Shown: positions 1 to 64,000 of the stretch, in pieces
Layout of the letters: each line of letters begins with the position of its first letter
Numbering within the stretch: the stretch's first letter is position 1
Translations under genes and position numbers: made by a program
Assembly: GCF_003918875.1 (NCBI RefSeq)
Contig: NW_025767091.1
Coordinates: forward strand, 1,364,001-1,428,000
Origin: Haliotis rubra
Taxonomy: Eukaryota
Reading direction: 5' to 3'
Length of the DNA stretch: 64,000 bases
Notes under the pieces: model-generated
Database searches by the model: none
What the model was told of the DNA's origin: nothing
The model's input: the letters and a program-made list of their open reading frames with translations, nothing else

Positions 1-659
1 ACGCTGCCTATCATTAAATGCAGCCAATTTTAGGCCAGTTATCTTGGTGGCTATTTTAGCTGAGCTTTCAGTCATGCATCTGCTAGAAGTACCGATATCA
101 GAGAAGAACAGTATGTGAAGAAAGCATATTGGTCACAGGACTGTTGTGTTCCAGCACAACCACTTACTCAGTAGTTTCGTCCAGAAATATAAAGACAAAT
201 TGTTTTACAGTTTAATATGCAACCCTTATACTCTTCACTGATTTGCTTTGGCGGCTTGTATTCTAGTTAAAGCACTCCCTTGTCAAGCCAGGGAAAGCTT
301 AGATTTCACACACAGACAATGTGTGAAGCCCATTTCTTGTGTCCCCGCAGTGATACTGCTGGAATATTGATAAAGGCGATGAAAAACATTACTCACTCTC
401 TTATTTGTTAATATTTTGCAACAGCCATTGTATAACACCCATAACATCCTTGCAGTTATTGAGATGGTCGAATACCAGAACATGCTTTACTTGTGGCCAA
501 TCAAACTGAAGGCGAACTAGGTTTCATTTGGTTTGCAGTCTGATCCACAGTTTATCTGTTTGAAATATGCCTATCAAAAGTAAAGCAGAATATACTGAAC
601 TGAATTTTGTTCAGCAATAACTGTATTCAGAAAAACATCTTCAATTTATCCCATCTCTG

Positions 660-890
660 CTGTATTTCCACCCGATATTGCTGGAATATTGCTAAAAGAA
701 GCGTAAAATCAGACACCCACTCACTAACTCACTCACTCTGATTCTGCATTATTGGTGTTGGAATATTGCTAAAACACAATAAATCAGACACCCACTCACT
801 CACTAACTCACTCACTCTTATTCTGCATTATTGGTGTTGGAATATTGCTAAAAACACAATAAATCAGACACCCACTCACTCACTCAATTT
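660..890 (+). repeat. Tandem triplication (~70 bp) of a SINE 3' tail
   Basis: ggaatattgctaaaa...atcagacacccactcact...ttctgcatt occurs three times. Confidence 0.8.
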
Positions 891-1200
891 CTGCATTTCT
901 CTACAGGATTCAAGGCCAACGTTACATCTTCCTTGAGTGGCCTTTAGAATTTGGTGTGATGAACAACAGGGTGATAGAACTGTCCCCATTGTTCAACTCT
1001 AAATCTTTCACTCATTAGCCCAGTACTATCCTCAACAGCACATTAATATATTATTGAATGTTATTCTTTTTCTTGTATGCTACCGCTTCTGCTGTAAATG
1101 AGCCACGCTTAGAATATTCTGTTTTATCTGTTGTTGTTTTCAACTGCGGCTGTCTCCTCACGTGCCTCCACAGCTTCCCTCTGCCGATCAACTGCAGCCT

Positions 1201-1296
1201 TCATCCTGCTGTAGGCAGCGGAATCAGCCTCCACAACAGGTGATGTTCAAATTGTGCAGCAAATGATCCGGCTAGTATCCTCCTCACTTTTGTCTC
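1201..1296 (-). CDS. Candidate terminal coding exon of the unidentified minus-strand gene
   Basis: Acceptor tgtgtgtgtttttgttag at 1297-1298. Phase 0 reads ETKVRRILAGSFAAQFEHHLLWRLIPLPTAG*. Phase 1 reads DKSEEDTSRIICCTI* (TGA 1247-1249), followed by a 40-codon open extension to TAA 1124-1126. GC-richer than flanks; the frame used is uncertain. Confidence 0.6.
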   Translation of the reverse strand, partial: ETKVRRILAGSFAAQFEHHLLWRLIPLPTAG

Positions 1297-2569
1297 CTAA
1301 CAAAAACACACACAAATAAACTCACATTCCCTCTTCCTCCCCCACACTACACACTGCCCTTGAGCTTCGGAAAACATAGACTTGCTTCGGTATCCTCTTC
1401 CCTTCACAACACACACAACCTGTGATGCTAACACATGTGTAAATGTGTACGTGCGAGTGCGCGTTTTTGTCTTCATTATGTAGAGCACTTCTTCTTGTTT
1501 CTCTCTGGTCATGAATAAAATGAATTATGCAAACCAAGCTTTTGGGCAGCAAACATTCACCTTTTAGTGAAAATACTTGCAATCATCATTATTTAACAGT
1601 GAAATTCATACACATTATGTAGTTGAAACCATACAAAGGACAGGCTTTTCATGATTCATGCACAAGGGTTTGGCCTGGTGAACAAGTATAGGCAACACAT
1701 CAAAACTGAGATTAAATGCAAATAATATGCACCAGCCCAGTGAGATGCAAAAGTGACAGCATGAATAACTGAAACATTGTATTTTGCTCCTATTTAGATT
1801 TTCATCAAAATTACAATCTAACTGTTCAATCCTAGTTTTCTGCATTGACTTCATTTTCAAGCAATAATCCACATAAATAATCATCATAACCCCACATGGG
1901 CACAATGTGTGAAAACCATTTCTGGTGTCCCCGCCGTGATGTTGCTGGAATATTGCTAAAAGCGGCGTAAAACCATACTCAGTCAGTCAGTCAGTCCAGT
2001 ATCACATCAATGATGTGGAGCCATGAGTGAAGTGTCCCCTAAGTCAGAAGCCTGTAGCCAATGGAATACAGATTTATTAACTTGGACTCCATTTTCATAT
2101 CTGCAAGTCCTTTGGATTCACTAACAGGAATACCAAAGAAAAATCCCTGAGTATTCAATTTCTCAAGCCCATAAGACTGTTCATCAGTAACTCATGCTGG
2201 AAGCAAATGTTTTGACCATTTCTCTTCCATTCCTGTCTTCACTTATAACTCAATCTATCCAAGTAAACTCAAAATGCAAGTCTGTCATATACACTCTGTG
2301 TAAAAATGGATTTATTCAGAATCTAGATAACTATTCAACAGTTTGTGCTGGACCTGTCTGATTTGGATTCACATCCCAAACTCCCTATCACACCCCACCC
2401 CATCATCCCACCCTCAACACCCCTCCTCACCCCCACCCACCAATACAAAACATCAAGGGTTCTCATTGCAGTATTTATTCCCATCTTCTTTTCCTCCCAC
2501 GGCTATATCTCCATTTCATCTTGGTGTGGTGCAATATCACCCATATCATCCAGCATGTGTATACGTTGC

Positions 2570-2654
2570 TATGGTGACAAGAGCCAGAGGTCAGTGGCTG
2601 CTGTTGCAGACACTGCAGGGAGCAGCACCTTTGTGATTAAGCAGGCAGGCAGCC
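2570..2654 (-). CDS. Possible alternative terminal exon
   Basis: Acceptor ttattagttccctacag at 2655-2656; GC-rich block. Phase 2 reads AACLLNHKGAAPCSVCNSSH*; phase 1 reads LPACLITKVLLPAVSATAATDLWLLSP*. Confidence 0.3.
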
Positions 2655-2889
2655 CTGTAGGGAACTAATAAACATTGTGGCATCCAGGATTGCTACAGTC
2701 CTATCTCCCTATCTCACTTGATACTAAAGAAAGCATTGTGATAGGAGATTGATAAATAATCACATACATAACCTGATAAAGTTGAATAAATATTGTCCCT
2801 GACATATGATACCTGCCTAAAATGACAGACAGGTACTTTAGTTTCCAATAACTTTTGCGCAGACATTTACAACTCTGCATGCAAACAGG

Positions 2890-5220
2890 AATCGATATGT
2901 TTTACCCACCAAGCAGCAAGAATTTTCAGATGTTTCAGAGACCAAAGAAACTGTGTTTCAACCCCACAAAGAAGTAAGAATTTTTATACGTTTCAACTCC
3001 CCATTGCAACCAAGAATCTTTAAATGTTTCAACACCACACTGGAACCAGGCAGCAAGAATCTTTACATGTTTTAGCCCTACACTACAACCAAGAATCTCT
3101 CTTTCAACCCTACACTACAACCAAGAATCTATCTTTCAACCCTACACTACAACCAAGAATCTCTTTCAACCCTACACTACAACCAAAAATCTATCTTTCA
3201 ACCCTACACTACAACCAAAAATCTATCTTTCAACCCTAGACTACAACCAAGAATCTCACTTTCAACCCTACACTACACCAAAAATCTATCTTTCAACCCT
3301 ACACTACAACCAAAAATCTATCTTTCAACCCTACACTACAACCAAAAATCTATCTTTCAACCCTACACTACAACCCAAAATCTCTCTTTCAACCCTACAC
3401 TACAACCAAAATCTATCTTTCAACCCTACACTACAACCAAAAATCTATCTTCAACCCTACACCCTACACTACAACCAAAAATCTATCTTTCAACCCTACA
3501 CTCAACCCTACTTTCAACCCTACACTAAGAATCTATCTTTCAACCCTACACTACAACCAAAAAATCTATCTTTCAACCCTACACTACAACCAAAAATCTA
3601 TCTTTCAACCCTACACTACAACCAAAAAATCTCTCTTTCAACCCTACACTACAACCAAGAATCACTCTATCTTTCAACCCTACAACCCTACACTACAACA
3701 AAAAATCTATCTTTCAACCCTACACTACCAAAAATCTATCTTTCAACCCTACACTACAACCAAAAATCTATCTTTCAACCCTACACTGCAACCAACCAAA
3801 AATCTCTTTCTATCTTTCAACCCTACACTACAACCAAAAAATCTCTCTTTCAACCCTACACTACAACCAAAATCTCTCTTTCAACCCTACACTACAAATC
3901 CAAAGATCTCTCTTTCAACCCTACACTACAACCAAAAATCTCTCTTTCAACCCTACACTACAACCAAAATCTATCTTTCAACCCTACACTACAACCAAAA
4001 ATCTATCTTTCAACCCTACACTACAACCAACCCAAAATCTCAACCCTACACTACAACCAAAGATCTCTCTTTCAACCCTACACTACAACCAAAGAGCTCT
4101 GTTTCAACCCTACACTACAACCAAGAATCTCTCTTTCAACCCTACACTACAACCAAAAATCTCTCTTTCAACCCTACACTACAACCAAAATCTCTCTTTC
4201 AACCCTACACTACAACCAAAAATCTATCTTTCAACCCTACACTACAACCAAAAATCTCTCTTTCAACCCTACACTACAACCAAAAATCTATCTTTCAACC
4301 CTACACTACAACCAAAAATCTATCTTTCAACCCTACACTACAACCAAGAATCTCTCTTTCAACCCTACACTACAACCAAGAATCTCTCTTTCAACCCTAC
4401 ACTACAACCAAAAATCTATCTTTCAACCCTACACTACAACCAAAGAGCTCTGTTTCAACCCTACACTACAACCAAGAATCTCTCTTTCAACCCTACACTA
4501 CAACCAAAAATCTATCTTTCAACCCTACACTACAACCAAAAATCTATCTTTCAACCCTACACTACAACCAAAAATCTATCTTTCAACCCTACACTACAAC
4601 CAAAGAGCTCTGTTTCAACCCTACACTACAACCAAGAATCTCTCTTTCAACCCTACACTACAACCAAGAATCTCTCTTTCAACCCTACACTACAACCAAG
4701 AATCTCTCTTTCAACCCCACCATGAAGCAAGAATCTTTACATATTTCAGGCCTACACTACAACCAAGAATCTGTTTCAACCCAACCAGGCAGCAAGAATC
4801 TTTACATGTTTCAGGCCAACATTACAACCAAGAATCTCTGTTTCAATCCCACCAAGCAGCAATAAATCTTTACATGTTTCAGGCCAACTCTACAATCAAG
4901 AATCTCTGTTTCAACCCAACCAGGCAGCAAGAATCTTTACATGTTTCAGGCCAACATTACAACCAAGATAACTCTGTTTCAACCCAACCAGGTAGCAAGA
5001 ATCTTTACATGTTTCAGGCCAACATTACAACCAAGATAACTCTGTTTCAATCCCACCAAGCAGCAAGAATCTCTACATGTTTCAGCCCCACTGCAACCAA
5101 GAATCTCTGTTTCAACCCACAACCAAGCAGCAAGAATTTTCAGATGTTTCTCAGCCCTACATTGCAACCAAGAATCTGTATGTTTCAATCCCACCAAGCA
5201 GCAAGAAACTTTACATGTGT
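2890..5220. repeat. Minisatellite: 32-bp unit in the core (~3070-4720) with diverged ~65-bp dimeric units on the flanks
   Basis: Unit tttcaaccctacactacaaccaaaaatctatc, about 50 copies; the flanks alternate related A/B units. Confidence 0.95.
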
Positions 5221-5582
5221 CAGGGACTGTAACAGTACAACTGTCGTAGATCTATGTTACGTTATGGACTTTTGGTCATCTTAGCATTACGATCACTTTG
5301 TGGAGAAGTGCCATGCTCTACAAATTTCTATTCTCCACACTGTAAATACAACATATCCATAACATAAATTCTGCCACCAAAATTAAATTTTCTTATCATT
5401 AGGAGCCAGTTGTTTTCTTATTTTCACATCTTCAGCAATATCATCTTTGGACAAAACCAACAACAGGAACATGTCTGCTGATCAGTGCACAGGAAGCTGA
5501 ACCTATCTTCAGATCACAGTAGCCTTACAACTAATGTTTATTGTCAGACGGGCCCAGCGGAGCACTGCTTCTGTTTGGTTGT

Positions 5583-5702
5583 TCAGTACCAGGAGAAAAT
5601 GGCATCCTCATCAGGATGGGATCCGGTGTTGGTGGCGAAGGTGGAAGTGTCACTGATGGAGGCCGCATGGCAGACGCACAGACAAATGTGGGGGTGGCGA
5701 AA
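5583..5702 (-). CDS. Candidate exon (terminal, or internal via the donor at 5588-5589)
   Basis: Acceptor ctgtcctattaatctag at 5703-5704. Phase 0 reads FRHPHICLCVCHAASISDTSTFATNTGSHPDEDAIFSWY*; a second frame is open to 5531. GC-rich, with CpGs retained relative to the introns. Confidence 0.65.
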   Translation of the reverse strand, partial: FRHPHICLCVCHAASISDTSTFATNTGSHPDEDAIFSWY

Positions 5703-6998
5703 CTAGATTAATAGGACAGCCAGGGTTGGGAAGACTTGAAGGAGGAGAACATGCTATTCCTGTGAAGATGTTCACAGATGGCTTTCCATTATGGAAAGGT
5801 TCTACTTTGCATGCGTCTTGATGTTTTATGCCTTCAATGTATCATTCATATATTCGAACATGAGTTTGGTTCAATCTTTTCTCTATTTGTTTTTATCATA
5901 GCCTGTATTTTAGTCAAATGTGTTCTCTTGACGTTCTTTTAATCTGCTTTTTCAAACTGACATCAAAATTGACCCTTACACTTCTTTTTAACTTTGTCTT
6001 AAACTGTTTGTCGTAATGATCAAGATACTCTGTAAAACAAAACATTAAATTGGTCTGGACTTCTAAATACAAATTGAGTAATAATATTGGATATTTTAAG
6101 TGTGCCATTATCCACCCACTGGTACATAATAAGTATACATTGAAATTGATGACAAAAAGACTGATGTTAGAAATAGGCTTTTGAGAAAAAGAAGCTTTTC
6201 AACTTAATCAATACACTGCTTTATATGGATTAGGAGAGACCTTTTGCTCATGAATAAATCAAAATGTTTGAAAATATCTCATTGGAATATTTTCCGTATT
6301 CAACACACACTCGTTTTGAAAACTCTATATCACTATGCAATGCATGGAAAAGAATAATGAAGAATGAGGCATTTCACAATAAAACACTGTTCCATCATGA
6401 CATCATTTCTGGAGATTTGAACTTGATGATGCTATACTTTAGAGGGTAGTGGGCACTTATGAGAATGAAAGATATATAAACACTTTTCATTCTTTTGATG
6501 CATAGGAATATACAGGAAATATAAAACTTAAACTGTTCATAAAATGGACTCGTCTGACATTGCTGGAATTGGATTGGATTTACGGAGTCATCATTATATA
6601 AATATGGGTGAATATTCTAGTGTGGTTATGCATATGAAAACTACATCAATCTACAGACACTCCCACCAGGTAACCTTCAGCCTAACAAACTGACAGGTGT
6701 CAGGCAGGTCTAACTTCCTGATGAGTGCAGCCACCTGATATAAACACTGGCTGACCATGCAGCAGGTGTACCACATGTACTCAACATGATGGACATAACA
6801 AGGCCAGACCCTGCTAACTTCCAGATATATTGTTGGAACAATGTTTGTTACTACACCTGGGATTTATTGAGGTTGCAATATGTCCCAAATGCTTGTTAGA
6901 TTAGTGCCTAATATGGATTGGGTGGACAGTGACCTGATTAGTGGCAAGTCATATTGGCCTACCGTGGGGTGTTGTTTATAACATCAATCACTGGTTTA

Positions 6999-7165
6999 AG
7001 GGGGTGGTGGGGTAGCCTAGTGGTTAAAGTGGTCGTTCATCATGCCGAAACCCTGAGTTTGATTCCCCACATGGGTACAATGTGTGAAGCCCATTTCAGG
7101 TGTTCAACCACTGTGATATTGCTGGAATATTGCTAAAAGCAGTGTAACTAAACTCACTCACTCAC
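6999..7165 (+). mobile_element. tRNA-derived SINE, family A (full length)
   Basis: A box tagcctagtgg, B box-like gtttgattcc, body catgggtacaatgtgtgaagcccatttc, tail gctggaatattgctaaaag...actcactcact. Confidence 0.9.
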
Positions 7166-8002
7166 TGGTTTGTGTGATCCAGATTCAATTATTTACAGGC
7201 TGTCATGATATACGTGCATGTAGGCATATTTAGCAAGCCCCCAACCTCTCTCAGTTCAAAAATATTCTTGTTATCAGGTGTCACTTGACAAGTACACCGG
7301 GTCCTTAATCACAAACACCCTCAATTATGGACTGCCATATAGCTGGATTATTGCTGACTGCAGCATAAAACTAAACTCACTCACCCAATTATGGAATGGA
7401 TACCTGTGGAATGACTATTTTGTGTGATTTAAAACCTCTCCCTAATGATCACCCCTTTCCTGTGGTATCTTAATATCACACTCCACTCTTCATGGCAAAA
7501 GACCTATTCAAGGGAGATTATTATTCATCACACTACTTCAAAGAAATAGACTAGCATGTAATTTCTTCACTATAAACATGGGGTGGTGATATTGCTGAAA
7601 TATTGCTAAAAGCAGTGTAAAAGTATATATGTTATGGGCTTAGAGCATGTCCCTGAGTGATGTGGAAAAGTACTCCTATTATAGTTATTATTATTATTAA
7701 AAGGAAACTCACTCACTCATTCACTCACTATGAACTTGTACACCAAGCACCTGTCCATATTTGGACACATGAGAAGTGAAATTTGGGTTAAACGCTTTTC
7801 AAAACAGTGTCTAATTTACATCACACTTTACAAAGTCAAAATGTGGAACAAGCCCAAACAACCGAGGGCACAGATATTCACAGCTGTCAGGAAAGTCACT
7901 AACCTAGAAATGATACAGCAACTGCAAAAATATGAATCACTGTATATCTTGGATTTGAACCCATGACTTCATAGGTACCTGCACCTTTAATTTTAACAAC
8001 AG

Positions 8003-8170
8003 ACTGAGTGAGTGAGTTTAGTTTTTAAGCCGCTTTTAGCAATATTCCAGCAACATCACAACAGTGACACCAGAAATGGGCTTCACAAATTGTACCCATG
8101 TTGGGAATCAAACCCAGGTCTGCAGCATGATGAGCAAACGTTTTGACCACTAGACTACCCCACGCCCCTT
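8003..8170 (-). mobile_element. SINE family A
   Basis: Reverse complement of the family A consensus. Confidence 0.9.
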
Positions 8171-8257
8171 CAAAAGGCTGAAGATAAGAATCACGGCAAA
8201 TATTTAATTCAAACTCTGGACAAGAAGATCAAGACACACCTTCTCTATAACTGAGAG

Positions 8258-8421
8258 AGAGAGAGTGAGTTCAATTTTATGCTGCTTTTAGTAATATTCC
8301 AGCAATATCACAGCGGGGGACACCCAAATGGGCTTCACACATTGTACCCATGTGGGGAATCGAACCCAAGTCTTTGATGTGACGAGCAAAACTTTAACCA
8401 AAAGGCTACCCCACCACCCCT
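8258..8421 (-). mobile_element. SINE family A with TSD
   Basis: Family A sequence flanked by the direct repeat ctataactgaga. Confidence 0.9.
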
Positions 8422-8910
8422 ATAACTGAGAATAGATCTAAATACCACTGCATATCCTGGATCCAAACCCATGATATGCAGATCCACTTGTACCCTATAC
8501 CAGGGAGCTATCAAAAGCCTGCGTAAACTCCTCAGTGTGAACAGTTCACCTAGAACACAAACTGGGAAGATAAGTGAGTTAACAGAGGCAGGCTGCAGTG
8601 TTTGTACTGTTGGAGACCTCATTAAGCTGTGGTAATTTCATCTCTGCAGCTTGCGATGCTAATTTGGGGAATTTCAAGGTCACAATCTACAGCTCACTAC
8701 CAACAAAATTAGAAATGAGTCAGTCATCCATTGAAACACGTAAGTTTGTAAAATCCCCACAACTAATATGTTCATGATAATTGTTCTTACAACGACAGAC
8801 AGACGCTGTTGGGCATCACGGTCAGACTTTTTGCTGATTGTGTTAAACGGACCATTCTAAAACAACAACCACATGTAATATTTCAGTTACTACCATCTCA
8901 GCACTCACAT

Positions 8911-9102
8911 TAGTCTGTCTCACAGTCCCTGAACCACATTATTTTCCCTACAGCCTAGCCTTCCCTGTAGTGCTAAAGCCCTAAACGAAGCAAGTCTAGA
9001 TTTCCCCAGGTTGTCTGGTCTCCCTAGGGCTCCTTTTCAATTTAAATGGGCTTGTTTGTTACTATCAAAATTTTATATATTCAGAGACTAAGCCTTAGTC
9101 TA
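8911..9102 (-). mobile_element. Non-autonomous ~190-bp DNA transposon (TAG..CTA ends, 9-bp TSD; Academ-like), copy 1
   Basis: Homologous to 24372-24548 and 45966-46155; TSD cactcacat at 8902-8910 and 9103-9111. Confidence 0.75.
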
Positions 9103-9210
9103 CACTCACATACACATGAGATAATCATAACAGGTCAAGATATAGTTTTCAGGATTTACCCTTCCTTCATCATTGTTTACATCAGTGTTTGAAACATGAA
9201 CCCTGGGTCT

Positions 9211-11400
9211 GTGTAGTTCAAGTAGAGAAAGACATAGGTTATAGTTAACTGTAGTTCAACTACAGAAAGACATAGGTTATAGTTAACTGTAGTTCAACTA
9301 CAGAAAGACATAGGTTATAGCTAACTGTAGTTCAACTAGAGAAAGACATAGGTTATAGCTAACTGTAGTTCAACTAGAGAAAGACATAGGTTATAGTTAA
9401 CTGTAGTTCAAGTAGAGAAAGACATAGGTTATAGTTAACTGTAGTTCAACTAGAGAAAGACATAGGTTATAGTTAACTGTAGTTCAACTAGAGAAAGACA
9501 TAGGTTATAGTTAACTGTAGTTCAACTACAGAAAGACATAGGTTATAGTTAACTGTAGTTCAAGTAGAGAAAGACATAGGTTATAGCTAACTGTAGTTCA
9601 ACTAGAGAAAGACATAGGTTATAGTTAACTGTAGTTCAACTAGAGAAAGACATAGGTTATAGCTAACTGTAGTTCAACTAGAGAAAGACATAGGTTATAG
9701 CTAACTGTAGTTCAACTAGAGAAAGACATAGGTTATAGCTAACTGTAGTTCAACTAGAGAAAGACATAGGTTATAGTTAACTGTAGTTCAAGTAGAGAAA
9801 GACATAGGTTATAGTTAACTGTAGTTCAAGTAGAGAAAGACATAGGTTATAGTTAACTGTAGTTCAACTAGAGAAAGACATAGGTTATAGTTAACTGTAG
9901 TTCAACTACAGAAAGACATAGGTTATAGTTAACTGTAGTTCAACTACAGAAAGACATAGGTTATAGTTAACTGTAGTTCAACTACAGAAAGACATAGGTT
10001 ATAGCTAACTGTAGTTCAACTAGAGAAAGACATAGGTTATAGTTAACTGTAGTTCAAGTAGAGAAAGACATAGGTTATAGTTAACTGTAGTTCAAGTAGA
10101 GAAAGACATAGGTTATAGTTAACTGTAGTTCAACTAGAGAAAGACATAGGTTATAGTTAACTGTAGTTCAACTACAGAAAGACATAGGTTATAGTTAACT
10201 GTAGTTCAAGTAGAGAAAGACATAGGTTATAGCTAACTGTAGTTCAACTAGAGAAAGACATAGGTTATAGCTAACTGTAGTTCAAGTAGAGAAAGACATA
10301 GGTTATAGTTAACTGTAGTTCAAGTAGAGAAAGACATAGGTTATAGTTAACTGTAGTTCAACTACAGAAAGACATAGGTTATAGTTAACTGTAGTTCAAC
10401 TAGAGAAAGACATAGGTTATAGTTAACTGTAGTTCAACTAGAGAAAGACATAGGTTATAGTTAACTGTAGTTCAAGCAGAGAAAGACATAGGTTATAGTT
10501 AACTGTAGTTCAACTAGTGAAAGACATAGGTTATAGTTAACTGTAGTTCAACTAGAGAAAGACATAGGTTATAGTTAACTGTAGTTCAAGTAGAGAAAGA
10601 CATAGGTTATAGTTAACTGTAGTTCAACTAGAGAAAGACATAGGTTATAGTTAACTGTAGTTCAAGTAGAGAAAGACATAGGTTATAGTTAACTGTAGTT
10701 CAACTAGAGAAAGACATAGGTTATAGTTAACTGTAGTTCAAGTAGAGAAAGACATAGGTTATAGTTAACTGTAGTTCAAGTAGAGAAAGACATAGGTTAT
10801 AGTTAACTGTAGTTCAACTAGAGAAAGACATAGGTTATAGTTAACTGTAGTTCAAGTAGAGAAAGACATAGGTTATAGTTAACTGTAGTTCAAGTAGAGA
10901 AAGACATAGGTTATAGTTAACTGTAGTTCAACTAGAGAAAGACATAGGTTATAGTTAACTGTAGTTCAACTAGAGAAATACATAGGTTATAGTTAACTGT
11001 AGTTCAACTAGAGAAAGACATAGGTTATAGTTAACTGTAGTTCAAGTAGAAAAAGGCATAGGTTATAGTTAACTGTAGTTCAAGTAGAGAAAGACATAGG
11101 TTATAGTTAACTGTAGTTCAACTACAGAAAGACATAGGTCATAGTTAACTGTAGTTCAACTAGTGAAAGACATAGGTTATAGTTAACTGTAGTTCAAGGA
11201 GAGAAAGACAGAGGTTATAGTTAACTGTAGTTCAAGTAGAGAAAGACATAGGTTATAGTTAACTGTAGTTCAAGTAGAGAAAGACATAGGTTATAGTTAA
11301 CTGTAGTTCAAGTAGAGAAAGACATAGGTTATAGTTAACTGTAGTTCAACTAGAGAAAGACATAGGTTATAGTTAACTGTAGTTCAACTAGAGAAAGACA
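9211..11400. repeat. Minisatellite, 38-bp unit, ~57 copies
   Basis: Unit ctgtagttcaactagagaaagacataggttatagttaa, highly homogeneous. Confidence 0.97.
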
Positions 11401-13007
11401 ACCTATTCAACTTAAATGTACTTGAATCCAGTGTTAGCAGTCTATTCATTTGATTCACACTAGCCAAACCTGCACATCCACCTGTAGTTTCTATATGTGA
11501 AACAAGTTAAACAGAAAAGTAATCATGGTTAAATTTCCACCAAAAAGTAAAGGGATGTAAAAGCTGCAGGAAATACAGAGAAGCCAGAGTATTGAGTTTC
11601 CTGATGCACATCAGTAGTTGAAAGGAGGCTCAGGTCATTCAGCAGATTATCCTGACACAGATATGATTTCATATGGCCCAAGCTTACCCTTAAGACTTCA
11701 CAACTACCACCAAGAATCATTTCAAACAAGAGTCCAACCTTATCTACAACCACAACTTGATGTTTGTTATGCAAATTGTTTTGCTATAGACAATGTCCAA
11801 GAGTAACACATGTCACTGTTATGTCAAGACCAACACCCAAGAAATGGCATCAGATTAGATCTTATTTCCTTTCAGTAAAAGCAGGAGTTGCTCTGAATTT
11901 TCCATAGCTGGACTAAAGCAGACCCTGGGGTGATTCAAGTTAGAACAGGTTCCCAGCAGCCAAATCTGGTTATCCCACTTGACCACAAGGATTGGGAGGT
12001 CAGGCTTAGAGACTTGAAAGTCAAAAGTGTGTCAACATACCCTGATGTGTGAAACTGTGGCTGGGTGGGTTAGATTACTGAATTTGTTTGTTGGTGATAA
12101 GGTGTCTGACTCTGAGAGTGTGGGTTTGATTCCTGGATGAGAAAGTGTCATCCCAAAATATAACATGTTACATACATGATGTCATTGACCACTACTTACA
12201 CACAATATCTCACTTGACACAGGTCACTAATTATACAAAGACAATGTCTGTTGTCACTGGATTGTCTGGCTGTCCATTTACAGCTGGAATATTGCCATGA
12301 GCAGTGTAAAACAACAAGTACACATACTAACAAGAGTCTGATTATCAAACATCAATCCATTCTACCCCTTGTACAAACACTCAATTACATACACCAAAAC
12401 AACTCACTGCCAAGAGTGTCACGGCTTTCACCAGTTCAGCTATAATGAGAACAAGCACGGACTGTATTGTTGTAGTCATCTATGACAGCAGCTATCACAA
12501 CAATCAAACCTATTTCACGCTAACAATGAAAGCAAAAACCAACACAAGTATTCATCAGTAATTATGTCAGTACATATGTCAAGACCTTATATTTCAGAAA
12601 TGCGTGAGATCGGCAGATATCTTTATTACAGCACGTAAAGAGTTCCACAGTCTCTACAAAACAGTTCCATCTTTGAAACAAAATAGACAGTTTTCAGGCC
12701 CAATTTTAATTTTGTGTTTAGTATGCATTTTTTGGGAGGTGGGAGATGGGGTTGGTAGGGATGAGGTGTGTTTGGATGGTTATGAATGTTTGTTACTGAA
12801 CAATTCAATAAGCTGAACTAAGAAATTATAGCAATACTTCCAGGTCTTCCAGATTTAATTGAGTCATTAGCTTCATTGGTTCTAGTTTTGTATCCTTGCA
12901 TTATGGATTTTCAGATGCTTAAGAAACAAGCATTATTTACTTGCTAATCACATGAACAACTGTAAAACATCATTCATTAACTGGACAAAGACCACTTTAG
13001 AGTTTTT

Positions 13008-13088
13008 GACTGACTGAGTATGGTTTTACGCCGCTTTTAGCAATATTCCAACAATATCACGGTGGGGGACACAAGAAATGGGCTTCAC
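13008..13088 (-). mobile_element. 5'-truncated SINE family A with 17-bp TSD
   Basis: TSD cactttagagtttttga on both sides. Confidence 0.9.
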
Positions 13089-13134
13089 TTTAGAGTTTTT
13101 GAACGGCATTTAGAAGTGATAAACATAAAGGCAA

Positions 13135-13208
13135 GATTTTATGGACGTTAATTTCTTTATTATGATGAACACAACATTGCGGAGTATATGCTTACTCCTT
13201 CATCAGGT
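13135..13208 (-). ncRNA. Decayed Penelope-type minimal hammerhead ribozyme followed by AATAAA (pseudo-LTR fragment)
   Basis: The minus strand reads CTGATGA-A-GGAGTA-agcata-TACTCC-GCAA-TGTTG...AATAAA. Core and stem II are intact; GAAA has become GCAA and AACGTT has become AATGTT. Confidence 0.6.
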
Positions 13209-13289
13209 AAAGACAACGTTTGCTAACAAAACAAGCTACTATCTGAGTATTTACAATGTCTGTATGGTGCTAAATACCTTATGATAGAG

Positions 13290-13520
13290 GATCCATGAAG
13301 ATCCAGGTTAGAATTTGTCCTCAGTAACCCATGCTAGTCATAAGAGGTGACTAACAGGATCGAGTGGTCAGGCTCGCTGACTTGGTTGACATACATGTCA
13401 TTGTATCCCAATTGCGTAGATCAATGCTCATGCTGTTGATCACTGGATTGTCCAGACTCGATTATTTACAGACTGACGCCATATAGATGGAGTATTGCTG
13501 AGTGTGGTGTTAAACAAACC
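13290..13520 (+). mobile_element. SINE family B (diverged)
   Basis: Matches the family B consensus (gacccgtgaagatccgggttag...gtcgtaagaggcgac...cactggattgtc...gctggaatattgctgag). Confidence 0.85.
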
Positions 13521-14359
13521 TTGTGATAGGGTGAGTAAAGATTGTCATGACATCCATCCAAAACATATAATCTAATGATATACATAACCTAGACACTGGT
13601 GTCATAAACATGTTAAATGTATCTGTCATCAGATGTTTAAAGAAAAACTTGCTGGACAATGTTTCATGTTAACATTTCAATCAAAGCCAAATATTTTTAG
13701 ATTAAATTCATCCACAGATTTCATTTTTTTACTGGGAAAAAATAATTTAGGTTTCTTTACAAAAGGAAATAATTGTTCACTGTAAAATCATATTGGTTGG
13801 TTGAAAAAAATAAATAATATAGTATGATGTATAATTTGTATAATAATGTCTCACGTCTCTGAAATTCAATTTTGCCATAATGTCCTGAAAAAAATGCGCT
13901 TAAAAATATTCTCTCTAGATCATCCCCTTGAAAAGAAGTAGTTTGGTTTGAAGAGGTGACCAAAATGGCATCCTTTTCTATTATCAAATCATTTGGCTAT
14001 TCAACGACCACTGAAACAAAATGGTTCAGGAAAAACCAGCTGTACATTCTATTTTCCAGCTCCTACCTACATTTCTGCTGGAGTATAGAATGCTGAAAGT
14101 GTTATCTTACAGGATGAAGAACGTTCCCATGAATTCACAGAATGACACAGGGGTGCCTTCATTACAATCTAAACACATGAGATATACAGAAATAGTCGAC
14201 TACATGCCACAGGTAAGGAGAAGGTGGTGGCTCACATCACAACATTGTTGTTGTGCTCTGATACCCCCTTCCTTGTCTGTAGACAAAGGGGTGTGGATTC
14301 CATTGGCACCACTTATCAAATAGATTCTGCTAACGGCATCTAATTCCGTTCCACCATCA

Positions 14360-16480
14360 ACATTTATCCAATGGATGCTCTAATCACATCCATTTCCTTT
14401 TGGAAAAGTTATCCTGTGTATACTCCAATCACATCCAATTCCAGTGTCAACATTTATCCAATTTATACTTCAATTGCATTCATTTCCATCATCAACATCT
14501 ATCCAAAGGATACTCTAGTCATCCAATTTCCTTCCTTTGTCAACATTTATCTGATGTACCCTCCAGTCACATCTAATTACAATGTTAACAGTTATCCAAT
14601 ATATACTCAAGTCACATCTAATTACAATGTCAACAATTATCCAATAAATACTCCAGTCACATCTAATTACAATGTTAACAGTTATCCAATACATACTCTA
14701 GTCACATCTAATGACAATGTTAACAGTTATCCAATATATACTCCAGTCACATCTAATTACAATGTCAACAGTTATCCAATATATACTCTAGTCACATCTA
14801 ATTACAATGTTAACAGTTATCCAATAAATACTCAAGTCACATCTAATGACAATGTTAACAGTTATCCAATATATACTCTAGTCACATCTAATTACAATGT
14901 TAAGAGTTATCCAAAATATACTCCAGTCACATCTAATTTCAATGTTAAGAGTTATCCAATATATACTCCAGTCACATCTAATTACAATTTACTCCAGTCA
15001 CATCTAATTACAATGTTAACAGTTATCCAATATATACTCTAGTTACATCTAATTACAATGTTAACAGTTATCCAATATATACTCCAGTCACATCTAATTT
15101 CAATGTTAACAGTTATCCAATATATACTCTAGTCACATCTAATTACAATGTCAACAGTTATCCAATATATACTCTAGTCACATCTAATTACAATGTTAAC
15201 AGTTATCCAATAAATACTCAAGTCACATCTAATGACAATGTTAACAGTTATCCAATATATACTCTAGTCACATCTAATTACAATGTCAACAGTTATCCAA
15301 TATATACTCCAGTCACATCTAATTACAATTTACTCCAGTCACATCTAATTACAATGTTAACAGTTATCCAATATATACTCTAGTCACATCTAATTTCAAT
15401 GTTAAGAGTTATCCAATATATACTCAAGTCACATCTAATGACAATGTTAACAGTTATCCAATATATACTCCAGTCACATCTAATTACAATTTACTCCAGT
15501 CACATCTAATTACAATGTTAACAGTTATCCAATATATACTCTAGTCACATCTAATTACAATGTTAACAGTTATCCAATAAATACTCAAGTCACATCTAAT
15601 GACAATGTTAACAGTTATCCAATATATACTCTAGTCACATCTAATTACAATGTTAAGAGTTATCCAATATATACTCCAGTCACATCTAATTTCAATGTTA
15701 AGAGTTATCCAATATATACTCCAGTCACATCTAATTACAATGTTAACAGTTATCCAATATATACTCTAGTTACATCTAATTACAATGTTAACAGTTATCC
15801 AATAAATACTCAAGTCACATCTAATGACAATGTTAACAGTTATCCAATATATACTCTAGTCACATCTAATTACAATGTTAAGAGTTATCCAATATATACT
15901 CCAGTCACATCTAATTACAATGTCAACAGTTATCCAATATATACTCCAGTCACATCTAATTACAATTTACTCCAGTCACATCTAATTACAATGTTAACAG
16001 TTATCCAATATATACTTTAGTCACATCTAATTACAATGTTAACAGTTATCCAATAAATACTCAAGTCACATCTAATGACAATGTTAACAGTTATCCAATA
16101 TATACTCTAGTCACATCTAATTACAATGTTAAGAGTTATCCAATATATACTCAAGTCACATCTAATTTCAATGTTAAGAGTTATCCAATATATACTCCAG
16201 TCACATCTAATTACAATGTTAACAGTTATCCAATATATACTCTAGTCACATCTAATTACAATGTTAACAGTTATCCAATAAATACTCAAGTCACATCTAA
16301 TGACAATGTTAACAGTTATCCAATATATACTCTAGTCACATCTAATTACAATGTCAACAGTTATCCAATATATACTCCAGTCACATCTAATTTCAATGTT
16401 AAGAGTTATCCAATATATAATCCAGTGACGTCTTATTACAATGTCAACAGTTATCCAATATATACTCCAGTCGCATCATT
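14360..16480. repeat. Minisatellite, 45-bp unit with recurring 26-bp short variants
   Basis: Unit gtcacatctaattacaatgttaacagttatccaatatatactcta; explains ORF 14371-15042. Confidence 0.97.
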
Positions 16481-17478
16481 GTCAACAGTTAAATCAATGT
16501 CACATTTTCTTTATTTCAGTACAGATGTGGGCCAACGACCCCTGGTACAACATTGGTTGGTCCATTACACATAAGTATCTGATTCCACGACTTTAACCAG
16601 GTGTTATCCCAGAATTAACCCATGGAGATGTCAAGAGCGGGAAAAGTGACAAAGATTAAACTTCAAGGTACTTAACATAAAAAGTGTGATGATGAGAAGC
16701 TTAACTTTAACTACTAAATGTTCAACTAACTGTGAAAAATGCAATAATTTTGGTAACTCAATACCTGAAAGGCTGATGATATGAAACGAAATATCTTTTT
16801 AACATTCATAATTGCATAAACATATCTCACTTGGGTTTTAATAAGTCAGGATAACATAAGAATGGTTTTACAACTGAAATTTGGAAAACAGCAGCTCACA
16901 GATAGAGGAAGCAGGTGATTTGAATATTCATACGTTGGGAATGCTGTTGAACTTGGCAAGTACCTTGCCATTACAGACTAACTGTCCCTACAGGAGTGTA
17001 TACTCACATTGATATACACTGACATTAAAGACCAACCAACAGGCCAGCATGAATCACTGCAATACACAGCACATGTGAGTACCTTGTATCAAAGGGAAAC
17101 ACCAGACCAACAGGTGCCCTTTCAGGCCTCCATGCAGGGTGGAGCCCTCCAACAGGTGCCCTTGTAGGTACATAGGTCACTGTAGCAGGTAGACTCACTT
17201 CATCCTTGGCTGAAGATATCTATGTCTTTGAGGTTTGTTTGATGATATCAATAATGTTGTGTGAATAGCAGAACAGCTTTCCAAATCTTGGAAATATTAA
17301 TTTTCATAGGATAGTGTTTCATGCTGACATCACTGCAAATAGCTGGAAGATTGCTGATATGGCACTAAGCAATATATATTCATTCATTCATGCTGACAGA
17401 ACACCATACTGAACATGAAGACAAAGTTACCATATCTTCCACCATCCTCATTGGTCAGTGGTTCATTCATGTAAAAAC

Positions 17479-17725
17479 AACCTGTGATGGTCCGGGTTAG
17501 AATGAGCCTTCAGTAACCCATGCTTGTCGTATGAGGCGACTATCGGGATCGGGTGGTCAGGCTCGCTGACTTAGTTGACACATGTCATCGGTTCCCAATT
17601 GCGCAGATCGATGCTCATGCTGTTGATCACTGGATTGTCTGGTCCAGACTCGATTATTTACAGACCGCCGCCATATAGCTGGAATATTGCTGAGTGCGGC
17701 GTAAAACTCAACTCACTCACTCACT
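17479..17725 (+). mobile_element. SINE family B with TSD
   Basis: Full family B consensus; TSD tcatgtaaaaaca. Confidence 0.92.
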
Positions 17726-18358
17726 CATGTAAAAACATGGTACTTGTTCTGTCTCTGCCTGTCACACAGCATTAAGAAGACGAAACAAGGACGGTTGTAT
17801 TGGAGTCAGTATATTGTGTTCAAGTACTGGATCCAGGTTATATTGTGGCATGGTATCTTCAGGCTGGTAGTGTTAAACCAGTATTTACCTGGGCAAGTGG
17901 CCATGCATACAAATCACTGAATAGGTGAAATAACTTCAACTGCAACATTAAATCCATCTGACCCTCACTCACCTTGTGTGATTATATTTCCTGGACTTAT
18001 TCCACTTCAGAACCAAATTATGTATCTGAAGGACTAACAGGTTGAGTAAATAAATGCGGAACCAAGTTAAGATGTTCCTTCAGGTGAACAGTTTTGATTC
18101 CAAAGCCTAAACCAAGACATACCCCAAAGTAATGCCCCCTCCCCACCCCACCCCCAACCTCTACACACACACACCCTCCACCCCAAACATACCCATATTA
18201 ATTATTATTAATGATTATTTACATGCAGACACTGCAGAAACTTGGTACTTTCTAGATGCCATGATTTATAACTTAGTACATTTAAGTAAAAGCAATACGG
18301 ATCTGTACCATATGTTTATATTCATCAACTTCCATACTGTTTTTTTTCCAGTTATATA

Positions 18359-18608
18359 TACCCGTGAAGGTCCGGGTTAGAATATTGATCTTCAGTAACC
18401 TGTGCTTGTCGTAAGAGGCGACTAACGGGATCGGGTGGTCAGGCTCGCTGACTTGGTTAACACATCTCATCGGTTTCCAATTGCGCAGATCGATGCTCAT
18501 GCTGTTGATCACTGGTCTGTCTGGCTCAGACTCGATTATATACAGACTGCTGCCATATAGCTGGAATACTGCTGAGTGTGGCGTAAAACTAAACTCACTC
18601 ACTCACTC
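18359..18608 (+). mobile_element. SINE family B
   Basis: Full family B consensus ending in actcactcact. Confidence 0.92.
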
Positions 18609-18821
18609 TGACAGCTGGTTCTGGACACTCACTCACTCGTAGGAATCATGATTCTCGTACACAGGATACTGATCTAGATCATGTGACCTAATGCCAACAT
18701 GCGATCTTATTATATCACCTTATCCTTGAAAATGAATTTAGATATTTTACTATTTCTTAATTTTTTTTATATTAAACGCAAATTTTATCCAACTTACACT
18801 TCTTTCATGAAGTCCTAAATA

Positions 18822-19255
18822 TATTTCCTTTCAAATGTTTAGACTCACTTAAAACACTCACTATATGTTATGTATATAAATATATATGGTTAAATCAGAG
18901 ATTGATTTCTGAACTAACTTGGGGGAACCAAACGCAAACCTTAAGCAGATGAATTGCACGAGGATCATGCATCAAATTGCTGAAAAGCAGGTGCAACTAT
19001 CGTGCATTTGAACAGCTGCATTTTGGTGTAAAGTTTTGTTAAGAATTCACCAATTTTCACTGATTTTTATCATTTATTGAACTCATGACAATAATCTTTT
19101 CAACGTTACGAATTTGTTTTACAATACATCAATTCATGTGTAAACAGCACCTTTAAACAATATGGAATATTTTGCAAAATTTAATATAGAACAGTTGCCT
19201 GAAGTAAGTGGCAATATTTACACAAGTGAGTCTAAACTTTTGAAAGGAAGCATAG
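18822..19255. mobile_element. Probable MITE
   Basis: Inverted repeats ttcctttcaaatgtttagactcactt / aagtgagtctaaacttttgaaaggaa. Confidence 0.6.
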
Positions 19256-20176
19256 TATGGGTTACTTTCATTTACTTCTTGTGGCTGTCCTTGTGGTAGT
19301 TATTATTTTCCATGTTTCATTTATTACATTTTTCCATATTGACAATTATTTTCTTTTGCATGCCATAATATTACATCATATGGTGGAATATTAAAGCAGG
19401 TGGAATTCTATCCCTCTGTAAATCTTTCCAATCAGATGTTTTATCACTTATGATTAATTACACCTTCCGGTTCTGAAGTCTTTGGCAATAAACACCTATA
19501 ATTAGACTTGCACAAGTCTCTAAGGTAAAAAATTAAGATTTTAATGATAATTTCTAAAAAATAATAAATAACAGACTGGGGTCCTGTCCGCTTATCTCAA
19601 CTTGCCACTTTGAAGGATAGAATTACTATACATCCATGGGCTCAGCATTCAGTACAGCCTTGGAGCAAGGCTAACTTGTAATGTATGTCCAGATATAAAA
19701 AAAATATTGATTTAAAACTTACAGAACTAAAATCTTACATAAATTCAATACTTACTCCCTTCAGGCTCAGGGAACATAAACAAACATCAAGGGTACATCA
19801 ACCTATGCCCCCCTTGTGACCAGTGAACAACTTATAATATACAATGTTATATTCACAAATTCACAAAGCTGCTTTCAGAAATAATGCAGGTAATTTAAAT
19901 CATATACTACGGTTAATACAGTCAATGAGAACACAGAACATGTAAATTCAGTACATCATATGTATTATTTGCATTTTGTTTATCTAGTAGGACAAATTAA
20001 ATGACCATTTTTATAGTGTATTAATTTTGTATGCCTTATTGTGTTAAGTCAAAATGTTTACAGTGGAGGTACAAATCATATCCTAATAACTCTGTTCCTT
20101 CCTGATTTTATCCCATTAATGCTGTGTGCCAGACTGGAAAAAAGAAATACCATCTTTAAAAGTTTTATACCTTTGG

Positions 20177-20418
20177 GACCCGTGAAGATCCGGGTTAGAA
20201 TTGATCTTCAGTAACCCATGCTTGTCGTAAGAGGTGACTATCGGGATCAGGTTTGTCAGACTCGCTGACTTGACTGACACATGTCATCGTATCCCAATTG
20301 CGTAGATCGATGCTCATGCTGTTGATCCCTGGATTGTCTGGTCCAAACTCGATTATGTACAGACCGCCTCCATATAGGTAGAATATTGCTGAGTGCGGCA
20401 TGAAACTAAACTCACTCA
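20177..20418 (+). mobile_element. SINE family B
   Basis: Full family B consensus. Confidence 0.92.
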
Positions 20419-21040
20419 TGAAATACCTTTGGTTTGCTGTGGCTCAGGTTCAAACCACTGACCTTCCACTCTGCAGGCTGACACTCTACCCACTGGACCA
20501 AGGAGGTGGTCAGAAAGAGTAGGAAACTGAGTGATGCATATGAGAGTGGAAGTAGTGTGACGGGGAAACCTGAGGGGGGGTTCAGGGGGTTTACCCCCCC
20601 CTGAAAATGACTTAAGATCACATTGAAGATTTTTTTATGCATTGGCGGAGCCAATGGTGGGGTTCAGAGGGGTTCGAACCCCTGAAACACACACACACAC
20701 ACACCCTCCAAATTTCCTGGATCCGCCCATGGAAACTGTGGAATAGGAACCTGTAGTGTACTCTATCAACTAGTCTGGTCGTTCTTTGAAGTGAAAACAG
20801 TGAGATAAAAATGTATTACTTTGGCACCTCCTTAGCCAAAACAGTTACATAGTAAAAGTACTCATTGTGTAGAAACTTTATCGCTGTGATAAGGAGATGA
20901 AACGGGACAGGTCTGCTGATGAAGGTGGGGGCGCGCTTTGAAACAGGAGAACATACTACCAGGTACTTTAGTGCTGAGTCTGTAGCCTTGTGGAGGTAGA
21001 GAGCTTGGCTGGGGATATATGAATTGGTTGGTCTGTCTGT

Positions 21041-21438
21041 TAGGGATGTCACGAATTAAGTTCATGAATCGATACATATCACGATACCCATGTCATGATT
21101 TGATACATATCACAATACCTATTTTTGCAGCATTATTGCATAAATTTAGTTACATTTTGAACATTAATATTTCATATTTTATAATTGTCCATGAAAAGAT
21201 CAACATTTTTTATTCTCAGAGATTAAAAAGTTCTAATTTCCCATCTTTGTGCATGAGAAATAATCATTTATAACTCTCATAACATCAAAAAACATGATAC
21301 AATTGCAAAATGTGAATGATACATAAACATATTTAAACCGATACTTTCAAAACTAAATATTGATACAGTTTTGAATGTATCCATAATTGTATCGTCTTAG
21401 AAAAAGTACTGATGCATCGATATATCGTGGCATCCCTA
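21041..21438. mobile_element. hAT-like MITE
   Basis: TIRs tagggatgtcacga / tcgtggcatcccta; 8-bp TSD ctgtctgt / ctgtttgt. Confidence 0.8.
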
Positions 21439-22216
21439 CTGTTTGTCGATCAGCTATGTTTCATGACAGGAGCTTAACACTTACATGGTTCAACATTTCA
21501 AACTTTGAAGGAAATACTTAACTGGTGCCTATTGTTATTTAAGAAGTGTTCTGGATTTTTTATCAAGTGTGACAAATTATCTTTTCATTCTGTCTTCCCT
21601 TTAACTTATTAAATATATATTTAGTACGATTTATATTGTTTGCATTATTGTTTTATCAAATAGGACAAAAGATAATCTTCTAGTCTTTTGTGTTTATTGT
21701 GTAAATTTAGTATATGATATATACTATTTCCATTTATAACTAGTAGGACAAATGATCAATTTGTAAGTGTTTTAATTGTGTATGTTTTATTGTGTTCAGA
21801 CCAATATTGAAATATGAAAGCAAATCCCAGAGACAAAACCAAAATATAATTTAGTAAACTTGAACAGCGAGGGCTTTGAAGTGCTTATGTTTCACCATTC
21901 ACAATCATACCATTCTCATAAGAATGTTGTAGTGGAAGAAGAAAACAACATAAATATAGGATGTACTATTTCAATATATTGCCTTACATTCTGATACTAA
22001 TGAAATATACGCTGACATTTTTTGTGTGACCATACTTCTATTTCATCACCATCACTAACGTTGCGCAGAATTCTCAAACTCATTTGTGCATATATGATTG
22101 GGAAAACCAAAAGGGTTATATTTCCTGATATAATGCAGACATGACACTTCACTTGATGATGAAGAATTCTGCCTGAAAAAACAACCACCTTTCTCCACCC
22201 TTGTCTTATATACAAT

Positions 22217-22337
22217 GTATACTCATGCCAATAATGGTTGTCAGACCCCTCCCCACCCCAACCCCACACACACCTCACACCCCTTCCCCAATTAAAAAAA
22301 TTGAAGGGGGTGACAACCATTATTGGCATGAGTATAT
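22217..22337. mobile_element. Small foldback element/MITE
   Basis: Inverted repeat tatactcatgccaataatggttgtca / tgacaaccattattggcatgagtata, TA-flanked. Confidence 0.75.
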
Positions 22338-23291
22338 ATGCATTTATGCCCAATTGTGGTTAGTAATTCACTGTGGCATGTTGAGTTAATGGGTATTAAG
22401 TTGAACACGTTAGTCATGCAAGACAAGACTGTATGAGATCATGACCCAATGGCATGGGGCAATGCTCACAGTATCAACCACTGGTTTGTTTGGCCCATAG
22501 ATTGACTCCCTTCAAAGCAGGTGCCCCTTTGGCCTATTTTTTGACAAAGTAACTTTCAAGCCTTTAATTTCCTTCATGTCTTCAGTTACAAATGAAGCAT
22601 GAGACAGGAAGTTGACTGACTGACTGAGTTTGGTTTTACACCGCTTTTAGCAATATTCCAGCAACATCACGGCGGGGGACACCAGAAATGGGCTTCACAC
22701 ATGACAGGAAGTAGAAAAACAACAAGCACTTAATAAAAACATTAACTTTACAAATGTACATGGTTGTAAAGTTAGACATGATTATATTTATATAGATGTA
22801 TGTTTAGCAAATATCAAATTAATCCAACCGTAATTGCAGGTATAAATATCTTTCACTACAACCACTGCTTATTCATAGTTTCATTTTGAAGATTTAAAAA
22901 ACTTATTTTACAAGCCTATTCACCATTTTTTCAGTCAAATTACCAACAACTGCTAAATTTAGTGTGTCCCATTTTATCATGGCTACCACGTACAGATCCT
23001 GTGCTGCTAATGTCATCGAGGTGATTAATGTCCATATCAAGCAGGACCGAACCACATGTCAGCCTTTAGAAGCCACCACACATCAGAATAGTGCAGTGAC
23101 ATTCTTGGCAAGCAATTTACATCTATTTTATTCTGAATGAAAGGTTACGTTTAAACAAGGCAATTGTACAAGTCAGTTAAGCTGTTGTTCCAATTCCTGT
23201 CTTTATAACAACATAGGAGCTGGAAATTTCATCATCTGTAGTGTTTTTATTCATGAATAGTTGTAGTATTAATATTGCTGCATTCTGAAAA

Positions 23292-23662
23292 GGTGGTAGT
23301 AGTAATAGCAGTAGTGGTGGTGGTCAGTTGTTGTAGTAGTAGTAGTAGACGACTAGTAGTAGTAGTAGAGGTGGTGGTGGTAGTAGTAGTCAGTTGTAGT
23401 AGTAGTATTAGTAGACTAGTAGTAGTAGAGGTGGTGGCGGTAGTAGTAGTCAGTTGTAGTAGTAGTAGTAGTAGACTAGTAGTAGTAGTAGTAGAGGTGG
23501 TGGGCGGTAGTAGTAGTAGAGGTGGTGGCGGTAGTAGTAGTCAGTTGTAGTAGTAGTAGTAGTAGTAGACTAGTAGTAGTAGAGGTGGTGGTGGTAGTAG
23601 TAGTAGAGGTGGTGGCGGTAGTAGTAGTCAGTTGAAATAGTAGACTAGTAGTAGTAGTAGAC

Positions 23663-23719
<57 letters not shown>

Positions 23720-23762
23720 CAGCAGCAGCAGCAGCAGTAGCAGTAGTAGTGATCATAGTAGT
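23292..23762. repeat. (AGT)n/(GGT)n compound microsatellite
   Basis: Direct inspection. Confidence 0.97.
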
Positions 23763-24371
23763 ATATATATAGTTTATCAGTTGTAAGTTTAAGACCTGGC
23801 ACCATATAGAATATATCAAATCATCTGGAGTAAAGTTTGACTAACTTAAAGTTGTGTTCTTATCACATTAAACAGTTAAACAGAAAGACAGTAGCAAGCC
23901 ACAACAAAGTCCGTGCTACCACCACTGCCACAGGGTCACGTGTCCTTCACACCCATGTCAGCGCTGGAATATTGCTGACTACAGCATAAACAACTCATTA
24001 AACAAAATTAACTTGTTTAGTGGTTCTGTAAACATCTCTGAGAACTGATCACTAATCTCTTGTCTGGCTCATCTGATGGTAAGATAGTTTCCAGGCATCC
24101 TTGCTTCTTTAATTTAACTGATGAATCAAAATGATGATCAGTATTTTATTTCAAACATACAAATACGGATGACTCCATTCAGAACTTCCTACATGCAAGC
24201 CGGATGTCACTTGTAAACACTTCCTGAACTGAGTTCTGAGTCAACATGAAGAGGCCACCAACATCGTTGAAACAAGTGGTTAAGTAACACCCTTACATGC
24301 TCCCGCAGTTCAATATGAAACAACATATCACAGTCTATATCTTTTCCTAAACTTTGTCCACCTATGGAAGT

Positions 24372-24548
24372 TAGTCTCTGAATGTATATAATTTGGAAAC
24401 AAACAATTCCTTTTAAATTGAAAAGGAACCTCAGTGAGAAGGATATCAGAACCTGAAGAAATCTAGACTTGCTTCAGTTAGGGCTTTAGCATTGCAGGGA
24501 GGGCTAGGCAGTAGAGAAAATATGGTTCAGGGACTGTGAGACAGACTA
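24372..24548 (+). mobile_element. TAG..CTA mini-element, copy 2 (shorter)
   Basis: Homologous to 45966-46155; flanks atggaagt / atggcagt. Confidence 0.7.
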
Positions 24549-24686
24549 ATGGCAGTCCTTCTACAGACAAATACAGTATATCAAATGTCATATCAGTGTC
24601 TTAGTTAATTTGTTTGAAAGGTTAGTGAAATCTACCATCAGCCACCTCAGCAACATTCCAGTCTGAAACTTGAGGCCTGAAACTTG

Positions 24687-24853
24687 AGGCGGTGAGGTAG
24701 CCTAGTGGTTAAAGCATTAGTTCGTCACGTCGAAGACCCAGGTTCGACTCCCCACATGGGCACAATGTGTGAAGCCTAATTCTGGTGCCCCCCGCCGTGA
24801 TATTGCTGGAATATTGCTAAAAGCGGCGTAAAACCAAAATTCACTCACTCACT
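24687..24853 (+). mobile_element. SINE family A nested in an older reverse SINE family B
   Basis: Near-consensus family A copy flanked by tccagtctgaaa; family B remnant continues to ~25037 on the minus strand. Confidence 0.85.
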
Positions 24854-26090
24854 CCAGTCTGAAAATAACTGAGTCTGGACCTGACACTCCAGTGACTGAC
24901 ATAATAAGCATCGATCTATGAAGTTGGGATACGATGACGTGCATCAACTGCACCAACGAGCCTCACCACCTAATCTGTTAGTTGCTTTTAAAGGCAAGCA
25001 TGGATTGCTAAAGACTTATTTGAACAGATCTTCACAGAAGAATTTACGTTTAAAGTTTAAATTGATTTCAAACACAGTTTTGTCATTTCTGTGAAATGAA
25101 GAACAAACACTGAAGATCTTAAAAAATCAGTTTTACATTTTGAGGTATGTAAGGCTAAAAATATCTCCTTTATTATGTCCACCCATGTCACATGTCCTGT
25201 CTTCGCTTCAGATTCCGGCAAACAAGGGCAGATTACTCTTACCATAACTCATCTGCAAGTCCATTCATGGTCATGTGAGAAACACTCAGGTTAAACCAGT
25301 CACGTCGCTACTACCTGACATCACATGATTCATTCAGGTTCTCAGTTCATGTTTGACCCATATCTCCACATCCCATTGTCATGCTAGTGTTCACAGCTGA
25401 ATTACGAATACTTTAATTATTTGTAATGTTTTATGAATTGAGTTATATTCACAATGCGATATATTTGAGAAAACAAACTATAATGAACAAAGATGTCCTC
25501 ATTTAAAAAAAATCAGCACTCATTGCCTGGTGTAGAATATACTGTCTTCACAGCCACTTGATGACTAGTTTAACTGCACTGGTACAAATATTACAACTCA
25601 TAACTGTGTCAGAGTATCTGTCTGACAAACTAATATATCATCATGATCAGAATGCCTAATTCATATTTACAGGTCAGCCATATTGGTTTACATAACTGTG
25701 TCAAACTTCACCTGGGCATAGAAAGAACAAGCAGGGTGAAATTGAGTTGAATGTATCATAAAAAATTATGATTCAAATGTATTTTGTATTTGCTCTTGTT
25801 CCTGTTTAGTCAGTGACCAGCTACTTATATATAATATTTTTATTCTTCAAGAATATTCTCATACTTTATATATAAATGTACTAAATTTTAGTTTACCATA
25901 TACGGTATTTGAGTTGAAAATGTAACATTTAATCGTAAATTATCTAAATATTGACTAATAAAATTACATTAATCATGTTGTCCAGATGAGTGAAACATCC
26001 TTATATTAATCTAAACAGATATATATATATATATAATCATTACATAACAATACATTAAAAAATAGCAGTCACCATATATGGTAATCTTAC

Positions 26091-26123
26091 CCATAATACA
26101 TCCTGAACTTCATCTGCACAGAT
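26091..26123 (-). CDS. Candidate 33-nt cassette exon (ICADEVQDVLW)
   Basis: ttctgtgtcctatcag | 11 open codons | gtaaga; phase 0-0. Confidence 0.45.
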
Positions 26124-26839
26124 CTGATAGGACACAGAACCGTCATGGTAACCATAGGCAGTGGATCCAAAATCCATGGTGTATAATCCAGTTATCCAAT
26201 ATCAGAGTTGACCACAAAAACACCAAGAAGTGGCTTGTGGTGAGAGGAGGATAGTGGAAGTGCGTCTTGTTGAGTGACTCACTAATATCATTCCTTCATC
26301 ACGGGCTTCTGATGAAGCATGAGACTGAGAAAAAATACTATCACAAAATCTACACTCTATGTTTGCCAGCCATTAAGGTGAAGTGTTGATAGGTGATCTG
26401 AACAAGAGTGGGGATTCTGGGTTAAAACTGTCCAGACTTGAGGTATGATGTGTGCCTTAAAGGAATGGTCATTATTCTACACAGCTTGTGGCAGCAACAG
26501 TAACAGCCCTGACTCAATCATAGAGGTAAAGGTTGAGAGGCAACTCCACGCTGTTTGACAAATCAAACGTGAGAGGAACATGTATGGTTAGTTATCATGA
26601 CGAAAGAAAGACACATCAAGCTTTGAAGGCAACAGCTCTGTACAGTCAGCAACAACCAGTTCCTCGATTCATGACTCTCCCTTTCACTGATAAAGCCCAC
26701 TTCTGCACCGACTGCCCGCCCCACCGCCAGCTCCAACATGTGCACAACCTACCTCCCTATCTGATGCATGGCAGCAGACACAAGCATACACACACAGAAT
26801 GGCAGACGCACAGTGGCAGACGCGAACACTACAATCTAC

Positions 26840-26938
26840 CTTGAGCCTAGGAGGGAAAGTAAACTGGCATCCAACTGACTGAATGTCATAGCCAAGGGAG
26901 GTGTAAGCGTTATGACCACTGCGAATATGCTTGCTGAT
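26840..26938 (-). CDS. Candidate 99-nt exon (ISKHIRSGHNAYTSLGYDIQSVGCQFTFPPRLK)
   Basis: tctgctctacctatgcag | 33 codons | gtagat; a second frame is also open; lies in a GC-richer unique block. Confidence 0.55.
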
Positions 26939-27044
26939 CTGCATAGGTAGAGCAGACAAACTTGTAGATTGAGGCAACAAAATACACTCAGAAAAAACAA
27001 CAGAGGAAATGATAAGGAGGGGATATGAACTTTATAACAGGCTG

Positions 27045-27215
27045 TTATTGCCACAGGATGAAGATGACCACAGATTGTATGAAGAAAACACTTCGGTAGC
27101 AGACGTTGATGTGAGTAGATGTGAAGGTAAGGCTGCCTTGAGGCAGCAGCAGACGTGTACAGGGAACGTGAGGGCAATAGGCAGATCTGAACCTGCCTGG
27201 TGTCAAGTTATTCTG
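27045..27215 (-). CDS. Possible alternative terminal exon with a hydrophobic tail
   Basis: Acceptor gtcggtttccccag; phase 0 reads QNNLTPGRFRSAYCPHVPC...VCYRSVFFIQSVVIFILWQ*. Confidence 0.3.
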   Translation of the reverse strand, partial: QNNLTPGRFRSAYCPHVPCTRLLLPQGSLTFTSTHINVCYRSVFFIQSVVIFILWQ

Positions 27216-27449
27216 CTGGGGAAACCGACAGCACTTGCAAAATTTCACAGATATAAACACAGGCTCACAGTGTGGAAAGAGTAAGTGAGGGAATTGTTTC
27301 ATGCCTCAACACTATCACAGCTAGGTCAGAGTCTTATCACAGCCATATTAGAGCCATATTGTAGCTATATCAGAACCACATAGCAGCAATATCACAGCTG
27401 TAACCCAGCATATCCCTGTATAGCAACACTACAAGATTGTAGCCATATC

Positions 27450-28530
27450 ACAGCCATTTCTCAGATAAAGCACAGCCATTTCTCATATAAAGCATATAAT
27501 TCTTCGGATAAAGCACAATCATATCAAAGCCACATCACTAACATTTCTCAGATAAAGCACATTCATATCAAAGCCATATCACAAGCATTTCTCAGATAAA
27601 GCACATTCATATCAAAGCCATATCACAAGCATTTCTCAGATAAAGCACAATCATATCAAAGCCATATCACAAGCATTTCTCAGATAAAGCACATTCATAT
27701 CAAAGCCATATCACAAGCATTTCTCTGATAAAGCACAATCATATCAAAGCCATATCACAAGCATTTCTCTGATAAAGCACATTCATATCAAAGCCATATC
27801 ACAAGCATTTCTCAGATAAAGCACATTCATATCAAAGCCATATCACAAGCATTTCTTGGATAAAGCACATTCATATCGAAGCCATATCACAAGCATTTCT
27901 CTGATAAAGCACAATTATATAAAGCCATATCACAAGCATTTCTCAGATAAAGCACATTCATATCAAAGCCATATCACAAGCATTTCTCAGATAAAGCACA
28001 TTCATATCGAAGCCATATCATAAGCATTTCTCTGATAAAGCACAATTATATCAAAGCCATATCACAAGCATTTCTCAGATAAAGCACATTCATATCAAAG
28101 CCATATCACAAGCATTTCTCAGATAAAGCACATTCATATCGAAGCCATATCACAAGCATTTCTCTGATAAAGCACAATTATATAAAGCCATATCACAAGC
28201 ATTTCTCAGATAAAGCACATTCATATCAAAGCCATATCACAAGCATTTCTCAGATAAAGCACAATCATATCAAAGCCATATCACAAGCATTTCTCAGATA
28301 AAGCACAATTATATCAAAGCCATATCACAAGCATTTCTCAGATAAAGCACATTCATATCAAAGCCATATCACAAACATTTCTCAGATAAAGCACATTCAT
28401 ATCGAAGCCATATCACAAGCATTTCTCTGATAAAGCACAATTATATAAAGCCATATCACAAGCATTTCTCAGATAAAGCACATTCATATCAAAGCCATAT
28501 CACAAGCATTTCTTGGATAAAGCATATCAA
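27450..28530. repeat. Minisatellite, 44-bp unit, ~23 copies
   Basis: Unit aaagccatatcacaagcatttctcagataaagcacattcatatc. Confidence 0.97.
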
Positions 28531-28719
28531 AGCAATATCACAGCCACTTCTCAGATACATCATAGAATTAATATCACATGATAGTATGAGCAGTACAAAG
28601 CAACAGTAGTGCCTATCGTAAGCCTATGTTAAGGTATAGGATGACCCTAGTGCTAAGATGGCTTTGTACAATGGCATCCAGGTCACAGTGACCTGCAAAC
28701 TCACAGTCTGTAGCAGATC

Positions 28720-29480
28720 CTACTTAATCTGGAAAGTCTATGACAAATCTCATTAATCTAGATAATCCATAGCGGAACCACTTTAATCGGAACGGTCTAT
28801 AGCCTAACCTCTTTAAGCTAAACAGTCTACAGATGAACCTTTTTAATCTGGATAGCATCAAGATGAACCTCTTTAATCTAAACACTGTCCAGATGAACCT
28901 CCTTAATCTAAACACTGTCCAGATGAACCTCTTTAATCTGATGTCTCTGATGAACTTCTCTAATCTAGTTAGTCTTTAAACCTCTTTAATCTGAAAAGTG
29001 TATATATGAACCTCATTAATCTGAACTGTGTACAGATGAACCTTTTAATGAGGATAGTCTAGATGGTGGTGCCTATTTAATCTTGACGGTACACAGAAAT
29101 CTGAACTTCTTTCATATGGATTGTCTTGTGGAGCCACTTTAAACAGGGTTGTCCATATATAAACTTCATTAATCTGAATAGTCTGTGATGAACTCTTTAA
29201 TTTCGAGAGTATATAGTGGGACATCTTTAATTTGAATAGTCTCTAGAAGAACATCTTTTATGTGGATATACTGATATACGGCTTGTATCTGGGAAATCCA
29301 TAGATGATTCTCTTTGAATAATCCCTAGATGAGCATTTTTTAATATGAATAGTCCATAGATGAACTTCCTTGATTTTAGTAGTCTTTAGATGCACCTCTT
29401 TAATAAGAAGTGACAACTTTATTTGTTAATCAGAGCTGTAGATACTGAAACTTCCCTAATCAGGACAACCAATAGTCCAG
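28720..29480. repeat. Old degenerate ~30-bp minisatellite
   Basis: Recurring atgaacctctttaatct motif at ~30-bp spacing. Confidence 0.8.
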
Positions 29481-31861
29481 CCTTCCTAATCACCAAATTG
29501 GATAGTTGGAACTTGTTTATCTGGACTTTATTATAGTGAAAGACAGTTTCTAATGGACGCCATTTCCTGATAGCCCAGGTACATGGGTTTCCTAATTAAC
29601 AAGGAACATAGCAGCATTGGACATCTTGAGATATATTTGTCATTAACAAAAACATATCTGTATTCTTAATATTCACTTATAATCATCAAAACTGTAAATG
29701 ATGTTGGTTTTAGATATATGTTACAGTAACTAATAAACTATGTTAATATGTAGAAAATTCAAAGTTTCCAAAGGAAAGGCACTGAATATCAAAGAAGCAA
29801 AGTTTCAAAAACATTTTTCAAAGAGAATATGTTTCTGGCATGTTGAAATGTTATACCTGCCGCCACCCCATGACCCCACAAACAACCCTTCTCCCCCTCT
29901 AGGTCTGTAGGTGTAACCAATACCTACCTCCAACATCCCTCCCAACAGGTGCCCTCTAACCTCACCCCACGCAGGTCATGCCAAGGTCAAGCATTGGCCA
30001 AAGTCAGATATATACACCAAGTGTGAGATAATTATGTTTATACCACACAAAAGTTGAGAGACCATTCCAAATGTAGGTATACTTCTCGATAACACCAGAG
30101 AGGAAAGGGCATGTAGGATCTGCCTTTAATTAGCCTGTAGGGTCAAACTTTTCCCTGATCCTTCATTGTAGGGGGTAATTATTCTCCACAACATTTCAAG
30201 TGAGACCAGAAGTTTATGACATAAGGGTCAAGTAATAAACCTTATGTATTCCTGAGGGAGAATCACAGGCAGTTTTCCAATCAAGTTCATTACCTGCATT
30301 TCAAAATTCATCCAAAACCAATGATTAATTTGTTTGCGCATCACAACTTCTATTTTCCTTTGATGAAAATAGTATTTGTCATGAAATATGTACCAAACTA
30401 AACCATCATTTTTGTAGGACTGTACGGTATTACCATCAAGACTAACAAACAGCATGTCTATCAAATTTGCAACTTTTGTATGTTAGAACTTCCACTATCA
30501 AGACGTGTTAGAATATGTCTCTCAAATACAAAGACTTTTTAAATCAGAACTGCCAAATTCAATATGTTTAATAGCACACCTACCAAATTCAGGACTTTTT
30601 TTTGGTCACAACTACCAATTTCAAGGCCTTTTCAAGTCTTTACAACAAGCACGTTCCCATCACCCAGAACTGCAATAGATCCTTGTGTGGCATTACTTCA
30701 ATCAGTGGAAATCAAAGTAAACAACAGCCACATGTTCTTTCAGCAATAAGCCACAAATATGCAGCTAAACTAAACCATCACAGCCACATCTTACATGTCT
30801 CTATCAAGGAAAGCTTACGTCTAAAAATATACCTTCAAGGAAGCCAAAGATAGCTCCAAATTTATTTTTGCAAGTAATTTCTGAATCAAGCTCTCATTAC
30901 ACAATGAGAAAGAATCTAAAATAGGGACAAGAAGCGCTGCCTTGCCAGCCCTGCATTGAAAGATATACCTTTAGCACTTCCTGGAGATATATATAGACAG
31001 ATAATGTCTTAGTGTATGCCTTGGCAAAATACCTGGCTCTGTTAAAGGCATATGCTATCTTTCTGCAACTGACATTAACATTTTATGCATTTTATATTGT
31101 GTTGGCACATATTCTAGTGGTTCATCTAAAGCAACTGTGTTAATCTTATTGCAAACAGGTGGTCCTTTAAGTCTGAGAAATGGCTTTCATATTTTCAAAA
31201 ATAGAGTGATGATGACGATAAAGGAATTAAGAGAAGTGTCTAACTGTCATCATGGCAAAGCTTATCTCGAGATTGTGTACTATATTCAACCTAACAACAT
31301 ATATATTGAGTTTTAAGTCACTGTAATCATTGCTTTCCACATAACACCACAACTGCTTATTACCTATGACAATTTAAAGGGGGTCTACACTTGAGGCATT
31401 TGACAGTCCTTCATATGTATTAGAAGGGGGCTGACTGATTGTATTTCGTCAAGTTAGATATCAATGATCAGTTTACCCTGAAATAGCACACAGACCAACG
31501 AGCCATATCTTTTTCTGTCGTTTATTTCCTAATCCTTGAAAACCAAGAAGATGTAGCAAGTTTTTTTATAAACATGTCTCTCGGCTGATAAGTTTTGAAT
31601 TTGAAGCACCTCTAGTAGTAATAGAGGGGGTGGGGTTTACTACCGCAGATGCAGCTTAGAGGCTTATTTGTGGGAATTAAGCCTCCCAGCCCCCCTTAAA
31701 AAATATCGAGAACCATCCTTCGATGTGCAAGTTCAAATAAAAAAATAGTAAAAAGCCCTCTGTGGACACAACCCACGGACGGAGAAATTCGTGTTTTGAC
31801 CAGAGACCCGCCTGGTCCCATTGATATGATGGCAGCGATGGTGAGTCACGTTTATCATGGT

Positions 31862-32536
31862 TTATATTAGAGAAGAAATTTTAATTGTTTTGGATAATTT
31901 TTCGGCCGTGCATTTCAAACCCATCAGATGTATGTAATCTTGTAGGAAAATTTTCGTGAGCGATATCGTGTTTTCCACGGTGAGGTTGACTCCCTGCTGA
32001 CTGGTGAAGGCATCCACGCCCACCCGTACGTAAACGGAGCAAACGTGGTATTGGTGTTGTTGGGTCCACTGGAGTTTGATACCTTTGACGATTTTGACGT
32101 TACCAACCCGTGGTTCGCCGAGGTAGACTTGGATGATCAGCGTGGATTGCGCCGGCAGATTTTGCAGGATGTCGACCACGCTGTCGAATTCCGACACTAA
32201 CTGCAACGTCGCGTTTGACGTCTCGGATTTACTCGATAGGATGTGAGCTATTGGTTGCGGCAGCGTGCTGACGATGACGCTGCGTCTTTGCGTCGGGACA
32301 TAAGCCACGATCAGCGTTCCGTTGTTCACGACTTTCGTGAGGTGGTCTTTGTTTTCCGTGAGAGAGGGGAGAGTCTAGCGCGATGTAGATATTCCAGTTG
32401 ATTCGAGAGGGCACGAACACCAATCGGTTGTCGTTGGTCCACGTCGGTCAACGTTGTCCAGGTCGAAGAGTTTGCCGCCAAAGGCTGGAACCATCACCCA
32501 TGTGTTATTGGCGTTGCGAACGAGATTGTACTGCAT
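31862..32536 (-). pseudogene. Frameshifted uncharacterised Polinton ORF (beta-rich, possibly structural)
   Basis: Segments MQYNLVRNANNTWVMVPAFGGKLFDL.., VFVPSRINWNIYIALDSP.. and NNGTLIVAYVPTQRRSVIV... lie in different frames inside the TIRs. Confidence 0.6.
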
Positions 32537-32689
32537 GTTTTTAAGAGAACTCCGGTCTCGACATCGTCTAAATCTCCTAGGTTACCACGACACCGGGCTC
32601 ATCGAAGCCGCGCGTCTCCCCGAGGTCGGAGATCGCTAGGTTGGCGCATTTTCTCAGTCGCATGGTTGTTCCCGGACCCGAAGCTTCAG

Positions 32690-33336
32690 TCATCGTTGTT
32701 TGATGTGCAGCATCACGCTCAGGTATCCTATATGAACGGGTTTATATTTTATATCTAAAACTGATAGTTTCAATTTCGTGATGTTGCCTCGCGTTAATTT
32801 CTTGTACAGCAAGGTCGAAATCGATTCGGTTCTGCCGTCGTACTTTTCCGTTTTCACCGGCACGGCTCTCAGCAGTGTGGAAGGTTGTCTGTCATGCTCA
32901 GCTGATCGAGGTGAATGCACAGTTCGTGGTAGGGGACGAGGCTCGGCAATTTCGAGCCCGTGACAGTGTCTCGAGGTGCTATCTCGTAAGTTGCCAACCC
33001 GTGTGTTCTCGCCAAGGGTCGACCCAGTTTGATGGGTTGGTCTCCGTTCGTCAACTTGAGCGTGACATCCGACTCGTTGAGTTTAAGACTGGCTCCGACG
33101 GGTTTAAAAATTTCGTCGTCCAGTATACACACATGTTATAATAACCGTCGGTCAACAGGTGGCAGCTATTATCGATAAAAAGCTTGTTGTTGTTTCTCTT
33201 AGCGCTGATATTCGACCATCACGGGTAGTAGGCGAGATCGCAGAGCACAACTTCCGAGTTCCCCCGACGTGTTATCGATCGCTTGCAGCAGCGGAATGGG
33301 TTTGCCGCTCGTGATTCCCGGGAGCGTGACGTACAT
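32690..33336 (-). pseudogene. Polinton minor capsid (penton)-like gene remnant
   Basis: MYVTLPGITSGKPIPLLQAIDNTSGEL / EVVLCDLAYYP*WSNISAKRNNNKLF..TDGYYN / ..LCIHLDQL.. / STLLRAVPV..YKKL..ITKLKLSVLD..VMLHIK; ~215 codons with the NIS-NN, GYY and LRxVP pattern recalled for Polinton pentons. Confidence 0.6.
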
Positions 33337-33374
33337 ATTGAAAAAATATATACACGTAAATATAATAATTCAAT
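33337..33374. promoter_or_regulatory. Putative 38-bp bidirectional promoter between divergent ATGs
   Basis: catattgaa ... ttcaatatg dyad around an AT-rich spacer with TATA-like motifs. Confidence 0.45.
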
Positions 33375-34190
33375 ATGGCTACACCCCAGGACCAGCCTGG
33401 AGTGATTTATCCTAAAAGCGATAATTTAAGTGCTACCGATCTCACGCATATGGAAATCATGGTGGATGCGAAGGAGGGTTCCCACTTTCGAGCTCGATTT
33501 ATCAATGTATTTGAAAAGTATAGGCTTTCAGTCACGAATGTCAAGGCAGTCCACGCATGGTTTAACAACCCGATGCAATTCTGGCAGAATCAATTCAATG
33601 ACGCCATGTGGTGTGCAACGACCGGGTGTGGCATGACCTTGAACGACACTCGTCGTGAACCGCTGAATCAGTTCGTGTTCTATTTCCATGTGTACTACCA
33701 AATCAGATGCATTCTGAAAGAAATCAACACCCCGTTTCTGCAGGACAAGGTGTGGAACGCGACAAACAATCGGTACGATCGGCAGGCTTACGAACAGATT
33801 TGCAACGATTTCTAAATCGATCCGAACACGGATTGGCGTTTACCAGGCATGAATCACGGTTTGGGTATTCCTATCATTCACAACATGCCCCTCATAGAAG
33901 CCAGCAAGAAGTTGGTTTTTTTTTAAAGAATGGGGTGGTAAAATGTATGCGAATGCTTACGTCACGAGTAACGAGTGGAGAGATGATCCATGGCTTTTGA
34001 CGACAGCAAGGATTATCGCGTTTGGAGGTTTGAGCAGGGACCCGCGGACGATTGGAAACAATTTATCCTGGTTCACTCGCGCAAGGACCGTACGGTTGAA
34101 CGATTCGATTCGAACGTATGTGTGGGCGCAAATGCGTTCCTGCATTGTGGGTCAAGGGACAGCCTACAACGTGCAGAACCAGTACGTGTC
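33375..34190 (+). pseudogene. Uncharacterised Polinton-associated gene (stop and frameshifts)
   Basis: WQNQFNDAMWCATTGCG, FHVYYQIRCILKE, YEQICNDF*IDPNTDWRLPG, DDWKQFIL, RLNDSIRTYVWA; coding-like sequence continues across an in-frame stop. Confidence 0.7.
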
Positions 34191-34670
34191 CAGGTGAGAC
34201 GAGGCGTGGCCGGAGCTCACCGAAGCCAAGCCATCATCGAAAGATTCAACAGGACTTTAGCCGAGCATTTGTTCGGACATCAGTATGCTCGAGAGATGGT
34301 CAACCCAGAAAAACGATCGATGGAATGGGTCATACGCTTACCACGAGTGGTGTCGGCGATCAACAACGAATTCACTCGACTCCTCGATAAAAGACCCGTC
34401 GAAGCCATTCGAATGAAATCCGTGACAATCGAATCGGCTGCGCCAACGCGTCTTGGCACGGCCAAGAGAAAAACTACCGGACCGGGTCATCATGAGGTAT
34501 CTGCACCAGCCCGGGTGAATTCAAAGGAGGGGATAAACGTCGTGCCACAGACCCCGTATGGTCCATGAAAACGTACCACGTCGACCGAGTGGACATCAAA
34601 GACGACGAACCATATCTGTATTACTTGCATGACGGACTGGGTAGGGGATTCATCCGAGAATCATACCCTC
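34190..34670 (+). pseudogene. Retroviral-like (RVE) integrase, C-terminal half
   Basis: HRSQAIIERFNRTLAEHLF (catalytic-E helix), WVIRLPRVVSAINN..TRLL..P, then frameshifted RYLHQPGE..GGDKRRATDPVWS..YLYYLHDG..RGFIRE. Confidence 0.88.
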
Positions 34671-36004
34671 ACGACACGGTATTACCCCCAAAATAAAAAA
34701 ACAAAAAAATGCTCTGTCTGGGATTCTAATGCTAAAACTCTAGGTCCGAAGTCCGGCATGTTCCCTTCACGCCGGCAGTCTCACTCTGTCAGGGACGGTG
34801 CATTCAAGCTATATATAGCTCATACGCTTTGTGAGCTTATGTAACCCGATTCTAAATTAGCCGATTGTGGCTTCTAAACATGTTTTCACCCTCCAAACGT
34901 GCACGAGGCGAGCGAGACTGGTTCTGCACTACTGTAGCCAGTATAGACGGAGCCCAGCTCAAGATAAAATAATGGATTGTGTCCTCTACAATTTTTTCAG
35001 CATTCGTCGTCTAATGTATCGTATTCAGCGTTCTTCAAACTACCTACGGGCATCGTGTTTGTATTTTATGAGACATGGATTCGAGGTGAAAAAGCCACCA
35101 AACGTGCACAAAGTATTGAAGCGGAAGTGGAATGACGGGTTTCAGACATCCTTTGCGCTACTATAGACGGAGCCCGGTTTATGAGGATGATGCAATCTCA
35201 GGATAGACCCGTTAAACCGAGCACTCGGCTATCAGGTCCTCTGTGGCTCAGTCGAACGACTGCTGGGTACAATCAAGGTACAGAGTTACGCATCTCTGTC
35301 ACCGAGGTTCGAAGCCTACTGTTCAGAAAAACAACAACACGGAGCTCTCAGGGAGAGCGAGTTCGACCACAACCCCACGGGAGAAATACCAGTGCACCAC
35401 AAACATCATCAGACCAGGGACCAGGCGGGTCTCTGGTCAAAACACCAATTTCTCCCTCCGTGGGTTGTGGCCACAGAGGGCTTTTGCTATTTTTTTATTT
35501 GAACTTGCACATCGAAGAATGGTTCTAATATTTTTTTAAGGGGGCTGGGAGGCTTAATTCCCATAAATAAGCCTCGTTTCTACAAAAAACATAAATAACA
35601 GACTGGCGTCCTAAGTGATCTGTCCGCTTATCTAGACTTGCCTCTTTAAAGGATAGAATTACTGTACATCCATGGGCTTAGCATTCAGTACAGCCTTGGA
35701 GCAAGGCTACTGTTGGAGTTTCACTAGGAGATGAAAGGATTCTGGTTCCCTACGCATGGTATGACAGCCAGTTAAAAGTGATCAGTTGGTCAGGCTCGTT
35801 GATATGATTGGCTGATTTGGTGTCACTGTGCCTTTTTGACATGAGCCCTGTTTCATCAACCAGTCAGAGTGATCTGAACTCCCATACTTCAACGTAGGCT
35901 AAAAATACAACCATCATAGTTCTCATATCGTTTACTGCAATGGGACCCAAATAAACATCAAGCATCAACGCTGAAGGACAACAAATTTCTATTTTTCGAC
36001 TAAA

Positions 36005-36692
36005 CAAATATTGCTGACAAAGCATATTTACAGGCTTCCTTGATATACCTGAAATATTGCTGACAAAGCATATTTACAGGCTTTCATGATATACCTGAAA
36101 TATTCTTGACAAAGCATATTTACAGGCTTTCATTATATACCTGAAAAGGTCTTGACAAAGCATATTTACAGGCTTTCATGATATAGCTGAAATATTGCTG
36201 ACAAAGCATATCTACAGGCTTTCATGATATAGCTGAAATATTGCTGACAAAGCATATTTACAGACTTTCATGATATACCTGAAATATTGCTGACTAAGCA
36301 TATTTACAGGCTTTCATGATATACCTGAAAAAGTCTTGACAAAGCATATTTACAGGCTTTCATGATAGCTGAAATATTGCTGAAAAAGCATATTTACAGG
36401 CTTTCATGATATACCAGAAATATTGCTGACAAAGTATATTTACAGGCTTTCATGATATACCTGAAATATTGCTGACAAAGCATATTTACAGGCTTTCATG
36501 ATAGACCTGAAATATTGCTGACAAAGCATATTCACAGGCTTTCATTATATACCTGAAATATTGCTAACAAAGCATATTTACAGGCTTTCATGACATACCT
36601 GAAATATTCTTTCCAAAGCATATTTACAGGCTTCCATGATATAGTTGAAATATTCTTGCCAAAGCATATTCACAGGCTTTCATGATATACCT
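36005..36692. repeat. Minisatellite, 46-bp unit, ~15 copies
   Basis: Unit gaaatattgctgacaaagcatatttacaggctttcatgatatacct. Confidence 0.95.
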
Positions 36693-37544
36693 GTTTGAAG
36701 TATAACTGTGGAAATGCAGTGATTTAAGGGTATTTAGGTCAGTAATGCCGATATGTAAATATGCAATAATGTGTAGTAAGTTTTGGTGCTCTTGCAGTAA
36801 GACACTGGTTTGTTTGCTCAAGGCTTTATTCCTAACATATCTGTCTGGACATAACAACCAGTATGGACTGTGGTATAAAACAATTCCTTACCACACACTT
36901 ATTCAACCAGCCAATCAAATCAGTGCATTGTGGAGGAACCAAACCAGATTCCAATGCTCCATGTGTTGTAACCTGACAGGTGAATTTTCCATCACAAAAA
37001 TACAACAGTGATTAATAATGTCAGCTGTTTCTCATCTAAACTATTCATAGCTGGCAAGAACCATTGACTATCTTTATGATTGGAAAAGTATCTGGCAAAT
37101 GTTGCCTTAAAATCATAAAAACGGTGAAAGGTGCATTACATGAATTACATCTATTATACAAACTGTCTACATAGAGTGCAACAAAGTTTTTGCCTAAACT
37201 GTCAATGACCCTTACACTACAGGCCAGGAAGATAAACATGGTTACCATTAAAAACAAGCACTTGTCATATATGTTTCCTTGTCACAGTGTCCAAACAAAT
37301 GGAAGTGATGGATTGAAGCACAAACATGAAGCACCCCTCAATAACAACTGTACAGGTCTGGTTCGGTGGGGTAGCCCAGTGGTTCCAGCGTTGGCTCATC
37401 ACTCCTAAGGCCTCGGTTTGATTCTCCACATTGGTACAACGTGAAGCCCATTTCTGGTGTCCCCCACTGTGATATTGCTAGAATATAGCTAAAAGTGGCG
37501 TAAAACACAACTCAATCACTGTACAGGTCTCCATTTTACTACAG

Positions 37545-37791
37545 GAGTGAGCGAGTTTTGTTTTCACGCCACACTCAGCAATATTCCAGTTATATAGCGG
37601 CGGTCTGTAAATAATCGAGCCTGGACCAGACAATCCAGTGATCAACATCATGAGCAACGATATGCACAATTGGGAATCGATGACATGTGTCAACCAAGTA
37701 AGCGAGCCTGACCACCCGATCCCATTAGTCGCCTCTTACGACAAGCATGGGTTACTGAAGATCAATATTCTAACCCGGACTTTCACGGGTC
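37545..37791 (-). mobile_element. SINE family B with TSD
   Basis: TSD tttactacaggag; adjacent to a family A copy at 37363-37520. Confidence 0.92.
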
Positions 37792-38321
37792 TTTACTACA
37801 GGAGCTTGTACCAAAGACTCCTCTGCTAGATGCTTTCAACAACAAAAAAAAAAAAAAAAACACTGGCCAAAGTTTCACAAAGTAGTAACAGTACAACTGT
37901 CATAAGTCTATGTTTCACAATAGCTGAAATCACAAGATCACTTTGTGAAAATGGGCTTGGTGTTTGTGAAAATCAAAGTGACAATACACTTGAGTAGTGC
38001 CTATTGTTAGGAAAGGTCGATGTCACAATACAGTTACACAAAGAGTAAATTAATGAATGTCTATATATTCTAGGTTATTTTAGTTTTATCAAACTGTTAT
38101 ATTGCTGTAATCAGCATCGTTTGACACAGTCAGTAGTTTGCTGATGGAGATGATAGTGAAGTTGAAAGATTATTCTACTCCTAGAGTATGACTATCACAC
38201 ATAAATAACATCTGGAATGGAGTTTGAATTTGTTTAACTTGTTCTCTGTCTATGAAATGTCTCAAAGTTCATCCCGTAATCCTAACAAATCTAATCCAAA
38301 TGTACGGTCCATTGTAAGATT

Positions 38322-38490
38322 CTGACTGACTGACTGAGTTTGGTTTTACGCTGCTTTTAGCAATATTCCAGCAACATCACGGCGGGGGACACCAGAAATG
38401 GGCTTCACACAATGTACCCATGTGGGGATTCGAACCCGGGTCTTCGGCATGACGAGCCAACGCTTTAACCACTAGGCAACCCCACCGCCC
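38322..38490 (-). mobile_element. Young full-length SINE family A with TSD
   Basis: TSD tgtaagattctga; B box gggttcgaatcc intact. Confidence 0.93.
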
Positions 38491-38961
38491 TGTAAGATTC
38501 TGATCATAAGTTGGCATCCATGGATCGTTATCAAACAGTGATGCTAAAAGGTGAATCACTGGTGACATCTATCACAAACACATGAGAAGGCAAGGCACTT
38601 ATTCAACCAAAAGGACATGGGAGCACATGGTACAAGCATGGCCTTCTTAGGAATTATCAATCATCAAAGTTCTGTATCTCAGCACTGATTTGAAGTACAC
38701 CAGAGATATCTGAAAGTGACTACCATTCTGCAGAAACATATTTAGAAACTTGTCCAACATCAATTTTTCCGCATAAAGATACTATCACGTTCAGAATTGA
38801 TCTGAACAAGGTAAGCATATGTTGTAACAGTGGGAAAACTACTAGTGCTGGCTAAATCAGACTTATTATCACCAATCCATTCTCCTTAAAATACACTCTA
38901 ACTTAATTGACAACTCTTAGCTAGTTGCTGAGACGCTGGTATCCTAATAGGAGCTACTTAC

Positions 38962-39027
38962 CTGACAACATTCCAATATGGCTGCCATGATATACAGCCC
39001 AATAAAAGTAGGTAAGGTCACACCAAG
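38962..39027 (-). CDS. Candidate 66-nt exon encoding a hydrophobic helix plus di-Cys (LGVTLPTFIGLYIMAAILECCQ)
   Basis: aaatttattgcag | 22 open codons | CAG/gtaagt consensus donor; phase 0-0. Confidence 0.6.
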
Positions 39028-39240
39028 CTGCAATAAATTTAATGCTCTCTCACACCCACTCACAATAACTCATTGCTAACTACAACGAGATGGAGGTAAT
39101 CTTAAATGTCATGGCCAGCTACTACTGTAGTTTACTAAAACAAAGCCGTGATTATTGGGTAAAATTTCACACAATTCCCTTAGACATTGTCAACAACTCA
39201 AACAGTATATTGGTAGAGGTGAATCAGCATGATGTTTATA

Positions 39241-39357
39241 TGACTGACTAACTGAGTTTGGTTTTACGCTGCTTTTAGCAATATTCCAGCAACATCACGG
39301 CGGGGGACACCAGAAGAGGGCTTCACACATTGTACCCATGTGGGGATTCGAACCCGG
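39241..39357 (-). mobile_element. 5'-truncated SINE family A with TSD
   Basis: TSD gatgtttatatga. Confidence 0.9.
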
Positions 39358-39984
39358 ATGTTTATATGAATTGGTGCTACTGAACTGTCTGTAAAGTTTT
39401 GCCTAAACTGTCAATGACCCTTACCTCACAGGCTTTCCACGCACCAGGAAGATAAGCATGCTTACCATTAAAAACAAGTCACATGTTTGTTTGTCACAGT
39501 GTCCAAACAATTGGAAGTGATGAATTAAAGCACCAAAATGGCCACCATTCAACAACAACTATACAGGTCTGGTTTGGTGGGGTAGCCCAGTGTTTAAAGT
39601 GTTCGCTCATCACGCCGAATGCCTGGGTTCAATTCCCCACATGGGCAGTGAAACAGTCTATTGGTAGAGGTGAACCAGCTTGATGATTATATGAATTGGT
39701 GTTACAGAAATGAATAACGTATTGCCATACATCTCAAGGTAGCCATTTTCCTCGATCACTTTTCAAACCAAAGTATCAATACAAGTTGTCATTTAGAAAG
39801 TGCTCAAATGCAACATATGTAATATGTGGAATAACACTTTCTCAGTAAAGTACAGAGTTGAGCCATGTCTGGGATTTGAACCCACACTTTCAGAGTAAGA
39901 AACCAGCATTATGACAAATGAAGTAATGTTAATCTGAAGTTGTAGTATCCCTTGGTAATCAACTCACTGGCAGGTTTTAAATTA

Positions 39985-40370
39985 GCATAATGGTGAACTG
40001 GATGAATGAACAAAGTGTAATTAGATGACTTAACAATGGTGAACTGGATGAATTAACAATGGGTACCTGGATGACTTCACAATGGTGAACTGGATGAATT
40101 AACAATGGGTAACTGGATGAATCCACGATAAACTTGATGAATGAGCAATGGGTAGCTCGATCAATCCACAAAGATAAACTGGATGAATAAATAATGAGTA
40201 ACTGGATGAATTCATGATAAATTTGATGAATGAACAATGGGTAACTCGATGAATTCACAAAAATAAACTGGATGAATAAACAATGGGTAACTCGATGAAT
40301 TAACAAAGATAAACTGGATGAATGAACAATGGGTAACTGGATGAATTAACAAAGATAAACTGGAAAGATT
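39985..40370. repeat. Minisatellite, 23-bp unit (alternating dimers)
   Basis: aacaatgggtaactggatgaatg alternating with cacaaagataaactggatgaata. Confidence 0.9.
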
Positions 40371-41722
40371 AACATATATTTTCATTCCGATGAACAACAG
40401 GCGCCATCTATGAGAAAGAGATGCTACATTGTACGTGACAATACAATTCAAAAACAGAGGCAGAATACATCTGTGGAAGCCATGTCAATGATATAAATAG
40501 GCCGCCATCTTTGTCTGGCCTTTAGAACTGGGTCACTTCCATACAACTGCCACTATGTATAGCCAGCGTGGGAGTCGAGGAACAAAATGTTAAAGAGGAG
40601 ATCACTAGATTACCGAAACTTATTACATGGCTGAAATGTTATCACAGAAACAAACATTACGATGTGTATAAGTTTAGTATAGTGTCATGGTTCGGAATGA
40701 GGCTATGTATAACAATGTCAACTGGAGCATATCTCAATGGTTCTATTTTCCAACCAAATAAATGCCAATTAATGCTAATAAGAATTAAAGAGTTATGATC
40801 TCCTTAAGGACTGTTCCGCTCAAGTCTGGATGGTGGCGTGGGGTTTGAGGTGGGTGGTCCAGGACAAAAAATATGAAGTCACACAAGTTTGTTCATGTTA
40901 TCCTGTATCAAAAAAAGTTACAACAATTTTTTGAAAACCTTTAAGCAGGCAGTTTTTAACTAATTGTAGATTAGTTCCAATCCAACAAAATGATAATACT
41001 AGGCCTGTACAAACATAAAACGGTCAGGTACTGAGATATCTCTTTTAAACTCTTACCAGTTTATACTGACAAAGTAAAACAAACACCCATGAACCCATTA
41101 TAATTAAGAGGTAACAGTACAAATAACAGAAGAATGTGCTGCATTACACTGTGAGAGTTATCTCCCATAACTGTTACTGGATCCAATGATATATATAATT
41201 TTCTTGAACACAAATACATTTCAATTAAGATGAGAATGACGAGATCTGAGATTCAGAACACATGAAGATCTAGACTTCCTCCAGGGCTACTGGAAGACAG
41301 TACATGCTCCACAGATGAACTGTGTATTAATGCATACTTGGTCTCATCACCATATGGCCGGAAAAAATGCTGAGGTGATGTAAAGTCCAACTCACCACGG
41401 AGAAAGTGTGTTCGGAGACTGTGAGTTATCTCCTATAGGTGTGTTTGGATCTAATGCTCCTAGATTCTGTTTCCAGATAGATCCCAATTTGTCAATAGTC
41501 AGTACATAGCCAGTGCATGTTACTTTAATAAAAAGCATTACAACTGCAGCAATCTATAATGTAGAGTTGAGGACTTCTTCACACATCTAGCTGACTGGCT
41601 GTTAAGTGACAAATATACTGTTCAATGTAGCACTAAACCTAACCCACTCACTCACCCTACAATAGGAACTATTTCATGAACTTGTCAGGTTAACAAAAAA
41701 AACGATGAAAATATATATACTG

Positions 41723-41900
41723 NNNNNNNNNNNNNNNNNNNNNNNNNNNNNNNNNNNNNNNNNNNNNNNNNNNNNNNNNNNNNNNNNNNNNNNNNNNNNN
41801 NNNNNNNNNNNNNNNNNNNNNNNNNNNNNNNNNNNNNNNNNNNNNNNNNNNNNNNNNNNNNNNNNNNNNNNNNNNNNNNNNNNNNNNNNNNNNNNNNNNN
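41723..41900. other. Assembly gap
   Basis: Run of N. Confidence 1.
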
Positions 41901-43627
41901 ATCCTTAAACCGCTCAAAGGCGCTTTGGCTCTAAGATGGTCTAGATATCACATAGAGTTCAAGTGCTTCAGCAAAGAGACACGTAGATCTATACAATGAA
42001 ATGGCAGATATAATGAACCATTTTGTCCCAGGCATGTGCTACATATAGAAGCTAATGTGTATAACGAGCTACCGTTATAACGAACTTCAATTAGTGGTCA
42101 GATTGTGTTAGTTATAGCCACAATTTACTGTATATGACACATCACATTTTGTTTTAAGAGTTGATCAAGATCCAATAAACCGGCAGTGCATGTCAGCTGG
42201 TTACTATGACGCTGGCTACTATGACGATGTATTTTTTCTAGTTTTATGGACAAGCCTTCTCTAAATGTTTCAATTTTTTATTTAATTTGAAACCTTTATT
42301 CACAGTTTAAACCAGTGTTCTTAAACTTTCAGTTTACTAGATATTTAAAAGAACCTTATTTAAAAACCCTGACAAATAATTATATTTATTTCTTTTAAAG
42401 AAATACAGTTCTACTTATTGTCAATGGTATATTTGAGTTTTGTTTTCAAATGGTTAACAAAATGATTTATGGTTCCTATTGCACCAAGTACATGTGTACC
42501 CAAGCAAAGGCTTCACACACCATTGGCTGTGAGATAGCCTGTCGATGGAGGTGTTCTCACATCATGGCGAGACCTGGATCTGTTTCCCCATGTGGGTTCA
42601 ATGTGTAAAGCCTGTCAAGATATTGATGGAATATTGCTTAAAGCTAAAAGTGAACCATATTCACTCACTCACTCACTCACTTCACATGACAGAATGACAG
42701 CTAAGGTGTAACATGATCGTTATGAAACATCTTGAATAACAGTTGAAGGTAACAAGATGTACCACTCCAGGAACATGAAGGTTATTGCAACAGGCATATC
42801 TCACAATGTTCAACACTATAGGTTATCTCTTGAAATTTGCTAACAGGTGCATTTTGCAGCAGTGTAATAAGGGAAGTAACTCTTTGCACTTTGCCGATCC
42901 AAAATTCTGAAGCATTGAACGACTTGAGGCGTATCAATTTTCGGAATCAGCTTTTATTTATGTGATAGTCTCACATCAGCACAAAATCTTGGCAGCCTCG
43001 TTAATATATTTAAAAGCTGCCTTTTCTAATAAATCCTTTTATAACTTTGAACCACCAGCTAATTGGAAATATATTCAGCTAATCACCAACCCACTTGTCA
43101 ACTGACTTCACAAGACTCCTATGCTAATTAGCAGCTTCATGCTTTTTACATGATTTACAATTTATCAATGGCAGTAATTAAGTTTGTATTTAGGTAAAAT
43201 ATTTCCAGTGAAAAAGAATGTTTGGTATTGGTAATATGAAAACGTGTCTCTAGATACGAAGATATTTGAAATATTTCGAATCCAAGAAAAGAGCTCTTTT
43301 AAAAAACAAATGTCTTGTCAAATTTAGAGACATGTATATCATGATTAGCCTCTATACGATAGCCATTTGCTGCCTGTCAATGTAGCGATTCCCATGGAAC
43401 TATTTCCAACCAGACGAGGTGCACAAGCATGCATCTGCAAAACAACATCTGGCAGCAAGTTATTTTAGCTGCTTTCAAATCCTGTGTGGCTTATATTTTG
43501 GTCATAGAGGTTTTCACTTTCGTTGCTGTCCAGTTAATTTACTATCTAGTTATATTAAACAAACATAATACAAAAAGTTTCCCAAGATATGCATACTCAA
43601 GAAAGGTAAGGAATCATGCATAGTTTG

Positions 43628-43780
43628 GAGTGAGTGAGTGACTTTTAGCCATTTTTCAGCAATATTGCAGTGGGGGGACACCAGAAATGGGCTTCACACA
43701 TTGTACCCACTTGGAAAAGTGAACCCGGGTCTTTGGCATGACGAGCAAACGCATTAACCACTAGGCTACCCCATTGCCCT
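43628..43780 (-). mobile_element. SINE family A
   Basis: Reverse complement of the family A consensus. Confidence 0.85.
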
Positions 43781-44259
43781 GCAGGCTATTTTTATGAAAC
43801 TGTGTGTGCTCTGTTTTCAATATAAAAGAATGACCCAAAATATTCATGATCCCTTTACCCTTTTTTGTTCAGTATAGTATATCATTAGAAAAACAATTAT
43901 CCTGAGTATCATACTGACATTCTATCAAGACAATACTATGGACCTATTTGCGACCATACCATGTTCTCACTTAGCAGAGAATTAGTCAAACCGTTCAATC
44001 TACAAACAATAAATATTCCGCTGTAAACTCAAGTTCAGCATGTGTATAGCTTTAAATGAGTCCATTTGATTTAATCAGAAGAATGTTGGAAACGTTTATG
44101 CCACAAGACATTCTTGGCGTATCAGGGGTAATATTGTGCTGTGCTGTGCTATTCATTGTTAGCTCTATGAGAATACCTAGTGTGGAGCTTGGTGCTATAT
44201 AAATGAACACATATTATATTATTGTATGTGAAATAGCTGAGTAAGGATGAGCTGAACAC

Positions 44260-44771
44260 TAGTGCTGATATTGGCATACAACCTGTGATACCATATGAAT
44301 CACGATACAAGGGTGGTGATATGATACGTATCATGATGCTAAAATCTTTAATTCTAACACCGACTAAAAAACACCTTAAGATATAAAAAAAACTATTTAA
44401 AAGTATTTCGTCAAATTCCACCAGCAGTTTTCAATGTTCATTCGGAAATGAGATAATTAAGTTTATACACAGACTTTGTGAATGTTAATAAAATGCGAGC
44501 GCTATGTTTTACACAGTTCTTGGCACAAGAATTTCCGAGAAACTTATGAAGGGAAGATAAGTATACATATATTTTAATCATCAAACAAAGGTAAGTCTTT
44601 CTTGACACTATATCGAGATTCGGCAATATTCAATGTAAAACATCTATGTATCGTGACCCATTTGAAGTATCGTATCGGGATATATGACAATGTAAAACTT
44701 TGTATCGATTCACTGTATCGGCAGCACATGGATAGATGCATCGATGCGTATCGATGAATCGCACACCACTA
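44260..44771. mobile_element. hAT-like MITE
   Basis: tagtg...cacta ends, perfect 8-bp TSD ctgaacac, subterminal atcgat/gatac motifs like those at 21041-21438. Confidence 0.75.
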
Positions 44772-45965
44772 CTGAACACTGGTGATACATAAAGTTCCGC
44801 ATGTTTCAATCATAAAGCAACTAAGTAATTTGACTGCACAATGATGTGTCATAATACTGGTGCATAAGTGGGGCAGCAATTCTCTGTATCATCATCATCA
44901 TCATCGAAGGTGCAACAATTCGTTCACTGTGTTGAGTTGCATCTCTAAGGTATGCCACAAAACCATGCACTGTGGACTTTACCATATTCGTACACATCTG
45001 AGAGCTGCATCACTTTACTTTGGACTTTACTGACATGCCATGATATAACTAGAATTGGACTTTACTGACATGCCATGATATAACTAGAATATTGTACAAC
45101 GCAGTGTTAAACCCAACACACTGACCCACTGTGATGCAGTAGAGACTGGTGTATACTTCATGTGGAAATGAGTGGTAGCAAATGATTGAAGTGCCAGTAA
45201 AATGCCAATTGCTAAGTTTAAGATTCAGAGTTATTGCCCTTTTTACATGAACATGGCAGATATTCTGGTTACAACGCTGAATGACCTTGGGACGCGATCA
45301 CAATGGTTTTACGTCACACAAAGTATCAAGCTCAAATGCACTATCATGCAGTCACAGGCATTCAAATAGGACTGCTCACAAGTTTCATCCAGAAATGTTG
45401 CGCAACCCTCATTTTCAGTTAAGTCCACATTGTCTTCATGAAAATATATAAAAGCAAAAGAAACCCCTTAAAATCCAAAATCACCAAAAGGCACCACAAC
45501 AATGCAAGACTGATCTGTACAGTAAGTTTCCTCCTGGAACATTCAACTGTTTGGGAGTTATGCTCCAGAATAATGCACAACTATAACATTCAGGATAATA
45601 CTAACCTGTCATTATGAAAAAAATATAGAAATAAAAGAAGTAAAAATCCCAAATCATCAAATGTTCACCACTAGCCTGATGTGTGCAATAAGTTTAAGTC
45701 ATTCTACAAGAAATAGTCAATGGTTTCAGAGTTTTACAAGTCATGCTTCAGAAATGGAAAACAAATGGCAACCAGATGGACAGACAGACAAGCTAATCAC
45801 TATATCCCCCAATTTTTTAACCAAGAGGATTAAAATGACATAAACAATTTACTTAAAATACAGGTAGTTTATTGTCCTACCTCAGTGTCGGTATACCTTG
45901 GGTCCCTGAAGGTTAGTGTGTCCGCTATGCTCTAGTTTTAATTAAGGTGTGTACGAGGGAGGCAG

Positions 45966-46155
45966 TAGACTAACGCTTAGTCTCTGAATATATAATTTTG
46001 ATTGTAACAAATAAACCCAATTAAATTGAAAAGGAGCCAAAGGCAGACCAGAGATCCTGTGGAAATCTAGACTTGCTTCATTTAGGACTTTAGCACTGCA
46101 GGGAGGGCTAGGCAGTAGGGAAAATAATGTGGTTCAGGGACTGTGAGACGGGCTA
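45966..46155 (+). mobile_element. TAG..CTA mini-element, copy 3
   Basis: TSD gggaggcag at 45957-45965 and 46156-46164. Confidence 0.78.
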
Positions 46156-46612
46156 GGGAGGCAGGTGAGAGACTGCTTGGGCCATCTTAATTCACACAGC
46201 CCATCAAACATCTCTAACTGAGGGTGTTTAATTTCCAGATGTCCAAAATGTCATGCATACCAAGAAGTAGATTGCGCAAGAAACTCACATATGGGTCAGA
46301 GTGTACTTTATTAGACAGGTGAGACTCACAGGTAGATATCGTCAGCACAGGGGAATTGTTCCCATTGTTTCATGGGTGTTCAAAGCTAGAATCCCAAGAT
46401 GCAGAAAACCAGCAACAAAATTCTTTCATGGTTATATCTAAATGAACTTTTGAACAATACAATAGTATAATATAAACAATATACAAAATTCTGCTCAAAC
46501 ACTTAGCAATGTTATCCAAAAAGATTGTCTGGCCTTTGGACAAAAAACAAATTTTCATTTCACATCAGCAATATAACAGGTTTGAATGCTTTCATTATTG
46601 TCTTAATATAAG

Positions 46613-46857
46613 GAGTGAGTGAGTTTAGTTTTACACCACACTCAGCAATATTCCAGCTATATGGCGATGGTTTGTAAATAATCGAGTCTGGGCCAGACAA
46701 TCCAGTGATCAACATCATGAGCATCCGTCTGCGCAATTCGGAAACGATGACATGTGTCAACCAAGTCAGCGAGCCTGACCACCCGATCCCACTAGTCGCC
46801 TCTTATGACAAGCATGGGTTACTGAAGATCAATTCTAACCCAGACCTTCACAGGTCT
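46613..46857 (-). mobile_element. SINE family B with TSD
   Basis: Flanking repeat gtcttaatataagga. Confidence 0.92.
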
Positions 46858-48566
46858 TAATATAAGGAAGGAATTAAGGCACACTTGAGCAAACTACACA
46901 ATATATAGGCCCCTGCTTACAGCCAACTTGTCTTCATTGCCATTAAGCTACTTTAATAACTAAATAAGTTAAGGTTAAGGAGCATCAATACATGTACAGT
47001 CATCACCATAACTCGTGTCTTGGGAGTCCATGTACAACAGGAACACTCTCATGCAGCGCCGCGCTACACACGCATGCACGCACAAGCACACGCAGCACGC
47101 ACCACAGGCAGAACGCAGGCACGCAGGCACGCACACCCTCGCATTATTATGAGATTTGTTTGAGTGGCATTTTTAGAAGTTGAGATGTACAATGAAGAAA
47201 AACTTTATGGATAACAACTTGTATATTTTTCATTTTAAGACACCATGTTAAATGTAATACAGAATAAAGGAATATCATATTTTCCATGTGCATTGCATAA
47301 CTGCTATGTTGTGTATTGTGCCCAGTCAAAACTATGTCGTAAAGTCAGAAGTGAACAAACAAACCTTGTTAATTGAAATAGGAAACTTTCACTCAAACAT
47401 CACCAGATGTGATATTTTAATTGTCGATCTTAATCCCTGCAAATAATACAATGCCCAGCAAAAACAACTTGTAACTTAAAAGGTAAATAATCTTGTCTAG
47501 TGATGTTTAATTGCAAATGTGACGTCTCTACTGACAAATTCGTCTTCTGTTGTTTTCACGCGAAGTGATACGATGTTGTTTTCTTACCCCTGGAAAAAAG
47601 TTTGACGAAAGCGTAACCCATGGATAAGACGACCCCCTTCTACAGACTGCTTTTTTTGGTCCTCAAAATTCGGCTTATAGACGGTCATATACAGTAATAT
47701 GGTACCTGTTATTCAACAAAGTCGGAAACAGCTATCCAAAAATATAACTTCAATGAATTTCTGTTCCATTAACAAAATATTCATATCTTAAGCAGTTATT
47801 TCAACAGAGATAATATATATTGCTATTGTGTTAGGCTGCTAGCATAATACAGTTTTACATACATATTTAATACAACATCTAATATACTAGGCTCAGAGCC
47901 TTGCTTATGTAGCTGGATACATGTTACGTATGGGACAGTTTGACAAGTCACAGTTGACTTCCAGTGGTACATACCACTTTGATCACAAAGTGAAAATGTT
48001 TTAGTCTTAGATACTATTCCACTTTTGAAAGGGATATAATTTTCTTCATATCTAACTATCCTTATCAAAAGTTGAGTAATATGCATTTAGTTCAAATTTT
48101 CTAAAATATAATCAGATGCTACACCAACACAACTGCTTTTTAACATGGATCTGTTACTTCTTGTCACTCTTGACAAAGTAATCATGTCCTGCAAAGTGTT
48201 ATCTCAAAATTGTTGTCACGCTGACATTTTGCTTTGTAAACTGGATTTGTACATTTTTGTCTTTTATACAAACTAATCTTCAATATAGTAAACAAATTCC
48301 ATTAATTTGCTGTGAGCTGATGCACAACCTGAATCTTGTGAAAGGAATTAGTGAATATAAATAACCCTGACTCCATACAATTGACTGCTAACATGGTATA
48401 TAGTCCAGGGTCCCAATATTCATGGCACAATGAGTGAGTGAGTGAGTGAGTGAGTGAGTTGGGTGTAATGCTGCTTTTAACAGTATTCCAGTGATATCAT
48501 AGAGTGTCAGCTTGGCAATGGTGAAGTTCTTCTGTTCTGGGAGTGGTATATAGTTAGTTATCTTAC

Positions 48567-48629
48567 CTGTACTTGTTTAGAAGGGTAAACCGCAGCTGAC
48601 TTCTTCACTGGGGCAGCCCTGGTGGTTGG
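48567..48629 (-). CDS. 63-nt coding exon (PTTRAAPVKKSAAVYPSKQVQ)
   Basis: tgtttatattacag | 21 codons, only phase 0 open | CAG/gtaaga; GC-rich island in an AT-rich intron. Confidence 0.75.
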
Positions 48630-48809
48630 CTGTAATATAAACAGTGTTGTTCATTAACAGGATATAAATAGTTTATCACAGTCTTGATCACTAGTGCTAG
48701 AAGTAGGCCTACACATTTCATAGTAAAAGTAAAACTCCCATCATCCTTCAGGAGTGAGTGTGCAAAGGGCCCGTAACTGTGTAAAACAATAATAATGTCT
48801 GGGATCCCT

Positions 48810-48942
48810 CATCCCATTTAGTTCCTGTGTCCCTCCCTCGCCCCATTTCGTTCCTGTGTCCCTTGCCCATTTCGTTCCTGCATTCCTCAACCCATTTCGT
48901 TCCTGTGTCCCTCGCCCCCATTTCGTTCCTGTGTCCCTTGCC
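48810..48942. repeat. Short tandem repeat, ~25 bp x5
   Basis: cccatttcgttcctgtgtccct repeated. Confidence 0.9.
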
Positions 48943-51193
48943 TCATATGGTGACGTACCATATGTCTGTGGCTTGATCTATGCCTATTCCAAAGAATTTA
49001 TTAGTTGTCATTTTCCATGATGCTCTCTATATCTTCTGGGTTGTAAAATGGAAGGATCTCTAAGTCAAACATGCAAGCAGTCCAGTCAACGCCAAGTGGA
49101 TTCAGGATTCAGATTAGTTGCTCTTTACCTCAACACACTGCTCATAACCTCGCAGCAGTGGTCATGCAGAGAGACACCTCTTGAAAACTGAGACTTTGCT
49201 GACTTCATATGGTCCATTTCTGGTGTTGATATGATGGAATATTGCTAAACATGGCGTAAAACCATACTCACTCACTCACTCATTTATATGGCACTTCACC
49301 TGGTTGACACTCATTTCTGTACAGTACAGCAGTACAGGACCATTAAGAAGTTGTTGTTTTTATTGTTCTTTAATACTGCAGTCTGCAACATCACTGCTAG
49401 GTTCAAAGCTAGGACAAGGTTATTCCAGATCTAAGCTGGAATACTCACGTCACAGATACTGCTGACTCAGCATTGAACAATATTCACCTGCTCACACACA
49501 TCAAAGACTGTACATGTTCTTACACGGTACACTATACCACACACATCTTATTATCAAACCAGATTCAAGAAACAAAATATACCAGACCCATTTTCACACA
49601 GCACAAACGTTGCACTATGATCATCAGAAGTGTATGTTAAGTTACAGGAGCTACCATACTCCTTGCGCTACTGTCCCTTTGTGAACAATTCCCAGATTGT
49701 TAACCTGCTGACCCCAATTTGAAAGTCATGTACCGTTAATCTGAGCGTCATATATAACTGATAGAGCACCACAAGCGTATCCAAAAAAGGCTGGATTATT
49801 AAGCCCATGAGATAAGATGGGTCTATGTTCTGCAGTATGCATTAACCTGCTTTGATAACTCCACTTTTTGCAGGCAAAAGAAACTTGTTTAACACACATC
49901 ATGCTGCCTACAGACTCCAAGGATCAGGTCTGGTTTGTTACAGACGTCAAAACTAACATGTCTCCTTGAATTGTCAGTCTTGTACCCAATGGCTGGAGCT
50001 GCTTCTGTGTAAAGGTCATCCTCAGAGACTACACACAAAAGATCTTTACTCTGTAGATGGTGTCCCTGCGTGTGTGACTGCACATGTGATTTATGGAAAG
50101 ATTTCTGTTTTGTTCTCAGACCATTCAATGTCAAAATAAGAAGTTCTCAAACAAACATGAATTGTTTCCTAAATATTGTTGACATTTAAAAATAAATTTG
50201 AATTTCCTAGCTCAAATATGTACAGTTTATTTTCTGCTCAAATTTAAAAAATTAAAATTTCTGTTTACTTGGAACCATAACAGCATTAGTCACAGACCCT
50301 AACACCTGGCTACTTCAAAACGGGGAGGAAAACGGAAACGGTAGAAAAATTACCTCGTTCATATCTCTGCATACTTGGGAGACAGACAACCAACTCAATT
50401 TTCTTCACAGATCTAACAATTAAAATAGCATAGCATATGCATGTTTTCAAACACATTCAGTGGTATTATCAACTTGGAAAGAGCATATCAATTATTAAAA
50501 CATGACTAATCTTTATGTTTTGTACACAAGCAACAAGTCATTTCCTAAAGTAATTAAAAAAATAAAGTTCTTATGTTTCCTGTAATTACGAAATGAGCTG
50601 AATCATCAGATTTAAAAGCATGGTAGCAAGTATGTTTCTCTGCTATGGAACGAAATAACACAAACAAAAAACTTTTGACTTTTTGCAGATTCCTACATGT
50701 ATAAGCAATCTATCTGATAGGGAGTTTTTTAGATTTCCTGTAATTAGAAAAATTAAAATAAATTAGCAGATTTATCTGCAAAAAGGATCTTGTCCCACAT
50801 TTGTGCTTCAAACACAATAAACAAATCCAGAACAACTTGAGATTTCACAGATTTTAGAGCTATTTATCATTTCCTGAACAAATCTGAAGTGTGTGATTCT
50901 TTGCCTTAAACAAAACATCATGTTAGGAAAATAGCATTCAGAGTGATGTGGACCATCTTGAAGCTGGATGTATAGGCATGAGCTTACAAAGGGGCACCTG
51001 TCTACATGTATATATACCACAATCAACAGATACACTGATAACCAAATCCCTGCTATAGTCTGTTTGCAGTGAAAACATACCGATGAATTTCACTTTAAAC
51101 AAAAAAGTAAATCAAATAAAGTGAAATAAATTGCGACTCCTCATAATTTTACCTTGCCAATTCAACATTTAAATCTCAGAATTTTATTCAACA

Positions 51194-51428
51194 TAGGATA
51201 AAAGTTGTTTAACAAACGATCATAGATTCAAATCGCTATTATTGGTTTGTATTACAAGGGGGTAAGCGCAGTAGCTGGAACAGTGAAACAAATGCATGTG
51301 CGGTACGTGATGAGCATTAACTTAGACCAACCCTACTTGTGCTCAGTGTTTCATTTAATGTGTATACCCCTTTGTAATACAAACCAATAATAGCGATTTG
51401 ATCGTTTGTTAAACAACATTTATCCTAC
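51194..51428. mobile_element. Foldback element/MITE
   Basis: Arms of ~65 bp: taggataaa.gttgtttaacaaacgatc..caaatcgctattattggtttgtattacaa and its reverse complement. Confidence 0.75.
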
Positions 51429-51864
51429 TAGAATCTGAACTTTACTGAGAATGTGAAATCCCAAATATAACATGCATTACAAATGCCTGTTTAACTTGAA
51501 CTATGTGGAAAAAAACCCACCCAAATATTCTGAAGCTCACCTGAATTTTCCTGGAACAATATAATGGATCATAAATGACAAATACAGAAACAGAGAGGAA
51601 TGGACAAAATTGAAATTTTCAATATGGCTGTGGTGGCAGCCATGTTTAAATGTGGAATTGTATGAGTTTTAGCAACAACGTGTTGGGGATCATCGATGCT
51701 GAGTGTCTGAAATATTCTCACTCATGTATGTTTTTGTGTGACAAAACTTAAATAACAGATATCTAATCATTGTCCAATCAGTCAGTTGTTCAAAAAGGTA
51801 CCAGGCAAAATCTGTCAATCTTCAACATATCATTTCCTTTCATTATGAAAAGAGTTTTAAAGTA

Positions 51865-52077
51865 GTGAGTGTCTTTAGTATTACGCTATATGGCAGCGAT
51901 CTGTAAATAATCGAGTCTGGACCAGACAATCCAGTGATCAACAACATGATCATCAATCTACGCAACTGAGATATGATGACATGTGTCAACCAAGTCTGAC
52001 CACCTGATCCAGGTAGTCACTTCTTACGGCAAGCATGGGTTACTGAAGAACAATTCTAACCCGGATCTTCACAGGTC
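51865..52077 (-). mobile_element. SINE family B with TSD
   Basis: TSD tttaaagtagtga. Confidence 0.88.
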
Positions 52078-52129
52078 TTTTAAAGTAGTGACACAAGCGT
52101 GCAATATCTAAAAACCTAATGTGTAAAAA

Positions 52130-54580
52130 TAGTGCAATGGCTTTGGTCCGATTTTGAAGTTCTAAATGGACTAAAGCATGAAACTTTGCAAAGTTCTAGG
52201 GAACATCATGATAAAACATATTTTTGGTTGTGCCCAATTTTGGGGCCTATCTTGCTGAAGAACTATAAAAAATCTTCATTTGTTGAATATGTGAGATATA
52301 TTCGCCGTTCAAAGGGCTATTTCTAATACTTTCAAGAAATGTAACAAACAAGATTTATGTTTAGCAGTAAAAGATATAATTCATCATACAATTAATGAAA
52401 AAGTTACTGTTTTGATCAGTCACATGATATCATTTTGTCAAACATCGATCCTTGTGATTTTGAAGTCTCCTTTAACAGTTCCCATTGCAGTTACAGAGCG
52501 ATGTGTATAGAAGTTGGGAAGATTTATAAATGCACTTCTTTGAGCATAGAGGTTGAGACTTACAGCCACATTTGATAAGTTCTCGACAACCTCGTGAAGC
52601 TTCTGGCAGTGTCATCCACACCGTCACCATGAGTTGTCGTCCCTTGTCCAACCAAACAAATCTGGCACTGGTGGTTTCTGTTAAACAAGTTAGCCATTTG
52701 CTGACCTGTTACCAGCTCCTGTTTGTGTGCTGTAGCACATCATCCTGAGTGAGAGGAAGGTACTGCATCAGATGACCTTTCGGCTGTGGCAGAACATCTC
52801 TTGTCACAGTTCGTTGACTATGTTCACTGATGTAGTGCTGTCAGACATGATGCATGTGAATCACTCAAGTGATGAAAACACTCCTGAGTCTTTGTCCACA
52901 GGTTGGAATGGATGCTGTGCAGGAAAAGGAAATCTCTCAGTCACATCCTCATAGGATATCCAAGTCTTCCAAGCAGTTTCTTGCCTTTTCCACTGAACTG
53001 TGATGTGTTAGAACCAGTGAATGCGTGGAAAAAGGGAAGCGCCATTCATCTTCAACAGCCAAGATCTTGGAATATTCTGTTGATGTGATACTATCTGAAC
53101 TTTTTCTTTTCCAAATGGCACCCACAGTTGAACAGCAGACTTCAGTTCAACCAGTTTGGACAACAACAACTGTGTCAACAGTGCTAACCATGATGTTTGT
53201 AGCACCTTCTTGCAAAGCACCTTTGACAAGAAGGCAGATTCTGGTATCCGCTACTTCCTGATCAGTGCACTGCATATCCTCTTCTTCACTTCCTACTGTG
53301 AACACAACCGCTGCTGGTTGGTAAGAGCTGCTAGACACACTCTGTTATGAATGCAAAGATTTCTTCTTTGTCCCTTTGATTCTTTTAGAAAAGAAGCTCC
53401 ACAGCTGCTTTGTAGATGTCCCAAACACCACCTCTATGCGGTGCATGTTGCTGTCAGGAACAGTTGGTGATGCAAGTATTTGCAGTTTGGTAAGTTTTCC
53501 ATGAGATATGGATGGTGCTAGTGAGAAAAGAATTGATTTAAATCACACCATCTGTTATGAATGCAATTCTTCAGGTCATTTCTTCTTTTTGTCCTTTTTT
53601 TCTTGATTCTTTTGAACTGACTCTGAAAAAACATCCTTTTCAAACTTCTCATATTTGAAGCAAAGCTCGATCATGATGCTCATCAGGTAGGTTTTCCAGG
53701 AGTATGATGCAACTGTGAAACATTTCTTCTACTGCCTTTTCTTGCACTTTTCTTGTTTCAAACTCTTGTTCTTGCTTGTTCCTGGTTCAGTTATCATCCA
53801 TCTAGTTAAGGAAACATTTTCTGTTAATCCAACTGCACCATCTGAGTGTTTTACAACTTTGCTGTTTTGTTCATGAGCTTGATCAAAAAGTATGGCAGAA
53901 AATGTTTTGATGCTTTGTAAGGACTCTCTTCTATCAACAGGAAGGGCTTTCATACCTCTGATGTGAACTGAATGCATAGAATGGACAAGACCTCCAAGCA
54001 TGACAGTGTTCACCAAACACATTAGGCCATCTCCATTGAACATATTTTATTAGCGCAAGAAGTGGTTGGTCTACAGCCAGGACTGGGACCTGTCCTGGAT
54101 TGCAATGTACTATGACTGTCTTGATGATAGACATACCATGCCTAACCATGGTAAGACTTCCTGCTTTGTCCTTAAAGAGAGGAAGGAGATAACTTATTTC
54201 TGCTGCAACCTGTTCCTGGGATTAATGAGAAGCATTCTAGGTGGACTTCACCACTGACTTTTGGTGGCCATCTTGGATTTGGGGGAAAATAGGCCCAAAA
54301 GATTGGACACATCCCAAAAATATGTTTTATCATGATGTTCCCTAGCACTGTACGAGGTTTTCTGCTATAATCCAGTGGGGGAAAGTCATATAGTGTTAGA
54401 ATTGGAAATCCTTGATTTATGGTGGCCATCTTGGATGCCATTAAGGATTTTTAGGAAAACAGGCCAAAAAATACAGGCACACCCCCAAAAATATGTTTTA
54501 TCATGATATTCCCCAGCACTTTGCAAAGTTTCATGCTTTAGTCCGCAAAGTATCTATTTTTCCCCTTAGCCACTGCACTA
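52130..54580 (-). mobile_element. Academ-type DNA transposon (XPG/PIN-nuclease type), decayed and internally deleted
   Basis: Termini tagtgca.tggct / agcca.tgcacta, imperfect ~120-bp TIRs, aaa flanks. Remnant motifs PGQVPVLAVDQPL, MLGGL, DQAHEQN, EVADTRI, LPFFHAFTG, FSGKGK and ELIKCGCK..C. Confidence 0.8.
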
Positions 54581-55631
54581 AAAGACATGCGTAACAATGT
54601 GTAAATATTTATTGTCAGTTTGCTTATACATATTATACCTGAAATGAAGGCATTGTTAAAACTCCACATACATGTGAACTTGATTCCAAGTTCTGTATGG
54701 CTTTGTCAGAGAGAATTAAAAAGAAAATGAAACTCAAAAATAACAAAATCTTTAAACCTCATGTGTAGCAAGCATTATCTTCTGTTGTTCAAACAGTTTT
54801 CTGGCTTGTGGAAAGGAAAGCAAACAGCATTTACTATGTTCCAGTGTCATGTAATATTATACATCAGGACAAACATGGACCAAGTCTTTTCTTATCATCC
54901 TTCTGATACTGAGTAACGTCAACAAATATTTAATCACAACATAATAATATACCGAAACCTCCTCTCAGTTTCACACACTTCAAGCCAATACACACACGAC
55001 AGATATTTTAGAAATATGATCAGTCCATGTCATGCATATGGAGTTACTGTGACATGATATACACCTTTATCACATGCCTGACAGTAAGATAACTCATTCC
55101 ATCAGGGTAGTATATCCCCTCTTTCTCTGTTGGTGATTATCAGCTGTTATACACTAAGGTGCACTATGTCCAGCGTTTCACCAGCTGGTATTTATTCATG
55201 ATCCAAGCATGGGCAACTTGCCGAGGTTGGTCAATTCAATTCAGACTGAGACAAACCCAGGGTGGCACCCTTCTGTGGACGATAAGGACTTCAGCACTCA
55301 CACACCCTCAAGGAAGGTGCTATACATATCATTACTCAGAAGAGGTGTGATAACAGATATTGAAACTTTCCGGAAACAATGTATCATCAAACAATTCAAA
55401 TTCAGTTAGCTTGGCAATTTTGTTTTATGCAGGGTCAGAAATATCCCCCTGTTGTTAAGGTCCCCTGTTAGTGATTAAGTCTGGCCAGGTAAACTGTCTC
55501 AAGACGACACACAGGTGAAATCAAACTGTCTGATCCCTGGTCATGTAGTTCATATTAAGTATCATACAGGTATGTCATGAGAAAACAGATGCTACCCTAG
55601 GAGTATTAGATTGAATATTCTTTCCAAGCCC

Positions 55632-55848
55632 AGACCTGTGAAGATCTGGGTTAGAATTGATCTTCAGAAGCCCATGCTTGGGCTGACAAACGGGATTGGG
55701 TCATGTCATGTTATCATATCCCAACTGCGTAGATCAATACTGATGCTGTTGATCACTGGATTGTCTGGTCCAGACTTGATTATTTACAGACCGCCGCCAT
55801 ATAGCTGGAATATAGCTGAGTGTTGCGTAAAACTAAACTCACTCACTT
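55632..55848 (+). mobile_element. SINE family B (internally deleted)
   Basis: Consensus head and tail present. Confidence 0.85.
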
Positions 55849-56184
55849 ACCAAGCACCAACTGAATGATCTGCTGGTGAACAAATGTAGAGAGTGTACAT
55901 ATGTTCTATTCCTATCTAAAGGTATGTGACTGGACCATAGGAATCAATGGTTACATTTAATATGGTCACTAAAGATAATGAATCAAGGAATAAACAACAG
56001 ACACTTAAACAAAAAGTATTTTATGATTCTCACTTGCAGCCCTTTTTCTTTGTTTATGTCTTTTATAAAAAACAATAATAATAATAGTAATCCTGAAATG
56101 TACAGTACCGGATCCATAAATAAGCATGCTAAAAGCATTATATAAAAAATATTCACAAGCATTACATAAAAAAAATTACAGGTT

Positions 56185-56830
56185 ACAGGTTACAGGCTAA
56201 AACTGCCTTGTTCAATGTGCGATAGCCAACGTTTAGAACATTTTTACAAAATTTTGAAGGTACTTTTTCTATTCCATGACGGATAACAGTTCCCCAAATT
56301 TCTGCTCCATATAATAATATAGGTTGGATTTTACAGTCAAAAATTTTGAAAAATATATCAGGCGGAATTGTTTTATATCTGTACATGAATTTCTTAAAAG
56401 GAAATAAGGCTTCCTCTGCTTGCTTACACAAAACATCACAAGCTTTTGTGAATACATTTCTACAGGATAACGTTCATCCCAGATACTTGTAATAGGAGGC
56501 AGTTTCTAGTTTCTCTGTTCCAATAGACCATTTTTCTCTTTCTGCTATTCTACCACCCTTTTTAAAAACTATGACCTTTGTCTTATTTGTATTAATTGAC
56601 AATCCCCATTTCGTACAATACTGTTCTAAGATATCTATCTTTTTCTGTAGGTTCACGACGCTGTCTCCAAATATAGCGACATCATCCGCAAACAGAAGAA
56701 TTGACAGTGCATTTATAGTCTCATCAATAAAAGCACCACTATAGTCTCTATTTATAATGTCGTTAACTAATTCATCAATGTACATAATAAATAGGACTGG
56801 AGATAAGATACAACCTTATCGTACTCCAGT
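56185..56830 (-). mobile_element. Non-LTR retrotransposon reverse transcriptase fragment (RTE/RTEX-like)
   Basis: GVR*GCILSPVLF, LLFADD, GLSINTNKTK, YKYLG*, PILLYGAEIWG; in-frame stops. Confidence 0.92.
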
Positions 56831-56969
56831 ACATAAAAAATATTCATACATATAATGTCAGTCTTATATATACCAAACAAAGATATGTACAACAAGGTCC
56901 ACGAGTATAGGATATATGGCCAAGGCTGTGATGACTAGTGATTGTAGTTTGACTGAACTGAATGTGTAT

Positions 56970-57285
56970 TAGTCCAGACGCAGTTTTATTTCTTGTTTTA
57001 CTGATCCGCCGGTCCTATTTTTTCAAGAATAAGAAAAAATAATTAAATTAATTTTCCCCGCTCAAAAAATAAATCCTAATGTTTTTCTTGGCCCAAAAAT
57101 GGAAACTTACAATAAATTTATTTTTATTGTTTTTTGTTTTTTTCCCATATACACTTCAGAAATAGTAAAATACTTTTAATATTCAGAAAGAATATTACTT
57201 TGGTGATTTGATTTGATTTCCGTCCTGCCTTTAGGTTTTCTGAGGACAAAAATCCATAAAACAAGAAATAAAATTGGTCTGGCCT
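56970..57285. mobile_element. Probable MITE
   Basis: Inverted ends agtccagac..ttttatttcttgtttta / taaaacaagaaataaaattggtctggcct, followed by taa. Confidence 0.6.
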
Positions 57286-58479
57286 TAAGTCAATATAATA
57301 CCTCTCCAGATCTTCCCCAGTCCATCAGTTGAAGAGATAATAACATCAACAGGAAGCATCTTAAAACACTTCAAGCAGTTTTCAAAAACTAATTCAACCA
57401 CCAGCTTCCTTCTTTTGACCTCTAAATCTGATAAACTAATGCTTCATTTGCAGCATGTGTCATCCCAACCTGTTTTTCCCATTACTTTCTGGAGCTAACT
57501 AGCATGATTTATTGCTGAAAAGATTATCCGATACAGGTTTCCTTACAACTTATGATATATCCATCCACATAAACCATATGTGACTGCACAGATACAATGA
57601 TAACAATCACAAGCTTGGCTGCATATAGTATCTGAGTACCTGGTACTCAGGTGGGTATTTCCATTTTCATTCATTAGTCAGAAAAAAAAATAACACACCC
57701 ACACACACACACATGCATGCATGCACACACGCACAAATGCATGCACACTGAGACAGAACATTGTATCAAACATATAATTTTCGAAATCAGTATGCATGAT
57801 ACGTTTTCACTACTAAAATTTAATGTCTATTGGGGTCAAGTCATCTATGGTGTTGCAATTTGCTACCCAGAGTTGCATCCCCTTGGTGTGTCAGGAAAAT
57901 GTGACCTTTGAATCCCACATTATCCTGATTCAACTGGTATGTTTGACTGGTAGCTTTACCACTGTAAGTGTAATAATCGCACTTTCACCCGTACTATTAT
58001 ACTCTCCTGTAAATTGAAAAATAATGAATAATTTTTTCTCTGATGATACATCTATGTATCTAAATGGGATCCCTATCTTTCGACTCTAGAAAAGCGTTAG
58101 CAAAACCTTACCTCAAACCCATCCATTCCTCATGAAATGACGTTAGTGCCAAATCAGGTTTTGCACATGCAGTCAATCACGTGGATTTCGTGATCGACTT
58201 TCTTCATTCAACTTTTGCACTTGGCCTCAACAAAGCAAATGCGAGGACACAAATATCCCCCATTCTGCCGGGACTTGTGTTGATGTTACACACAAGACGT
58301 CAAATGGCTAGCTTGTCCCGTTGTCATGTTGCGAGGCGATGGAGTTATTGACGTCGCTAAAGAGCAATGATCCGCCATAACATGACTTGAGTTCTGTCTA
58401 GAAGAAACGATTTAAGATCTAGCAGGGGAAGAGGTTTAGTTTTCTCAAAGCATACAGGAAATTACCGAGGCCTCACAGA

Positions 58480-59377
58480 CCATTCGCGGGTTAATGATCA
58501 CATTCTCGAAACAACGCCAATATTGCTGATTTCATCAACATAAATCTGATTGCCTCCAATCCGATGGACCCAGAGAGACTTGAATCGAGCCACACCGATG
58601 AATCCAGGTTTACCCTCAGATTCGCGGACGGCAGGCATAGAGTCTGGAGAAGGCGTAACGTCTGTGAACGGTATGCCCAATGTTGTGTACTGGAAGTCGA
58701 CAGATTCGGGGCGGAAGTTGCATGGTGTGGGATGCTTGCTGTGGCAACTACCGCCCCGACTTCTGGTCATCCGTGGAAACCTCACAGCTGCTGCTTACCG
58801 CGACCAGGTGCTCACCCCTGAACTCGCTCTTTCATGGCTGCTCATGGCCCAGGTCTACAGTTCCAGCATGATAATGCCGCGATACCGCGATGTTGACACG
58901 AAATTTCCTTCAAAACGCTGGAATCAACGATGGACTGGCTATCGGGTCCCCTGACCTTAATCCAATAGAGCACGCTTGGGATGCACTTGGGAAAAGGCTT
59001 CGTGGTCTTAGGAATCAACCTCAGAATTTGCAGGAACTTGGCTGCCTTGCAAGAGCAATGGCGCAGAATCCCCAACCACGATGTTCACAAGCATCAGGCA
59101 GTCAATGAGGAGACGGTGTTTGGCAGTGGTGAATGCCCGCCATACCGCATTTTGAACTGAGAAATTTCGCATGTTTATTCTTGTGACTTGACATTCTGTA
59201 TACCCATGTTTTGGAACGGCCGTGTAGCCTAATGGAACTGATTATGGCACTGTCAGTGTATCGAGTACATCACACAGATCTCAGCAATGAAATAATAACA
59301 ATTTAACCATCTTACCATCTCTTGTTCTTTTATAGTGCCCTGGAGAAAGAATGTGAAGTTTCTTTTTTGACTCAGTA
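58480..59377 (+). mobile_element. Tc1/mariner transposon remnant (DD34E-type)
   Basis: TDESRF, RVWRR, GNLTAAAYRDQVL, FQHDNA and SPDLNPIEHAW in shifted frames; right end ...ttttttgactcag-TA. Confidence 0.92.
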
Positions 59378-60545
59378 TAGTTAAAGTATGAGGACGCTTT
59401 GTAAGATGCCAAATATAATACTTTCTAAGGATAATTACGATTAATTTAAGGCAGAAAACAAACGACGGTGTCGCTGACCTAAATTAAAGGTCACATGCAA
59501 CCAAAAATCAAACAACAGGCAGGCAGACAGGGCTTTGAGTTTTGCATGCTGTTCTATATCATTGATGTGTCTGCCCCCTAGAAAGTGACTCGGTAAGAAG
59601 AGCGTGTTAAGAAATTATATAAACAGTTAACGCTTCCAGAAAAAAAAAAAAATGATAACAGTTTGATGATGGTTTACGTTCGGATTAAATATCTTCTCTG
59701 AATTATTTTAATTATATCTGTCATTAACGCAAACCATATGGGGCAATATGAACGTCGCATTTCTACTACCAACGTAAGTTTAGATCAGTACATCCAGATG
59801 AAGCTGAGTAGTCAAGCAACATTCCAGGAAGCATTGTGGGAATGTAAACATTGCGAACAATACCATGTCGCTGAAAACTTGTGAGTCGAATTGACACATT
59901 TTAATCGTCGTAAAACATAAACGCAATGTTTCCACCAGTGATGTTAGCTGCGTGAAGCAACTGCAAACCAAGAAACGGAATGCAACGGAATAGTTTACTG
60001 TAGGAGGCCGTAAGAGGCGATGACAACTGACATGCATTGTGACGTCGCTTACATTGTGACGTAATGTAAAATGGTTCGATTATGAGGGGGCACACTAGAA
60101 TGGCGCAGTGACGGGATAACGTCATTCAATTGTTACGTCATCAAAAAACTAAACCTTTATTGTCTGATAATGTTTGTTTTTGAGTGTTCTAACCGCTAGG
60201 CATCTTAAAAAACACTATACCATTGCTTGCTGGTTTCACCAGAGAGGTAAATGTCTCAGACATTCATCACTTCAGGCTCTTCTCGGAGTCCTCCATGTCA
60301 GTCTGACACCCTACGATATAACTGACATGATTCTAAAAGTGGTTGTTAAATCACACTAACTCACACTACTATAACCTGTCCTGTGCTGGTGAGCTATGAC
60401 ATTAAGAAACCATAGTGAAGACTGACTTATTTTCAAGCAACACAATGAAATTCACAAAAGTCACAAACATGTCACTTATTATAGAAAAAGTCACAGAGTT
60501 GTCTCTATCAAAGTGACAAGCGAGACTCAAGAGGAGGAGGGTCAG

Positions 60546-60703
60546 NNNNNNNNNNNNNNNNNNNNNNNNNNNNNNNNNNNNNNNNNNNNNNNNNNNNNNN
60601 NNNNNNNNNNNNNNNNNNNNNNNNNNNNNNNNNNNNNNNNNNNNNNNNNNNNNNNNNNNNNNNNNNNNNNNNNNNNNNNNNNNNNNNNNNNNNNNNNNNN
60701 NNN
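60546..60703. other. Assembly gap
   Basis: Run of N. Confidence 1.
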
Positions 60704-62094
60704 TTTTGGGTCACTGAGTTATGTACTCGCTTCCACTCATCTCAATTGGGTATCCTAATTTTCCTTTGAGTAACCAAATAAATTGTACCCACCTCACTCA
60801 AACTCAATTGGGTATTTTGCCATTTTTCAATAATTGTAAAAATGTGATAAAGTTCCAATGTTGATTTACGTGTTTGCTATTTATATTTGATCTGTGATAA
60901 GACAAACAATAAGGAAGACTGCAATTTGCCAAGTTCATGTGTTGAAATAGAACCTCTCAATATATATATATTTCTCAGTTATTTATCTATCCACCAGAAC
61001 ACAAGCTAAGATTTGACATTTTTGTGTGTATGCATGTAAGATCAAATTTGTTGAGTATTTACAAAAATTCAAGCGTACTTGTAAGCAATAGACTTTGTAG
61101 GAATTGAATTTACACATAAATATTTGCGTAATTTACTCAGCTTATCTATACCTCTGAATGAGTGAGTGAGGTCAAACATATTTTCAATACCTGTACAACT
61201 TGGACAAACCCAAGGGACACAACTCTGAACATAAAACTGTGACACCTGACAAATCGACTAACTATCCGTGAGTGAACTACTTGTGACAATTTGACTCACT
61301 TTACATCACCTCACTACACATTCACATGTGATTTCATCTCAGGCCAGAGATGTACAAGCCTATGTATAATCTCAGTATCCTGAAGGAATCAAATATTATG
61401 TTACCACATGAGACATTGACAAGTCTGAATACTACAATAAACAACAGCAGGGCAGTAATAGATATACCCGGTACACACCGGCTATATTCATTCTTACAGA
61501 CAATGGACAATCAACCATCCACGAATTTAACTGAATTATATTCTCATGATGTCAAAAAGGAAACCTGTACAGGTATATGAACACATAAATAGACGTACCT
61601 TCATTCTGAACTGACAGGTGTCAGCAAACCTCCAGTACATGATAATCCCTTGATATATATATATATATTTATACCCCAGTGCACCTCACAACCTGGAATG
61701 TCCAGGTGATATATGACGTGTTATAGCCCGGTGGGTACTTACCAGTATCACTAGTGTAGATCCACACTTTCAGTTGGGATAGTATGTGTGTAACACCAGA
61801 TATATTGGTTCATTCACAACACAGGATCACACTGTACGTCCACAACCTTGGTATTATTCAACCAGCAATGCCCTTAACGACCTAACAGGACATTTGTATA
61901 TGTCGCTTTCTGCATTTATTTATAATATTTAACTCAGAAAGGACAAAAGAGAACTCATTCAAGCTCATCTTGACAAGTGAAATGACTTTTATACTGTTTT
62001 CAGCCCATATTTACATTTATTGTAAAAAAAGATGACAAGCTCCAAGCAATGGCCAAACCTGATAGCAGCATAATGAACCCCTCACATTACAATA

Positions 62095-62267
62095 AGGGGG
62101 CTGTAGGGTAGCCTAGTGTTTAAAGCTTTCACTCGTCACACAGAAGACCTGGGTTCGATTCCACACATGGGTACAGTGTGTGAAGCCCATTTCTGGTGTC
62201 CCACACCATGATATTGCTGGAATATTGCTAAAAAGCAGCATAATACTAAACTCACTCACTCACTCAC
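62095..62267 (+). mobile_element. SINE family A
   Basis: A box, B box ggttcgattcc, and the family tail. Confidence 0.9.
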
Positions 62268-62648
62268 AATCAGACTGAAACGTGTGAAATTGAGTTGAGG
62301 TGAAATGAAATAGGTTCAATACTGGATGAAAGATTATTTAAACATAAACATTTTAATAATGGAAATAAAGCTATGACTTGAAACTGCAAAGCCTTTGAAA
62401 TGACTTACATTTCAGGAGAATATCATAGTAAGTATGGCTTTACACCACTTTTATCAATAACTTTGTGGGGGGCTACACATTGACTTAACACATTGTAAAC
62501 TTATCTTAACTGCAAAACTTACACAGAAATGGCCATAACAACATAATCATCCTATTTTTCTACATTTAAAAACACAATGTTAATGGTACTGTTGCTTTGA
62601 CATCTGCACCTATAAACTGACTTACATTGGTTGTCTTTAGGACCCTGC

Positions 62649-63500
62649 TCATACTCCCTTTCTAATCAATGATCTAGACTGAAGCACATCAGCAAGCAAT
62701 ACACAGCTTTAAACATTTTATTGTCTATAATATGACCCTGTCTATAATGTGATCCCTTGCAGAAACCTTCAGAGTTACCTCATACACCCTTTCTAATCAA
62801 TGATCTGGAATGAAACACATCAGCCAGCAATACACAGCTTTAAACATTTTATTGTCTATAATATGACCCTGTCTATAATGTGATCCCCTGCAGAAACCTT
62901 CAGTGTTACCTCATACACCCTTTCTAATCAATGATCTAGACTGAAGCACATAGCAAGCAATACACAGCTTTAAACAGATTTACATTTATTGTCTGCAATA
63001 TGACCCTGTCTATAATGTGATCCCTTGCAGAAACCTTCAGTGTTACCTCATACACCCTTTCTAATCAATGATCTAGACTGAAACACATCAGCAAGCAATA
63101 CACAGCTTTAAACATTTTATTGTCTGCAATATGACCCTGTCTATAATGTGATCCCTTGCAGAAACCTTCAGTGTTACCTCATACACCCTTTCTAATCAAT
63201 GATCTAGACTGAAGCACATAGCAAGCAATACACAGCTTTAAACAGATTTACATTTATTGTCTGCAATATGACCCTGTCTATAATGTGATCCCTTGCAGAA
63301 ACCTTCAGTGTTACCTCATACACCCTTTCTAATCAATGATCTAGACTGAAGCACATAGCAAGCAATACACAGCTTTAAACAGATTTACATTTATTGTCTG
63401 CAATATGACCCTGTCTATAATGTGATCCCCTGCAGAAACCTTCAGTGTTACCTCATACACCCTTTCTAATCAATGATCTGGAATGAAACACAGCTTTAAA
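62649..63500. repeat. Tandem repeat, 131/137-bp units, ~6.3 copies
   Basis: Unit starts at 62649, 62780, 62911, 63048, 63179, 63316 and 63453. Confidence 0.95.
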
Positions 63501-64000
63501 GGATTCAACAAAAAATATGTTTGCCATTGGGTTTTTACTTTACTTGCAACAATAACATCAGAATATGGCACCATGCCGTTGACACGATGCAACCTTATAT
63601 AGCAGCCCTTAAAATAGACTGAGGCAATGGGTTGGAGCTTTAATGAAACAATGGAGTCATTTCCTGTATCAAAATTACCAATTAACTCAGTTTTAATTGT
63701 TGTGAATGTTGTAGGAAAATGACTAACTCCCTTCCTCACCATGATTCCTTTAAAACCACTTCTGCATCATACTGTAACTGACACACGCTGAGTCTGAGTC
63801 ACAGATCCATGACTGATCAATTCCTTTGTATGCCCAATGCCGTTTACAAAGTGGTCAAATTCAATATATGTTATTGTATCCTGAAAGGCAAAAGAAACGT
63901 CGTAATTTTGGAAATGACATTTAAGTATCAATGGAGTATTTGAACCTCTTTTTTTAAAATATACACTGGAAGTCAAGTTTGAGGAAAACATGAATCGTGG

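What the first reader, a model, noticed from the sequence alone, without database searches (positions are those of the whole stretch)
31614..35575. Endogenous Polinton/adintovirus-like element reduced to 4 kb
Seen: AGTAGT terminus, ~160-bp TIRs, a sharp rise in GC/CpG, an integrase remnant, a penton-like remnant and two to three unknown ORFs; no pPolB, packaging ATPase, protease or major capsid is visible. Known: full Polintons are ~15-25 kb with those genes and AG-rich termini. Inference: a deletion derivative of a virus-like lineage with an unusual accessory gene set; if multi-copy, a non-autonomous satellite mobilised in trans. It is the most system-like object in the window.
Basis: partly seen in the sequence, partly recalled or inferred. 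Interest (0 to 1): 0.7.

Follow-up and report, generated by a model that had tools for sequence, protein, structure and literature searches.

The report
Decayed fragment of a Polinton element
This 4-kb stretch is a broken, deleted leftover of a 14-kb virus-like jumping element (a Polinton/Maverick) that has many copies in this animal genome; its deletion breakpoints are found nowhere else in the genome, so it is most likely an ordinary dead copy and not a new satellite element.

Summary
The element is real: AGTAGT left end at 31614, GC 48%, CpG o/e 1.17 against 0.25-0.41 outside. It is a Polinton/Maverick. Copies with the same ends in this genome reach 14 kb and carry pPolB, packaging ATPase, a probable major capsid, penton and RVE integrase. 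The penton is confirmed by fold (mavirus penton, E 2.5e-7). The satellite idea fails. Neither deletion junction recurs in the genome, the right end is lost, every gene is broken, the integrase lacks its N-terminal half, and dN/dS to sister copies is 0.4-0.7. The left junction also occurs under a second species label, so the insertion is likely old. Residual interest lies in the parent lineage: no maturation protease was found, it is high-copy, and it carries a conserved membrane-anchored Cys/His protein with no fold match. The scan's notes hold multi-copy mini-Mavericks in other genomes (unchecked); this is not one.

The parts
31609..31613 (.). Putative left half of a 5-bp target-site duplication (CCTCT); no partner on the right
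   Evidence: Sequence; family TSD length; no right-end-plus-TSD match in the window apart from a GTA microsatellite. Inferred.
31614..31831 (+). Left TIR, truncated to 218 bp of about 0.95 kb; starts AGTAGT
31820..31843 (.). Deletion junction 1: about 2 kb missing (rest of left TIR and two small genes, ORF-X and ORF103)
   Evidence: not spanned by any other of 40 scored hits
31862..32693 (-). ORF-A remnant, unknown ~310-aa protein next to the penton; internal loss, frameshift and stop. Function untested; a vertex fibre or spike is a guess from position
   Evidence: 55-69% identity to an open sister copy; only 1 database homologue; no Pfam or NCBIfam family
32699..33336 (-). Minor capsid protein (penton, single jelly-roll) pseudogene; four pieces in changing frames, one stop
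   Evidence: model of an open sister copy pLDDT 95 matches mavirus and Sputnik pentons, E 2.5e-7 and 3.3e-5, Z 10-12
33375..34190 (+). ORF-C remnant: 5' two-thirds of a conserved ~420-aa Polinton protein with near-invariant Cys/His residues and a C-terminal hydrophobic helix (that end is deleted here); stops and frameshifts
   Evidence: model pLDDT 85, no fold match
34188..34190 (.). Deletion junction 2: about 8.7 kb missing (ORF-C end, ORF-D, MCP, ATPase, small ORFs, pPolB, integrase N-half); short microhomology at the joint
   Evidence: unique in the genome
34188..34684 (+). RVE integrase remnant, residues ~153-318 of 339; most of the rve core (residues 67-161) is missing; frameshifted
34690..35575 (-). 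Right TIR, about 885 bp, lacking the terminal 45 bp
35576..35710 (.). Unrelated high-copy ~135-bp repeat abutting the cut right end (not part of the element)
   Evidence: 2459 first-look candidates, 40 scored, 86-96% identity in the listed rows

Best explanation
This is a broken, deleted copy of a ~14-kb Polinton/Maverick family and is most likely a dead fossil that can no longer move. Shown: it keeps one intact end, fragments of penton, integrase and two unknown genes, and two large deletions whose junctions occur only here. Inferred from the known family mechanism: the parent copied itself by protein-primed synthesis from its inverted ends, could build a jelly-roll capsid, and was inserted by its RVE integrase with a 5-bp duplication. 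Inferred: after insertion this copy lost its right end and decayed without selection; the two internal deletions probably also arose in the chromosome by microhomology joining, but their timing is not shown.
For: Same-TIR copies hit DNA_pol_B_2 (E 6e-7), Pox_A32 (E 1e-3, under cut-off), rve (weak) and Endonuclease_7. One 14-kb same-TIR copy holds the whole gene order between two AGTAGT ends with a 5-bp TSD. Penton fold. Junctions: 0 of 39 other scored hits span junction 2, 0 of 39 span junction 1; a 19-base junction pattern gave self plus 1 hit against 3 control hits. The other fetched copies have differing gene losses. Decay: stops and frame changes in all four genes, dN/dS 0.39-0.74 to same-TIR copies against 0.13-0.28 to the sister family, arms 6.5% apart, nearest copies 4-10% away. 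The left host-element junction is bridged by contigs of one sample under a second species label (records 9 and 17).
Against: Only 40 of 103-862 first-look candidates were scored per DNA search, and the assembly may be incomplete. The order of deletion and insertion was not resolved. dN/dS is below 1, partly because pairwise values include the time the lineage was active; ORF-C at 0.39 is the lowest. The major capsid assignment rests on weak Pfam Capsid_N hits (E about 0.005, under cut-off), size and position; it was not folded. No integrase or polymerase tree was built.
Confidence: 0.88

Rival explanations
1. The internal deletions arose during replication outside the chromosome, and the shortened genome was integrated once by a helper's integrase (a defective-genome route), then died. 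This differs from the best reading only in the order of events.
For: Nine other two-ended copies of 0.85-14.9 kb keep both end regions and most lack internal genes. Junction 2 has microhomology.
Against: Those copies were found by a TIR search, which selects for kept ends. This copy has lost three quarters of the left arm and carries many small deletions that look like slow chromosomal decay. The loss of the right end must postdate insertion.
Confidence: 0.2
2. It is a member of an amplified non-autonomous family (satellite) mobilised in trans.
For: The TIR is multi-copy and relatives with long open frames exist as possible helpers. The scan's unchecked notes describe such minis in other genomes.
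Against: Junctions unique. Right terminus missing. No kept open gene. The smallest two-ended copy, 0.85 kb, is also single.
Confidence: 0.03
3. It is a Ginger-like or LTR-derived integrase element that captured virus-like genes.
For: The integrase is of the shared RVE/DDE class.
Against: AGTAGT ends, ~0.95-kb TIRs, and the same integrase DNA lies directly behind pPolB in same-TIR copies.
Confidence: 0.01

Closest known systems
Polintons / Mavericks (class Polintoviricetes; adintoviruses are treated as synonymous in 10.64898/2026.06.19.733378)
   Same: Parent family has pPolB, RVE integrase, A32-like ATPase, penton and a probable MCP; 14-15 kb; TIR and TSD lengths within the published 100-1500 bp and 5-8 bp (10.1101/2023.08.22.554363); (AGT)2 ends as in vertebrate Mavericks (PMC8097293). 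Degraded copies are the norm: that paper found 134 intact elements against more than 2,000 lacking TIRs.
   Different: TSD 5 bp rather than the 6 bp of vertebrate Mavericks; no adenain-type protease found (published: identifiable in 74% of Polintons, PMC4028283); gene order differs from the vertebrate two-module layout; this copy keeps 4 kb only.
pPolB2 / Beta-type Polintons
   Same: Polymerase scores only weakly to PF03175 and carries an Endonuclease_7 (HNH-like) insert, as described for some pPolB2 (10.1101/2023.08.22.554363).
   Different: Group not tested by a tree; that paper reports the HNH insert only in nematode and oomycete pPolB2; GasderminX and Cupiennin homology not tested.
Non-autonomous mini-Mavericks (scan notes from other genomes, unchecked)
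   Same: Short, Polinton ends, lacks polymerase.
   Different: Those are described as multi-copy or with open genes; this copy is single, one-ended and fully broken.

Membership tests
Polinton/Maverick (family level) | [quoted passage not shown] | tested here: met
   DNA_pol_B_2 E 6e-7 in a same-TIR copy; deleted from the window copy
Polinton/Maverick (family level) | RVE integrase | tested here: met
   rve E 1e-8 in an open sister copy; window remnant 63% identical to it
Polinton/Maverick (family level) | [quoted passage not shown] | tested here: met
   Fold matches mavirus, Sputnik, PBCV-1 and adenovirus pentons; remnant in window
Polinton/Maverick (family level) | A32-like packaging ATPase | tested here: met
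   Pox_A32 E 1.8e-8 in a sister copy; 94-99% of it covered in two same-TIR copies; deleted from the window copy
Polinton/Maverick (family level) | [quoted passage not shown] | tested here: inconclusive
   430-480-aa frames between ORF-D and ATPase; Capsid_N E about 0.005, under cut-off; no PDB sequence match; not folded
Polinton/Maverick (family level) | Adenovirus-like maturation protease | tested here: inconclusive
   No peptidase family in the frames of 95 aa or more of two full-length elements and no free slot in the gene map; the genome search with PF00770 had no positive control
Polinton/Maverick (family level) | Long TIRs with AG- or AGT-repeat ends | tested here: met
   0.93-1.0 kb arms, AGTAGT ends; window copy has the left end only
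Polinton/Maverick (family level) | 5-8 bp target-site duplication | tested here: met
   Perfect 5 bp in 4 of 6 same-TIR copies with both ends readable, 4/5 in one, none in one, 6 bp in none; 3 more two-ended copies unreadable. 5 bp in 2 of 2 sister elements. Not testable for the window copy.
Polinton/Maverick (family level) | Length 13-25 kb | tested here: met
   14.0 kb same-TIR copy and 14.8 kb sister element; window copy 3.96 kb
Non-autonomous (satellite) derivative family | Several copies share the same internal junctions | tested here: not met
Non-autonomous (satellite) derivative family | Both termini intact | tested here: not met
   Right TIR lacks 45 terminal bases
Beta adintovirus (PMC8502044) | Beta-class OTU-PolB, Adenain, GasderminX and Cupiennin genes | not tested
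   Reference sequences were not in the held part of the supplement; an OTU-like Cys/His pattern in the PolB N-terminus is recognised from recall only
Ginger / LTR integrase elements | Integrase without pPolB and capsid genes; placement in an integrase tree | tested here: not met
   Gene context tested; tree not built, no named references at hand

The most novel reading that the evidence does not exclude
The parent is a protease-less, 5-bp-TSD polintovirus lineage that expanded to hundreds or thousands of copies in one animal genome, in which the conserved membrane-anchored Cys/His protein ORF-C has a new fold and takes over virion maturation or membrane entry; its many differently shortened copies, this one included, are defective genomes integrated by helpers.
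Probability: 0.12. Interest if true: 0.5.

Novelty: new member of a known kind. Interest (0 to 1): 0.18.

Why it matters
As a locus it matters little: it is one of many dead Polinton copies. It points to a genome with a large Polinton load (2320 and 3781 first-look candidates for ORF-C and the capsid gene, which are not copy numbers) where two families of different age can be compared, and to ORF-C, a widespread Polinton protein with a confident model and no fold match. If ORF-C replaced the missing protease or mediated membrane entry, it would bear on the open question of how animal Polintons form and release virions.

Tried and rejected
Pfam on 12 window frames: no family in any. ORF-C: no match by Foldseek in PDB or BFVD, best VIA Z 3.6, none by profile to PDB sequences; the model is 424 residues and domains were not folded alone, so this does not show a new fold. 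ORF-C in phage records: none; in viral contigs: 1 weak locus, not followed. The protein Atlas returned nothing for two queries, so ORF-A has no structural evidence. PF00770 search of the genome: nothing, without a positive control. Missing right end with TSD: only microsatellite hits. No RNA holder listed. Laying contigs at 98% showed no piece across either internal junction among the 32 of 4223 pieces printed, so the timing of the deletions is open. Rfam: 0 matches in the window. A paper search for Polinton + non-autonomous + deletion derivative + terminal inverted repeats gave 3 papers, none on this case (listing only); I do not claim that non-autonomous Polintons are absent from print. Rejected: 6-bp TSD, 160-bp TIR, a third unknown gene, and a functional ORF-C/integrase fusion (the ORF-C part is out of frame and cut off from its start by stops). 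The host species was not determined.
Full report
1. Observation. The stretch 31614-35575 begins with AGTAGT and has GC 0.484 and CpG o/e 1.17, against 0.37/0.25 to the left and 0.37/0.41 to the right. Its ends share an inverted repeat of 169 aligned bases with 6.5% mismatches; the match begins 45 bases inside the left end, so the right arm lacks its tip. None of 12 window frames hit Pfam, so identification had to come from relatives.

2. The family in the genome. The left end matches 40 scored of 291 candidate places in a 1.38-Gb genome, at 80-94% for other loci. I fetched 38 stretches. Nine other copies have both end regions and measure about 0.85, 4.3, 5.6, 6.0, 10.3, 11.3, 12.6, 14.0 and 14.9 kb. 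In two of them the arms align over 0.93-1.0 kb, so the true TIR is about 0.95 kb. The window keeps 218 bp of the left arm and about 885 bp of the right. Four of 6 copies with both ends readable have a perfect 5-bp duplication, one has 4 of 5, one has none, and none has 6 bp. A sister family with different TIRs, about 70% identical in DNA, also has 5-bp duplications in 2 of 2 elements read. One 14.8-kb sister element sits inside a copy of the window's family, so the sister family was active later at that site.

3. Gene content of the parent. The order is TIR, ORF-X, ORF103, ORF-A, penton (minus strand), ORF-C, ORF-D (minus), probable MCP, ATPase, three to four small ORFs, pPolB, integrase, TIR. 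It is seen in a 14-kb same-TIR copy and in sister elements. Pfam support: DNA_pol_B_2 E 6e-7 in a same-TIR copy and Endonuclease_7 inside pPolB; Pox_A32 E 1.8e-8 and rve E 1e-8 in sister copies; Capsid_N only E about 0.005 for the MCP. The penton of an open sister copy, folded on 81 homologues (pLDDT 95), matches mavirus penton (E 2.5e-7) and Sputnik (E 3.3e-5), with adenovirus pentons next, and PBCV-1, mavirus and Sputnik chains at Z 10-12. No protease family appeared in the 73 frames of 95 aa or more from two full-length elements (70, 3), and the gene map has no free slot, but the genome-wide protease search had no positive control.

4. What the window copy kept. ORF-A 31889-32693, penton 32699-33336, ORF-C residues 18-287 of 424 at 33396-34206, and integrase residues 153-318 of 339 at 34188-34684. 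All four have stops or frame changes. The integrase lacks most of the rve core, which spans residues 67-161 in the open copy. Two large deletions explain the size: about 2 kb at 31820-31843 and about 8.7 kb at 34188-34190, the second at a short microhomology. A different ~135-bp repeat with 2459 candidates abuts the cut right end.

5. Satellite test. No other scored hit spans junction 1 (0 of 39; 40 of 103 candidates scored) or junction 2 (0 of 39; 40 of 862 scored). A junction pattern found itself and one more place, against three for the reversed control. The 0.85-kb two-ended copy is single too (0 of 51 other rows). Other copies lost different genes. dN/dS to same-TIR copies is 0.39-0.74 over 6-8 copies per segment, against 0.13-0.28 to the sister family: selection while active, little since. 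Substitution distances to the nearest copies are 4-10%. Contigs from two runs of one sample under a second species label run from the unique left flank 38 and 52 bases into the element, with 7 and 9 substitutions in about 1050 bases. The insertion therefore likely predates the split of these two labels; this rests on one sample, and the label could be a hybrid or an error. Whether that allele has the same deletions was not resolved.

6. Mechanism. Shown: a Polinton copy with one end, broken genes and private deletions. From established knowledge of the family (PMC4028283 and PMC11161782, passages read): protein-primed replication by pPolB, capsid from MCP and penton filled by the A32-like ATPase, insertion by the RVE integrase. 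Inferred: insertion with a 5-bp duplication, then decay in the chromosome. The rival order, deletion first and a single helper-driven insertion afterwards, is not excluded (about 0.2).

7. The unknown genes. ORF-C has 868 homologues at E<=0.001 among 7994 scored candidates, none of the 120 listed with an informative name. C84, C89, H109 and C147 are kept in 94-100% of 120 aligned sequences, and 117 of 120 end in a hydrophobic helix. The model is confident (pLDDT 85) and has no fold match. My best guess is a zinc-binding, membrane-anchored virion or assembly protein; a protease role is possible and untested. ORF-A has one database homologue, and its C-terminal part resembles ORF103 (27%, E 6e-6). 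Either may equal a named PW, PZ or Adintoc protein; the supplement of PMC8502044 was cut before its sequence file, so this could not be checked.

8. Comparison with print. 10.1101/2023.08.22.554363 (passages): 13-25 kb, TIR 100-1500 bp, TSD 5-8 bp, HNH insert in some pPolB2. PMC8097293 (passages): (AGT)2 ends, 6-bp TSD, most vertebrate elements degraded. PMC4028283 (passages): protease identifiable in 74% of Polintons. [quoted passage not shown] PMC8502044 (one of six text parts and passages). PMC11131425 (passages) added nothing used. The scan's notes hold no look-alike by sequence and, by words, several mini-Mavericks in other genomes; they are unchecked and only show what a real satellite would look like.

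9. Verdict. An ordinary dead copy of an unnamed Polinton family. Interest 0.18; what remains of interest is the parent lineage and ORF-C.

Noticed in passing
G000 whole genome: Very large Polinton load: 2320 first-look candidates for ORF-C and 3781 for the capsid gene (not copy numbers); many capsid frames are open over 430-480 aa at 85-97% identity to one another's query.
   Followed up: partly
L041:1555 to L026:7468: A 14.8-kb sister-family Polinton with a 5-bp duplication is nested inside ORF-A of a copy of the window's family.
   Followed up: partly
L048:5081-6166, L038:8074-9231, L026:2393-4399: pPolB carries an Endonuclease_7 (HNH-like) insert and an N-terminal Rho_N hit. 10.1101/2023.08.22.554363 reports the HNH insert only in nematode and oomycete pPolB2; homology to that insert was not tested.
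   Followed up: partly
L018:273-1131: A 0.85-kb gene-less element made of two joined TIR parts with both AGTAGT ends; single copy by junction search.
   Followed up: yes
L037:5964-6080 and L039:6282-6400: Sister-family left ends show an ACTACT motif about 110 bases after the AGTAGT start, in L037 as a short inverted copy of the terminus.
   Followed up: no
L038:6477-6914: A 145-aa frame just upstream of pPolB looks by eye like a second copy of a domain in the pPolB N-terminus (possible terminal-protein paralogue; impression only).
   Followed up: no
window 35576-35710: High-copy ~135-bp repeat, in tandem at some loci, with sharp ends near 35620 and 35710 in laid contigs.
   Followed up: partly
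window 58001-60000: Second CpG-rich patch (o/e about 0.86); the frame 58550-58954 reads like a decayed Tc1/mariner transposase piece (recalled motif, not searched).
   Followed up: no
window 3076-5224, 9212-11400, 14349-16477, 27507-28524, 36006-36693, 62648-63492: Large minisatellite arrays with periods 32/64, 38, 45, 44, 46 and 137 bp; they account for all long open frames before position 17000.
   Followed up: no
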